A stretch of 64,000 bases of DNA from Bugula neritina. Lineage: Eukaryota > Animalia > Bryozoa. The position numbers were made by a program, and so were the translations under genes. The notes under the pieces are model-generated. The model was not told the DNA's origin. It made no database searches and worked only from the letters and a program-made list of their open reading frames with translations. The stretch covers positions 5,375,929-5,439,928 of the forward strand of contig OZ037769.1 in the NCBI GenBank assembly GCA_964035545.1. Direction: 5' to 3'. This document shows, one piece after another, positions 1 through 64,000 of the stretch. How positions within the stretch are numbered: the first letter of the stretch is position 1; every line of letters starts with the position of its first letter.

Positions 1-176
1 AAAAATAGTATGCCTGCTATTGTTTTCAAATTGCAAAGTGAAAGTTACTTATGACATGCTTTAACTTATTTAGCACATTTACCAGCATTTCAACATAAAA
101 TTTGAAAATTCACAGAGGTGTTATAGATATTACACGTTATTGAACAATTAAATATTAAATTTGGCAATTTGCATAC

Positions 177-3100
177 CTTGTCTTTGTCTTGTCTTTATTA
201 TAAGAACAATCACCACAACCAGCAGACCAGCTGTAAGTGTAGCTGAACCAACTGAAAGTATCATAACTGTTTCCATGTTGTTTGCAGGGTTCGCTAAAGT
301 GGGCCGTGGTTTTTCGGTAGTCTCAGTCGACAAGTTGCAAAAATTGTATTTATTTTTGGATACAGTTCTTTCACATTTTGAGCTGCAGTTAATGCTGTGA
401 AGCTCGCAGTCATAGTCTTCAAACAGTTTCCCTCTATAAAAAACTGGATTGTCTTTTTTACGAGGGGAATAAATTTTATCTAGTTCAGTTACAGAATAGA
501 CATGGGAATATTTGTATGCGCAATTGGTTTGTGATGAACAGGTGCCGTCTATTTGCTGCGAAAAGACATCAAATCCGGAATTTCCATCAAAGTTGTCATT
601 AAAAGAGTTGGTGTCACTGCGACCTGCCTTATCATTTTTAGGTATTTTAGCATTTCGTATGAAATCTCTTAATATCTTCACATTGGTTTTACTACGTTTC
701 AGCACAGCCTGGCAATTTTGAAGTTCACTTTCCTTACATTTGCTTCTTGCGTACTCTTTAAATCCATATCCGAAGGTGTAAATAGCTTTAATTGTATATA
801 CGGTGTAGAGCTCTATATCAATATCTTCACTCGCAGTGGTTATATAAGGTGTGTTATTTGAACAAGCTTTCAGTTCCTCGCCTAAAACTGGGAAGTTGAA
901 AGATCCTCTTATTTTACAGTTGTTCTTTTTTTCATACATCTGTAAAAACCACTGATTTTGTCCCGTCAAATTAGGACGAAGCCCTGACAGATGTTCCTGA
1001 AAACATTCCGTCTACAAAGCATACAAAAACACTAGCGTGTCAGTAGATTCAAAGGTAACTGAAATTTGCTTGCTTACATCTTTACTAGCGTAAACTAACT
1101 TGATATTGACGATATTTTTGTACTTGATTTCACTACGGCCAAGCAATACATTTAGTGAACAAAATTTGTCCTATTAATACACAGGCAGCATCTTTGAATA
1201 ACATGTTTTCCTGATCAGCAATGGTTTATATTACTGCAAACTATCATTTCTCTGTTAATCAAATAACCACCACTTCCCCATTCCTAAATGTTTGAATTAA
1301 CAATTTTTTTACTGAAAACAAAACCTAAAGGTAAAAATAAAAATTGCAAATAAATTACATAGATATTTCAATGATTGAACTGTTCAAGCCGCAAATTGTC
1401 ACAACGACCTCTTCTGTGATTGGAGAGGGGTGTAAGACTTTGGTAGAGTAACTAAGTTATACCTCAAAGGAAGGGTTTATTTTCAATGTTATGGAACCTC
1501 TCAAGAGATGGCCATATTTTTCAATTAATGGTTTTTTCTTTTCCCAAATTTTGCCAATTACAAGTATACTGCCACTGTTTTTCCACCATGTCCTTTCTTC
1601 AAGATTCAATGCATCCAACCAATCTGTGATTGGCTAAAAATTTCATTAAATATATTATAAATAAGCATAGGAAATGCAATGCAACAATAGTAATACTATA
1701 GTAATATATTATACTATAGTATACTACTATATTAAAGCAATAACATAACATTACATTACTGCTTTAAACTGCTTTACTCAAAATATACATTGTATCACAC
1801 TGCATTACATTACATAATTATCTTTATCATGATGGAGAGCTTTCAATCCAGATGCATAAATGTTGAAAAACTGCTGCTTTTTACAAATTTAAGTAAAAAG
1901 TCTTATTGAACGAAGCTGAAGTTTTACACGCACAGTTGAGTTGTGAATTTTACTTTTTTTTATTTTAACAATAAAATTTAGATAATATTTTAATAGAATT
2001 TCACAGAAACTTATATCTTTATAAATTTCAGTGAGATTTGCTATCAGCTATCAGATTATAGTATAGTAGTATACTATGTTACATGTAGTTTCATGTTAGC
2101 ATACATTATATTACACTGCATTATATCATATTATGTTATATTATATTATATATTATACTATATTACTTTATATTATGTCATATTATCTTATTTTATATGC
2201 TATTGAATTATATCAATATAGTTTTATTAAAGGGTATATTGACCTACACAGGTAGCAATTCTGAAATAGTTTTTCTGTTTAGATAGAGCTTCACGAAAAA
2301 AAATATATTTGCAATAACATTTCAATTAGCTTTTCAGCTTTTTAATCACTATACTTTATTAAGAGGGCATTAAAAAATTAAGTGATGGAATTATTTTTAG
2401 GAAACCTAAACATTATATTATATTATATTATATTGTAATTATACTATATTATATTACTTTATATTATGTCATGTTATATGGTATTATCTTATTATATTAC
2501 ATTACATTAAATTATATTATATCACATAATATGTTATGTTATATTGTATTATATTACATTACATCATGTTATATTATATTATATTACTGCTTTATTGCAG
2601 CAAAGCGTTCAATTTTAGTTTCTAGTTGTCAATATTTGAAATTATCTAAATCAAATATTCACATTCTTCTTGAGACTAGTGACAGTAAAGTTACAGACCG
2701 ACTACTCTGTTCATACACAATAGACAAACCGCTGACCTTTTCCTCGCCAGCATATACAATCACGAAAGAAGTGCTGCTGCCGTATTTTTCTGACAAGGCT
2801 TTTGAGATATTGTTGTAGGTGGAGGGTGACTCTGTCTGAGAATAGTCTAGCGTGAAGGTTTCCAGAATACAGTAGCCACCATTGGTCAGCCTTGGTCTCA
2901 AATCCTATAATGACAGTATGTTATATTATGTTCAGTAAATGTAGAGAGAAGCCGTGGTCTAGGGGTTCGAGCTTAGGCTTAGTAAATGGTTCTATTCCAA
3001 GTAAATGTCATTGGTAATGTTAGAAAGAACATCCAGTCATAATTGCTCCTTTGCCTCATATGAATAATTTCTTAGCCAGCTTAAAATATTCTTTCCATCA

Positions 3101-6100
3101 GGGGTTCTCACAGGGATGGTGACCATATAAACTTACTATTACTATTATATATAATTTAGATATGCAATGTATAGTAATACTGTATATAATATCAAAGCAT
3201 CTAAATGTCACAGTAACCTGTGCTGATGTAGATCCATAGAGTGAGTTGGTATGCATGAGCACAACCGAGTTTATTTTTGCTCTCTCGTCTTTATTCAGCT
3301 TGTCCAACACATTGACGACATTTTGATTCTCTCTGGTCACGGATGGATGAACTCGGAGTATGTTGGGATATTTCTTTTTATCGTCTAGAACTGGAGTGGA
3401 GCCGCTGTATGACACCTGAATCAGGTCAGCGGGTATGGCAAATCTCTGCTCCTAAAATAGTTTTATACAGAAAACTGTTTAGAAACTTGCTGCTTTTTTC
3501 AACAGAGGTATAAAACCAACTTATTTTTTGTTTTGAAATTTCTTTTTTACTGAGATTTCAACACTTAATTAGCACTTTTCTATAACTGTCGTATTTATTT
3601 ATATTTTACTAAATAACTTTTACTTTGTTGAAAATTGCTTGTAAAAACTATACGCATTGAAATAGTTTTACACAAAAAACTATAAGGTCCCAAAGCACTT
3701 TTCTCTGCAGTAGACTTCATTTAACTTCTGCATCTATTTATTGTATATACTACAGCGTGTATTTTTTTGTTAAAAATTGTTTGTACAAGTACATTTTTAT
3801 GCTTTTAGTTTTACATCCATCATGTATCAGTCAGTTAAGCCGCAGAAAACAAAGTTATAGGCGCCTAAAATTTCGAAAGAATTCGTAGTTATTGCTAATG
3901 CCCTTTATATGACCTAAGAATATAAACCAGAAATCTAAAGCAAGATGTAAATCTACTCACTGCAAGAGTTATGTGGCTTGAAAAATCTCCAATTATGCCT
4001 ACAATTCTTTCTCTGTTTAGGCAGAGAGTTTCATCGTTTCTTTCACAATATTTGGTGGTGCCATAAAGGGCATCAGCTAACAGCTTTTGAGTGATGGCCG
4101 TGCTTAGGCAGGTGTCAAATATGAGCATGCCAAACTTCATGTGCAGCAACTTCTCCAGTCTTTTACTAGCAAATATGGCCGCTTCAGCTCGCAGGGACGC
4201 CTCCTCATCAAAGTAATCGCATGTCGTGAAATTAAAACTAAAAATCAAAGCAACGATACTATCAAGCAAGTTCCTTTGTTTAAATTATAGCTTAAGACTG
4301 TAAGTTTATTATGCAATTAGGAAGGGTGTCCACATTAACTGCCCAACTATTACACCAGTTAGAAATCAAGCAGGTTTTTAATCAGAACTCTAACTTATAA
4401 TAAAAAAGATTATGAATCATGGCATTGTTAAAGTTCAACCAAGTGCTGCTAATAGCAGAGCGTAAGAGTAGTAGAGGGTGGATGGTCCTAGGACAACCCT
4501 TCCCCCGTCGAGTCTTCGACTCTCCGGTGTCAGGGATTGTCCTAGGACGCATCCACCCTCTACTACTCTATTAATGTTTTTATTAATTTTTTAGTATTAA
4601 TTTTAAAAAATGTATTTTCTTTTTAGTATTTTATTTTTTATTATTAGTAATAGAAATAAATTATTATACGTTGAGAATATAATAATTTATTACCAATAGC
4701 GTTTAAACGTTATAACTTGAAAATATTGGTAAAGATTCAGTAGATTCGGTTATACCTCCATCATTCGTTGATATAACTAATTTATTACCAACTGCTCCTT
4801 GTAATTTAGGAATAGCGTAATTATTTATATTATTTATTGTAATAAGATCTGAAATATTTATATTCGTTTCTACGATATTACCATCGCTCGAAAGCATTAA
4901 TAATTTACCTCCGATTATTGGTTGTATTTTATTCATAGCGAAATTATTTATATTACTAGTCGTAATAATATCGCTAACGCTTAAACTACTATCCGCAACA
5001 TTACCCGAAGTAGTTGAAACGGTTAATTTTTCATTCGCTGGTTGTATTTTATTTATAGCGAAATTATTTATATTACTAGTCGTAACGACATCGCTAACGC
5101 TTAAATTACTATCTACAATATTACCCGTATTAGTTGATACGGTTAATTTTTCACTCGGGTCTCGTATAAGGGGTACGGCGTAATTAGATATATTAGTTTT
5201 CGTAACGACATCGTCAACTTTTAAATCGCTATCTATAACGCGTCCATCGTCGGTTGATATAGTTAACTGATTAATAGGATGTAATATTTTAGGCATACTC
5301 GTATCGTCAACGTATTTTTTTGTAGCCACGTCTTGATCGTCAGCCGGATTAATAACTCTAGATATTTTATTTTCACCCATATCTAACGTACCCGTAAGAG
5401 TACTACTACCGTTTATTAAAACGAATTTTTTTGTATTTATTGAAGAAATTCTACCGCTTCCTCCGAATTTATAAACACTCATTTATAATCGTAGTAAAGT
5501 TTTAACGACGCTAATTCGAATGGTAAAGTAATAGGCGCGCCGTCATTAACTATAATATCGTTAGGTTTACGACTAGTATAATCGCTCGAACACTCCAATA
5601 CTAATCCAATATTTTTATCGGCTTCGATATATTCCAGCATAGGTATTTTTATACTCGCGACGCCTCCTCGAATTATATATTCCTTACTTTCGTGTCTAAT
5701 AGGACCGTTAATATTTCCAATAACTAAAGTTAATTTCTTATCCTTCCAATACAAAGAATTATTATCATTAATCGGTAAATGTTGCAACTCTAATAAAGCG
5801 TACGCTAGTTCAATAGGTTTATCCACTATATACCCCAATAACATCGCTATATTAATAGTTGTATTAGTAGACTGAATAAGAAATTCATTATTCTTAGTTA
5901 CAACTCTTTCGATAAAATTATCTTTTTTTAACGATTTTCCGAATTTATAAACACTCATTTATTACGGTATATAAAATTCGTCTAACCCGTGTCTATACCT
6001 CCCATTATTTTTTGAGGAAGAAAGATCTAAAGTAATAAAGCCGTGAGGTTTTTGCCATCCCTTATAACAAAAGTTTTTAAATTCGTTTAACGTTAAATCT

Positions 6101-9100
6101 CCGTTTACGTGATCTTGATATATATGATTTAAATTTTTTCCGTCTTGAGGAAATAAGCAAATAAAATTAGCGTTTTCTCGAATAGTATTTCTAGGCAGCT
6201 TAAAATAATTTTGCGACAAATAAAAACAATCGACGTTATTATGTCGTCCTCTTACGTAATAACTTTCGCAAGTTTTTTGTTTTTCCAACATTAAATCATC
6301 GAATATTATTAAATTTTTATTATTAACGTCTAATTCGCTAGGATCATAAATGTCGTCACTAGATTCGATAAATTCGGCGTCTATATTACCGTTACCTCTA
6401 CTATTTTTTAAAACACGATTTACGTTTATACCCGAATTTATTATCGCGTCACTATTTTTAAAAAAATTTAAAATTTCTTCTTTAGTTAATTTACGTTCGA
6501 AAGCCTTCCTCATATTTATATATTCGGGTTGAGAAAGGCTTTTACCGTAAATCATAAGTTTATCGTAATCGAGCCAATTAGGTTGTAATAGCAAGTTACA
6601 AAGTAACGTAGTTTTACCGCATCCAGATTTTCCAACGATAAGACCTCTTATGCTTTTAGGAAGTAAAGGATTATTATTACGATTAATTTCGTTTTTCCAC
6701 GAAAGATTTTCTATTTCCATTTATTATAATAAATGTATTGTTGTAAGTGTAAAATTAAAACGAAAACTCTTAATTACAAAAAGAGAGTAAGTAAAAATAA
6801 TAGACTAATGGGTTACGGTAATTGCGGTCAATGCGGATGTAAAAAGACTACATTCGTTGGGTTGGGTTTAACTAATAATTTAATAAATAATTTACCCTTT
6901 GAATTGCATTATCCAGGCCATAATTTTTTAGGACCTGGTACTAAATTAAATAAGTGTTTAAATGACGACATGACTCCTAAAGAATGGAGTAAACCGGTAG
7001 ATCGAGACGACGCTATAGCCATGAGACACGACGTATGTTACGCGCTTAATAAAGATACTAAGACTAGAAACGAAATATGTGATAAAAATATGCTAGACGA
7101 ACTGAAAGCTATACCTAATCCTACGCCCGCTGAACAGCGACACAGTCGTTTCGCTTCGGCAATAATAGGAGCGAAAAAGCGTTTAGGATGGGGATGGACG
7201 AACGAGTTAGCCGAAGAACTGCATAAACCCGTACAAAAAAAATTTCGTAAAAGACGAGTTTGGGTATCGGGTATCGATAATATTTGGGCGGCTGACTTGG
7301 TTGATATGACTGAATTCGCTAAATTTAATAACGGTTATAAATATTTACTAACGGTAATAGACGTGTTTTCAAAATACGGTTGGATAATACCTTTAAAAAA
7401 TAAGACTGGAAAAGCGACGGCTTTAGCTTTAAAAACAATTTTAACTCGTCGTAAGCCTCAACATTTATGGGTTGACAAGGGAAAAGAGTTTTATAACAAA
7501 GACGTAAAGTCTTTAATAGACTTATATTCTACGGAAAATGAAGAAAAGTCTAGCGTAGTAGAGAGGTGGAATAGAACAATGAAAGAGCGAATGTTTAAAT
7601 ATTTTTCGGCTAATAATACTTATAAATATATAGACGTATTAAAAGATTTAGTAAAACGGTATAACGAGACTAAACATTCGTCTATTGGAATGACACCGAT
7701 TGAAGCTAGTAATCCTTCTAACGAAAATAAAGTACGCGTGAAATTATATCCAAACTTACCAGCGCCTTCTAAACCTAAATTCGCTATAGGTGATAGAGTG
7801 CGTATACCGCGTAAGAAACGAACGTTTGAAAAAGGTTATACTGTTAGATGGACGGAGGAGGTGTTTACTATAAGTAAAATATTATATACGAATCCGACTA
7901 CTTATAAATTAACTGACTCGGGAGGAGAAGAAATTCAAGGATCTTTTTACGAACAGGAATTACAAAAGACGAGTCAAGAAATGTATAGAATAGAGCGCGT
8001 AATTAAAAAGAAAGGTAAAAAGGCTTTAGTAAAATGGTTGGGTTATCCCGATTCTCAAAACTCGTGGGTAGATTTAAACGTTTTAGAACGATTATAGTGA
8101 ACACAAACACATTTGTGTCCATAAAAAGTGAACACAAACACATTTGTGTCCATAAAAAGTGGACACAAATTAAACGTAAAGTGGACACAAATGTGAACAC
8201 TAGACACAAAAGTGGACACAAATGTGGACACTAGACATAAAAGTGGACACAAATTAAACGTAAAGTAGACACAAATGTGTTTGTGTCCATAAAAAGTGGA
8301 CACAAATGTGGACACAAATTAATATATAATAAATGAGTTACTTAAAGATTCACGACCCTATAAAAAGAGATAAAACCGTACAAGATTTTATTTCTCGAAA
8401 GAATAAATTAAAAGAAAATTTTAAACGAGAACGCGAGCGAGAATTAAATGCTGCGATGGCTCAAGAAAAATATTTTGAACCCGTAACGACTTCGCAAGCT
8501 CAAACGACTGACGCGTTAAAACAATTGCTTATATTACCCAATTATAATATTCAACCGGCTATAACGGATGGAGTTATAAATTTAGACGAATATACGCAAA
8601 ACGCTTTAGCTGGCTTAGAACCCGGTGCTTATAACGTAAAGTGGGATGGTAATAAACACGTTATTGGTACAAAACCTATAAGTTTTAACGATGGTAAAAT
8701 AATTTTTGAAAACGAAGAATATTTGGCGACTAGAGGACTTTTAAGTCTTTTAACGCGTAAAACGCCTATAGGATACGATGATAATGATTTAGCGAATTAC
8801 GCTAATATACTCGATAATAGCGGCGCTATATATCAAAGTAAACACGGTCCCATAGATAAAAATAGTGAAAAATGGAAAAATATTGTTAGACCTATTTGGG
8901 AACAATTATATCCACAGAGAGCGAAACTCGCCGATAGTAAAAAAGCTAAAAGGCAAGTCGGTGATGGAGTAGTATATTTATCGTCTGATCCTAACGCTTT
9001 AGTAGAACGACTCGAACTTTTAATTTCTAGCGCTAAAGCCGGAAATACGGGAGTACGAAACGAAATTGTGTCTATATTAGACGAATTACTTAGAATGAAA

Positions 9101-12100
9101 ATTATTACTCGTGACTATTATAAAAGTATTCTCGTATAATAAATGTACGTTTACGATAAAAAACAACGATTACAAAAACACTACGCCGGCGGTGGAATAT
9201 TTGATACCATTAGGAATGTAGTAACTAAAATAGCTAGTAATTCTAGCGTAAGAGAATTAGGTAAAAAGGCTATAGCTAAAGCGGGTACCGCGGCCGGTGA
9301 AAAAATTGTTAACGCGATTAAAAAAAGAAGGCAAAAAAAGTTAAACGCTAAAAGTCAAGCTATATTACAAAAACTTAGTTTAGCTAAAGATGTATTAAAT
9401 AATAGTAATATAAGTAATATTTTAAAAGGAAGCGGACAAGCTATAGCTTATTAAGAAATTATTTTACTATAATAAATGGATTCTCTGAACATTACACAAA
9501 AAATTGTACTCGATACGAGCGTAGAGCGCGATCAGGTGCACGAATACGAACCCGTAACGGGAACAAATTTAGATAACCCGGGTGAAATTAGAATAGTTAT
9601 TAATCAACAAGATTTGTACGTTCAGCCGAGTAAAAGTTATTTAATTATCGAGGGGCGTTTAACTAAAGCCGACGGAACCGCTTACGCCGACGCCGACTTA
9701 GTAACGTTAACGAATAACGGTATGGCTTATTTGTTTAAAAGTATTAGATATCAACTCGACGGACACGACTTGGAATATATAAATAATCCCGGACATGCTT
9801 CGACCATGATGGGTTTGCTAACTTATCCCGACGACTACGGTAAGTCGAGAGGTCTTAATCAGTTGTGGTCAAAAGACACTACCGCAGCCGCTGCCGCCGC
9901 TAATTTAGGTTTTAACGCGCGTCAAATTTATATTATACAAAAGCCAGATCCTAAAGGTACTTTTAGTATTAAAGTGGATCTCAGACATTTGTTCGGATTC
10001 GCCGATGATTACGAAAAAGTATTATACGGTATAAAACATCAACTAACGCTAGTACGTGATACCAACGATAACGCTATTTATAGAGCTAACGGTGTAGACG
10101 CGGGAAAAATAACGTTGGATAAAGTATCGTGGTGGATGCCTCACGTAACGCCTAGTTTTGAAATGAAGCATAAACTCTATAAAATTATAGAGAGTAAGGC
10201 GCAACTACCCCTAATTTATAGATCTAGATGGTGTGATAGTATCGCGGTGCCGCAAACTACTAACTTTACGTGGCGTTTGGGTTCTAGAGGAGATACCGAA
10301 AAACCTAAATATATTATTATAGGTTTTCAAACGGGTAAGAATGAAAGTCAAACGACCAATCCGGCCATATTCGATCACGTTAACGTTAAAAGTATATACG
10401 CGATGTTAAATAGCGAGCGGTATCCCGAAGTTGATTACGATATAAATTTTGCTAAAATGAAGTTTAGTAGAGTGTACGGAGACGCTTCGAAATTTTGTGG
10501 AGAATATTACGGTATAAACGAGCTAATCGCTTATTCAAACGTATTACCTTCGGAATATAAAGATCTTTACGCTTTGTTCGTAATAGACGTTAGTAAGCAA
10601 AGCGAGGCTCTTAAAAGTAGCGTAGCCGATATTCAATTGAGAGTTCAGTTTAGTCAAAACGTGCCGGCTAATACTCAAGCTTACGCGCTAATTCTATCGG
10701 ATAAAACTATGTCTCTTAGTTCCGATGGAAATAATTTAAAAGTTATATAAATGGAAAACAAATTATTAAGAGAAATTGCCGATAATACGGCCTCTAAACA
10801 AACGATGACTATAGGAGTTACCGATACTAAAACGAGAATAATTACTCAACTTAATCCGCCTATAGAATTAAATAAAAATAAAAAATACGAAATGTGTCTT
10901 ATTAGTTTAGATACGTTTTATTCTTTTCCAAACATTAGTACCAATAGAAATTCCTATAGATGGTCTAAAGACGGTGGTACTACGTGGCATTTAGTTTTAT
11001 TACCAGTCGGAGTGTACGAATTAGATCAACTAGAAGAAGCTATTCAAGACGAAATAGTAAAAGAGGGGGGTAATAGAAACGGTATTACTTTGCAAGCTAA
11101 TAAAGTAACTTTTAGAATTATACTTAAATTAAAACCAAATTATCAAATAGATTTTAACGTTGAAAATTCTCTAAGAGACGTTTTAGGTTTTGACGCGGCG
11201 ATATATAATCAACCTTATATTGAAGCTACGAACATAGTAAATATTTTAAATATAAACGCTATACACGTACAAGTTGATTGTATTAACGGAAGTTATATCG
11301 ATGGTACTTATAAACCCGTTATCTATTCATTTTTTCCGAGCGTTAGTCCGGGATATAAAATAATAGAAAAACCTCATAATTTAATATACCTACCCGTTCA
11401 CGTTAAATATATTAAGACGTTAACCGTTACGGTAACCGATCAAAAAGGTAATTTATTAGATCTTAGCGGTGAACAACTTTCGATAAGATTTCATTTAAGA
11501 GAAGTTTAATGTATTATATAAATGGGTTATTGCGAAATTATAGGAAACGTGCCGCAGGCGCAAAAACAAAAAATAATGAACGCTTATAGAAGCGGTAAGG
11601 GTTGCGTTATTAAATTACCTCTCGAAAGCGGAAATGATAAACTAGTCGTTACGAAAACGCAAAACGATAATATTTTAAAAGCGTTAAACGCGAATAAAAA
11701 AAATATAACGCTCGAAATGTCTCCGTCGTTAGTAAAAACTAACGCGTCAATGAGCGGAGGATTTTTAGGAGCTCTATTGGGTATAGCTACGAAAGTAATA
11801 CCTACGCTATTAAAAACTATTATACCCGGCGTACTTTCAGGAGCCGCTAGCGCGGGAGTCGAAAGAGCTATTAAAGGTAAAGGTCTTTATTTGAAAAAAG
11901 GCGGATGCGTATGTTCCGTAGAACCTAATTCGAACGGTTCTATTACTTTAAAACCAGTCGCGTCGTCTAATTTAATGAAGGGTAACGGTTTATATTTAAA
12001 ACAAGGTTCTAGCTATATAAAAGGCGAAGGTTTAATTTTAGGTCCGAATAGTCCGTTTAAAAACATTCCTCTTTTAGGTATGCTGTTATAGTTTAAGAAA

Positions 12101-21100: not shown

Positions 21101-24100
21101 TCTCTTTCAGCTGCGGCTCAAGTAAGTTCTGGAGAAGAAGACTAGTTGCATCAGAACCGTAGCCCACAGTGGCAAAATCCCAGTTCAACTCTACCACCAA
21201 GTTTGCTATTTTCTGTAGTTATAAGAAACAGTGAAATTAACAAAATTTAATTTTAATAACTCTACTATAAGATATAGCTAGTGGTCTTGCGAAACTCGTA
21301 CAAAATATAATTAGAATTGTAAATATTTTTCTAAATGCACATTACAAATATAATAGGCAGTTAAGTGGTGATATTAGGCTTTGTTTTCTCACCAAAATCT
21401 TTTTTCAAATAATACAAACAGAAACGAATTTAGAAATTATTTTATTTCACAAACTCTTACTGCTTATTCACCCAGTTTACTTAACAGCTCTTGTTGAATA
21501 TTAAACTTTTGAACTGTAAGCCTTTCTTGACGTAATAGGTCTTGTGCAGATGATATAAAATTTCCAACTATGTACGGTAGTCTCAGTTTTAACTGCCAAA
21601 ATTATAATTGTTGGTTACGGAATCTTTTTAGTACTATTTTTTCAGAATCTAGGACTTATGATGTTGTAAATAGTTGTAAATCAGTGCAGCACAGAACTTG
21701 AAGAATAAAGAGTAAACTTGCTTGTATGTGAACAATTGTATTTTTAATGCACATGAATAATGTATGCACATAATAAATTATTGGTGTCATGATTGATAAA
21801 ATTCATATGCTCTATGAATAAGCCCATCACTTTTGGCAACTGTTATATGTTGCAATGCTCTAGGGCTATGGGGCAAGAGCTACAGCTTATTCTATGGTAC
21901 AATGTTCATTTAAAACCTGTAGGTACAAAGTATATTTCTTTATAGGAAGAGTTGTCTTATCATTTAACTTGACTAAATTATTATTCCATAGTGACGATAG
22001 TATAATTTATAATATCCTATAGCTAGAAATAAATCCATAAACTTTTTGTACTACGCAGACTTTGTGTGATGTTTCAATAAGCAATAGCTAGAACTTTATC
22101 AATTTAACAATTCAATAGTCCGTATATAGGTCATTTAGAAACTAGATGTATACTAGTTAAAACCAATAATAACTAAATAAAACAGCAAAATTCTTTGAAG
22201 GCTATCAGCTAAAAAAAGCAACTGGCATGTGTCAACAGGTGACTTGATTCTCACTCTACTCTAATTGTACATGTATGCAGTTTATTCCCTTCATTATCTA
22301 TGAATTGGCAAGATTATACACCTACACTATCCTATTGGCTGCTACATCCTTGCTGTGTGTTGTTTGTACTTTATGACTCATAACTTAAATCTAATTATGC
22401 AAGTGTTGCAGTGCAATATAATATAAGATAATATTTTTTAGATTTTTGCTTAAAATAGTCATATGATATGTTTTGTGAAATTTAATTCTATATGTCTAGA
22501 TCTAAGCATAAAATCATATTGTATGTAGTTTTACATTTTTTTTAAATTATTGCTAGTATTTTCAGTAAAAAATTTCTTAAAGGAAATAAGTAACAGCTGC
22601 TCAGTATTCAGAAATTTGTCATAATTATCTCATTGAAACACTGAAGTATATAATAACTGAAATAGAAAGAATTTGTTTTTTAAAGTTGGAATCATCTTAC
22701 CTTTGCTCTCTGTTCCAGATTCCTGCTACCATAATATACATTATCAGGGATTGGTTCTGTAGGACCCACCATAGTGTCACCAAAATACATCAGAGGAAGG
22801 TTTGTCTCTGCTAGTATGTCTTCCAGGTTCAGCACTTCACGGTTCTTCATTATTACACCTTTACATTTAGTAAAATAGCTGTCACCACAAATGAATGCAA
22901 GTGTTTTTGATTAGAGCTACTTTTTTGTAAATATCTTGCTCTCTTAATGAAGGGATCAAGAGTACTAAACTTTACTATTTACTGTTTATTGCAGAGAATA
23001 TTTAGCTATCTAATGTTTGTTAACAATAAGGTCAACTATTTGAAAATTATGAAGCAATACAAAAACTATCAAATGTGTAAAGGCATACCAATATTTATGC
23101 TGTTAAAAATATTTCTATAATATTATCCAAATTGTTATTTTTATTTGTTACAACTACTTGCTTATTAAATGCATCAGACTTTTACATTGGTTTTTGATTT
23201 GTATGACTAATAAATTACATTCATGAGCTTTTTTTTAAAAAAAGCTATGTAACTTTGGACCAATTAAATGCTTCTATGTATCTATTTTCTTGCCACAGCT
23301 TTTAAATCAGAGCTCAGCCAAATAATTTTTTATTTGAAAACATTTTGAAAACTCTGGGTTGCCAGGTCTTCAATAAAATTAACAAATTGCTTTTAAAAAT
23401 CTTGTAAAAACACTATAACTCTAAATTCAATGCCATTAGTCCACAGTCAGCTACTTTAAAAACTTATTGAAAATGCAACAAACAAAGCCATAAAAAAGTA
23501 TTAAATTATTATATTATAGCACCTTCAGTCAGTAGTGTTGGATTTAAATAAATGCAGTTATTGTCACAAAGCATCATTATTAACTTTGATTACAACAGTG
23601 AAAATTGTATTTATTATTTGTAGAATATTTGTCTAAACTACTAACCAATGAGCTGGCTATCTATCTCTGCAACCTTTCCATCACAGCTGCATACTTGTTG
23701 AGTTAGTTGCTTCGTAATTTCCATGATAGCTTTAATCTTTGACATTGGTTCTGACTCGCACACAGATATTACCTGCAAACCTGAATTCACACCCAAATAT
23801 TACCTGCAGATCTAAAATTTGGCTATTTACTTATTAAATGTTTCAACATAATATTTGAAACTCATTAGGAAAAACTTTTGGCATCCATAAAATTTATTAT
23901 ATTACTTATCATGCAATAGTGTAATTTCAAAGTGTATAAAGCTTAATTATTATATACTTATAGATGTAAAGATGTTAAACAGAATATCTTCAAGGTACAA
24001 GTTCTTGAGCTTTGTGGAAACGCTAGTATTATGAAGTATTTTAATTTTATGGTTATAGTCCAAAACTCATAATGTAGGTGGTAATCATTTAGCAAATTGT

Positions 24101-24330
24101 CTTTTAAACTTATTTGTTATTGAAACTTTAAAATAATTTTTTTATGTTGGGATATATTATTTCAACATTGTATAGCTTAATAATAAGCATGATTTACTCA
24201 CCCAGTGTTAGATTATTTCGTTTAATATTAATATCCTTAACAATTTCACTGGCCTTGGAAGTTATTGGAGATGTTTTATTTCTGCATTCTTCTTGTTCAT
24301 TACTGACAAGCAGTACATGAACACGAGAGC
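177..24330 (-). CDS. Host multi-exon receptor with two tandem Venus-flytrap (ANF-receptor/mGluR-like) domains and a TM helix; partial (continues left of the window; first exon not found)
   Basis: Phase-consistent GT-AG exons read by eye: 24202-24330, 23646-23780, 22701-22858, 20969-21212, 20108-20490, 19344-19544, 3961-4237, 3218-3451, 2737-2904, 1463-1633, 177-1011. Class-C/VFT motifs: NNLTLG..SVC, LNWDF, PGDYILIVTMPIHA-SFNFTTC..RAEAAIFA, FGMLIFDTC, IVGIIG, QVSYSGS..LDDKKKYPNILR, NQWF..C. TM segment VMILSVGSATLTAGLLVVVIVLII followed by KTRQRQ. Confidence 0.75.
2100..2590. repeat. Degenerate (ATATT)n pentanucleotide low-complexity tracts
   Basis: Runs of tattatattatatt at about 2100-2220 and 2410-2590. 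Confidence 0.8.
2946..3134 (+). mobile_element. tRNA-derived SINE copy
   Basis: Head GTGGTCTAGGGGTT (A-box like), core CATCCAGTCATAATTGCTCC, tail CAGGGATGGTGAC.ATAAACTT, shared with 7 other copies in the window. Confidence 0.75.
4461..4466. repeat. Left target-site duplication CGTAAG
   Basis: Identical hexamer at 19023-19028; 6-bp TSDs are typical of Polinton/Maverick integrases. Confidence 0.92.
4467..4567. other. 101-nt imperfect terminal hairpin (left)
   Basis: 4467-4484 pairs with 4550-4567, 4485-4496 with 4537-4548, 4497-4500 with 4532-4535; apex GAGTC-TTC-GACTC (4510-4522). Confidence 0.92.
4655..4691 (-). terminator. AT-rich hairpin just 3' of the left-arm gene block (putative 3'-end/polyadenylation signal)
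   Basis: AATAAATTATTATA-N9-TATAATAATTTATT, a perfect 14-bp stem 11 nt past the stop at 4703; mirrored at 18798-18834. Function inferred. Confidence 0.5.
4703..5482 (-). CDS. Putative fibre/spike protein with five ~40-aa repeats
   Basis: GTLDMGENKI..V..P...QDVATKKYVD motif typical of trimeric phage-fibre/adhesin stalks; repeats of KL(T/V)xST..GN(I/V).DS.L..SD(V/I)(V/I)T..NINN(F/Y)A with 120-bp DNA periodicity (4921 vs 5041); N-terminal MSVYKFG. Confidence 0.7.
   Translation of the reverse strand: MSVYKFGGSGRISSINTKKFVLINGSSTLTGTLDMGENKISRVINPADDQDVATKKYVDDTSMPKILHPINQLTISTDDGRVIDSDLKVDDVVTKTNISNYAVPLIRDPSEKLTVSTNTGNIVDSNLSVSDVVTTSNINNFAINKIQPANEKLTVSTTSGNVADSSLSVSDIITTSNINNFAMNKIQPIIGGKLLMLSSDGNIVETNINISDLITINNINNYAIPKLQGAVGNKLVISTNDGGITESTESLPIFSSYNV
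5479..5958 (-). CDS. MSVYKFG-tag paralogue A (159 aa), unknown function
   Basis: Shares VDKPIE, LYWKDKKL, KPNDII, LPF..LKLYY motifs with ORFs 17533-18060 and 18057-18578. Confidence 0.8.
   Translation of the reverse strand: MSVYKFGKSLKKDNFIERVVTKNNEFLIQSTNTTINIAMLLGYIVDKPIELAYALLELQHLPINDNNSLYWKDKKLTLVIGNINGPIRHESKEYIIRGGVASIKIPMLEYIEADKNIGLVLECSSDYTSRKPNDIIVNDGAPITLPFELASLKLYYDYK
5962..6720 (-). CDS. A32/FtsK-like genome packaging ATPase
   Basis: Walker A GKSGCGKT, Walker B LIIFDD, RGRH arginine-finger motif, downstream LSQ motif. Confidence 0.93.
   Translation of the reverse strand: MEIENLSWKNEINRNNNPLLPKSIRGLIVGKSGCGKTTLLCNLLLQPNWLDYDKLMIYGKSLSQPEYINMRKAFERKLTKEEILNFFKNSDAIINSGINVNRVLKNSRGNGNIDAEFIESSDDIYDPSELDVNNKNLIIFDDLMLEKQKTCESYYVRGRHNNVDCFYLSQNYFKLPRNTIRENANFICLFPQDGKNLNHIYQDHVNGDLTLNEFKNFCYKGWQKPHGFITLDLSSSKNNGRYRHGLDEFYIP
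6718..6735. promoter_or_regulatory. Perfect 18-bp palindrome CATTTATTATAATAAATG containing both divergent start codons
   Basis: The ATPase ATG (6720, -) and integrase ATG (6733, +) form the two ends of the palindrome; each strand reads TTATAATAAATG. Confidence 0.7.
6733..8097 (+). CDS. Zn-ribbon + parvovirus VP1u-like PLA2 + retroviral-type (RVE) integrase + chromodomain fusion
   Basis: CCKC...CGQC; HNFLGPG...D..A.RHDVCY...CD (PLA2); DDE triad WAADLVD / LWVDKGKEF / VVERWNRT; C-terminal YRIERVI..ALVKWLGYPDSQNSWV. Confidence 0.92.
   Translation: MYCCKCKIKTKTLNYKKRVSKNNRLMGYGNCGQCGCKKTTFVGLGLTNNLINNLPFELHYPGHNFLGPGTKLNKCLNDDMTPKEWSKPVDRDDAIAMRHDVCYALNKDTKTRNEICDKNMLDELKAIPNPTPAEQRHSRFASAIIGAKKRLGWGWTNELAEELHKPVQKKFRKRRVWVSGIDNIWAADLVDMTEFAKFNNGYKYLLTVIDVFSKYGWIIPLKNKTGKATALALKTILTRRKPQHLWVDKGKEFYNKDVKSLIDLYSTENEEKSSVVERWNRTMKERMFKYFSANNTYKYIDVLKDLVKRYNETKHSSIGMTPIEASNPSNENKVRVKLYPNLPAPSKPKFAIGDRVRIPRKKRTFEKGYTVRWTEEVFTISKILYTNPTTYKLTDSGGEEIQGSFYEQELQKTSQEMYRIERVIKKKGKKALVKWLGYPDSQNSWVDLNVLERL
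8098..8320. repeat. Internal array of GTG(G/A)ACACAAA motifs in direct and inverted orientation
   Basis: About 9 direct and 3 inverted (TTTGTGTCC) copies; 31-bp unit GTGAACACAAACACATTTGTGTCCATAAAAA tandemly repeated from 8098. Confidence 0.9.
8333..9139 (+). CDS. Conserved Polinton protein (268 aa) with C-terminal helical DPNxLVERLxLL domain
   Basis: YLATRGLLSLL...DLANYANIL and GDGVVYLSSDPNALVERLELLISSAKAGN...NEIVSILDEL motifs recognised from Mavericks. Confidence 0.75.
   Translation: MSYLKIHDPIKRDKTVQDFISRKNKLKENFKRERERELNAAMAQEKYFEPVTTSQAQTTDALKQLLILPNYNIQPAITDGVINLDEYTQNALAGLEPGAYNVKWDGNKHVIGTKPISFNDGKIIFENEEYLATRGLLSLLTRKTPIGYDDNDLANYANILDNSGAIYQSKHGPIDKNSEKWKNIVRPIWEQLYPQRAKLADSKKAKRQVGDGVVYLSSDPNALVERLELLISSAKAGNTGVRNEIVSILDELLRMKIITRDYYKSILV
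9143..9454 (+). CDS. Small basic virion core/membrane-active-like protein (103 aa)
   Basis: Lys-rich; GGG followed by amphipathic IFDTIRNVVTKIA; LKGSG protease-type site; directly upstream of MCP. Confidence 0.6.
   Translation: MYVYDKKQRLQKHYAGGGIFDTIRNVVTKIASNSSVRELGKKAIAKAGTAAGEKIVNAIKKRRQKKLNAKSQAILQKLSLAKDVLNNSNISNILKGSGQAIAY
9476..10750 (+). CDS. Double-jelly-roll major capsid protein
   Basis: 424 aa, beta-rich; EIRIVINQQDLY..PSKSYL.IEG, LTNNGMAYLF..IRY.LDG..LE..NNPG..STM.G, EKPKYIIIGFQ, FDH.NV, LNSERYP, LFVIDVSKQ. Confidence 0.9.
   Translation: MDSLNITQKIVLDTSVERDQVHEYEPVTGTNLDNPGEIRIVINQQDLYVQPSKSYLIIEGRLTKADGTAYADADLVTLTNNGMAYLFKSIRYQLDGHDLEYINNPGHASTMMGLLTYPDDYGKSRGLNQLWSKDTTAAAAAANLGFNARQIYIIQKPDPKGTFSIKVDLRHLFGFADDYEKVLYGIKHQLTLVRDTNDNAIYRANGVDAGKITLDKVSWWMPHVTPSFEMKHKLYKIIESKAQLPLIYRSRWCDSIAVPQTTNFTWRLGSRGDTEKPKYIIIGFQTGKNESQTTNPAIFDHVNVKSIYAMLNSERYPEVDYDINFAKMKFSRVYGDASKFCGEYYGINELIAYSNVLPSEYKDLYALFVIDVSKQSEALKSSVADIQLRVQFSQNVPANTQAYALILSDKTMSLSSDGNNLKVI
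10751..11509 (+). CDS. Minor capsid (penton) protein
   Basis: PPIEL..YEM.L..L.T..SFPNI, SLRDVLGF, VDCINGSY.DG..VIYSFFP.V.PGYKIIE.P.NLIYLPV, DQKGNLLDL.GE.LSIRFHL; follows MCP. Confidence 0.85.
   Translation: MENKLLREIADNTASKQTMTIGVTDTKTRIITQLNPPIELNKNKKYEMCLISLDTFYSFPNISTNRNSYRWSKDGGTTWHLVLLPVGVYELDQLEEAIQDEIVKEGGNRNGITLQANKVTFRIILKLKPNYQIDFNVENSLRDVLGFDAAIYNQPYIEATNIVNILNINAIHVQVDCINGSYIDGTYKPVIYSFFPSVSPGYKIIEKPHNLIYLPVHVKYIKTLTVTVTDQKGNLLDLSGEQLSIRFHLREV
11522..12091 (+). CDS. Core/cement-like precursor protein with adenovirus pX-like GGFL segment
   Basis: MSGGFLGALLG.. hydrophobic stretch plus IKGKG, MKGNG and IKGEG adenain-consensus sites. Confidence 0.65.
   Translation: MGYCEIIGNVPQAQKQKIMNAYRSGKGCVIKLPLESGNDKLVVTKTQNDNILKALNANKKNITLEMSPSLVKTNASMSGGFLGALLGIATKVIPTLLKTIIPGVLSGAASAGVERAIKGKGLYLKKGGCVCSVEPNSNGSITLKPVASSNLMKGNGLYLKQGSSYIKGEGLILGPNSPFKNIPLLGMLL
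12086..12114 (+). promoter_or_regulatory. Extended promoter-like motif TTATAGTTTAAGAAAACATATATAAATG
   Basis: Repeated (28/29 nt) at 12515-12543; related version at 13448-13480 before pPolB. Confidence 0.55.
12111..12503 (+). CDS. Hypothetical protein (130 aa) with internal duplication
   Basis: TAAATG start; VITYKSLDG....TIYKTSE is repeated as EIIYKDDDG....TIYKTKE. Confidence 0.7.
   Translation: MSTVITYKSLDGTPITETIYKTSEYEKRMYESGDLKEIIIYKNFNILDEMNNPSNERGLLEERVYTNKREIIYKDDDGKLKIKTIYKTKEIIQELNVGLMNYAAARISSFFTKLKYAEDEIEKRRNDALH
12540..12640 (+). ncRNA. Candidate structured small non-coding RNA
   Basis: Follows the duplicated promoter motif but encodes only M-C-V-stop; hairpins at 12541-12560, 12561-12590 and 12592-12600; ends in CCCTTTTTT. 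Confidence 0.35.
12633..12669. terminator. Hairpin at the convergence of the + block and the 12662-13141 gene
   Basis: TTAATTAATTGCA-TTT-TGCAAGTAATTAA (13-bp stem, 1 mismatch) overlapping the stop codon at 12662-12664. Confidence 0.5.
12662..13141 (-). CDS. Two-TM membrane protein with coiled-coil flanks (159 aa)
   Basis: Hydrophobic segments IISGLCGTMNLICGVIITALI and LLPLSIIVSIMSVITTSI; C-terminal LNDSHIDEREY; TAAATG start. Confidence 0.75.
   Translation of the reverse strand: MDFRREKLELLNDEIIKLENEYEQKLNRFNWLLKSLKIISGLCGTMNLICGVIITALINANVTKQTLLPLSIIVSIMSVITTSISSQDTKLIKSTLMYLDIYTFIKDSKLEINSMLSKFLNDSHIDEREYDAITKKYKNINNVISDKKSDIIIARNNVC
13154..13420 (+). CDS. Hypothetical basic protein (start may be the ATG at 13184)
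   Basis: Fills the gap between divergent genes and is followed by a hairpin; the only ORF without a TAAATG start. Confidence 0.55.
   Translation: MIFIITLFYNMELTIELLDTLIAQAKQKKYIPLPEHTFMRLTDYSTLNINSVSNEDRNKLFKHFNKSLTSRRKVTKLKAQINKILEDV
13416..13452. terminator. Hairpin at the stop of ORF 13154-13420, containing AAAATTGA in its 3' arm
   Basis: TATAAAACCAATTTTTT-ATT-AAAAAATTGATTTTATA (17-bp stem, 1 mismatch); AAAATTGA at 13438-13445. Confidence 0.5.
13478..17134 (+). CDS. Protein-primed family B DNA polymerase (pPolB) with N-terminal HeH-like, putative TP/vOTU region, Zn finger and endonuclease VII-like insertion
   Basis: ExoI VVYADFE, ExoII HNLSGYDAHL, ExoIII YHDLYMKVDV, Pol motifs YLDANNLYG, KLMNNSVFGKT, FTDTDS; CHIC..RDHCHLT..YRGAAH..CN insertion; LKALAKERGLKRYSRLKKAELI; NKCFMWA...SHY. 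Confidence 0.96.
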   Translation: MEFNTKITVKALKALAKERGLKRYSRLKKAELIRLLSPMDEPVPNIGQAPLIPIPVKKIMREIFTQTTRNIKKWVKGIVKPIAKIVNPIKDKIMALYNQPKLKEQAAKGWFQTYEIKGLPKYDIDSFSKLVKLNVIELLKPTIKVKIFMYCEMEKINVRTGETIVEIMPFTSNIETILESTNINEIYDEIIERIKENFASLNAKGSSWMFKAIKKMEININKYQPLNGSSWIDLPKEIKLKKAVINPKNEDNKCFMWAILMSVHTPKNHPERINNYKEYVNKFSWEGVEFPATKKSIDAFEEVNSDFGINVFTWDGKTINLWKKTKNQGKIINLFYISDDKKSHYAYIKNLNKLLGSQINKRVSAKHICVNCMNSFRSNESLKKHQDWCLTNDGITTVFPKLENKIKFQSSHHCRSMRVPFVVYADFECFTKPIQGCQPNSQESYTNQYQQHEPSGFGYYVVSVTGECEYKSYTKQNENENIGEKFMRSLEETIKNLYNKHKFPKPMEISASEQESFELAEICHICKEKLGNDRVRDHCHLTKNYRGAAHEHCNLNYKIPKFYPIFIHNLSGYDAHLFIKNLGGEPSCIPNTEEKYISFSKKLLVDEFTNNKGKKIKVTREIRFLDSYKFMSSSLASLVANLKCNDFKHLDEHFKGKRLDLVLRKGVFPYDYFNNVSVLDEKCLPPKEKFYSSLTESNISDEDYKHAQNVWKEFNIKTFREYHDLYMKVDVLQLADVFENFRNVCLEHYKLDPAWYYTAPGLSWDAMLKITKLELDPITNVNQLLFFEKAIRGGVSMISHRYAKANNKYMENYNASEPSSYITYLDANNLYGWAMSKNLPVGNFKWMTEKRCKELEKNKFFPPSFLEVDLEYSQKLHGSHKDYPFCPERLTVNKVEKLVPNLNNKKNYVIHYRALEQCLMYGLKLTKIHRGITFNESNKLEKYIKLNTELRTLAKSDFEKDFFKLMNNSVFGKTMENIRNRVDIKLVTSESEAKKLTNQPNFKNFTIFSENLIAVHMNVTKLKFNKPVYLGAAILDISKTLMYDFHYEYIRLKYGNKAQLLFTDTDSLMYHVQTEDFYKDILPDIENKFDTSNYPKNHKLLNNKNKKVIGMFKDEAGGKQITEFVGLRAKLYSYKMDGIEEKKCKGINKTTRNNRITFDDYKECLLTRRDQLRMMNVLRSHKHTMYAETINKVALSSEDDKRIILEDGITTVPYGYNK
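17131..17532 (+). CDS. Adenain-like (Ulp1-fold) cysteine maturation protease
   Basis: GILNLD...GTHW, YYFDSFG, VQ..and ICGHLC (His/Asp/Gln/Cys). Confidence 0.9.
   Translation: MNIKLENKALSNIELEFAIKKLKIPFFRGVFSRNDLPNIPRKKECGILNLDDLMGNGTHWIAWYKNGNKKYYFDSFGLHPPLEIMKYLKGPIFYNTERVQEFGTVICGHLCLYWLKEMSKHKTPQLIINKLLI
17533..18060 (+). CDS. MSVYKFG-tag paralogue B (175 aa)
   Basis: N-terminus MTSVYIFG; VDEPIEI, LYWTDKRI, YPSHKPSDVIL, LPF..VKLYYNYK. Confidence 0.8.
   Translation: MTSVYIFGNSAKANIINEKPYITDIIIPSKFTYYDGSSSEFGGTLIKDFLVDEPIEITNILIQFYGEQAHNTKELYWTDKRIGLQVRNSAEIFGVSDENTFYDISGSEHNLPFSEISVNKIIEANKNFSISMVLSKTYPSHKPSDVILTDTPASEITTAALPFHYVLVKLYYNYK
18057..18578 (+). CDS. MSVYKFG-tag paralogue C (173 aa)
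   Basis: N-terminus MNIYKFS; VNKSIEI, LYWTDKKL, YPSHKPNDVIL, LPF..LKLYYN. Confidence 0.8.
   Translation: MNIYKFSKVNITTNKAYITSIIPKHEFYYYEDINSFTVDLINDYLVNKSIEITHALIQFYNESSPNNKTKELYWTDKKLGLHIRNSVNPFDESKENIFYTISGAEHNVPYSKININKIVNANNNFSFTIALSNNYPSHKPNDVILVNTPSEDATNALPFNYVYLKLYYNSLTN
18585..19022. repeat. Right terminal inverted repeat (438 bp), ending in the 101-nt hairpin 18922-19022
   Basis: Reverse complement of 4467-4904. Confidence 0.93.
18592..18786 (+). pseudogene. TIR-borne 3' fragment of the fibre gene
   Basis: 64 aa identical to the C-terminus of ORF 4703-5482 except N>G and V>I; lacks a TAAATG start. Confidence 0.8.
19023..19028. repeat. Right target-site duplication CGTAAG
   Basis: Matches 4461-4466. 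Confidence 0.92.
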
Positions 24331-24609
24331 CTAAAGATATTGTCAAACAAGAATAGTTTAGTTTCATATAGAATAGTTTGGGGTGGACCTTACTACAGCC
24401 TTATATTACGTAAACTTTAGTTATGAACCCAGGAGCTTTATTGTTGAAATCATCGATCATGCATACAGGATGCTCTAAGGATAAACTTATGAAGTAGGGT
24501 TTGCTTGATGCATGAAAAAATTTTCAATATTTTTGACCAACAAAATCACATTCTTGGAGTTGTGTCCTTTCAAGTAGAACAAACTACTTATAAAAAAATA
24601 TTAGCACAA

Positions 24610-24808
24610 ATTTATAGTCACCATCCCTGTGAGAAACCTCTATTAAGAAAGGGTTTTTCGTTAAATCGAGCTAAGGACTTATTCAGATGGGGCATAGAAG
24701 CAATTATGACAGGATGCTCTTCCTAACATCACCAATGACCTCCACTGGAGTTCAAACCCATGACTTTGTGTTTAATAAGTAAATACTCTAACTTCTAGAC
24801 CACCACTG
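24610..24808 (-). mobile_element. tRNA-derived SINE copy
   Basis: Reverse complement of the SINE consensus (GGATGCTCTTCCTAACATCACCAATG, TTCAAACCC, CTAGACCAC). Confidence 0.8.
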
Positions 24809-27800
24809 TGTGTCAACAACTGCTTATCAACTGTGTTATTTGGAAGAAAACTTTCTATGTTACTTGTGAGGTATTGTAAAGTATAAGTTTATTGACAAGT
24901 TTAGGGCAATAAAGCAATGCAGAGCCTAACAAGTAAAAGTTTTAATTAGAATTTGGAGAGTGTTCAAACAAACTTTCCTTTGGAAAAGCGGATATGGAGC
25001 AATAAAGATAACTTAATACATAACAATATTTACATTTAATACTTCATCAGCTGCAATAAAACCAGTTGATTTACCTCTCTATTTGCTAAAGATAAATTCA
25101 GTACACTTATCAAGTCTGTTTTTCCATATGCTCTTTCTCAAGTGGACTGCTAACACTATATAGGTCATTTGACACATTTTACTGGGAATTTAGTCCTAAC
25201 CCTAAATTCCTATTGGCTGATTTTTGTCTGCAAACGTGTGAATGGGATAGCTCACGTGTTGGCAACACGTTTCTGCTGTGACACAAAAGCAGTTCTGATT
25301 GGACAAATTTCCTGACTGGATTTGACTCCAATTAACCACTTGCGATAGACTATCGTTTCCTGGTCATTATTTTACTTCTCATGCGCTATTCTGTAATTAG
25401 TGACCCACTTGTTACCCATTGGTTAATTTGTAATAAGTGACAGTGCTTAGTTTTAACTTAATTATTTTTAGCTGCAAGCTGCCTCATTTTGCAAAAACTT
25501 TACCAATCAAAAGTTATTTGCAACAGTTTGAATGCTTCTATTTTTAACATTTGGCAAACCACAAATGTTTATTTAAAAATCTAGTTACAGGTAGTTTAAC
25601 TCTTTGAAGCTGTTCTTAATAAATACTACTAGAAAGAATTAAAAAGAAAGAACTATATTTAAAAAAGCATATCTGCGTTAGCTTAAACTGCTTTAATTAA
25701 TGACACTGTTAGTTATTGCTGTTATCTCAGTTACCATAGCAACTTTTTTGCATTTTACTGACAAAGCAATTTATGCCAGCCCATAGGTAAAACTATTTTT
25801 TAAAACTTTTGTTTAATGCAAACCTATCCTGTTACTTACGAGTTTTAATAATTTTATATCTGTACACAAAATGGCAGTAATAAATAAGTTTTGGTAATAA
25901 GTAATTTGCAATGCAATAAATATATTATAGAAATGAGTGTTATAGGAAAAATGAAATATAATACAATTTAAAAAATGCCAAAAAAGTAGTTAAATAATGA
26001 ATTGAAAAATACGTTTTTACAAAAACTTTATTAATTTCATGGTTAAACCAGATATAAAACAGTAAATTATTGGCCATAAATTTCATAAGTTTTTAAAAAC
26101 AAGTTAAACATGTTGTCCTGGCTTTTCAACTGCTAGAGAAAAAATATGTTATTAATCTAAAAAACTAACTTTTATAATAATTTTGCTGTCTAGAGCAGCC
26201 GCATTAGTATGTCTATGCATTCATAAAATTGCTCAAATTATGTGTATTAATCCAACAGCATAATATTATTTTAGTTAACATTTTAAAATAAGTGCTTTAA
26301 TGTTTTTATGAAAAAAATGCTACTAGTAATATTTTCAATAAGCCAAAAACCCAGTTTTTGTACCGTATGCAATATTTGTTCATTTTATCTTACAAGTTTT
26401 AGTCTCTTTAGTTTTACTTTGAAAACCATATCCCTGCAAGGTGCTAGTGTGGTTTTTACACATTAATAATGCTATAATTTTTTCTCACCTATCTCCGCTT
26501 ATCGTCCCGTTCGAGTAGCAGGGTTAATAATGCTATAATGTTTGGTGCAAATAACAATAATTAGTTACTGTGCAAGCATGGCAAAGTGTATTAATGCTCG
26601 AAGAAAATTTACAAAACACTTACATAAGAGTACTGCTTTGGAAAGTTAAGTTTACTAAAGCTAGGTTCACTAAGGCTAAATTCTCTAAGGCTAAATTTTC
26701 TAAGGGTAATTTTACTTACTCTCATCTACATGGCACAAAGCTCCCTGGGCAGCAGTGAAAACTGACAGCAGATAGAATAGAATAGAGCAGCCTTTCATGC
26801 TGACATTAATTTGTAATTTTCAACCATGGATTGCAAGTCATGTGCAACTTTACACATCCTTATGAATAGTATGCATATTTACTTTAAATAACCATCTTTA
26901 TATGGTCCAACATACGAAGGTAACAGCTTATCATAGAACGTTTCAAAGGCAAAACAGCCTATCATGAAGCATGTTTCAAGTATGTGCACACAGACTAGAT
27001 AACATATAGTCAGTTATCTGAGCCAGCTGTTTATTAGAGCTTCTACTTGATAAGCTGACAGGTAATTGGCTTTTTTAATGTAATAACTTACAAAAGCACT
27101 TCTAAATTAATAATAACTTTTGAAGGGGTTTTATTTTATACCCACTCAAAATAATCTACCTTTTGTTACCAAACTAACCAGCAGTGCACTTAGTGTTTAT
27201 TGCCTCAAGCCAAACATAATCTTTAGTTATTTTATAATGAAGAAAAACCCTCATGATACAATAAATAAATAAATTATAGGTATACGCTAAAATTGGGTGT
27301 AATTGCATCACGTAAATTTTGTACATAATAGAACAAAGGCATTTGGTTAAAGTGACTTGAGGTAACAATCCGTGTCCTTCACCCAAACTAGGGGTTCATC
27401 TCGGGCAATTGTTATGAATTTCTAACAGTAAAGTATAAATGAAATTATAAAGCCACAAAGCAAGCTCCATTATAAGGGTAACAGTGTACCTAAATTATAA
27501 TGTCCATATAATTAGTTGGTGTTACTATGAAATACTGTCCAACTAATGCATGTCATTACACCAGCTTTTACTAAAATGTCAACCCTAATAATTACTTGTA
27601 CCTAAATATTTTCACCACCTAAACTTAAGCTATTCTCCCAGTTAGACCAGTCAACCTCTGTCCTCAAACAACAGAACATTTATACAAGCTGGTAGCTATA
27701 GTAGTGCTAACTATTCTCTCACAGCTATATAACTTGAAAGCATTCGATTAAACTGTGTTTTTATTTTATTGACAATGTGTAAGTACGATAGCTTCTTTAT

Positions 27801-28758
27801 TACTTAAAGTTTGCTGATATAATTATTTTATTTATCTCAATGACTTTTTTAAAAAAAATGGATTTATAAACTTTTGATTTTAGCAGTTAGCAGTAAAAGA
27901 GTATTAATTTGTTTGGGGTAGACATTAGCATTTTGCAATGATTTAAATTGTAAAGTTTACTGTGGGATAGAAAAGTAGTTTTACTGAGAGATTTTGCTAA
28001 AATGCTTTCATTTTGATTATAGCTGGTATCTAGCTATATCAATCTGTGTAAATGTGTTACGGCTCCGTTTTGTCTATTTATTTCAAAAAGCAGAATGTTT
28101 TAGTTGATAATTTATATATTAAAACAAACAGCAGTGTGGTGTAGTGACAGTTTTTTTTATCTTTTATATTGTATTTATGTCTCTTAGTTTTGAGGCCAGG
28201 CAAATCATGCTGATTTTAAAAGTTGCAAACCAGTGTCTATCAAAATTTTAATCTTCTCATCGGCCATTTATTTTTTGTAGATAGAGCATTTCTCCTAACT
28301 TTATGTGCAGTGTTATATTGGCAATACAGGTAAGCTTTGCCCTGATGTTGGTTCTATACTAAGTAATTTAGATTGCAGATCAGATTAGTTTTTAGACTTT
28401 TATAAAACGTGACAAGCTGAATGTAACTGACCCCAACATAATGTATTTGTATATAGCATTTCATACTCTAGAGCAAGCGAAAACTGTATTTTAAAGTTTT
28501 TGCTATACTTTTAACTTTCCACAACAAAATTAAATATTAAAAAATTAATTGTTTTATTTTAGAAACAGAGAAAGTGGCCCAGTGATACCACAGACTAATG
28601 AACTAACACCAAAGTTTTGTTCCAGAGAGTTTGGCACTCTGTTAGCAGAAGCCCATCAACTTGTTGAACATCTGCACCACTATTACATAGTGAGACTTTA
28701 CCAGATATGGTCTCCTATAATAAGTATAACATTGTTATAAAAAAACCCATGAAAATTG

Positions 28759-28955
28759 ATATAGTCGCTATCCCTGTGAGAAACCCCTGATGGAAAGGGT
28801 TTTTTAAGCTGGCTAAGGACTTATTTAAATAAGTTACAGGAACAATTATGACTTGATGGTCTTCCTAGCATCACCAATGGCCTTTGTCTGGGCTCCTATC
28901 CATGACCTCTTGTTTACTAAGCAAACGCTCTAACCGCTAGACCACAGCTGCTCTC
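28759..28955 (-). mobile_element. tRNA-derived SINE copy
   Basis: Same family, full-length to CTAGACCACAGCTGCTC. Confidence 0.8.
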
Positions 28956-29577
28956 TTAAAATAACAATGGGATACTATTATAAGTAGAAGTTAAATTAGT
29001 ATATATAGTATCATATAATCGTACTATATATAGATAAAAACTAAGACATTTATAAATGCAATGTATTATAATATTTTGCTGCATGGCACCTAAAAAAACT
29101 TATAAATTACCTTGAACAGAGAAAGTAATAGATTTAATAAGCATTACTTTATCAATTTTTCCCAACTACACATTTTTAGTTTTTTTCCCTATCTTTAAAT
29201 ACTTTAAAGGCATTTTATTCTCACAGTAAGGTGTAACTTCTGAAGATTTTAGATACAAATTAATACTAAATATTATTCGAGAATCTAAATAACTTTTAGA
29301 ACGGCTACTAATTTACAATATTGTGATTAAGATTCCCTTGCACCATTCACAATATTCATAAAGTAACTTTTACTCAAGTCATTAAAAGAAGATTTGCTCT
29401 ATAGATTTTTATTGTTTTATTCTTTTCATCAAAAACATTTTCATTCTTTTCATTTAAAGGAGAATCATGGGAGTTGTCATTTCATATGAGGGCTTTAGTG
29501 CGTAGTTCATAATATTTTTATACCCCTAAGTATAAAATATTATATAGTTTATTTGTTTATTCAATGTTAATAAACTC

Positions 29578-29714
29578 GACAAAGGCCATTTGTGATGTTA
29601 AAAAGAGTATTCAGTCATAATTGCACTTGTGCCTCATCTGATTAAGTCCTTAGCCCGATTTAACAAAAACCCTTCCATCAGGGTTTCTCGCAGAGTTAGT
29701 GACTATAAACTTGT
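29578..29714 (+). mobile_element. tRNA-derived SINE, 5'-truncated
   Basis: CAGTCATAATTGC...AAGTCCTTAGCCCGATTTAACAAAAACCC...GACTATAAACTTG. Confidence 0.75.
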
Positions 29715-29935
29715 GAGAGTTCATCAAATGTAAATATTTATTGATTCAATAGATATTAAATGTTATTTATGTTTATTCAAGTTGTTAAAATATATCCATT
29801 TAATGTTTTTACCTTCTTTTGTTTAAGCATCACTTTCTCTGTTTTGACGATGACGAGAGTGTAGTTAGGACCACCCAACAAGTTTCCTGTGAAGTGACAG
29901 AAGTGAGTTTACTATGATAAAATATTTTGATTAAA

Positions 29936-30083
29936 TTATCCTACAAGCAGCAGAGTTGGGGGTGAATGAGTGCAGCAATCTGATGGTTGCCTAGCTTGAA
30001 GTTGGAGGACCCAACTCCAAACTTGAAAATTTCAAATTACCGCCCTCAGTCACCCCCCAACTACCAGCTGCTTATAGAATAAT
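29936..30083. mobile_element. MITE-like fold-back element
   Basis: ATTATCCTACAAGCAGC..AGTTGGGGGTGA at the left is the imperfect inverse of TCACCCCCCAACT..GCTGCTTATAGAATAAT at the right. Confidence 0.55.
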
Positions 30084-31903
30084 TCGAGTAGCTAGTCTTT
30101 TAGCGGTATAGCGGTATTTATTGGTGTTAATTTGCTCTGAGAGCCGCTTTCAACTTTAATAAATTTGAGAAATTTTATAGCCTCTCACTTTATATAATAA
30201 TGCATCCAGTTTTGTCTGATAGGAAGTTGATTCCTATCAAATTCCATACTGACTTTTGATTTGGAGAACCTGTACTTATCATAGTTATGAACAAGCTTAA
30301 TGCTCCAATTGGCTGGTTTAGGCTAGAAAAGGAAACATCACTCAACGGCTAAACCGAAATAGATGTGGCCTTAAGTCGACTTTCCACCCGAGTTTTATTT
30401 ACTCAAACCAGCTTGATAGGTTAGTCCTTCAACTTACAGATAAAATCAAGGAAGGAACTGCCAAAAACTGTGCACGAAAACAAGTGGTAAGTAAAGCTGG
30501 TTATTCCTATTACATAACTGCTCAATTCTAAACTAATGGTAGTAAAAGAAATTGAATAATTATTAGTACTCATATTGTTTTTAAATTCTAAATCATCACA
30601 ATATTACTTGAATACTAAAGAAAATTATATATTTTCACTATATTTGTTTCTATTGTTGAATTTGGGCTCTATATGAAAGCCCTTGCTCAATCAGACATGA
30701 GCACTTATGATGTGTTTATTTGCTATGCTATGTTGATCAAAAATCCAAAAGCTGTAAAAAGGCGTAAAACATGAATGTTTTAGTAACTTTGCAAATTACA
30801 ATATAGCTCTTGCATGACAGAAATATCCATATCTAGAGTTATCTATCCTTTCATCTACTCTATATCCATGTGTTATTTTATTATAATAATTATGTACTCG
30901 GTATATTCCAATTGAGGTTCTTAAGCAGTAAGCATTAATGCTTACCTTTTGCAAAATCTAAATCGTGCAGTTTAGTTATAATTAGTACATAACAACAATT
31001 AAATAACATAAATAACAATTATTATATAAAAGCATAAATATAAACAGCAATGAGTTGCTCAGTAAAGAAAATGATTTCAGCTGCAACTTTTTATTTAGGA
31101 GAAAGACATCCAATACTATAGAAAGTGCCACACCAACGTACATCACTTGCACGAGGAGATCCTGTGTTTGCTAAGATCATGTGGGTACCAGGTCAACCTT
31201 GAAATTACAGTTTTCAATTACTGCACAATCCATTAATCAACATCTATCAATTACTAATTGATCTCTTATTTGTTTGTATATTTATTGTATTATAGATGTA
31301 ATATATTTGTATTAGTCTACTAGTGTATATACATTTGGTTGAACCAACACAACTTAGGAAATGTTGAAAGACACGAACTTTGTATTATGTAGCTTTGTCC
31401 TCAAAGTGTGTGAACAAACTTAAATTTTACATCAACTGTTGGGGGCTTCTAGTCCAAAAACTTTTATAGCAATAATCAGTGAACGCGTGAATAAAAATTA
31501 TTCATGCTTCTAATAAAATAGAAGCATGAGTTTTCAGTAATTCAGTTTTTTATTGAATTATGTAAGAAGAGAGCTTAAAATAAGCTCTGTACAGATTCAA
31601 ATAATATTTCTCCAGTATTAACAAAATGAAGTGCAAATAAAAGCTATACAGGTAAATAAACTCAATCCATAACACATTTCCAGGACAGTAAAAGCTCAAA
31701 AAAAGTAAAATATTGTGAAAAATTACAAGAATAATTGTCAGTCAAAAGTGAAAAATTAAATTGCTTATATAATGGACACACGATGCTTCAGCTAAAATAT
31801 TACATCAATATATTTCAGTGACCCATTGAGTCATTCCCTGTTTTATTCAATTAACATTACAATATGAAGCAGTTTAAAATCTTGACTAATGATGTATTGA
31901 AGA

Positions 31904-34900
31904 TCATACTTTTTGTGGCTGATCTGGGTAAGGTTGATATTGTGGTGTAACAGCAGCGTCATAAGGTGGTGCAGGAGATTGTCCAGGTGGTGGTGGATCA
32001 GCAGAATATGCAGGATAGGACGAATCCACATTTCCTGTCGGTTCATCAGGGTTCATAGGATGAGTTTCTAATACAAAGATTGATAAATACAAACACACCA
32101 CAAATATTTTATCAATTTCATTAGTCAGTTTACAAAATGTCAATCTAAAAGAAAAAGCAATCTGTAATTCTAAAATAATTGAAAAGCCTTCTGTATGTTT
32201 GCAAGGAAAGATAGCTTCCACACTTGCTCAAGTTACAAATAATTTTATTAATTGTTTTTTGGTAAGATAACAATGTTGCAGGAGTTTTTTGTTGTATCTT
32301 TAAGAAAAGTATTGTGCAATGAAAGCTTTTTGTGAAAGCTTTCACAATAGCTTTATACTGATAGTTTGTGTTTAATGAGTCAGTACAGCTCAATTTTCCT
32401 CTTGTTAAAGATGCAGGCAACTTAAACTTTAAAGTCCAAATAATTGTAAGTATTGTACTATCTTTTGTTTTTAAATTCAAAAATTGAAATTTCTGTCAGA
32501 AATAGCTGTGTTGATTAATGTTAATTTAACAAGATGTTTTTTACAGTTATAGGTTACAGTTTGAGTTTTGTGAGAGAAATAAACTGTTGGCATTAGGCAA
32601 AAGATAGAGTTGTGGCCTGCATCTGCACTGTGCACTGTGCTGATACAAATAATTACTGACAAGTTAAGAAAATTTTCAATAAGCATTTTCAAAACAAGCA
32701 TCAGTAAATGTTATACCTGTTTCAGCTGAAAGCATCATGAGTATAATACACCATGGCGTTATGACAATCATCTGCGTAACTTAGGAGTTGTCATTTACTG
32801 TCTTATGAATTGATCTGTTATATAAAGTGACTGATGTGATTACCTTCCATTTTCTGAGCATCATCAAGAGGGACGCCGTTATTCTCCTCCTCATCGTCTT
32901 TGCAGCAGCAGCTGACGGCTACGCAGCATATGGCTATTGTCACAAATATCACCGCAAGAATTATTCCTATGACAGCTCCAGCTACGCGGCCCCCACTGCA
33001 AGTTAAATACAAATGCAAAAAAAGCAAGCTATTTACAGTCATTTTGAATCTTCTAAAGCAACACATAACAGCTTTCAAATCTTTTCAAAAATACGGAATA
33101 GTAAATCAGAAATGATCAACACCATGAAATAAACAAAGTTTGTTCTAAATTCACAAACAGTGTGTGTTTGCAACTATACATAAGGGAAACTTTTCACTAT
33201 GTCTACATCATACATTGTTAAAATAAATTTTGTCATTCAATATAAAATGGAAGCTTTGAATTTCTAACTCATCAAGCACATCAATTTGAGAAAAAGTAGC
33301 TCAAACAACTACGTTTTGGTAGAGATGGTGTACCAGTATTACAGGCTATTATATTATGTATCAGGGATTTGTCTACTCTTGCTCAACTTTGTGAAATGGA
33401 GTCTAGTCTATTACTGGTTCAAATGCAGTTCAAACCAATTCATGTTACTTAAATATTTTTTTAGCTAGCCACATGTCTGATCTACTGTGACTTAGGTGTG
33501 ACGAATTTGTGACCTAAGTACGTGAGTACTGTCCTTCAAACCTAGATTAAGTTATTACCAAACAATTCTTGTGGTATTACTTGGTTAAATAAATAATATA
33601 TAGTATTAGAAGTTGTCCTACTTAAGTTCAAATTTGCCTCTGGCAATAAAATTCACTCTCTCCGTAACAGTTGAATTTTGATCAGCTGCAAGAAGAAAGA
33701 AAGTTTTCAAAAGTTTAGTATTAAGTGAAGAGAAAAAGGGTTTAGTGGAAGTAGTGATTAAAATGCAAATCAATTCAACTCATGCTTGCAACATCAAGTA
33801 TTCTTAGGCTAAGCAAGTTTACAGTAGAGCAGCAGAATAGACAAATCAGTGAGCAGAGTGGAGATTTCAGAATTGATTTCGTTACTTCTATGGCATTTCA
33901 TGTTAGTTTATGCAATGAGATTTCTTTCAACTCCCAGAGGGAGCATCTATAATATACTAACAAGCTAAAAGCTGCTTGCCTTTGATTAAAATCAATTAAC
34001 ATCCATGCATACAGCATGTTGCTGTTTTATAGCTTGTTTCAAGTACAGTGTACTCCAAAAACTTTATTGCTCTTTGATTGATGAGAATAGATAATGTCTT
34101 ACCGCTGTAAATCAACTGGTTACTGACAGATCGTTCTGTTATTACCTACCACTATAATATTTTAACAAAACACTCTTGAGTATGCACTCTTGAGTATGCA
34201 CTCTTGAGTATGCAGATTGACCATACTTTGCATGTATAATTAGTTTTCATAACTTTGAAAGTATAGTAAGTAGAATTTCACTGACTTCTTCCAATAGCCA
34301 CAGCAGTATTGCTCATCGGCCAGGCCACAGCAGTACGTATCCTTGGGGCTATCTGTGGGGTGGTATGGACAGACAAAGTAGCCCAGTGTCTCTTTCAAGG
34401 TGGAGTTGTCATACCCAGGCAGAGATGTGTAACAAACAGTCGGATCTATGGAAAAGCAAAATTTTACAGTTATCCAACTTGAAAGAACTGCCTTTGGTGT
34501 TTCAGACTGTTCCAATAGATCGATATTATATATTAAAATAAATTTTAACAAGCAATAATGTCAGCAAATATTAAATTTGCGATTAAACAGCTGGCTTATA
34601 TTTTTCAATTTTCTTAGCATTTTGACAAATCGAAATAATGTAAACCTGGAACCCAGCTTTGCCCTAATGGATAAGAACACGGGCTACTATAAAAGCTATC
34701 TTTAGACTATGCCAATTGCCAATAAAGTCATGTGATCAAAATGAATCCAATACTAAATTGGAGCAATGCTCTTGGGCTATGATGCAACCGTTCATCATCC
34801 AAAGTGAAATCCACAGTTCAATAAGATGTTTTGATATAAAATGATGTTAAGAAACATTATTTGGAATTACAACATTGACATCTGAAAAGGACTTAGTAAA

Positions 34901-37521
34901 ATAATAATATACTAGGCATTCAAAGGGGTAAACATATTTAGTAAACTTTAGCTCAGTGCTGCTATAATTAACTCAACAAGTCAAGGAAAAGCTCAACACA
35001 TAGATAAGACTAGCAGTCATTACAGTGAACAATGTGGGTAGTTTGTATACTGATGAATCTACACTGCGCCAGGCTTATTATTTAAATCTGCGATAATTTA
35101 TTACATTTTTAGTTCAATGAGTATTGTATAAACTCTCCAATTATACTAACAATGTAGAGCAAAATCATAGACTCCCCAACACATTCCACCAGAAAGTAGA
35201 GGCCAAAAAAGACGATGTAAAATGTTGAACCTTCATAAAAATTTTCAAGGCAAAACTAACATTTGGTTAAAAGGCCAATGAACTACTGATAATGGAAACT
35301 AGCTTGCATAAAATTAATTTCCTAATAATTGATGGCAAGTTTAAAAGCATATTTTCAAGAAAAGCCATTAAACTAAGTAGAACATTTACTATCTCTTGGT
35401 CTGCAACTACTGTACGTAGTTACTGCAACAGCTACTATAGTGTGACATTTGACGTTACAGCCACTGTGAAAGAGCATTGGCACATTAACTTGGTACTAGC
35501 CAGATGACTTTTAGAGATGAGGCCACCTATATTCTGGTACAATGAAGTTGGACCTCACACAGCTATTGGGCCAATGAGGTTGGACCTCACACAGCTTTTG
35601 AGCCAATGAGGTTGGACCTTTTAGGCCAATGACACAACTCTTCTGGGTAGATATCAACAATAGTTCTGTTTAACCTCCAATATCAACAATTGTAAGCCAT
35701 TTTTTTATCAATTATTATTCTAATAATACTTGGAGAGCAAAAAATAGCAGTGTGGTATTGCTCAGTCCTTTAACCCTCTTGCAAATTCAAATGCCTTGTG
35801 AGGATTGTTATTTTCAAGTATGTTAGCTACCTTCAGTTATATTTCAAGATTTCATATAGTGTTCCTTATTCTGTAACTTGTTACATGTTGTAATACAGGT
35901 CTAACCTCAAAGAGCAGTGCCAAAAGTTGTAACAAAACTCTATCATTTACGTAACTCTTATAGCTGTGTTGGTGCCAAGTGAAGCAATGAATAACACCAT
36001 TCTACTCCTAGTCACACTAGATTTAGTTTGTATAAAACTAATACTTCTGGTATATAATTAGCCTACTGTAATACAAACTCATGAAAAAAACGGTCAGAAA
36101 CTTCTCCATTCAGTAAAACTGAAAGTCTGATGCTAAATATCAAGTTACAACCTTCGCAACTTCTATATTGATTAGTATCATACCAGACTATGTCACGTGA
36201 CTATCCATTAAACATTCTAGTGTAGCATTGCATATTCTTCAATATTAATTTCTTTTCCAAAAAAACCTTGGCAATCAAGCATAGGCAAATCTTCAGCAAA
36301 TAAAAAAACTCACACAAGTTTATAGTCAGCATCCTTGCAAGAAAACCCCTGATGGAACGGGTTTTTGTAAAATCATGCTAAGGACTTATTCATATGAGGC
36401 ACAGGAGCAATTATGACTGGATGCTCTTCCTAACATCACCATTGGCCTTTGTCTTGACACGAACCCATGATTGCGCTAACTAGGCAAACGCTCTAATCCC
36501 CTAGACAAAAGCAGCGAAGACTTAGGATTCAAATTGATTACAAGACGCCTAATAAGAATTGACTTACTCTTCCTAAAGTGTGGTGTACCAACAAATCTCA
36601 GTCTATAGCTAGCCAACCCTGCAACAGGTATATTGGAGGCTAATGCCTTTCTGTACGTGTACTTTGGGATCCTAACACTGGAAACTCTGGAAACTTTGGA
36701 AACTCTGGAAACTCTTATCCTGAACCCTCTGCTAGACACCTGGCCTGAAAAACAAAGGTCTATTGAGTGCAAGAAACAAAATAAGTCATATAGAACTGTG
36801 GAGGTGGAGAAAAGTTTCATCACCTGACAAGTTTTTGATGTCAAGCATTGTCTGACCAGATTAGAAGGTAACTTTAGGAATTTAAAATGTGTTGCATTTG
36901 AGAACATTAATTCTTCAAGGAGGTGACTTGCTTACAAAAAGGGCTTTTTGCAGTTTATATAAAAGAATGATGTGCTAGTATTTTTCTGAAATGTTTAAAA
37001 AAACACATCAATTAGCTATCTGTTGTACAATGATCTGATGTTGACAAGCTACTGACAAACCCTAGCAGGTATTAAAGCTACCCCCCCCCCCATGCGATTG
37101 GACAAGTGATAGAGGAAAAAATGTAGCTAGGGCTTAGACTGGTAGGTTAATATCACATCTGTTGGATATTAAGTCGAAAAAATATTAACCCACCCTTACC
37201 TTTGAAATCTTAGGGTATTGTAACTTCACAAAAAAATTACTAGTGTTTTACATGAAAAGCCGCCAAGAACAAATTACATCAAAGAACTCAATTATAGGGC
37301 TCAAACATTGTATTAGGTTATTTAGAAATTTGCAAGCAGGCCTTTGTTTGGCATAGATTTGGTTTGATATTTGATTGTAAGGGAAATGTTTCAAGTTACA
37401 AATGTTAATAAGAATAGAAGACACATGAAGTGAGTAGCTGGTACACTGTGTCTTCTACCCACGCATACTTACCTAGTGATGAAACTAGAGCTAACAAACC
37501 AAGAAGACATCCAACTTTCAT
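31904..37521 (-). CDS. Shisa-like (Shisa/WBP1/VOPP1 superfamily) single-pass protein, paralogue 1
   Basis: Exons 37473-37521 (signal peptide MKVGCLLGLLALVSSL), 34286-34445 (C..FVCP..YCCG..QYCC), 32844-32995 (TM + CCC), 31904-32067 (Pro/Tyr-rich tail, APPY). Confidence 0.75.
36306..36516 (-). mobile_element. tRNA-derived SINE copy
   Basis: Same family. Confidence 0.8.
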
Positions 37522-38399
37522 GTTGACTTGTAGTTCTTCTGACTTTGGACTGAAAGTAATGGTGGAATAAATATTTAGCAATAACCAGAAGTAGAGGGAG
37601 GCTCATTAATTGTTCATAGTCTAGATTCTAGACTCTAGAGCTAATAGCAACACTGTGCTGATGGGCAGGTTAATGAGTAGATGAAGCACAAAGAGGTTTA
37701 TAAAGCAATTCAACAATTTATATCTGTTAGTATTTCATATTATAGTCTAGAGAAAATTAATGACCTCTATAAATGGCTGATTTATGTTTGTTAGTATAAT
37801 ATCTTAATAGGTGTTTGGCTTAAACTTAGCAGTATCAACAAAACAACTGCTGCTGCTGCTACTGCTGCTGCTGTTATAAGATAAAACTCTGTCTAATAAG
37901 AACTATGATAATAATGTAATACAATTAATACTTAATTCATATCGTTACTTCTACTACTCAGACTGCAAGACATGCATGGAATCATATATTTGTAATGGCA
38001 GCATAATATATCAGCAATAAAGCAGCTGAGTTCTACGCACTATAAGAGCTAGCCAGCGATAGCAAGATGCCCTATTCATAGATAAAACATAAGTTATATA
38101 AATTGAACATATCTAAAGCTAGAACGCATTCCAATTTATTCTTTTGTAGTAGCAGCAAGATGAAGGTTACTAGGACACTGGCTTATAATATACCAAAAGC
38201 AACTCAAAATATGAGAAAGTGATTTAAGTAGTTGGCTACTTGACTTCAATGGTTTTGTCTGAGCCATGACTTAACTTGCTGCAGCATGACCTAGCCCTGG
38301 ATCCTACTAGACTAAACCAGACTCTCTGCTCTAAGGAGGGGTGAATATATCTACAGTTTTGGCTAGTTTACAAAGTACCCACTCTTACTCTACTTCACA

Positions 38400-38564
38400 C
38401 TTGGGAGCAGCAGTGGAAAAATTGAAATAGCTTAAGTTCTTAAATTTTATTATTAAATTTTAGTTTGGGGCGTGAGTTGAAATTCTCCCAAGAACATAAC
38501 TTCTTTTGCTACATTTCTAATCTAGAATACAGTCTTTTCTCAATTTATCCATTGCTGCACCTAG
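38400..38564. mobile_element. MITE-like element with ~25-bp imperfect TIRs
   Basis: CTTGGGAGCAGCAGTGGAAAAATTGA versus the reverse complement of TCAATTTATCCATTGCTGCACCTAG. Confidence 0.5.
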
Positions 38565-41500
38565 CCCTACTTCAAATCAGTGGAAATATATTATTTTTCA
38601 TAAGAAACAAAACAGAAAATACATAGTTGCATAAAATTATAATATACTAGTAACAGAAGCAGAGTGAATAATATTTATATTATAGGGGCCGCCTGTTGAA
38701 CAGCCCTGGTCTATAACACTCACTAGACTTGAGTATTTAACTTATTCTATTGGTGCTCAGAAATCAAGCAAGATTAGCATCAAAATAGAAACGAGAACTT
38801 AGAACATGTATACACTTCCTTTAAATCGTTGGTTTGTCATATCATCGCCAGCTCCCTATCATATGCTATCTTTTAAAGCCACTTTTAAAATTTCACAGCT
38901 TTCAAAAATGGAAGAATCTAGATTGAACACCTGTCATTGTCAATAGGCTATTTTAATTTATAATTATATCAATATTTTGACACCATAAAAGACTATGACT
39001 GCTAGCACTTAGTCTACACGCAACCAATATTTTAATACTAATAGTACTAATAGTAATTCTGAATTCCAATAACCTATAAAAATTGCTTAAGATTGAAGTT
39101 GATGGCAGCAGTTACTCCTATAGACGAAGTTACTGCAAGAATGAAGCTACCTATAGCACTACAGTATGGATATATGGGCTGCTTACTTGCTTTTTACTAA
39201 AGTTGTTGTACGTTTAAATCCGTCCTCAAGCCTAGTCTTCGCTTACTCCAACCAAGTCTTGACCTATTAACATTTAAATTCTACTATACGGACGGCTTGC
39301 TCTTTACTGATTGATCGCAATGACGCAGCTGCATAAATGGCCTAGATTCTCTCGCAAACGCGTTCTCAATAACCACAATAATAATAGCATGCCCTTTTAA
39401 TAGGGCATTTTCAGTACATGCCGTCACTCTGTTATGATTAAGTGTTGAGTGTCATTGGACTGTGTCAACAAATACAACACACAACTCGGAGTACATACAT
39501 CCTTGTACTGCGATATAATATGATCCACCTCACTGACCACACCATTCGCAATATGATATACTAATCTAGCTATCGTTATTTGCTCTCCGGGAGATGCTTT
39601 TCATTACATCTCATATACATATAGCATTATAATAATATATTTACCGACATCTATATTATATTATTATTTTGATGAATTTGGCATCTGCATTTTTAATCAT
39701 GTATTAATGTTATTACATTCAGGAATACTGAGTGTGTATATTAAATTTGTTTGCTAATGTTGCAGTAAAGATGTCCCTAGTAATAGAATTAATTTCAGTC
39801 TTGCAGAACTCACAATAACCCCTAAAAGCACTAATTGGTATAGTATAAATGGTTTACTAGGAACTATTACCTCGAACCACACAGCTAACATAGCTAGTTG
39901 TTTTTTGGCCCCACCAAAGAACCTTCTCCACTATTTGTTATGCTAAACTGACAATCTAACCGCCAAATCACTACTAGTAATAGTACTCAAGTGAGCAAAG
40001 TATATATACTAGAATACATAAGATACAATAAATCAATAAAAAGCCTGTCATCACATTATAACAACATTATTGTAGTATATTTATACTTCAAACATATTGT
40101 TTATTATAATATGCAGACATGAATCTAATCACGCATAAAAGACTTGAATTATTATATAATTGCATATATAGTTCTTATATCAAGAATTAGGAGCTACATA
40201 GATATGTTTTCTAAATTTTAGTGAAAACCTCTATAATGTGGTCTATCTGCTGTAAGATGAAACACTTTCGTAGAAATTAAATGAGAATTAAACTTGCAAA
40301 CAAAATACTTTTGAAAGTGCTATAACAAAGATAAGGGTTTCAATATATTAATAGTCAATAAATAGGTTGATTTAATATCTTTGATTAATTAGGTAACGTT
40401 TATTTCAGTAAGATATGGATATAATCTTCTCTTAATCTTAAATTTTATATTTCATATATGATTTTAAAAATGCTTTTATATAACTTGGATAATAAACTAA
40501 TAGTACAAGCAATAGAAGTTCAAACTAGTTAGTGACTTCAATTATAATAAAGTACATAGCATGGTAGCCTGAAAACAGTTGGTACATGCAGCACTGAAAC
40601 CAAATATCGAAGTATAACAATATAGTATATAAATGTAGTAAAAGCAAATCTTACAAAAACTATAACTGGTAAATTTGTGGGAGAAGCTTGATTTCTGCAA
40701 ATATACTGCCACCAAAGCTGGTAAAAGCCGTTTCAATGTTATCCTAATATTAAGTGCAATTTGAATTTTCTGCTTTGCATGGGAAGGCAACTGCCAATGC
40801 TTGGTTGCATGTCATCTTTTTGTATTTTCAATTAGTTTGTATATTGCTTATCAGAGCTCTGTTGAAAATTTAAGAAAAAAGAAATCATATATGTAAATGA
40901 ATATTTCACAAAAATCTCAATATAGCTGCGCTTTCGGTCTGCTTTGGTGAGGAATAAATAATGGAGACTAATCACTTAAAATATGGTATGAAGTTCAGAG
41001 TTATCTTTCTAGGCATAAATTAATGTTTTTATCAGTTTTTGCTATTTCAATGTTACAATATTTACACAAAATTTCATATTATTTAAGTTTACTTATGTTA
41101 TCGCTTTCCAAACTTTAAAAATCAGGAGAGTTGCACCGTTGGGCTGGGATTCATCATAATATAGAAATAATATTATAGTTTCATTCATTTGAGTTGTTTA
41201 GCATCAATGCTACATTGGAGTTGTGTTTCACTCAGCAGCTCAAAGTAAATCATTCAGATTTTGTTTCACTGACATTTCCATAGTGCTTAGTGCCATGTTC
41301 AAGGTAAAGCTCAGCATATGTTTTGTGACGTATTATATTGTAGACTTTTTTTGTATTTTATTATAACATAGATTGCTATAACATTGAAAAATAACTAAAA
41401 ATTATACCTAAAAATACTTATTACCCAAAATTAAAACAGTCGTTTTAAACACAAACAAAAAAATATTATATAAAATTGAGAAAAAAGCTTTAATTGTTAA

Positions 41501-41747
41501 ACTTTTGATTAAATTTTATCACAATCACAATTCAAAAATTTATGCATCAAAGAGAGCAAGATATTTGTGGCCGTATTATAGCAATAAATAAAAAGTACAT
41601 AATTCACAAAGAGCCAATATCGACTAGCTGTCTCAGACCGACTGTTATCATCAAATATCATAATTATAATTAGCATTCTGTGCAAGTAGATGAGATGATA
41701 ACTTCTTCTATTAATGTTGGAATTCTGTTTAGACTCTTGCGGAATCT

Positions 41748-43909
41748 TTAATATTTGATCGATTGATCTTGAGCTGTAAAATTGATTAATATATTTCGTA
41801 GTAGTTCTCTTGATACTTTAATGATAGCTATTTTTCTAGAATACATTTACAAATATAAAAATATTTAAATAAGAATTTTTTTCATCAGTAAACTATTGTT
41901 TAGATTCCATTTATCACATTAATGAAGAGACAACTCCATTCACTAAAAACTAAAATATTGCCCAATAGCATCTTAAGTAATTTCAAATGAAAAGTCAAGA
42001 ATGTTGTTAACTTTCATGCGTAGCTTTGTAAGTACACTGAGCTCGAGATAGAAATCCAGCTTTTTATATTGTCTATATTGTTTACATGTTTAGAGTTACT
42101 TCACAAATATACTGCATATATGCTCAATGATTACATATTGACAAGATAGCACTACCTTCGTAACCAACGTGTTGTCCATCTACAGACGACTTCTTCTTAC
42201 GGCAGCAGCAGCAGTAGATGATCAGTGGAACAACCACAAACACTGTAATTCCAAGGAGTATAAAGCCAATTATGGCTCCAGCCAGTCTCCCTGGACTAAA
42301 ATATACATCAACAAGTCAGGATTGTAGATATTAAGCAGTAAAAGATTTATAGTTGAGAAACTTTTATGTTACTAGAGAGTTGTGAATTGTTAGAATAGTA
42401 CTAGTTTAGCAAATGTTTATAGTATTGTGAGTTGTCTGTCCATAAATGACCTCTAACTCATGCAAACTTAACATTAATGTTTTTGCTAATCTCCTTTTAT
42501 ATGTCACTAATGAAAGGAAAGTCTAAAAACCAAACCTTTTCAACTTCTCCTAACCAGAAATATTGAGAGCATAAGCAGTGATACATGCAGAAAAGTGTTT
42601 TGAATTTAGCAGGTGAAACAATATTCAACTTTTTCAAACTTAATAATTTACTGGTGCTACTTAGTACTTTCAGAAGCAAACAAAGCAGTTAAAGGCACTT
42701 GCAAGTGATGCTTGATCTACTCACTCTTGCCAAAACGTGCAACATCTCTGAGTGTCAGAGGGACCACAACAATATACGTAATCAGGTTTGTCTGTTGGCC
42801 AATAAGGGCACACGAAATACGCCCCCTCCTTGGTAGTATTAGACAGATCCACCACACTACTGTTGGTCGTGTAGCAAATCGGTGGTTCTGTAATATCAAT
42901 TGAATGACAACACAAACCTTAGATATACTATATCTAAATAGATCATGTAGAATCTGTATTATTTACTCACTGTTACATTATGACATGTATGTATCAATTG
43001 TGTTGTTTACATCTTGCTTTGGTAGTTTCACATGCGTGACTGACATTAACTATTGAAAGTAAGTCACACCTTCTAGTTCACTATCCTTATACATAGTGAA
43101 ATTCAAGTAATTATTAAATGCACACTTATTCAAAAGAAATAAAATATTATGTTTCTATCGTTTTATATTTTACGACACGTTCTTTATAATTATTTTTGTC
43201 ATTTTTAAAAATTAAGAAAGTCATCAAATTTTTAATATGAGACAAGTTAGATAAGGTTTACCTGCTTTATAGTGAGATGTGCCGTAGAACCTAGCTCTAT
43301 ATCTTGTAACTCCGCCTACATAGAACCCGGCAGCTACGGCTGACCTGTACCCGGACCCTGAATACCCTCCTGACACCCTGGCAGCAGACGATCTGCTTGA
43401 ACTACCTCTACTACCTGCAGAACCACCTCTACCTCCAGATGACCCACCACCTCGCCTGGCAGTCACACCATCTACAAGAAAGTAACGAGCTTCAACACTG
43501 GCTGATGAATTGTTTTACACCAGAAAAGGCTGTCAATGTAATGCATGTATGCGCAGGTAAAGTGTGGGTTCCCCTCAGCAATATAAGAAAATAGCAAGCT
43601 ATATGCATGAGGAAATTTTATACCTGCAGTTTTTAGGACATTAGCTATAGAGCTTAGCTTGAAGGTAACAGGACAAGTATAACACACTGTTACAAGTCTT
43701 GTAAAAATTTGTCAAGCAAAGAAATTGAGAATTTTACATTGCTTTATATGATGCAGACATCAGCCAAATAGCCATTGTATCATCTGCAATACTTCAGTAA
43801 ATATTGACTTAACACTTCAAGAGAAATTTCCATAATTTAGAATAAAGCACTTACCATATGTTGAAGTCAACAACAATGTGACAGCTAAAGTTGTTAGTAA
43901 GAGCTTCAT
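41748..43909 (-). CDS. Shisa-like single-pass protein, paralogue 2, with a Gly/Arg/Ser-rich N-terminal exon
   Basis: Approximate exons 43855-43909 (signal peptide), 43262-43471 (RRGGGSSGGRGG..AVAAG), 42725-42897 (Cys-rich), 42156-42296 (TM + CCCC), 41748-41773. Confidence 0.72.
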
Positions 43910-44507
43910 GTGTCTACACTAGTTGTTTCCTGTAGTAATATATAGGTCATCTTATAACACAAAATGTAACCTTTTTTAGACTGTTGCCTGCCAAAGCCAT
44001 CTCAGACTATGCAATGCAACAAGCCGCAGTGATCACCAGTATTTTAATTATATTTTTACAAATATTGAATATACCTACGTATTATAGTAGTTGTAACTTG
44101 TAATTGTATTACAACATAGATTATAAATCTAATGAGATATTATTGCATACACAACAACAGTGTGTCTATAACAATATTTCTATCTTGCATCATTGTATCA
44201 CAGACAGCATTGTATAATACAATATAACAGTATACATGTACTATAGATATTATCTATAGTACATGTATGCTTCTTAAAAGCATGTAATTATGAAAAGAAC
44301 TGAATGTAAAATTTAACCCAATAGAAAAACATATCTTTAGAAGAAGCAGTGTAATTATACAAGATGCTACTTGAAAGGTCTGCTTGTATAATTAGAGACT
44401 CATAAAATTTAGTCAACCTAATACAACATATTTTTTACAACATACTAAGAAAGTTAAACTATATTATAACAGAGCATGTTGTTAGAGATACCCTAAACAT
44501 CAAATGC

Positions 44508-44606
44508 TTAACAAATTATTCATTGCTTTCAATTTCAATCTATTTTTATTATAGGGTACACAATCTTCAACAATTTGATTTTCAAAAAGAGGTCAGAAAC
44601 TTTTAA
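44508..44606 (+). repeat. Dispersed repeat, second copy at about 48535-48647
   Basis: GATACCCTAAACAT..ATGCTTAACAAATTATTCA..TTTGATTTT.AAAAAG.GGTCAG is shared by both copies. Confidence 0.7.
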
Positions 44607-45795
44607 ATTTAATCTGCATTAGCTAAAGATTTGTTCTAGATTGTAAATATTATTGATTTGCATACTTCAAACTTTACATTGAAAATGTACTTATAGGTAG
44701 AAAAACTTTTACAAAAACTAACTTTTGAAATCATTTAATAATTTTAAAAAAGATACTAGCCTACCCTGACAGTAATCACCTACTAATCAATTATACAATT
44801 TGGTTGAAAATACACAATTAAGTCTGCATCAAAACTTTTAATTACTATGTAAAATGTGAAACTTCAAACAAGTGCACTGTATATGAATAATAAATCTACT
44901 CTCTACACTCTACAGTATAGGTATAATACACAATCAGCTTACGTGATAGCTGTTGTCATTTTAGTTCACAAATGTATGCTTTAAGTTTAAAAGCATAATA
45001 AATCATGAATTAATACAAACCTTCTAGTAATGTATAATCGAATTAAAGGAATATAGTTTTGTCACCTACATTGTTTTTATATACATTTGTATCAACAACA
45101 CGCATAAAATTTCACATATTATACTTACTGTATATACTTCAACTGTAGGAGTAGAATATAGACAACTAGTACATATGACAATGACTAACTACAGTCCAGC
45201 ATATATACTAAATACTTAAACAATGTACACAGTTGGTGATAAGATTGAAACTTATACAAACAGATATTTATTTGCTCTTACAAAACTAAGAGTATTATCT
45301 GAATTGACGTATTATAACATACCTTGCAATAGTGAAATCATAATCATATGACAATTATACAAGCCAGTGGTTCAATAAAGAGAAATAATTAGCTTATAGG
45401 AAAATTCCTGTTGATAAGTTATTTTTAGCATAATATATGATGGCCCAAGGATTACTTAATGGATTGTAGAGGACTCTAAATTTTGTTCCTCATTTCATAA
45501 TGTGAACTGTGGATGTGCTGTAACCATTTGCTGTATTTCTCAGCTTGGATAAAACAATTTATGTGTCATTTTTACCTGTGCCATTATTACCTGGGCCAGT
45601 TTTAACCGACACTATATTTATTATAATTATCACCTATTTATACTTGTATTTATTCATTTTGAGAATGGCAAAAGGCTCGGTATTCTATAAAAATAGTTCC
45701 GATAGAAAAGTTGCAAGTCTCACATCAACTTACTACTTTTGGTGTATCAACCTTGACCCTAAACCAAACCACACAGAAAATTAAATGAGTTAGAC

Positions 45796-46119
45796 CAGGG
45801 CTGCCCAACAGGCGGCCCCAAGGCCAGATGCGGCTCCCAGCCTGTGTCTATGTGGCCCTCAATGGCATAAACCTAAAATTGTTTTTCATAGTATATATAA
45901 ATTAAAGTAAAAACTACCTTTTTAGATGTCTTATTTATACACATGCTACAACACATGCAGCCTGCATTAACTATTGAGACTTGAAAAAATTTGGAATAAA
46001 ATAATTTGAAAAATACTGACGCTGTGGCCCCCACCTCAAGCTAAAGTTTAAAATGTGGCCTTCACCACCATAATATTCTCTTTCAGTGGCCCTTGCTCTG
46101 AAAAGCTTGGTCACCCCTG
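45796..46119. mobile_element. hAT-type non-autonomous element (MITE)
   Basis: CAGGG...CCCTG ends, subterminal (T/C)GGCCC motifs, degenerate 8-bp TSD AGTTAGAC / AGTCAGGC. Confidence 0.7.
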
Positions 46120-47140
46120 AGTCAGGCTAATTAAATTTCCCTGTTAGTGCACTTAATTATTTCAACAGCAGGCGTTAAAGTGGATGACTATCTGCCTGGT
46201 CAGAGATAATCCATCAAGTTGAGTTGCTGCATGATAATGGTTAATAGATGAAATTCAATCCAATATCACCGCAACTGCTAGCCATGTGTATGCAACTACA
46301 AAATGTATTATCTCAATGTACATTACATATAGTGTTCTCTTATTGTACATTTAGTGCCTACAATCAAGCATATTCTATATATTTAAAAATAAATCAATTT
46401 GTATGATCATTGACTGTTGTTTCTGAAGTTAGGTAAAAGTAATTCCAAGTTCTAAATAAGCCAACGGAAAAAAGATTTGAAACCTCTCTAGCCAGCCTTC
46501 TTAAACAAAGAATGTTGGAGAGAAACCAATTCTTCATGGGCTACCTTGTGTGCTTCATCTAGTATAATGATAAAAGTTCAGCAACAATCAATTGTATTTC
46601 TGACAGTGTCAGGAGGGACAACCTATAGCAATGAACAGCTCCAAACCCCTCCACACAAAACAGCCGTAAAATTGTGAAACCAACTAAAATAATGTACAGT
46701 ATAGTTATTAAGAAGTTGTTTGCTTGCAAACTTTAAAAAAATTTAATTGAGCTTCATTATTAGAATTATAAAGCGAATTATCATCTAAGGTTGAATAAAC
46801 TCTGTAGCTTTTTAGGCAGTATTTTAGTTTCAGTAGACAACAATTGACGGTGAAGACATCAATTTTATTAGCTAGCTTCAACAACTAAAAGCGACTCAAC
46901 AACAATAAAAGTGTAAGAGAAACCAGTTGTTATCAAGTTAAAGCTTATAATCAGCTTATTAAGCCATCTTCTCTAAACAGCTGATAAACTATCTCATTTG
47001 GTCTACTACCAAAGTCTATATATATTCAGTCCTTGAGAGCTAAATCTACTAAGCTTAGCCATATAGCAGTTCAAATAGAACTCATTAGTTATTTATTGTA
47101 ATACTATACCATTAAATTCTAAATATCGAGTAGCAAAATG

Positions 47141-50100
47141 TTACTGACTTTTAATTATTTTTATCATGCTTTCAGAAAGCACAGTTCTGTAGAGCCTTAT
47201 ATAGCAGTAAGTAACACCAAAGGATGTGTATACAGACATGAGTAAAAGAGGTAGGAAAGGCAGTCTCTCTGATAATCCGAGCAGGCGATGACCCATGCCG
47301 TAGTATAATATGACCACTACTAAGCCATACAAGTAACACATCTCGTACTTGGACAATAGGCAGTGTGCAGGGGCAGATGACTTCACTTCCCTGTAAATAT
47401 ACACATTAAATTTAAGGCATTAAAAAAACTCACGCAAGTTTATTGTCTCCATCCCTGATGAAAAAAGTTTTTGTTAAATCGGGCTAAGGACTTATTCATA
47501 TGTGACACATGAGCAATTATGATTGGATGCTCTTCCTAACATCACCAATGGCTTTTGACATTAAATAAGGCATCACACGGGGTAAAATTAACAAATTGCC
47601 CAACAAGATCTCCATATGTGAAACACAGAACTTGATATTTAGAGCGGAAAAAGGCTTTATTTACGTTTAACATTTTACACTTTAAATGGCTGGCTTCTAC
47701 CATTATTTTATATATTTTTATTCTAAAATTAAGCATGGCGTACTTTTTTCACGAGACTCATGACAAATTTTATATAATTTAGCAAAGTTGTTGAAAATGG
47801 TCGATTTTATCCTTAAAAATTATATCACATCATCATAGTCACACCACACACAACATACACGTCTTGGTCACATCATGGCCACATTACAATTATATCATAG
47901 TTGGACACACAATGATCACATTTGAGTCACATTTTGTAAATTATTTCAAAGCAATAAGTATTGTGCAGCTTACAATGTCTGAGTTACCAGATGTAGTGAC
48001 ATCCAAGAGTAGATGGAATAAGCAGCCAGCCCAAAGTACAGCACAGGTTGTTCTGTAATAAGAATAAGCAAAATACAAGTCTATTAGAGAAAGCCTTGGT
48101 TACAATATTCCAATACTATATCATTAATTATTACTATGGTGATTGAAAATCATAATACAATACTGGCAGGCCTACGTTTAAAACAATTTTATAAAAATAA
48201 ACACTTTAATTCCTAATTCATGACACAGGATATTGAACTGTTTAGTCTGCTTAGCTGTTTATTCATGAGCTAGTCCAGGGAGTTATCATTTCTCTACTAC
48301 AGCCAGTCACAAGTTAAATTGACAAGGAAACAAGTTCAACTCATTTTTTGTATTGGAAAATTAACTTGGTCATACAGCCCAAAAAAACCAATTCCTCGTT
48401 TAACTTTAACCATCACACATGCATTAATGTTATCATAAAAAGAAATTAGGTAGAGCACGTAGAGGTTTAACATAATATTCTGATTTAATTTTGTTTTCTG
48501 CGCCAATTCAATAAACTCACCAAAAATATGAAAGGATACCCTAAACATTAAATGGAACTATGCTTAACAAATTATTCACTGTTTTCGATTTCAATTTAAT
48601 TTTATTAGAGTATACAATTACACTATTTGATTTTTAAAAAGTGGTCAGCAACGTTTAAATTATGTTGCAAGTAATCTAGCCTTAACCAGTAACACCTATT
48701 CAACTAATAACTACCCACAAATTGCCATAAGATCCTACATAAAGAACTTACCAAACTGCGTAAATATTAAGGGGAGCAGTGAGCAGTGCCCCGTAATAGA
48801 TAGAAAAAGAAAGTGCCGAGTGTACTGTGGATTGTCTACAGCAAGCAGAGCTAGAGGTATGATGACCAGTAGAATTGCCTTTTCATGCACATGCCAGCCA
48901 AACATGAAGGAGGTAAATCCACACAGTATGAGTGACTTGAGAAAGCTCTTCGGACCAATGGGGTTGTTCCACAAGTGTATTACGGACGGCTGAAAGCAGA
49001 TGAACATTATACAGCCTGCCATATTGAAGTCATATTACAACGTGACTGACAGTTCAAAGGATCAAAATGACTTCTTTTACAATAAAAATAATTCACTGAA
49101 CTTTAATGAGCTGCCGGGTAAGTATTTGGATATCGGATGGAAGATAATTATTTTCTCCAAGAAATCTGCATTAAATTGGATTGGAGTTCCATGAAGCAAG
49201 AGAAAACTAATTAATTGGCAAAATAATTACATGAAAAAACACACCAAATCAACTGTGTGTGTAGATTCGTGTGTAGATGTGTGTGTAGATGTGTATGTAA
49301 ATGTGTGTGTAGATGTGTGTGTAGATGCGTGTGTAGATGCGTGTGTAGATGTGTATGTAGATGTGTGTGTAGATGCGTGTGTAGATGCATGTGTGGGCAT
49401 ATTATGCATGTGATTCATGATTTAAACAAAAGTTGAAAGATACCATTTGGAAAAATTAAGCAAACAGAAGTATGCTCTTATGGATGCAAGGTCAACAAAG
49501 TCAACAGTAAAATAATATTTCACTCTATTGAATTAAAACACAAAAGTAAAAACTAACCAGTATAAAGAGAGCTGTTAATATAAAAGTAGCCAAAGGTTTA
49601 ACAGAAGGTAGAACAGCATGATTGAACTCCTGCACTAGGCCCCCTGTCATAGCAGCCGATTCGTTTGATAGTGGAACAAGGTCTAATTTTCTACCTACAA
49701 CATATTTTCCGGTGTTTAGTGCTAGTACTACACCAACTAATACCTGTAAATAGTCGCAAACCAAAAAATTAGATGAAATAACTTCTAAAATTAACATTCC
49801 AGCAATCTTTTAGGAAGCAGGACGTGGTCTAGGGGTTGGAGCACTAACTTAGTAAACCTGAAGTCATGGGTTCAAACCCCAGTAAAGGTCATTGGTGATG
49901 CTAGGAAGAACATCCACTCATAATTTCTCCTCTGCCCCATCTGAATAAGTCCTTAGCCTAATTTAACAAAAACCTTTTCCATCAGGCGTGGTGACTATAA
50001 ACTCGCACAAGTTGTCCAGGCAACTTTGTTAATAACACAACACCAACAAAATATAATGTGTAAATACAGGAATAGATTGGCCAGCTTACCTGTAATATAA

Positions 50101-53100
50101 AGTGCCTTATCAGCCATGTTATAGAGAGCCCAGAAGTTAGGGGCCCAGTAGGCGTGGCATAGACCTCTCTTAAATGGGAACAGTCTAGATATGACTTGAG
50201 CCAACTGACCCTGGTTTGTTAATATAACATCTTTCAGACAATTGAAGTGGATGACAAAGAGAAAATGTGAACAGCTAGTATTGTGAGAAACTCTAAGGCT
50301 AAAATTGTAAACTAAAGTAAATCGAGAGCTAAGAAGGCGGACAGACGTAGAGATTTCAACTAAATGTTCTCTCAATCATATTGATGATGACTCAGTTATT
50401 GACTCATCACAGCAGAGATGAGTCATACTGATTATAAGCCATACTGAGAGTGACTCAGTGACTCTAGTAGTTCACTTAGTCATTGCAATGACTCTACCAT
50501 TAAACGAGTATGTAGAATTTTATGATTTGATTACTACAACCTTCCGTTAAAAGAGAACTTAAGACAAATAGCTATGGTAGTAAAAACAAAAGATTTCATC
50601 GTAAACATGTAAAATGAATGCATATATAAACATATGATGCAACATAAAGTACAACATAATATGAATACATAACAAACCAGGTATATAAACGGACCAAATG
50701 ACATTCCAAACACACATACGACTATGACAGCAAGCACCAAGAACTTGTATACGGAGAAAGTCTTCCAGAGTACACTCCCATCTACAACAATATGCGGGAA
50801 TATCACTGTTTAGCTTTTCATACTTTAGATAACTCCAATACAACACAGCACGCCTTATCCAGGCTGAAATTGTCTTACAACAGTATGGCATATAACATGA
50901 TTGCATATTTATTAAGCAAGCTTTCATGGAAGTACATTTTCTCATCATAATCCAACTGTCAAATTACACAGAATAAATAATAAATTTAAAATGCACAAAA
51001 GTTACATTTTAATTAGGTTGCCCAAAATAAGTCTTTTAATAGGAGCTTACAAAGAGCTTTGCAAAATTACTTAAAATTCTACGGCAAAATCTTATACGGC
51101 CACTAGATTGATTATTTTTCATTGCATGTGCAGTTGTCCCCTTTCCATAAATATGAGTAAGAGGAGACAACTCTTACAGTGTGACTACGCTTTCACTGTG
51201 CTTTAAGAATATTATCAAATATTAATACATAAAAACAAATTAGATCAAAAGTCTCTCATAAATAATATATATTTATATAGAAGCAGCAACAAATACACAT
51301 GAACATTATTATACAATGAGCCATATAGCCTAATTATATAAGATTACATTATAACATGTAGGTCAGTTCTAAGTTTCTGTATTATAACGTATTGTAACTT
51401 ACCTTTAGTAGAGCTTTTAAAGCAGTACACTCTCAGAAGGTATATGCCATAGGCAGGGGCAATGTACAAGAATATGTGCTTAAAATTGAGTAAAGTGGCA
51501 AAGTGTAGTGCAGATGTTACATAGTGTCTCTAAAACAAACAACACCAGTTGTACATTCTAGTAAATAGTGGATAAGCTTTAAATATAACTTCTACTTAAG
51601 GAAACTATGTGCATTTATTGTAATATGCTAATAATTACACAAACACAATACATTATATCAGTAAAACCTCTATAACTACTAATATTAGACATTATGTAAA
51701 AGCTATACTATATCTATCTAATTATTCATACAGTGAAAATTAAAAGTAAAAATCAGTTTGGTTGCTTAAATGCAGCTCAAAAGTAAAGTGGTACATAGTT
51801 AATATGACATAAAATAGAATATTAAATTGTCTTACTTGGTACATTGACAATATGGAATAGAGGAGGATTCCAAATAGAAACCCGTTATACTGAAAGTGAA
51901 TATCTGGAATACAGAAGTTAAAGAAATTGTCATTTCACCAGAATTACTACTTTTATCACTCATAACAGGAAATGGTCATAACAATCAATAAAACAACCCA
52001 ACGTCTTACAGTTTGCCACCTCCACTAACTAAGGAGTTAAATTTCTCAGTTTGAAAACTTTAATGCTCAAACTGAATGTAAAGAAACGTCTATTTTCAAA
52101 ACTTTGCTTACTCAAATTCTTATGCTAAGTCACATGTGAATCTATTTCATTTCAGCGCTAATCTCAAACAGACACAATGTAAACTGAAACATATTAATAC
52201 TAGTAGGGCAGACAAATGTTTAATAAATAACTACAAAACCTCTGATTTATTGACAACTGCTAGCTAAAAGTTACTGCTGTATAGTACTAGAAATATGATT
52301 ACTAAAATCTGATTTACTATAGAGCTGAGAGTAAAATCTAATATAATATATACTATAAAATACAATTTTATACACACTATATAATAATATATAGTATATA
52401 CTAATAACTATAATATAATATATACCATATATAATGTGTAGAAACAATTTAAGAAGTAAAAGTTGGTAAAGCATTAAAGTAACTACGAAGGAAATATTGA
52501 GTTCTATTATAATGAACTAATAAATTAATAATAAGATAATGTTTTGTTCTCAAAATATAAATTTATGAAGCAGTTGAGTAATTTATGAAACTTAAGGTTT
52601 AACATGCAATTTTGGTTACGAATGCAACACATATCCCAATGTTTGAGAGGCAAGACATTTGAATGAAGAGAGTCTAAGTTAAGAAAAGGATACGATCTAT
52701 TATGAAAAGTCCAAAATTAGCCATTAGTAGAACCCCAACAATGACTTTTGGGTCAGAGATGAGTGGATGAGATGCCCCTGTTACTTTCTTTCCTGGCACG
52801 CAGGTCGTACAGAAACTAGTCCATGTTAAACAACAAAAATGCTATTAAAATGCACCATCACAGAATAATATAAGAAAGAAAATACAGTGCTCCCTCTACA
52901 CCTCACTACACTAAGCCACGGTTTCAAAAACCTCAATTCCTGACATAGTAGAATACTATATTTAACCCACAGGTCTGGCAAATTCAGCCATTTGGCCCTA
53001 TAGCACATACATAATCCCTATGATCTATAGAATTTCGTGAGAAATGGAATCGTGACATACAAAGAGACCACTGTATGTGTATAGTTCAGCTTAGCCATGC

Positions 53101-53976
53101 AGTACACAATTGATTTATTAGAAATAGCAAAACTTTAAAACAGAATATATTGAAACATTGTTTTTATAACATGAGGGTGTAAGTGAAACACTTACCTGTA
53201 AGCAGCTTTCAGGTAAAGGAGGTCCGCTGCCGCAACAGTTAGTCTGTGGAACAGGATGCTGCTGTAGCTGACGTAGTTGAGATTACTAACTTTGAGCATG
53301 GCAGAGTCAAACAATGGAGCAAACTGGGATAGTGTGAACTCAAACCATGCAAACAAAGGAGGGTAGTCTAAGGTCCATTCAGATGTGTTCTAAAAATTAC
53401 AAGCAGTAGGCACGCAGGCTAACATATTCACATACTTCCTACAGTTTCTCAACAAGAAGTACACACCTTGTTAAAATAATATACTATTACAACATTATGC
53501 AGCTTGTATTGTATGAAAAAAATTATTAATTATAATCATGAAGCTACTATAAGTTTGTACAAATGTATTCTTTTCTCCTAAACACCAGGCAACAAGTGAG
53601 GAGCTAAATAGACTCTATTATATGCAGACATAAACACACCTCTGTATACCACTTATCCATTGGAAGAGAGTGGGTTATAGCCAGCCAGTTTCTGTGTACC
53701 TCATAATCTGTAGATCTACTACAAAATCCATGCATTACCGATGAAAAGCATGCATTATGAGTCTTAAAAGTTTTAAGTGGAATAGGAAAAAACCTGTGAA
53801 AATCCAGAAATTACATTTTGATTAAAATAATAATTTTGACTGAAAGCTGACTACAGATTAGCCTGATGAATTGACTTCTAGTTAGTTAACACTTACTACA
53901 TGTTCACCATCAGTAGCTTAGTAAAACTCAGACAAGTGGCTACGCACACCAACAGCACATTTTCCTGCTTTGTCAT
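47141..53976 (-). CDS. ALG8: Dolichyl-P-Glc:Glc1Man9GlcNAc2-PP-dolichol alpha-1,3-glucosyltransferase
   Basis: Exons encode [105 protein letters not shown]; ATG at 53976. Confidence 0.93.
47428..47557 (-). mobile_element. tRNA-derived SINE, partial
   Basis: Same family core and tail. Confidence 0.75.
49255..49395. repeat. 12-bp minisatellite (GTGTGTAGATGY)n
   Basis: About 11 units inside an ALG8 intron. Confidence 0.9.
49814..50012 (+). mobile_element. tRNA-derived SINE copy
   Basis: A-box GTGGTCTAGGGGTTGG, B-box GGGTTCAAACCC, family core and tail. Confidence 0.8.
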
Positions 53977-56167
53977 ATTCTCCCAGGACAATATTCTAAA
54001 AGACAAACACCTTAGCCTTTAGAATCAACCCTGCTAATATCACTACATTTTAGTACTATATGTTGCTAAAAAGTGAAGACTTTTGATTGATTACTAGACA
54101 ATAATACTACTTTAAAAACAAGCCATGTGTATTTCAAGTACAAGTTTTTTCTTCATCAATAGGAATGTCCTGGAAAAAAGTAAGCATGTATCAGATTGTT
54201 TTAATAATAATAGAACAGAACAGTGCAATGAACAGAACAGTGAAATGAAGTGTTTCAAAATAAACCAGTGGCCTCGTCAAAAATTTAATTGTAATATTCA
54301 GATATAATAAACATAATCACGATCATAATGATAATAATAATGTCCAATGATAATGACTAATGTCTAATGACTCACTCACTAGCCACAATCATGATCATTA
54401 TCATTATGAAAATCAAATTCAATTTATGATAATATAATATCATTATTAATAACGATAGTGAAATTAAATATCCCCTTCAATATGATAAACAGCATGAGTA
54501 TCAGTATCACTACCGCTATGATTATCAGTATCACCAGCCTATGTAACACTAACTTACTCTAACTGTAAGTTCGGAAATTATTCACTTCAATTTTAAATCA
54601 TAAATCAAAATGTAGTCATTATGATTATCACGATGGCTAATAGTAATACTAATAAGTAATAGTAATACACAAAAATGAAAACTACCAAAGTTATTATAAT
54701 TACAATCAAATTCACCATCATCATAATTATTTGAAGTCATATAATTCGTATTGATTTCCACTTTATGATTATTAACATTATTATCAATAAAAAGTGTGCA
54801 CGTTGACACCGCAAGATGTTATTTATATTATTATTATACTACCAATGAATCTCGTTAGTAACTTTAATTGGATAGCGTGTATTAGCTGTATTAGCGAAAC
54901 AAATTAGATATTTTGTAATTGATAGATCTTTATTCTCTAGCTTTTGATTGGATATAATCGTAGTTTTTGTCTAATCAAACTTCATCTTATATATTATAAT
55001 ACTTGACGAGTGTTAAAGCTGCTCTCACTAAGGAGTTATCTTTCCATCAATCTTCACTCGCAGTTCATCTCGAATTAGCCGGTACCATTAATAAGGAGGT
55101 TTCTAGAATCATGGGCTTTTCTTGAGTTTCTATGAGAATTTTTTACTGTATGAAATATTTTGAGTCCTGCTAATAATTTGGAAGAGATAAAGTTTTGTCA
55201 TATGTTGAAGCGGAAGCATACACACTTAGTTCAAGACATTAAAGTTGTGTACCCAATGTGCTGAGCAGATGAGGCAGTTGGTATTGATATAATGGTATGC
55301 TAGCTGAAAAATTGCGTAAAACAGGAACGTTTATTACATAGAAAAATAACTAGTCATAACTAGAAGCCAAAATAAGGTTAGGTAGTGGAAAATTCAGGGT
55401 TTTTAATCTCCACCAATTTAACAGTGAAATATACCTGTAGTTTGTAGACTTTATATTTTGAACTGTTTATATACCAGAGTTTCGTGAATAAACTAAAATT
55501 TAGCAACAAGACATAAATTTTATATTACATTATGTGACTGATGTCTGAAACTGCATGCTTATATATTGTTGCGAGTTTATATTTTTATCAATACTTAGTC
55601 TTCGCTCCAAAAAAACTTAGTGACTGTATACAGTATATCATCTTGTCCAAATTGTATTTTATTAGAAAAACTTACTGCATAACATTTAAATTAAATAAAA
55701 TATTTTTATACAAGAGTATATCTCTCATGCCTGCTAAAACTTTATTAATAAATGTTTTGCAAGGCTTTAATAAATCCTATCATATACATGTGTTATAATT
55801 GTAACTAAGCCAATAATATTTAACCATGCTTTCTGGTTGGCTACTAAACTCAAGTTTTACCATACAGCAGAGTAGTTAAATCAAAATTGAAAATAAAAAC
55901 AAGTTACAATGGCTGACATACAAACTACCAACTACATATTCTTTTAATGCTGCATAAAAAAACCACAATAAATAGGCAATTTTTTATCATGCATTCAACC
56001 CTTCATATTACCCGATAATAATTACACTGTTTTAGGCAGACTTCCTTCACCGCCTCTTATAACACATGAGAAGATTACTCTATAAGCGTTGCTATATAAT
56101 AAGATTGTCTGACACATCATATCCCATAATCCAAAGTCTACACTTGGAGTTATCTTCCTCTAAAGTT

Positions 56168-59100
56168 TCAAGTATCCTGATTAGTCTCCTCTTCAGACTC
56201 TGAGTTCTTACAGCTTTTCCGGTTTATATAATTAAACCTGTAGGATTTACTGTGTTGTACAGGGCAGATTTTTGATCCAGGATTTATAGTCTTGTAAGCT
56301 GGACCGTAGGTTAAACTTGCGGATATAAGTGGTACTGAAAACTCTAGAGGTGATTCTAGACTACAAAGGAAAACAAAGATGGTAATATAATAACAAGTAA
56401 TAGTTTATATTTGCAAGTAAGTTAATGGTGTTGAGAGAAAATAGAGACCCATTAAGTTTACCTACATGTACTTTAGTGCACAACGGATTTAATTAATCTT
56501 ATCACTATGCTTTTCGTCAGCCTTGGTCTAGTATTTAGAGCAATGAACTAATAACAACAAGGCCAGTAAGACCATAAGTGATTGGCTAAGAAGTAAGACA
56601 AATCTTTAACCACTTTAAAAAGCTCACATCATTAGGAAATCTCACACTTCACAGGGATGATAAATTTAAACAAAATGTGAGTTTTTGTTATGATCAGAAT
56701 ATAGCAAACATGTCATGTATAACTATACTATTACTGTGAGGGTGGAAATATCGTGTCAATAAAGTAACATAACGAACATATTTAGACAAAAGTACTTCAT
56801 CATCTAACAGCAGAATACTACCTATTGGGATTAATTGAGAAGCACTACTATTGTCAGAAAGTCAAAGGAAAAGAAACTGGACATACCTCTGATGGCCAGT
56901 ATGGCAGTGGGAGAACAGAACAAGCTGACTAGAGTACCAGGCAGCTAGTAAGACGAGCAGCGTAATGCTCTCCGCAGACCACGGCTCGGGGCACTTTAGC
57001 AAAGGGGCCACGCTAGGAGCGGGTATTGCACACTCCAATGTTATTAGTAAGATACTAAGAGGCATAATAAGGCAGGCAGGCACTACGTAACCGAATCTGT
57101 AAAATACAATACAGAATGTCTCAATATGTGTAATCATTATTTTAAATGGCACAGTAAAATAACTCTAACAGCAAACATGTTTAAGGTTTGTTTACAAAAT
57201 ACTTTATAGAATTTTGCAGTTATTTTTATGTAATATGTTTTAGGCTAATATAACAATTAATAATTTCTTGATCAACTTACTTGGCAACGTTCCAATAACA
57301 GGCTGCTTTAGCTGCTAACAAAGTCACTACATTAGAGCAGAATATTGCCACAACACATGCTGTGAATGCTGACCCGTGCCCTGCCGGCAGCGTGGTGATG
57401 CGTGTATCTTCAACATGACTCACAAACTCCTGGTACACCTGTAATGTGAGTGGTAGAAACATCTCAATGTAAAAATTCTACACTGATATTTATTTCAAAA
57501 CAAAATGAAAATTTTACAATGCTAAATTTCAGACAACAATTTCAAAATTAAAATGTAATTAATGAGAAGTATATCAAAATTTGTTAAAAATGTATTATTA
57601 AGATTATAGCAACTAAATTTTCATGTTTGTTATTTATGCCTTATGGTATTAATATATTTGGCATAATTCAATATTATCATAACAAATCGTGTAATGCTGC
57701 TGTCACAAAATATTAGCTTTCAATTCTCTCTTAACTAAACTTGTGTAAAAGTTTATAAAAGAAAATACTTGAGCTTTGTTAATTTATGTCTAAGATAGAA
57801 TCAGCAGAGCTCCTTGAATGTTTAGATGTACTACATTTAATATACTGAATATAAAATGTGAGAAAAAATTTGACACAATTGTTAAAGCTTGCAGTAAAAA
57901 TGGAAATCAAAATGAATCTTAAAAGGTAAGGCATAGGCGACATATTGAAGAAAAGCCTGTGTTATTTTGCTACTGCACCCAAGTGTTAAAGTACATACTG
58001 ACCGAAATTGTTAGCCTGGTGTATCTGCCTCTAAGAATAATAGAGTCCAGTCTTTCTTTAGTTCTATTATATTGGGGAATATCATTGATGTCTTTGCTAT
58101 GGAGAAGTTGTCCTAGCATGAACTTTATCTCCGCCGTGGGCACCTGAAATGTAAGGAACATGGGTTATTTTTCAATATTCAAGGATAATAATTTAACTCA
58201 GTTGAAACTCTGCAATGAAGTAATGCCGTTTAATAACTGAGATACAAAAATAAAAACCAACTTAAATAATATTAATCTAACTCCATTTATTTCAATAAAG
58301 TTTAGCCTATGTACCATAGGAACAGGCGCTACATTTTGCGGAGGTATCCAAGACGGATCAAACTCTTTTTTCATATAAGTGTTTCTCCAGTCTAGAGTAA
58401 TGCCTTCAGGCAGCTCTTCAAATGTGCTGCCATGTTTTTCGTCTGTGTGTAGCAGATTGATTAATTTGACTTTCAGATCTCCGGCGGTCTCATTCCAACT
58501 ACCTGAGAGAAGAAAAAACTAGAAGCTACATCACACTATAAACTACTGTAAGTATATAAACATATAGATTAAACATATAGTACAAGTATATATATTTGCT
58601 GTAACTTATAGACACTATATAATATAACATAATATACTCGTATGTATGACTTTATAACATTCAGAAGCATTTCAATGTTAACTGATTTCTTAGTTACATT
58701 TTGACTATCAGCAATTTATTATCAGTAACAGTATTTTAGCATGTCTATCAACAATACTATCAAGTACTGCAGCCATTATAATGTGATATTTGTCGCCTTT
58801 CACCGTCATGTCCTGATCGGGTGGCATGTGAGATGATTATTTAAATTTTATCAGTTAACCTAAATTTTATGTGCACACAATATTATTATTGTGAAGTTAC
58901 TTCATATTCCATAGAATAATTTCTTGGTTTTGAGAATTAAATTCAACTATTGTGTAGAATAGGAAACATTGAAACCTGTTTTTAAAACTAGTGATGCACA
59001 AAAATTATTAATATATAAAAAAACACGACTCAAAATTGATATATTAACTAGAAATAGCAATAGTTTGCAATAGAAAACACTGCTTATAACTTGTTATACA

Positions 59101-62100
59101 CTTTGCATAGAAAATTTAAAGAGCTGATATTTACCTGCATGCAACTTGGTGCACGCAGATTCAACCTTGACATAGTCTGGTACTAAGACTAGGAGACACA
59201 GTGCAAACCATAGACCTCTCCAAAAGGGAAGGATTAACCCTGCTCTGTGCTTTGAACGATTCAGCTCCTTCTTAAAGCTTACAAGAGGTAAATGTTTGCC
59301 AAGTACCTCTACATCTCTCTCAATGTAGGAATCCAGCCAATAGAATGGCACCAAAAAAATGGTGGCAATTATTAAAAGTGAATCTACAATGTAAATTATG
59401 TCATACATTGATCTATAGAATGGAAGTAATACTTTTCTCATGAAACTACTATTTAGAAAAAGAGATGATATGTGATTGGCTAGGAACAATGCATAAGTTG
59501 CAAAACAACTGTGGCTGTACTAATTTGTACAAACTCCTCTAAATATATTTTAGAACAAAAGTAGCAAATTTATAATGACAATTATTGTTTGTAAATGTAG
59601 AGAGATTGAAAATATAATTCCCTATATCATTTTATATAACAAATCTCTTTACTAAAAATATTAAATACATTTAATTGCATGAATTCAGAATTAAAAAAGT
59701 TATTATTACCGTGAACTAAATTTATATTTTACATTTCACAAACTAACAATTTTGTTTATGTATTATTACCCACCATATTATTATGTTGACTACAGTTTGC
59801 TAGATCAGGATTACAATGATAACATGTACGGGCATATCCAAGTTGCAGCAGAATTAAGCCTTTGTCTGATCTTTTAAATTAAATTCCGTACAAGGGCATT
59901 ATTATGGCGAAAGAAAAAACAGATGATGTAGGACCACCTAATACGTATGTACTCACTAATTGCACTTAGCCAGTACATGTGGTAACTGGAAAGTGCATAT
60001 GACAAGTGCATGTGGTAACTATGGATGGTAAGTGCATATAGTAAGTGTGTATGGTAAGTAAAACTAATCAGCAAATACTTTACCAAGATTAGGCGACGTC
60101 CAGACTATTGATTGCCTTTGGAGAGAACCGTCATCTCTAGGAGTAAAGGAAGTTGTGGTGAAGTCGTGTAACGTGCAGATTCCCAGTGACATCATTTGCA
60201 GAAAGCAGGTGGTAAGCAACGACTTTACCTCTAAAATCGTTTCAAGAGAAATTACCAATGCATGTGTAGCAAGATAATTGTTGTGTAACTTGGAGGTAAT
60301 TCATTGTGAATGGTAGTTCATAAAATCTCACGCAAGTTTATAGTCGCCATCCCTCTGAGAAGGTAGTATTTCAAATTTTCTAATGTTTGTCGAAGTCATA
60401 AAATGACAGAATATGTTTTTATTTAGTTGTCTACTGTACTATTACAATATTGTGCATCACATAGTGTGTTTATTTTAATAAAGTATTCTACATTGTGTCA
60501 ATTATTATGTTATTATATTGTAAGTTATGTATTATATCTGTTCTAAAACTATTATCGCTTCTGTGAGAAACCCCTGATGGAAAGGGTTTTTAGTTAAATC
60601 AGGCTAAGGATTTATTCAGATAAAGCACAGAAGCAATTATGACTGGATGCTCTTCCTAACACTACCAATTGCCTTTGTAGGGGTTCGAACCTATGACTTC
60701 GTGTTTACTAGGCAAACGCTCTAACCCCTAGACCTCGACTGCTCCAAATGGCAGTTCATACTAGTCAATTAATTTCCTGTCCATTAGCCTTCACGATTAT
60801 AAATCATAAAAAGTCAACCATTTCTCAATTTTATCACTATAACTTCTTGAGCATTGTCTACACATATAACATTATGTATCTTTCACCAGTCTTGTAATTT
60901 GATTTACTCTGGAGTCTAATTTACTCTTAATTGATTTCCAGGCACTGTAAGCCTGCATATATTATACAATAGAAGATAACTCAGAGTCATCAGTTTTGAT
61001 GCCAAGAAAACTTTCATCATTGCTAAACCATAATTTAGACTTACTAATATGCTTATCCGGGAGAGTTGGACTGAGAAAGGTTTTGCATAGTAAGGGGAGA
61101 AACCCGAAACTGTTAATGAGAAGACAACCCCTGATTAGATCAACTTGTGGAAGAATACGGAACAGGAGCAGACAAATTCCCACTGTGGAAAGGCTTGATG
61201 AAGCCAACACCTGAAATACAGAAGCAAATTTAAGTTCATTTAAAATTAGTCTCAATAATGTAATTTTATTATAATTAAAATTTGCACTGTCAACACAATT
61301 ATTTTATTATATATATATATATATATATATAGATAATTATAGGCACATTATATTATGTTTTAGTCATTTAGTGGTGTACATTGGCAAACTCCGGATAGGA
61401 AAAAGCTGCAAAAATCATTACGCCAAGTATAAACAGGCAAAATCTTCAAGTTACTTTTAATCATTATCCTAGTCACTTTACAATTAAGCTAGGAGTCATT
61501 TTTCAGAGCTAAAGTGTCTAATATTTAAAACTAGTTTTATCATGCAGGTCATGTTGGTGCATCCAACGCTTACAAAACATAATAATATATTATTATGTGT
61601 TATATGTTATACACATGTTAATATACTTAATTATGGATAACTAAGTATAACATCGTAAATTAAATCAAATGTACAATCTATAATTTTACAAATCAAATTA
61701 TTGATACGGGAATAATTCAAAATTTGATCAGCTATTGCAGGGACTTTACCAAAACTGCCCTCTAATATATACATATGACTCATACCCAGACTAAAACAGC
61801 TCCTTTTGGCCAGCACTGGTTGTAGACTTGGCAGGAAAGACACAGGTGTTTCACCATGTTGACCACCTCTAGAGACGCAAGGCATACGATCAAATAGGTC
61901 AATGCATTAGATTTGCTTGAGGTCTAAAATATAATTTCAGAGTGAAATAAATTTATATAATGCAATGTTCACTGTCTACTAAAAATATGATGTTAGAAGT
62001 TAACATGCAATTAATCAGCAAAACTTGCATTTTATTTGTTATGTTTATTCTATTGGTTTCAGACAAAAACCAATCAATTTCCTAAAATGGTTAATTCTTT

Positions 62101-62787
62101 GTGCCACTTGGTACTTTGTGTATCAGTACAAAGCTTGGTGTTTACTGGTTTCAACCAATATATTGAACCATTAAAATAGATTACATAATACAACATAATA
62201 GTGTTTATAAACTATTATGTAAGAATAAACGGAAATACTTTATCTACCTTTGTTAGACATTCAGCTTTCCTATATTATATTATAATTTTTGTGGTATAAA
62301 TATAGACAAATTAGGCTGAAATAATAAATTCTGACTCTCTAATGATGCGAGTTCTCAATGACCTTAAAGGCAAGGTTAACATTAAAAGTTGTATTTTCAT
62401 GTATAATTACATGCTTTCATTCCTAGTGGTTTCAGAGCATTAATTAAAGACATGTATACTATAAAGACATTACAAGTATGCAAAAATTATCAAAATATTG
62501 AATTAGTAACGAAAATAATAATATAGAAAAGTGCTAAAACTTCTCTAAAACGCTGTCAACAGCCTTACCTGAGACATCTGGCTGCAGAGTGAGGAGTTGG
62601 TTGTTAAAATAAGAACACTAAGAGTAGAAATTATGCCACATCCCAAGACTAGTAGAAACAGCACACTGCCAACCACTTTTCTAAAAGGTTTCATGCTGTC
62701 AGGTAACCTTTGACTGTCAGAAAAAGTAGTATGCATGTTAGTGTTGTCGCTGGGTATAACGTAGACAACCTGCAAAGGTTCTCCCAT
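56168..62787 (-). CDS. Chitin synthase-like protein, N-terminal multi-TM domain only
   Basis: Exons encode KVVGSVLFLLVLGCGIIS, STVGICLLLFRILPQVDLIRGCLLINSFGFLP, FYWLDSYI, AKAACYWNVAKFGYVVP, WYSSQLVLFSH, resembling metazoan CHS domain A; in-frame stop at 56168-56170. Confidence 0.65.
60323..60746 (-). mobile_element. tRNA-derived SINE with ~200-bp internal insertion and 14-bp TSD
   Basis: Tail at 60323-60361, body/head at about 60561-60746; flanks AATGGTAGTTCATA (60309-60322) and AATGGCAGTTCATA (60747-60760). Confidence 0.7.
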
Positions 62788-63203
62788 AACAAACTAGAAT
62801 AGGATTGCAGTAAGAGTGTTTCTGGTACACCTCTCAAAGCCCAACTGGCAAAGCCTAACTCGGAGACAAAAAGCTCAAGTGCTAAATCTATTGAATCTGA
62901 GTGAGATTAAAGCAAATGCTGATCAGCTTTAAGGGATTGGCTGAAGCCGACCAATGAGGCTGGCCGACTCAACAAGTTTAAAGCCATTATCTCAGATCTC
63001 TTCAGACAAGTATTCGTCTCTAGGCAATGGGTTAATTAGAAATCATTTTATATCTCATTACCATTACATAAGATTACATGATGGTTATGTAACTGCAGCT
63101 CAGCTTGATTGTGTGGTTATTTTTGATGGATCCGTCAAGAGTTGACTTGAGACTTCTGAACAATAAAGACACCACATGCTCAAGTAAGTTTAAGCGGTAC
63201 TTA

Positions 63204-63262
63204 TAGATATGATACTACATCGTAGATATGATACTACATCATAGATATGATACTACATCATA
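63204..63262. repeat. 19-bp tandem repeat x3
   Basis: TAGATATGATACTACATC(A/G) three times. Confidence 0.85.
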
Positions 63263-64000
63263 CATGAGCATTGAATTTATTGTTGAAGAATTCCCGACAC
63301 ACTTCATTCATTTAGTATTAAAGTACCAGTACTTATAGATCTTAGCTATCGTCTATATTCTATGCAGACTGAGGGTTGCATGCTCAAACAATTTTGTTTT
63401 ATAATAATTTTTTTGTTTAAACTTTCAAGCTATCTCAGTGAGTGATAAAGCTGTGTGTTGCAACAGCTACTAATAGCGTGCAATGAAAGTCATCAATAAT
63501 TACTAATAATTCTATAATACCTTCAGAGCCTACTGAAAACTTAATGATCAGCAAGCAATCAGAAATTCCAAATTAATTCAAGGCATATTTGTACAAAATT
63601 TGTTTAAAACAAAATTGTTTACTCATAAAACCATTGAAAAGTCCGTAGATTACAGCTAAGATATATTATATAGATTTTTATTACTACATAAATAAAGTGT
63701 ACCAGGGATTCTTTAACAACTGATTATAGATACAGAATGAGCAGAACTGTAAAATATATGTATATACTGTGGAACTCCATCTCCATCTTGTATGTCGAAA
63801 GCTACTGGCATATAACGTCTTTCCAGCCTATGTATGGGTACTGTACAACTTTGATAATTAGTTATGTTTACATGAAGAGGGATGAAACATTAAAAAATGT
63901 TTAACCTAGAAACTTTTAACCTACAATATAAATATACCTACTATACCTATAGACTATAATATAAATAGAATGTACAGAATATATAATATAGATAGAATGT

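What the first reader, a model, noticed from the sequence alone, without database searches (positions are those of the whole stretch)
4467..4567. Each terminus is a 101-nt imperfect hairpin that begins AGTAGT in either orientation (possible flip/flop telomere)
Seen: both ends (4467-4567, 18922-19022) fold into one long hairpin with 18+12+4-bp stems, two single-base bulges, internal mismatches and a GAGTC-TTC-GACTC apex (C-GAA-G triloop on the other strand). The palindrome GTCCTAGGAC lies in each arm, and the unit is a GC-rich island in an AT-rich TIR. The terminal AGTAGT therefore has an internal inverted twin (ACTACT 4562-4567). Known: Polintons are modelled as protein-primed with plain TIRs, whereas incompletely paired terminal hairpins with flip/flop isoforms typify parvoviruses, poxviruses and ASFV; C-GAA-G DNA mini-hairpins are very stable. 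Inference: the free genome may have fold-back or closed ends resolved by nicking at ..TAATAG/AGTAGT, and the integrated copy would be the extended form.
Basis: partly seen in the sequence, partly recalled or inferred. Interest (0 to 1): 0.85.

Follow-up and report, generated by a model that had tools for sequence, protein, structure and literature searches.

The report
Polinton with conserved hairpin-shaped genome tips
Both ends of an intact virus-like jumping gene (a Polinton) carry a 101-base stretch predicted to fold back into a hairpin whose two arms appear to have changed together in related copies, so it is likely a working end signal for protein-primed copying; the proposed parvovirus-like flip/flop ends were not seen in the few copies that could be checked.

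Summary
A complete 14,556-bp Polinton/Maverick (4467-19022, 438-bp TIRs, 6-bp target duplication) begins at each tip with the same 101-nt imperfect palindrome (z -11 to -12; 56% GC against 21% in the rest of the TIR). Contigs of four public runs show a multi-copy family. In variant copies both arms appear to have changed together and still pair, while the adjoining spacer differs. Flip/flop was not seen: both window ends and 2 firm plus 1 probable variant contigs share one orientation, and 0 of 5 joints change strand. That sample is small and the tables were cut, so the test is inconclusive. The polymerase keeps its terminal-protein fold, predicted linking serine and vOTU Cys/His, and no HUH or tyrosine resolvase was found. 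Best reading: a fixed-polarity fold-back end signal of a protein-primed genome, like Streptomyces telomeres, with the GAA loop on the 3'-end strand. Hairpin priming, with the endonuclease-VII-like insert of the polymerase as resolvase, remains open. A 2026 preprint reports terminal palindromes in protist virophages/PLVs, mostly without pPolB, and this scan noted subterminal hairpins in other Polintons. New variant of a known kind.

The parts
4461..4466 (.). Left target-site duplication (6 bp)
   Evidence: identical to 19023-19028
4467..4567 (+). Left terminal 101-nt imperfect palindrome; starts with the (AGT)2 Polinton end motif; TTC loop on +, GAA loop on -
   Evidence: end motif as in PMC8097293 section 7
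4467..4904 (+). Left TIR, 438 bp; reaches into the 3' end of ORF 4703-5482
4568..4654 (.). AT-rich spacer inside the hairpin; differs among family copies after about 6-8 shared bases
   Evidence: loose ends behind 4573/4575 and before 4655
4703..5482 (-). 259-aa ORF with internal repeats, no Pfam family above cut-off
5479..5958 (-). 159-aa ORF, paralog of 17533-18060 and 18057-18578
5962..6720 (-). A32-like packaging ATPase
   Evidence: Pox_A32 1.9e-08
6733..8097 (+). rve integrase with N-terminal DUF5679 and PLA2-like parts and C-terminal chromodomain
9476..10750 (+). Double jelly-roll major capsid protein
   Evidence: PF21738 3.9e-58; closest named relatives 56-58% in a scallop and a bryozoan
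10751..11509 (+). Probable minor capsid protein (inferred from size and position; no Pfam match)
   Evidence: 45% identical ORFs in related Polintons L014, L015
13478..17134 (+). Protein-primed PolB: terminal-protein-like domain (about aa 97-225, Ser206), vOTU (Cys254, His344), exonuclease with endonuclease-VII-like zinc insert (about aa 520-555), polymerase motifs
17131..17532 (+). Adenain-like maturation protease
   Evidence: Peptidase_C5 9.6e-04, below cut-off; 55-58% to L014/L015
18585..19022 (-). Right TIR, 438 bp
18922..19022 (-). Right terminal 101-nt palindrome, same isoform as the left one
19023..19028 (.). Right target-site duplication

Best explanation
The 101-nt tip palindrome is likely a conserved, fixed-orientation fold-back end signal of a Polinton predicted to replicate as a linear genome primed by its own terminal protein. 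Shown: the palindrome, its identical polarity at both ends, and the intact-looking terminal-protein, vOTU and polymerase motifs. Read from separate contigs: concerted change of both arms among copies. Inferred: when the polymerase displaces a strand, each tip folds at once. The strand that ends at the tip forms the hairpin with the compact GAA loop, which would shield the 3' end and mark it for the terminal-protein/polymerase complex. The inner arm would serve as a built-in template to rewrite a nibbled tip, which fits the perfect outer 18 bp. Pairing of the two 438-bp TIRs would then absorb both hairpins by branch migration and restore a duplex origin. Copying from the tip with a protein primer never inverts the unit, so one isoform is expected.
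For: Fold far beyond chance. Variant copies (read by eye from tables 3, 4, 7): an inner-arm variant with changes at 4534, 4537, 4538 and either 4540/4541/4543 or a deletion at 4543 occurs in X1, X3 and X7. A one-contig outer-arm variant in X3 is complementary to these inner variants at 14-15 of 16 positions but to the window's inner arm at 10 of 16; the A4490-T4543 pair is lost from both arms. The spacer next to the hairpin differs among copies (loose ends behind 4573/4575, before 4655). One isoform in all informative ends. Ser206 in G-S-x-W is kept in 39 of 41 relatives, Cys254 and His344 in 41 of 41. The model of aa 94-411 (pLDDT 81) matches Y-family little-finger domains (Z 7.7, rmsd 3.0, 104 aligned) and OTU domains (Z 7.8, rmsd 3.7, 103 aligned), the arrangement described for Polinton terminal proteins (10.1101/2024.03.18.585575, section 6 and passages). 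Precedent: Streptomyces protein-capped ends carry palindromes with GNA loops on the 3' overhang and use fold-back for tip repair (PMC5449611, passages).
Against: No free genome, protein cap or fold was observed. Outer and inner variant arms come from separate short contigs, so their linkage is inferred. Arms of any palindrome can co-evolve by template switching without function. A fully paired 3' end is also a ready primer, which argues for self-priming. Fold-search Z values under 8 are middling, and the terminal-protein motifs are conserved family-wide, so they say nothing specific about hairpin-bearing elements. The three related IMG/VR contigs with TIRs show no tip hairpin, but they also lack the AG-type tip and look truncated.
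Confidence: 0.5

Rival explanations
1. Hairpin-primed copying that keeps one orientation: the 3' hairpin would prime the second strand, and the closed end or dimer junction would be cut asymmetrically as a cruciform, likely by the endonuclease-VII-like insert of the polymerase or by the integrase.
For: The stem is blunt and pairs the very last base. The endonuclease-VII-like zinc insert has its C-x-x-C, D-H-C-H and C-N residues in 30 of 30 relatives, and Pfam matches 30 of 31 alignment members. T4 endonuclease VII resolves cruciforms (recalled). A parvovirus left end was reported as flip-only and resolved asymmetrically (PMC1185569, passages). The same model was proposed for Halocafeteria virophages/PLVs (10.64898/2026.07.28.741278, section 7).
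Against: The insert is common in Maverick polymerases (PMC5803895, passages) and has been read as a homing-nuclease or intein relic (10.1101/2024.03.18.585575, passage). This copy scores below the Pfam cut-off. The terminal-protein module is kept.
Confidence: 0.16
2. One reading: covalently closed or fold-back telomeres resolved by a nick at the inner arm, giving flip and flop isoforms.
For: Mismatched terminal hairpin of parvovirus-like size; inner twin of the end motif.
Against: No opposite isoform among 2 firm and 1 probable variant contigs, 0 of 5 joints change strand, and none of the 12 shown of 20 indel rows is the 4549 or 4536 deletion expected of it. No HUH or tyrosine recombinase among 15 ORFs.
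Confidence: 0.1
3. Excision or integration signal: in looped-out single strands or as a cruciform, the hairpin would rebuild a duplex element end exactly at the host boundary for the rve integrase.
For: The stem base coincides with the target-duplication boundary. The preprint links such palindromes to particular RVE integrases (10.64898/2026.07.28.741278, section 7).
Against: Intact vertebrate Mavericks are described with short end motifs only (PMC8097293, section 7; no occurrence of 'hairpin' or 'palindrom'). On the strand that starts at the tip, the recessed ACT end lies at the inner boundary, the wrong side for excision (inference).
Confidence: 0.1
4. Neutral relic: one ancestral fold-back event duplicated the tip, and arm-to-arm template switching has kept the arms alike since.
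For: Concerted arm change is expected of any palindrome. One contig in X3 joins the tip arm straight to the interior (joint 4491 to 4655), so hairpin-less copies exist.
Against: The G4549 bulge and the asymmetric apex appear to persist across variants although switching should erase them; no substitution in 4503-4533 is among the 40 shown of 114 rows. The unit is a GC-rich island that outlasts its neighbouring spacer.
Confidence: 0.14

Closest known systems
Polintons/Mavericks of animals (alpha-type adintoviruses; PMC8097293, PMC8502044)
   Same: (AGT)2//(ACT)2 ends, 6-bp target duplication, 438-bp TIR, pPolB with OTU, rve integrase, ATPase, protease, double jelly-roll capsid, PLA2-like domain
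   Different: The first 101 nt of the TIR fold back on themselves; neither paper's main text contains 'hairpin'
Halocafeteria seosinensis virophages (subtypes 1, 2, 5, 6) and PLV subtype 4 (10.64898/2026.07.28.741278)
   Same: Palindrome within the TIR next to the target duplication; hairpin priming proposed
   Different: There mostly with non-pPolB replication genes and 52 nt long in subtype 5; here 101 nt, imperfect, in an element with intact-looking terminal protein, vOTU and pPolB. The preprint's text has no 'flip', 'orientation' or 'imperfect'
Streptomyces archetypal telomeres (Tpg/Tap; PMC5449611)
   Same: Protein-primed linear ends with terminal palindromes, GNA loops on the 3' strand, fold-back repair of the tip
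   Different: Several short palindromes, internal origin with end patching, unrelated terminal protein; a functional analogy only
Parvovirus terminal hairpins (PMC1185569) and poxvirus flip/flop telomeres (PMC8956199, listing only)
   Same: Imperfect terminal hairpin of about 100 nt with bulges and mismatches
   Different: They need an HUH nickase (NS1/Rep) or a junction resolvase and lack a terminal-protein primer; flip/flop not seen here

Membership tests
Polinton/Maverick | pPolB with terminal-protein and vOTU domains | tested here: met
Polinton/Maverick | rve integrase | tested here: met
   rve 1.4e-08 above cut-off
Polinton/Maverick | TIRs with (AGT)2 or (AG)3 end motif and 6-bp target duplication | tested here: met
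Polinton/Maverick | Capsid module (MCP, ATPase, protease, minor capsid) | tested here: met
   MCP and ATPase above Pfam cut-off, protease below cut-off; minor capsid inferred from position and relatives
Flip/flop hairpin telomere (parvovirus, poxvirus type) | Incompletely paired terminal palindrome | tested here: met
   (predicted fold)
Flip/flop hairpin telomere (parvovirus, poxvirus type) | Two inverted-complementary isoforms | tested here: inconclusive
   One isoform in 2 window ends and 2 firm + 1 probable variant contigs; tables cut
Flip/flop hairpin telomere (parvovirus, poxvirus type) | Encoded nickase or resolvase | tested here: inconclusive
   No HUH or tyrosine recombinase by Pfam; an endonuclease-VII-like insert is present in pPolB, activity untested
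Flip/flop hairpin telomere (parvovirus, poxvirus type) | Closed or snap-back ends on free genomes | not testable with these tools
   no raw or long reads were offered
Streptomyces-type protein-capped palindromic end (works-like claim) | GNA-closed hairpin on the 3'-end strand | tested here: met
   C-GAA-G loop on the strand that ends at the tip (predicted fold)
Streptomyces-type protein-capped palindromic end (works-like claim) | Protein covalently bound to 5' ends | not testable with these tools
   only the predicted linking serine was checked
Separate MITE-like 101-bp element | Solo copies with their own target duplication | tested here: inconclusive
   None in the 64-kb window; shown inner junctions in contigs continue into the same first spacer bases; no whole genome held
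Structured RNA gene (Rfam) | Gathering score of a family | tested here: not met
   5 matches, all far below gathering; four are generic miRNA hairpins

The most novel reading that the evidence does not exclude
An integrating Polinton that keeps a terminal protein yet also replicates through self-priming hairpin ends, with the endonuclease-VII-like insert of its polymerase resolving the cruciform junction: a living intermediate between protein-primed linear genomes and the hairpin telomeres of poxvirus-like viruses, which also gives a job to an unexplained domain of Polinton polymerases.
Probability: 0.2. Interest if true: 0.85.

Novelty: new variant of a known kind. Interest (0 to 1): 0.52.

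Why it matters
How Polintons excise and start replication is still a model without direct test (the preprint, section 7, calls for experiments on such ends). An asymmetric tip palindrome is a built-in marker: counting its orientation at insertion junctions separates protein priming (one isoform) from symmetric hairpin transfer (two isoforms) using sequence data alone. This multi-copy, recently inserted family is suited to that count. It also extends tip palindromes, reported for protist virophages/PLVs mostly without pPolB, to a canonical pPolB Polinton of probable animal host.

Tried and rejected
No whole genome is held for the window, so a census of ends could not be made. A scan of metagenome contigs with the apex 19-mer gave 13 loci, all unrelated sequence with different flanks. 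A scan of genome contigs with the tip 18-mer gave 4 single matches without inverted repeats. Single-protein scans of viral contigs found nothing. Alignment scans gave 2 and 14 loci (14 distinct contigs). Of these, 3 have TIRs (L014/L141, L149, L153), none starts with an AG-type tip and none folds at the end, so they are uninformative; several other loci were fetched only in part. The depth drop at 4607-4654 is not used as evidence, because the tool filters records. PDB sequence search of pPolB gave nothing meaningful. A closer second look at the inner junction in contigs is missing, which leaves the isoform count small. Kapitonov and Jurka 2006 is not held; its model is taken from the preprint's figure legend. 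Rejected: assembly artefact (identical at both ends, and the region is covered by contigs of 4 of 4 runs from two studies); the 10-bp arm palindrome as a separate signal; an RNA gene.

Full report
Observation. The two coordinates mark the tips of one element, 4467-19022 (14,556 bp), with 438-bp TIRs that differ at 5 positions, none within the first 101 nt, and a perfect 6-bp target duplication. Both strands fold at z -11 to -12, with 0 of 200 shuffles as good; the best of 6,354 other windows reaches -23.7 against -40.4 and -43.2 kcal/mol. The unit is 56% GC in a TIR that is otherwise 21% GC. Because the ends are an exact inverted pair, the strand that ends at a tip always carries the GAA loop.

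The element. Fifteen ORFs were scanned against Pfam: rve integrase, A32-like ATPase and double jelly-roll capsid pass the cut-off; the protease matches below it. Closest named capsid relatives are from a scallop and a bryozoan at 56-58%, so the host is probably an invertebrate animal (inference). The end motif and target duplication are those described for Mavericks (PMC8097293, section 7). It is a canonical, apparently intact and recent Polinton.

Is the hairpin kept? Ten runs hold part of the left end; I laid contigs of 4 of them on 4367-5066 (222, 243, 163 and 93 contigs laid; shown were 40 of 114 substitution rows, 12 of 20 indel rows, 5 joints, 24 of 132 loose ends, 32 of 729 pieces). The family is multi-copy and diverse. 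Read by eye, an inner-arm variant (changes at 4534, 4537, 4538, with either 4540/4541/4543 or a deletion at 4543) occurs in X1, X3 and X7. A one-contig outer-arm variant in X3 is complementary to these at 14-15 of 16 positions, and to the window's inner arm at only 10 of 16. The base pair A4490-T4543 is missing from both arms. No substitution within the apex 4503-4533 is among the rows shown, and copies diverge 6-8 bases inside the hairpin. The arms therefore appear to change in concert while the adjoining spacer turns over. Limits: outer and inner variants are on different contigs, and palindrome arms can co-evolve without function.

Flip/flop. An opposite isoform laid on the + strand would show 11 mismatches in 4504-4533 and gaps at 4536 and 4549. 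Record 1/9 (one 230-nt contig seen in X1 and X3) runs from 4504 to 4599 with 12 differences and 1 gap, at least 3 of them in the inner arm by matching depths, so it is the window's isoform. The X1 joint 4532 to 4639 is colinear, and the X3 joint 4491 to 4655 probably starts with the bulge-less tip arm. None of 5 joints changes strand, and no shown indel row is a deletion at 4549 or 4536. That is 2 firm and 1 probable variant contigs in one orientation (p about 0.13-0.25 under 50:50), with many rows hidden: leaning against flip/flop, not decisive. Searches for more ends failed, and IMG/VR relatives lack their tips.

Enzymes. A model of pPolB aa 94-411 (42 sequences, pLDDT 81) splits into a little-finger-like domain (Z 7.7, rmsd 3.0, 104 aligned) and an OTU domain (Z 7.8, rmsd 3.7, 103 aligned). 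The Z values are middling, but the order is that described for Polinton terminal protein plus vOTU (10.1101/2024.03.18.585575, section 6 and passages). Ser206 lies between the last helix and strand of the first domain beside a glycine and is kept in 39 of 41 relatives; Cys254 and His344 in 41 of 41; exonuclease and polymerase motifs are intact. Protein priming is therefore the default. No HUH or tyrosine recombinase was found. The polymerase holds an endonuclease-VII-like zinc insert (30 of 31 alignment members), already noted for Mavericks (PMC5803895, passages) and read as a homing or intein relic by others.

Mechanism. Best reading (0.5): a fixed-polarity fold-back end signal for protein-primed, strand-displacing replication. 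The displaced tip would fold, the GAA-loop hairpin would guard and mark the 3' end, the inner arm could template tip repair, and TIR pairing would absorb the hairpins (the 101-bp duplex is -141.5 kcal/mol). These steps are inferred. The analogy is the Streptomyces telomere: protein-capped, palindromic, GNA loops on the 3' strand, fold-back repair (PMC5449611, passages). Rivals: hairpin priming that keeps orientation, with cruciform cutting (0.16; a flip-only parvovirus end is reported in PMC1185569, passages); neutral relic (0.14); symmetric flip/flop (0.1); integrase signal (0.1).

What is known. In ten literature searches I saw no report of a tip hairpin in an animal pPolB Polinton. Word searches of PMC8097293, PMC8502044, PMC8363768 and PMC12220804 found no 'hairpin'; PMC11296320, PMC12085832 and PMC10680173 use the word for other things (passages). 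PMC8956199 was seen as a listing only. Kapitonov and Jurka 2006, Pritham 2007 and Repbase entries were not seen and could mention such tips. Earlier notes of this scan describe subterminal hairpins in Giardia Polintons and in a polymerase-less Maverick and neutral loop flips in other palindromes; I did not check them.

Verdict. New variant of a known kind; interest 0.52.

Noticed in passing
window 6733-8097: The integrase ORF carries a DUF5679 part and a PLA2-like domain in front of rve and chromo in one reading frame; in relative L014 the two parts match as separate adjacent segments, and in L015 only the front part was matched in the contig.
   Followed up: partly
window 8094-8323: Intergenic array of 31- to 46-nt direct repeats, partly inverted, between integrase and the next ORF; the strongest fold outside the tips (-23.7 kcal/mol). 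Possible promoter or binding array.
   Followed up: no
window 18592-18786: The right TIR carries a 64-codon copy of the 3' end of ORF 4703-5482, so the TIR has spread over a gene end.
   Followed up: partly
window 5479-5958, 17533-18060, 18057-18578: Three paralogous 159-175 aa ORFs (30-58% identical) near both ends, with no Pfam match and no tblastn match in L014/L015; ORF 4703-5482 shares their N-terminal start motif.
   Followed up: partly
window 4491-4655 (contig joint in run X3): A copy in which the tip arm joins the interior directly, without apex and inner arm; a loose end in X7 looks like the same junction. Decay product or a hairpin-less sub-family.
   Followed up: no
window 4465-4466 and 19023: The target duplication extends the stem by 2 bp on the left and 1 bp on the right; one insertion cannot tell chance from target choice.
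   Followed up: no
window 2946-3151, 24584-24808, 28760-28987, 29572-29721, 36292-36515, 47412-47557, 49782-50013, 60310-60741: Dispersed host repeat family of about 100-200 bp in both orientations.
   Followed up: no
L001, L003-L005, L007-L010, L013: AT-rich metagenome contigs carry an intergenic-looking repeat that shares the same 19-nt apex motif but has unrelated flanks.
   Followed up: no
L149:1-85: A distant IMG/VR Polinton relative has a GC-rich, moderately folding stretch near its contig ends inside the TIR; the true tip seems missing.
   Followed up: partly
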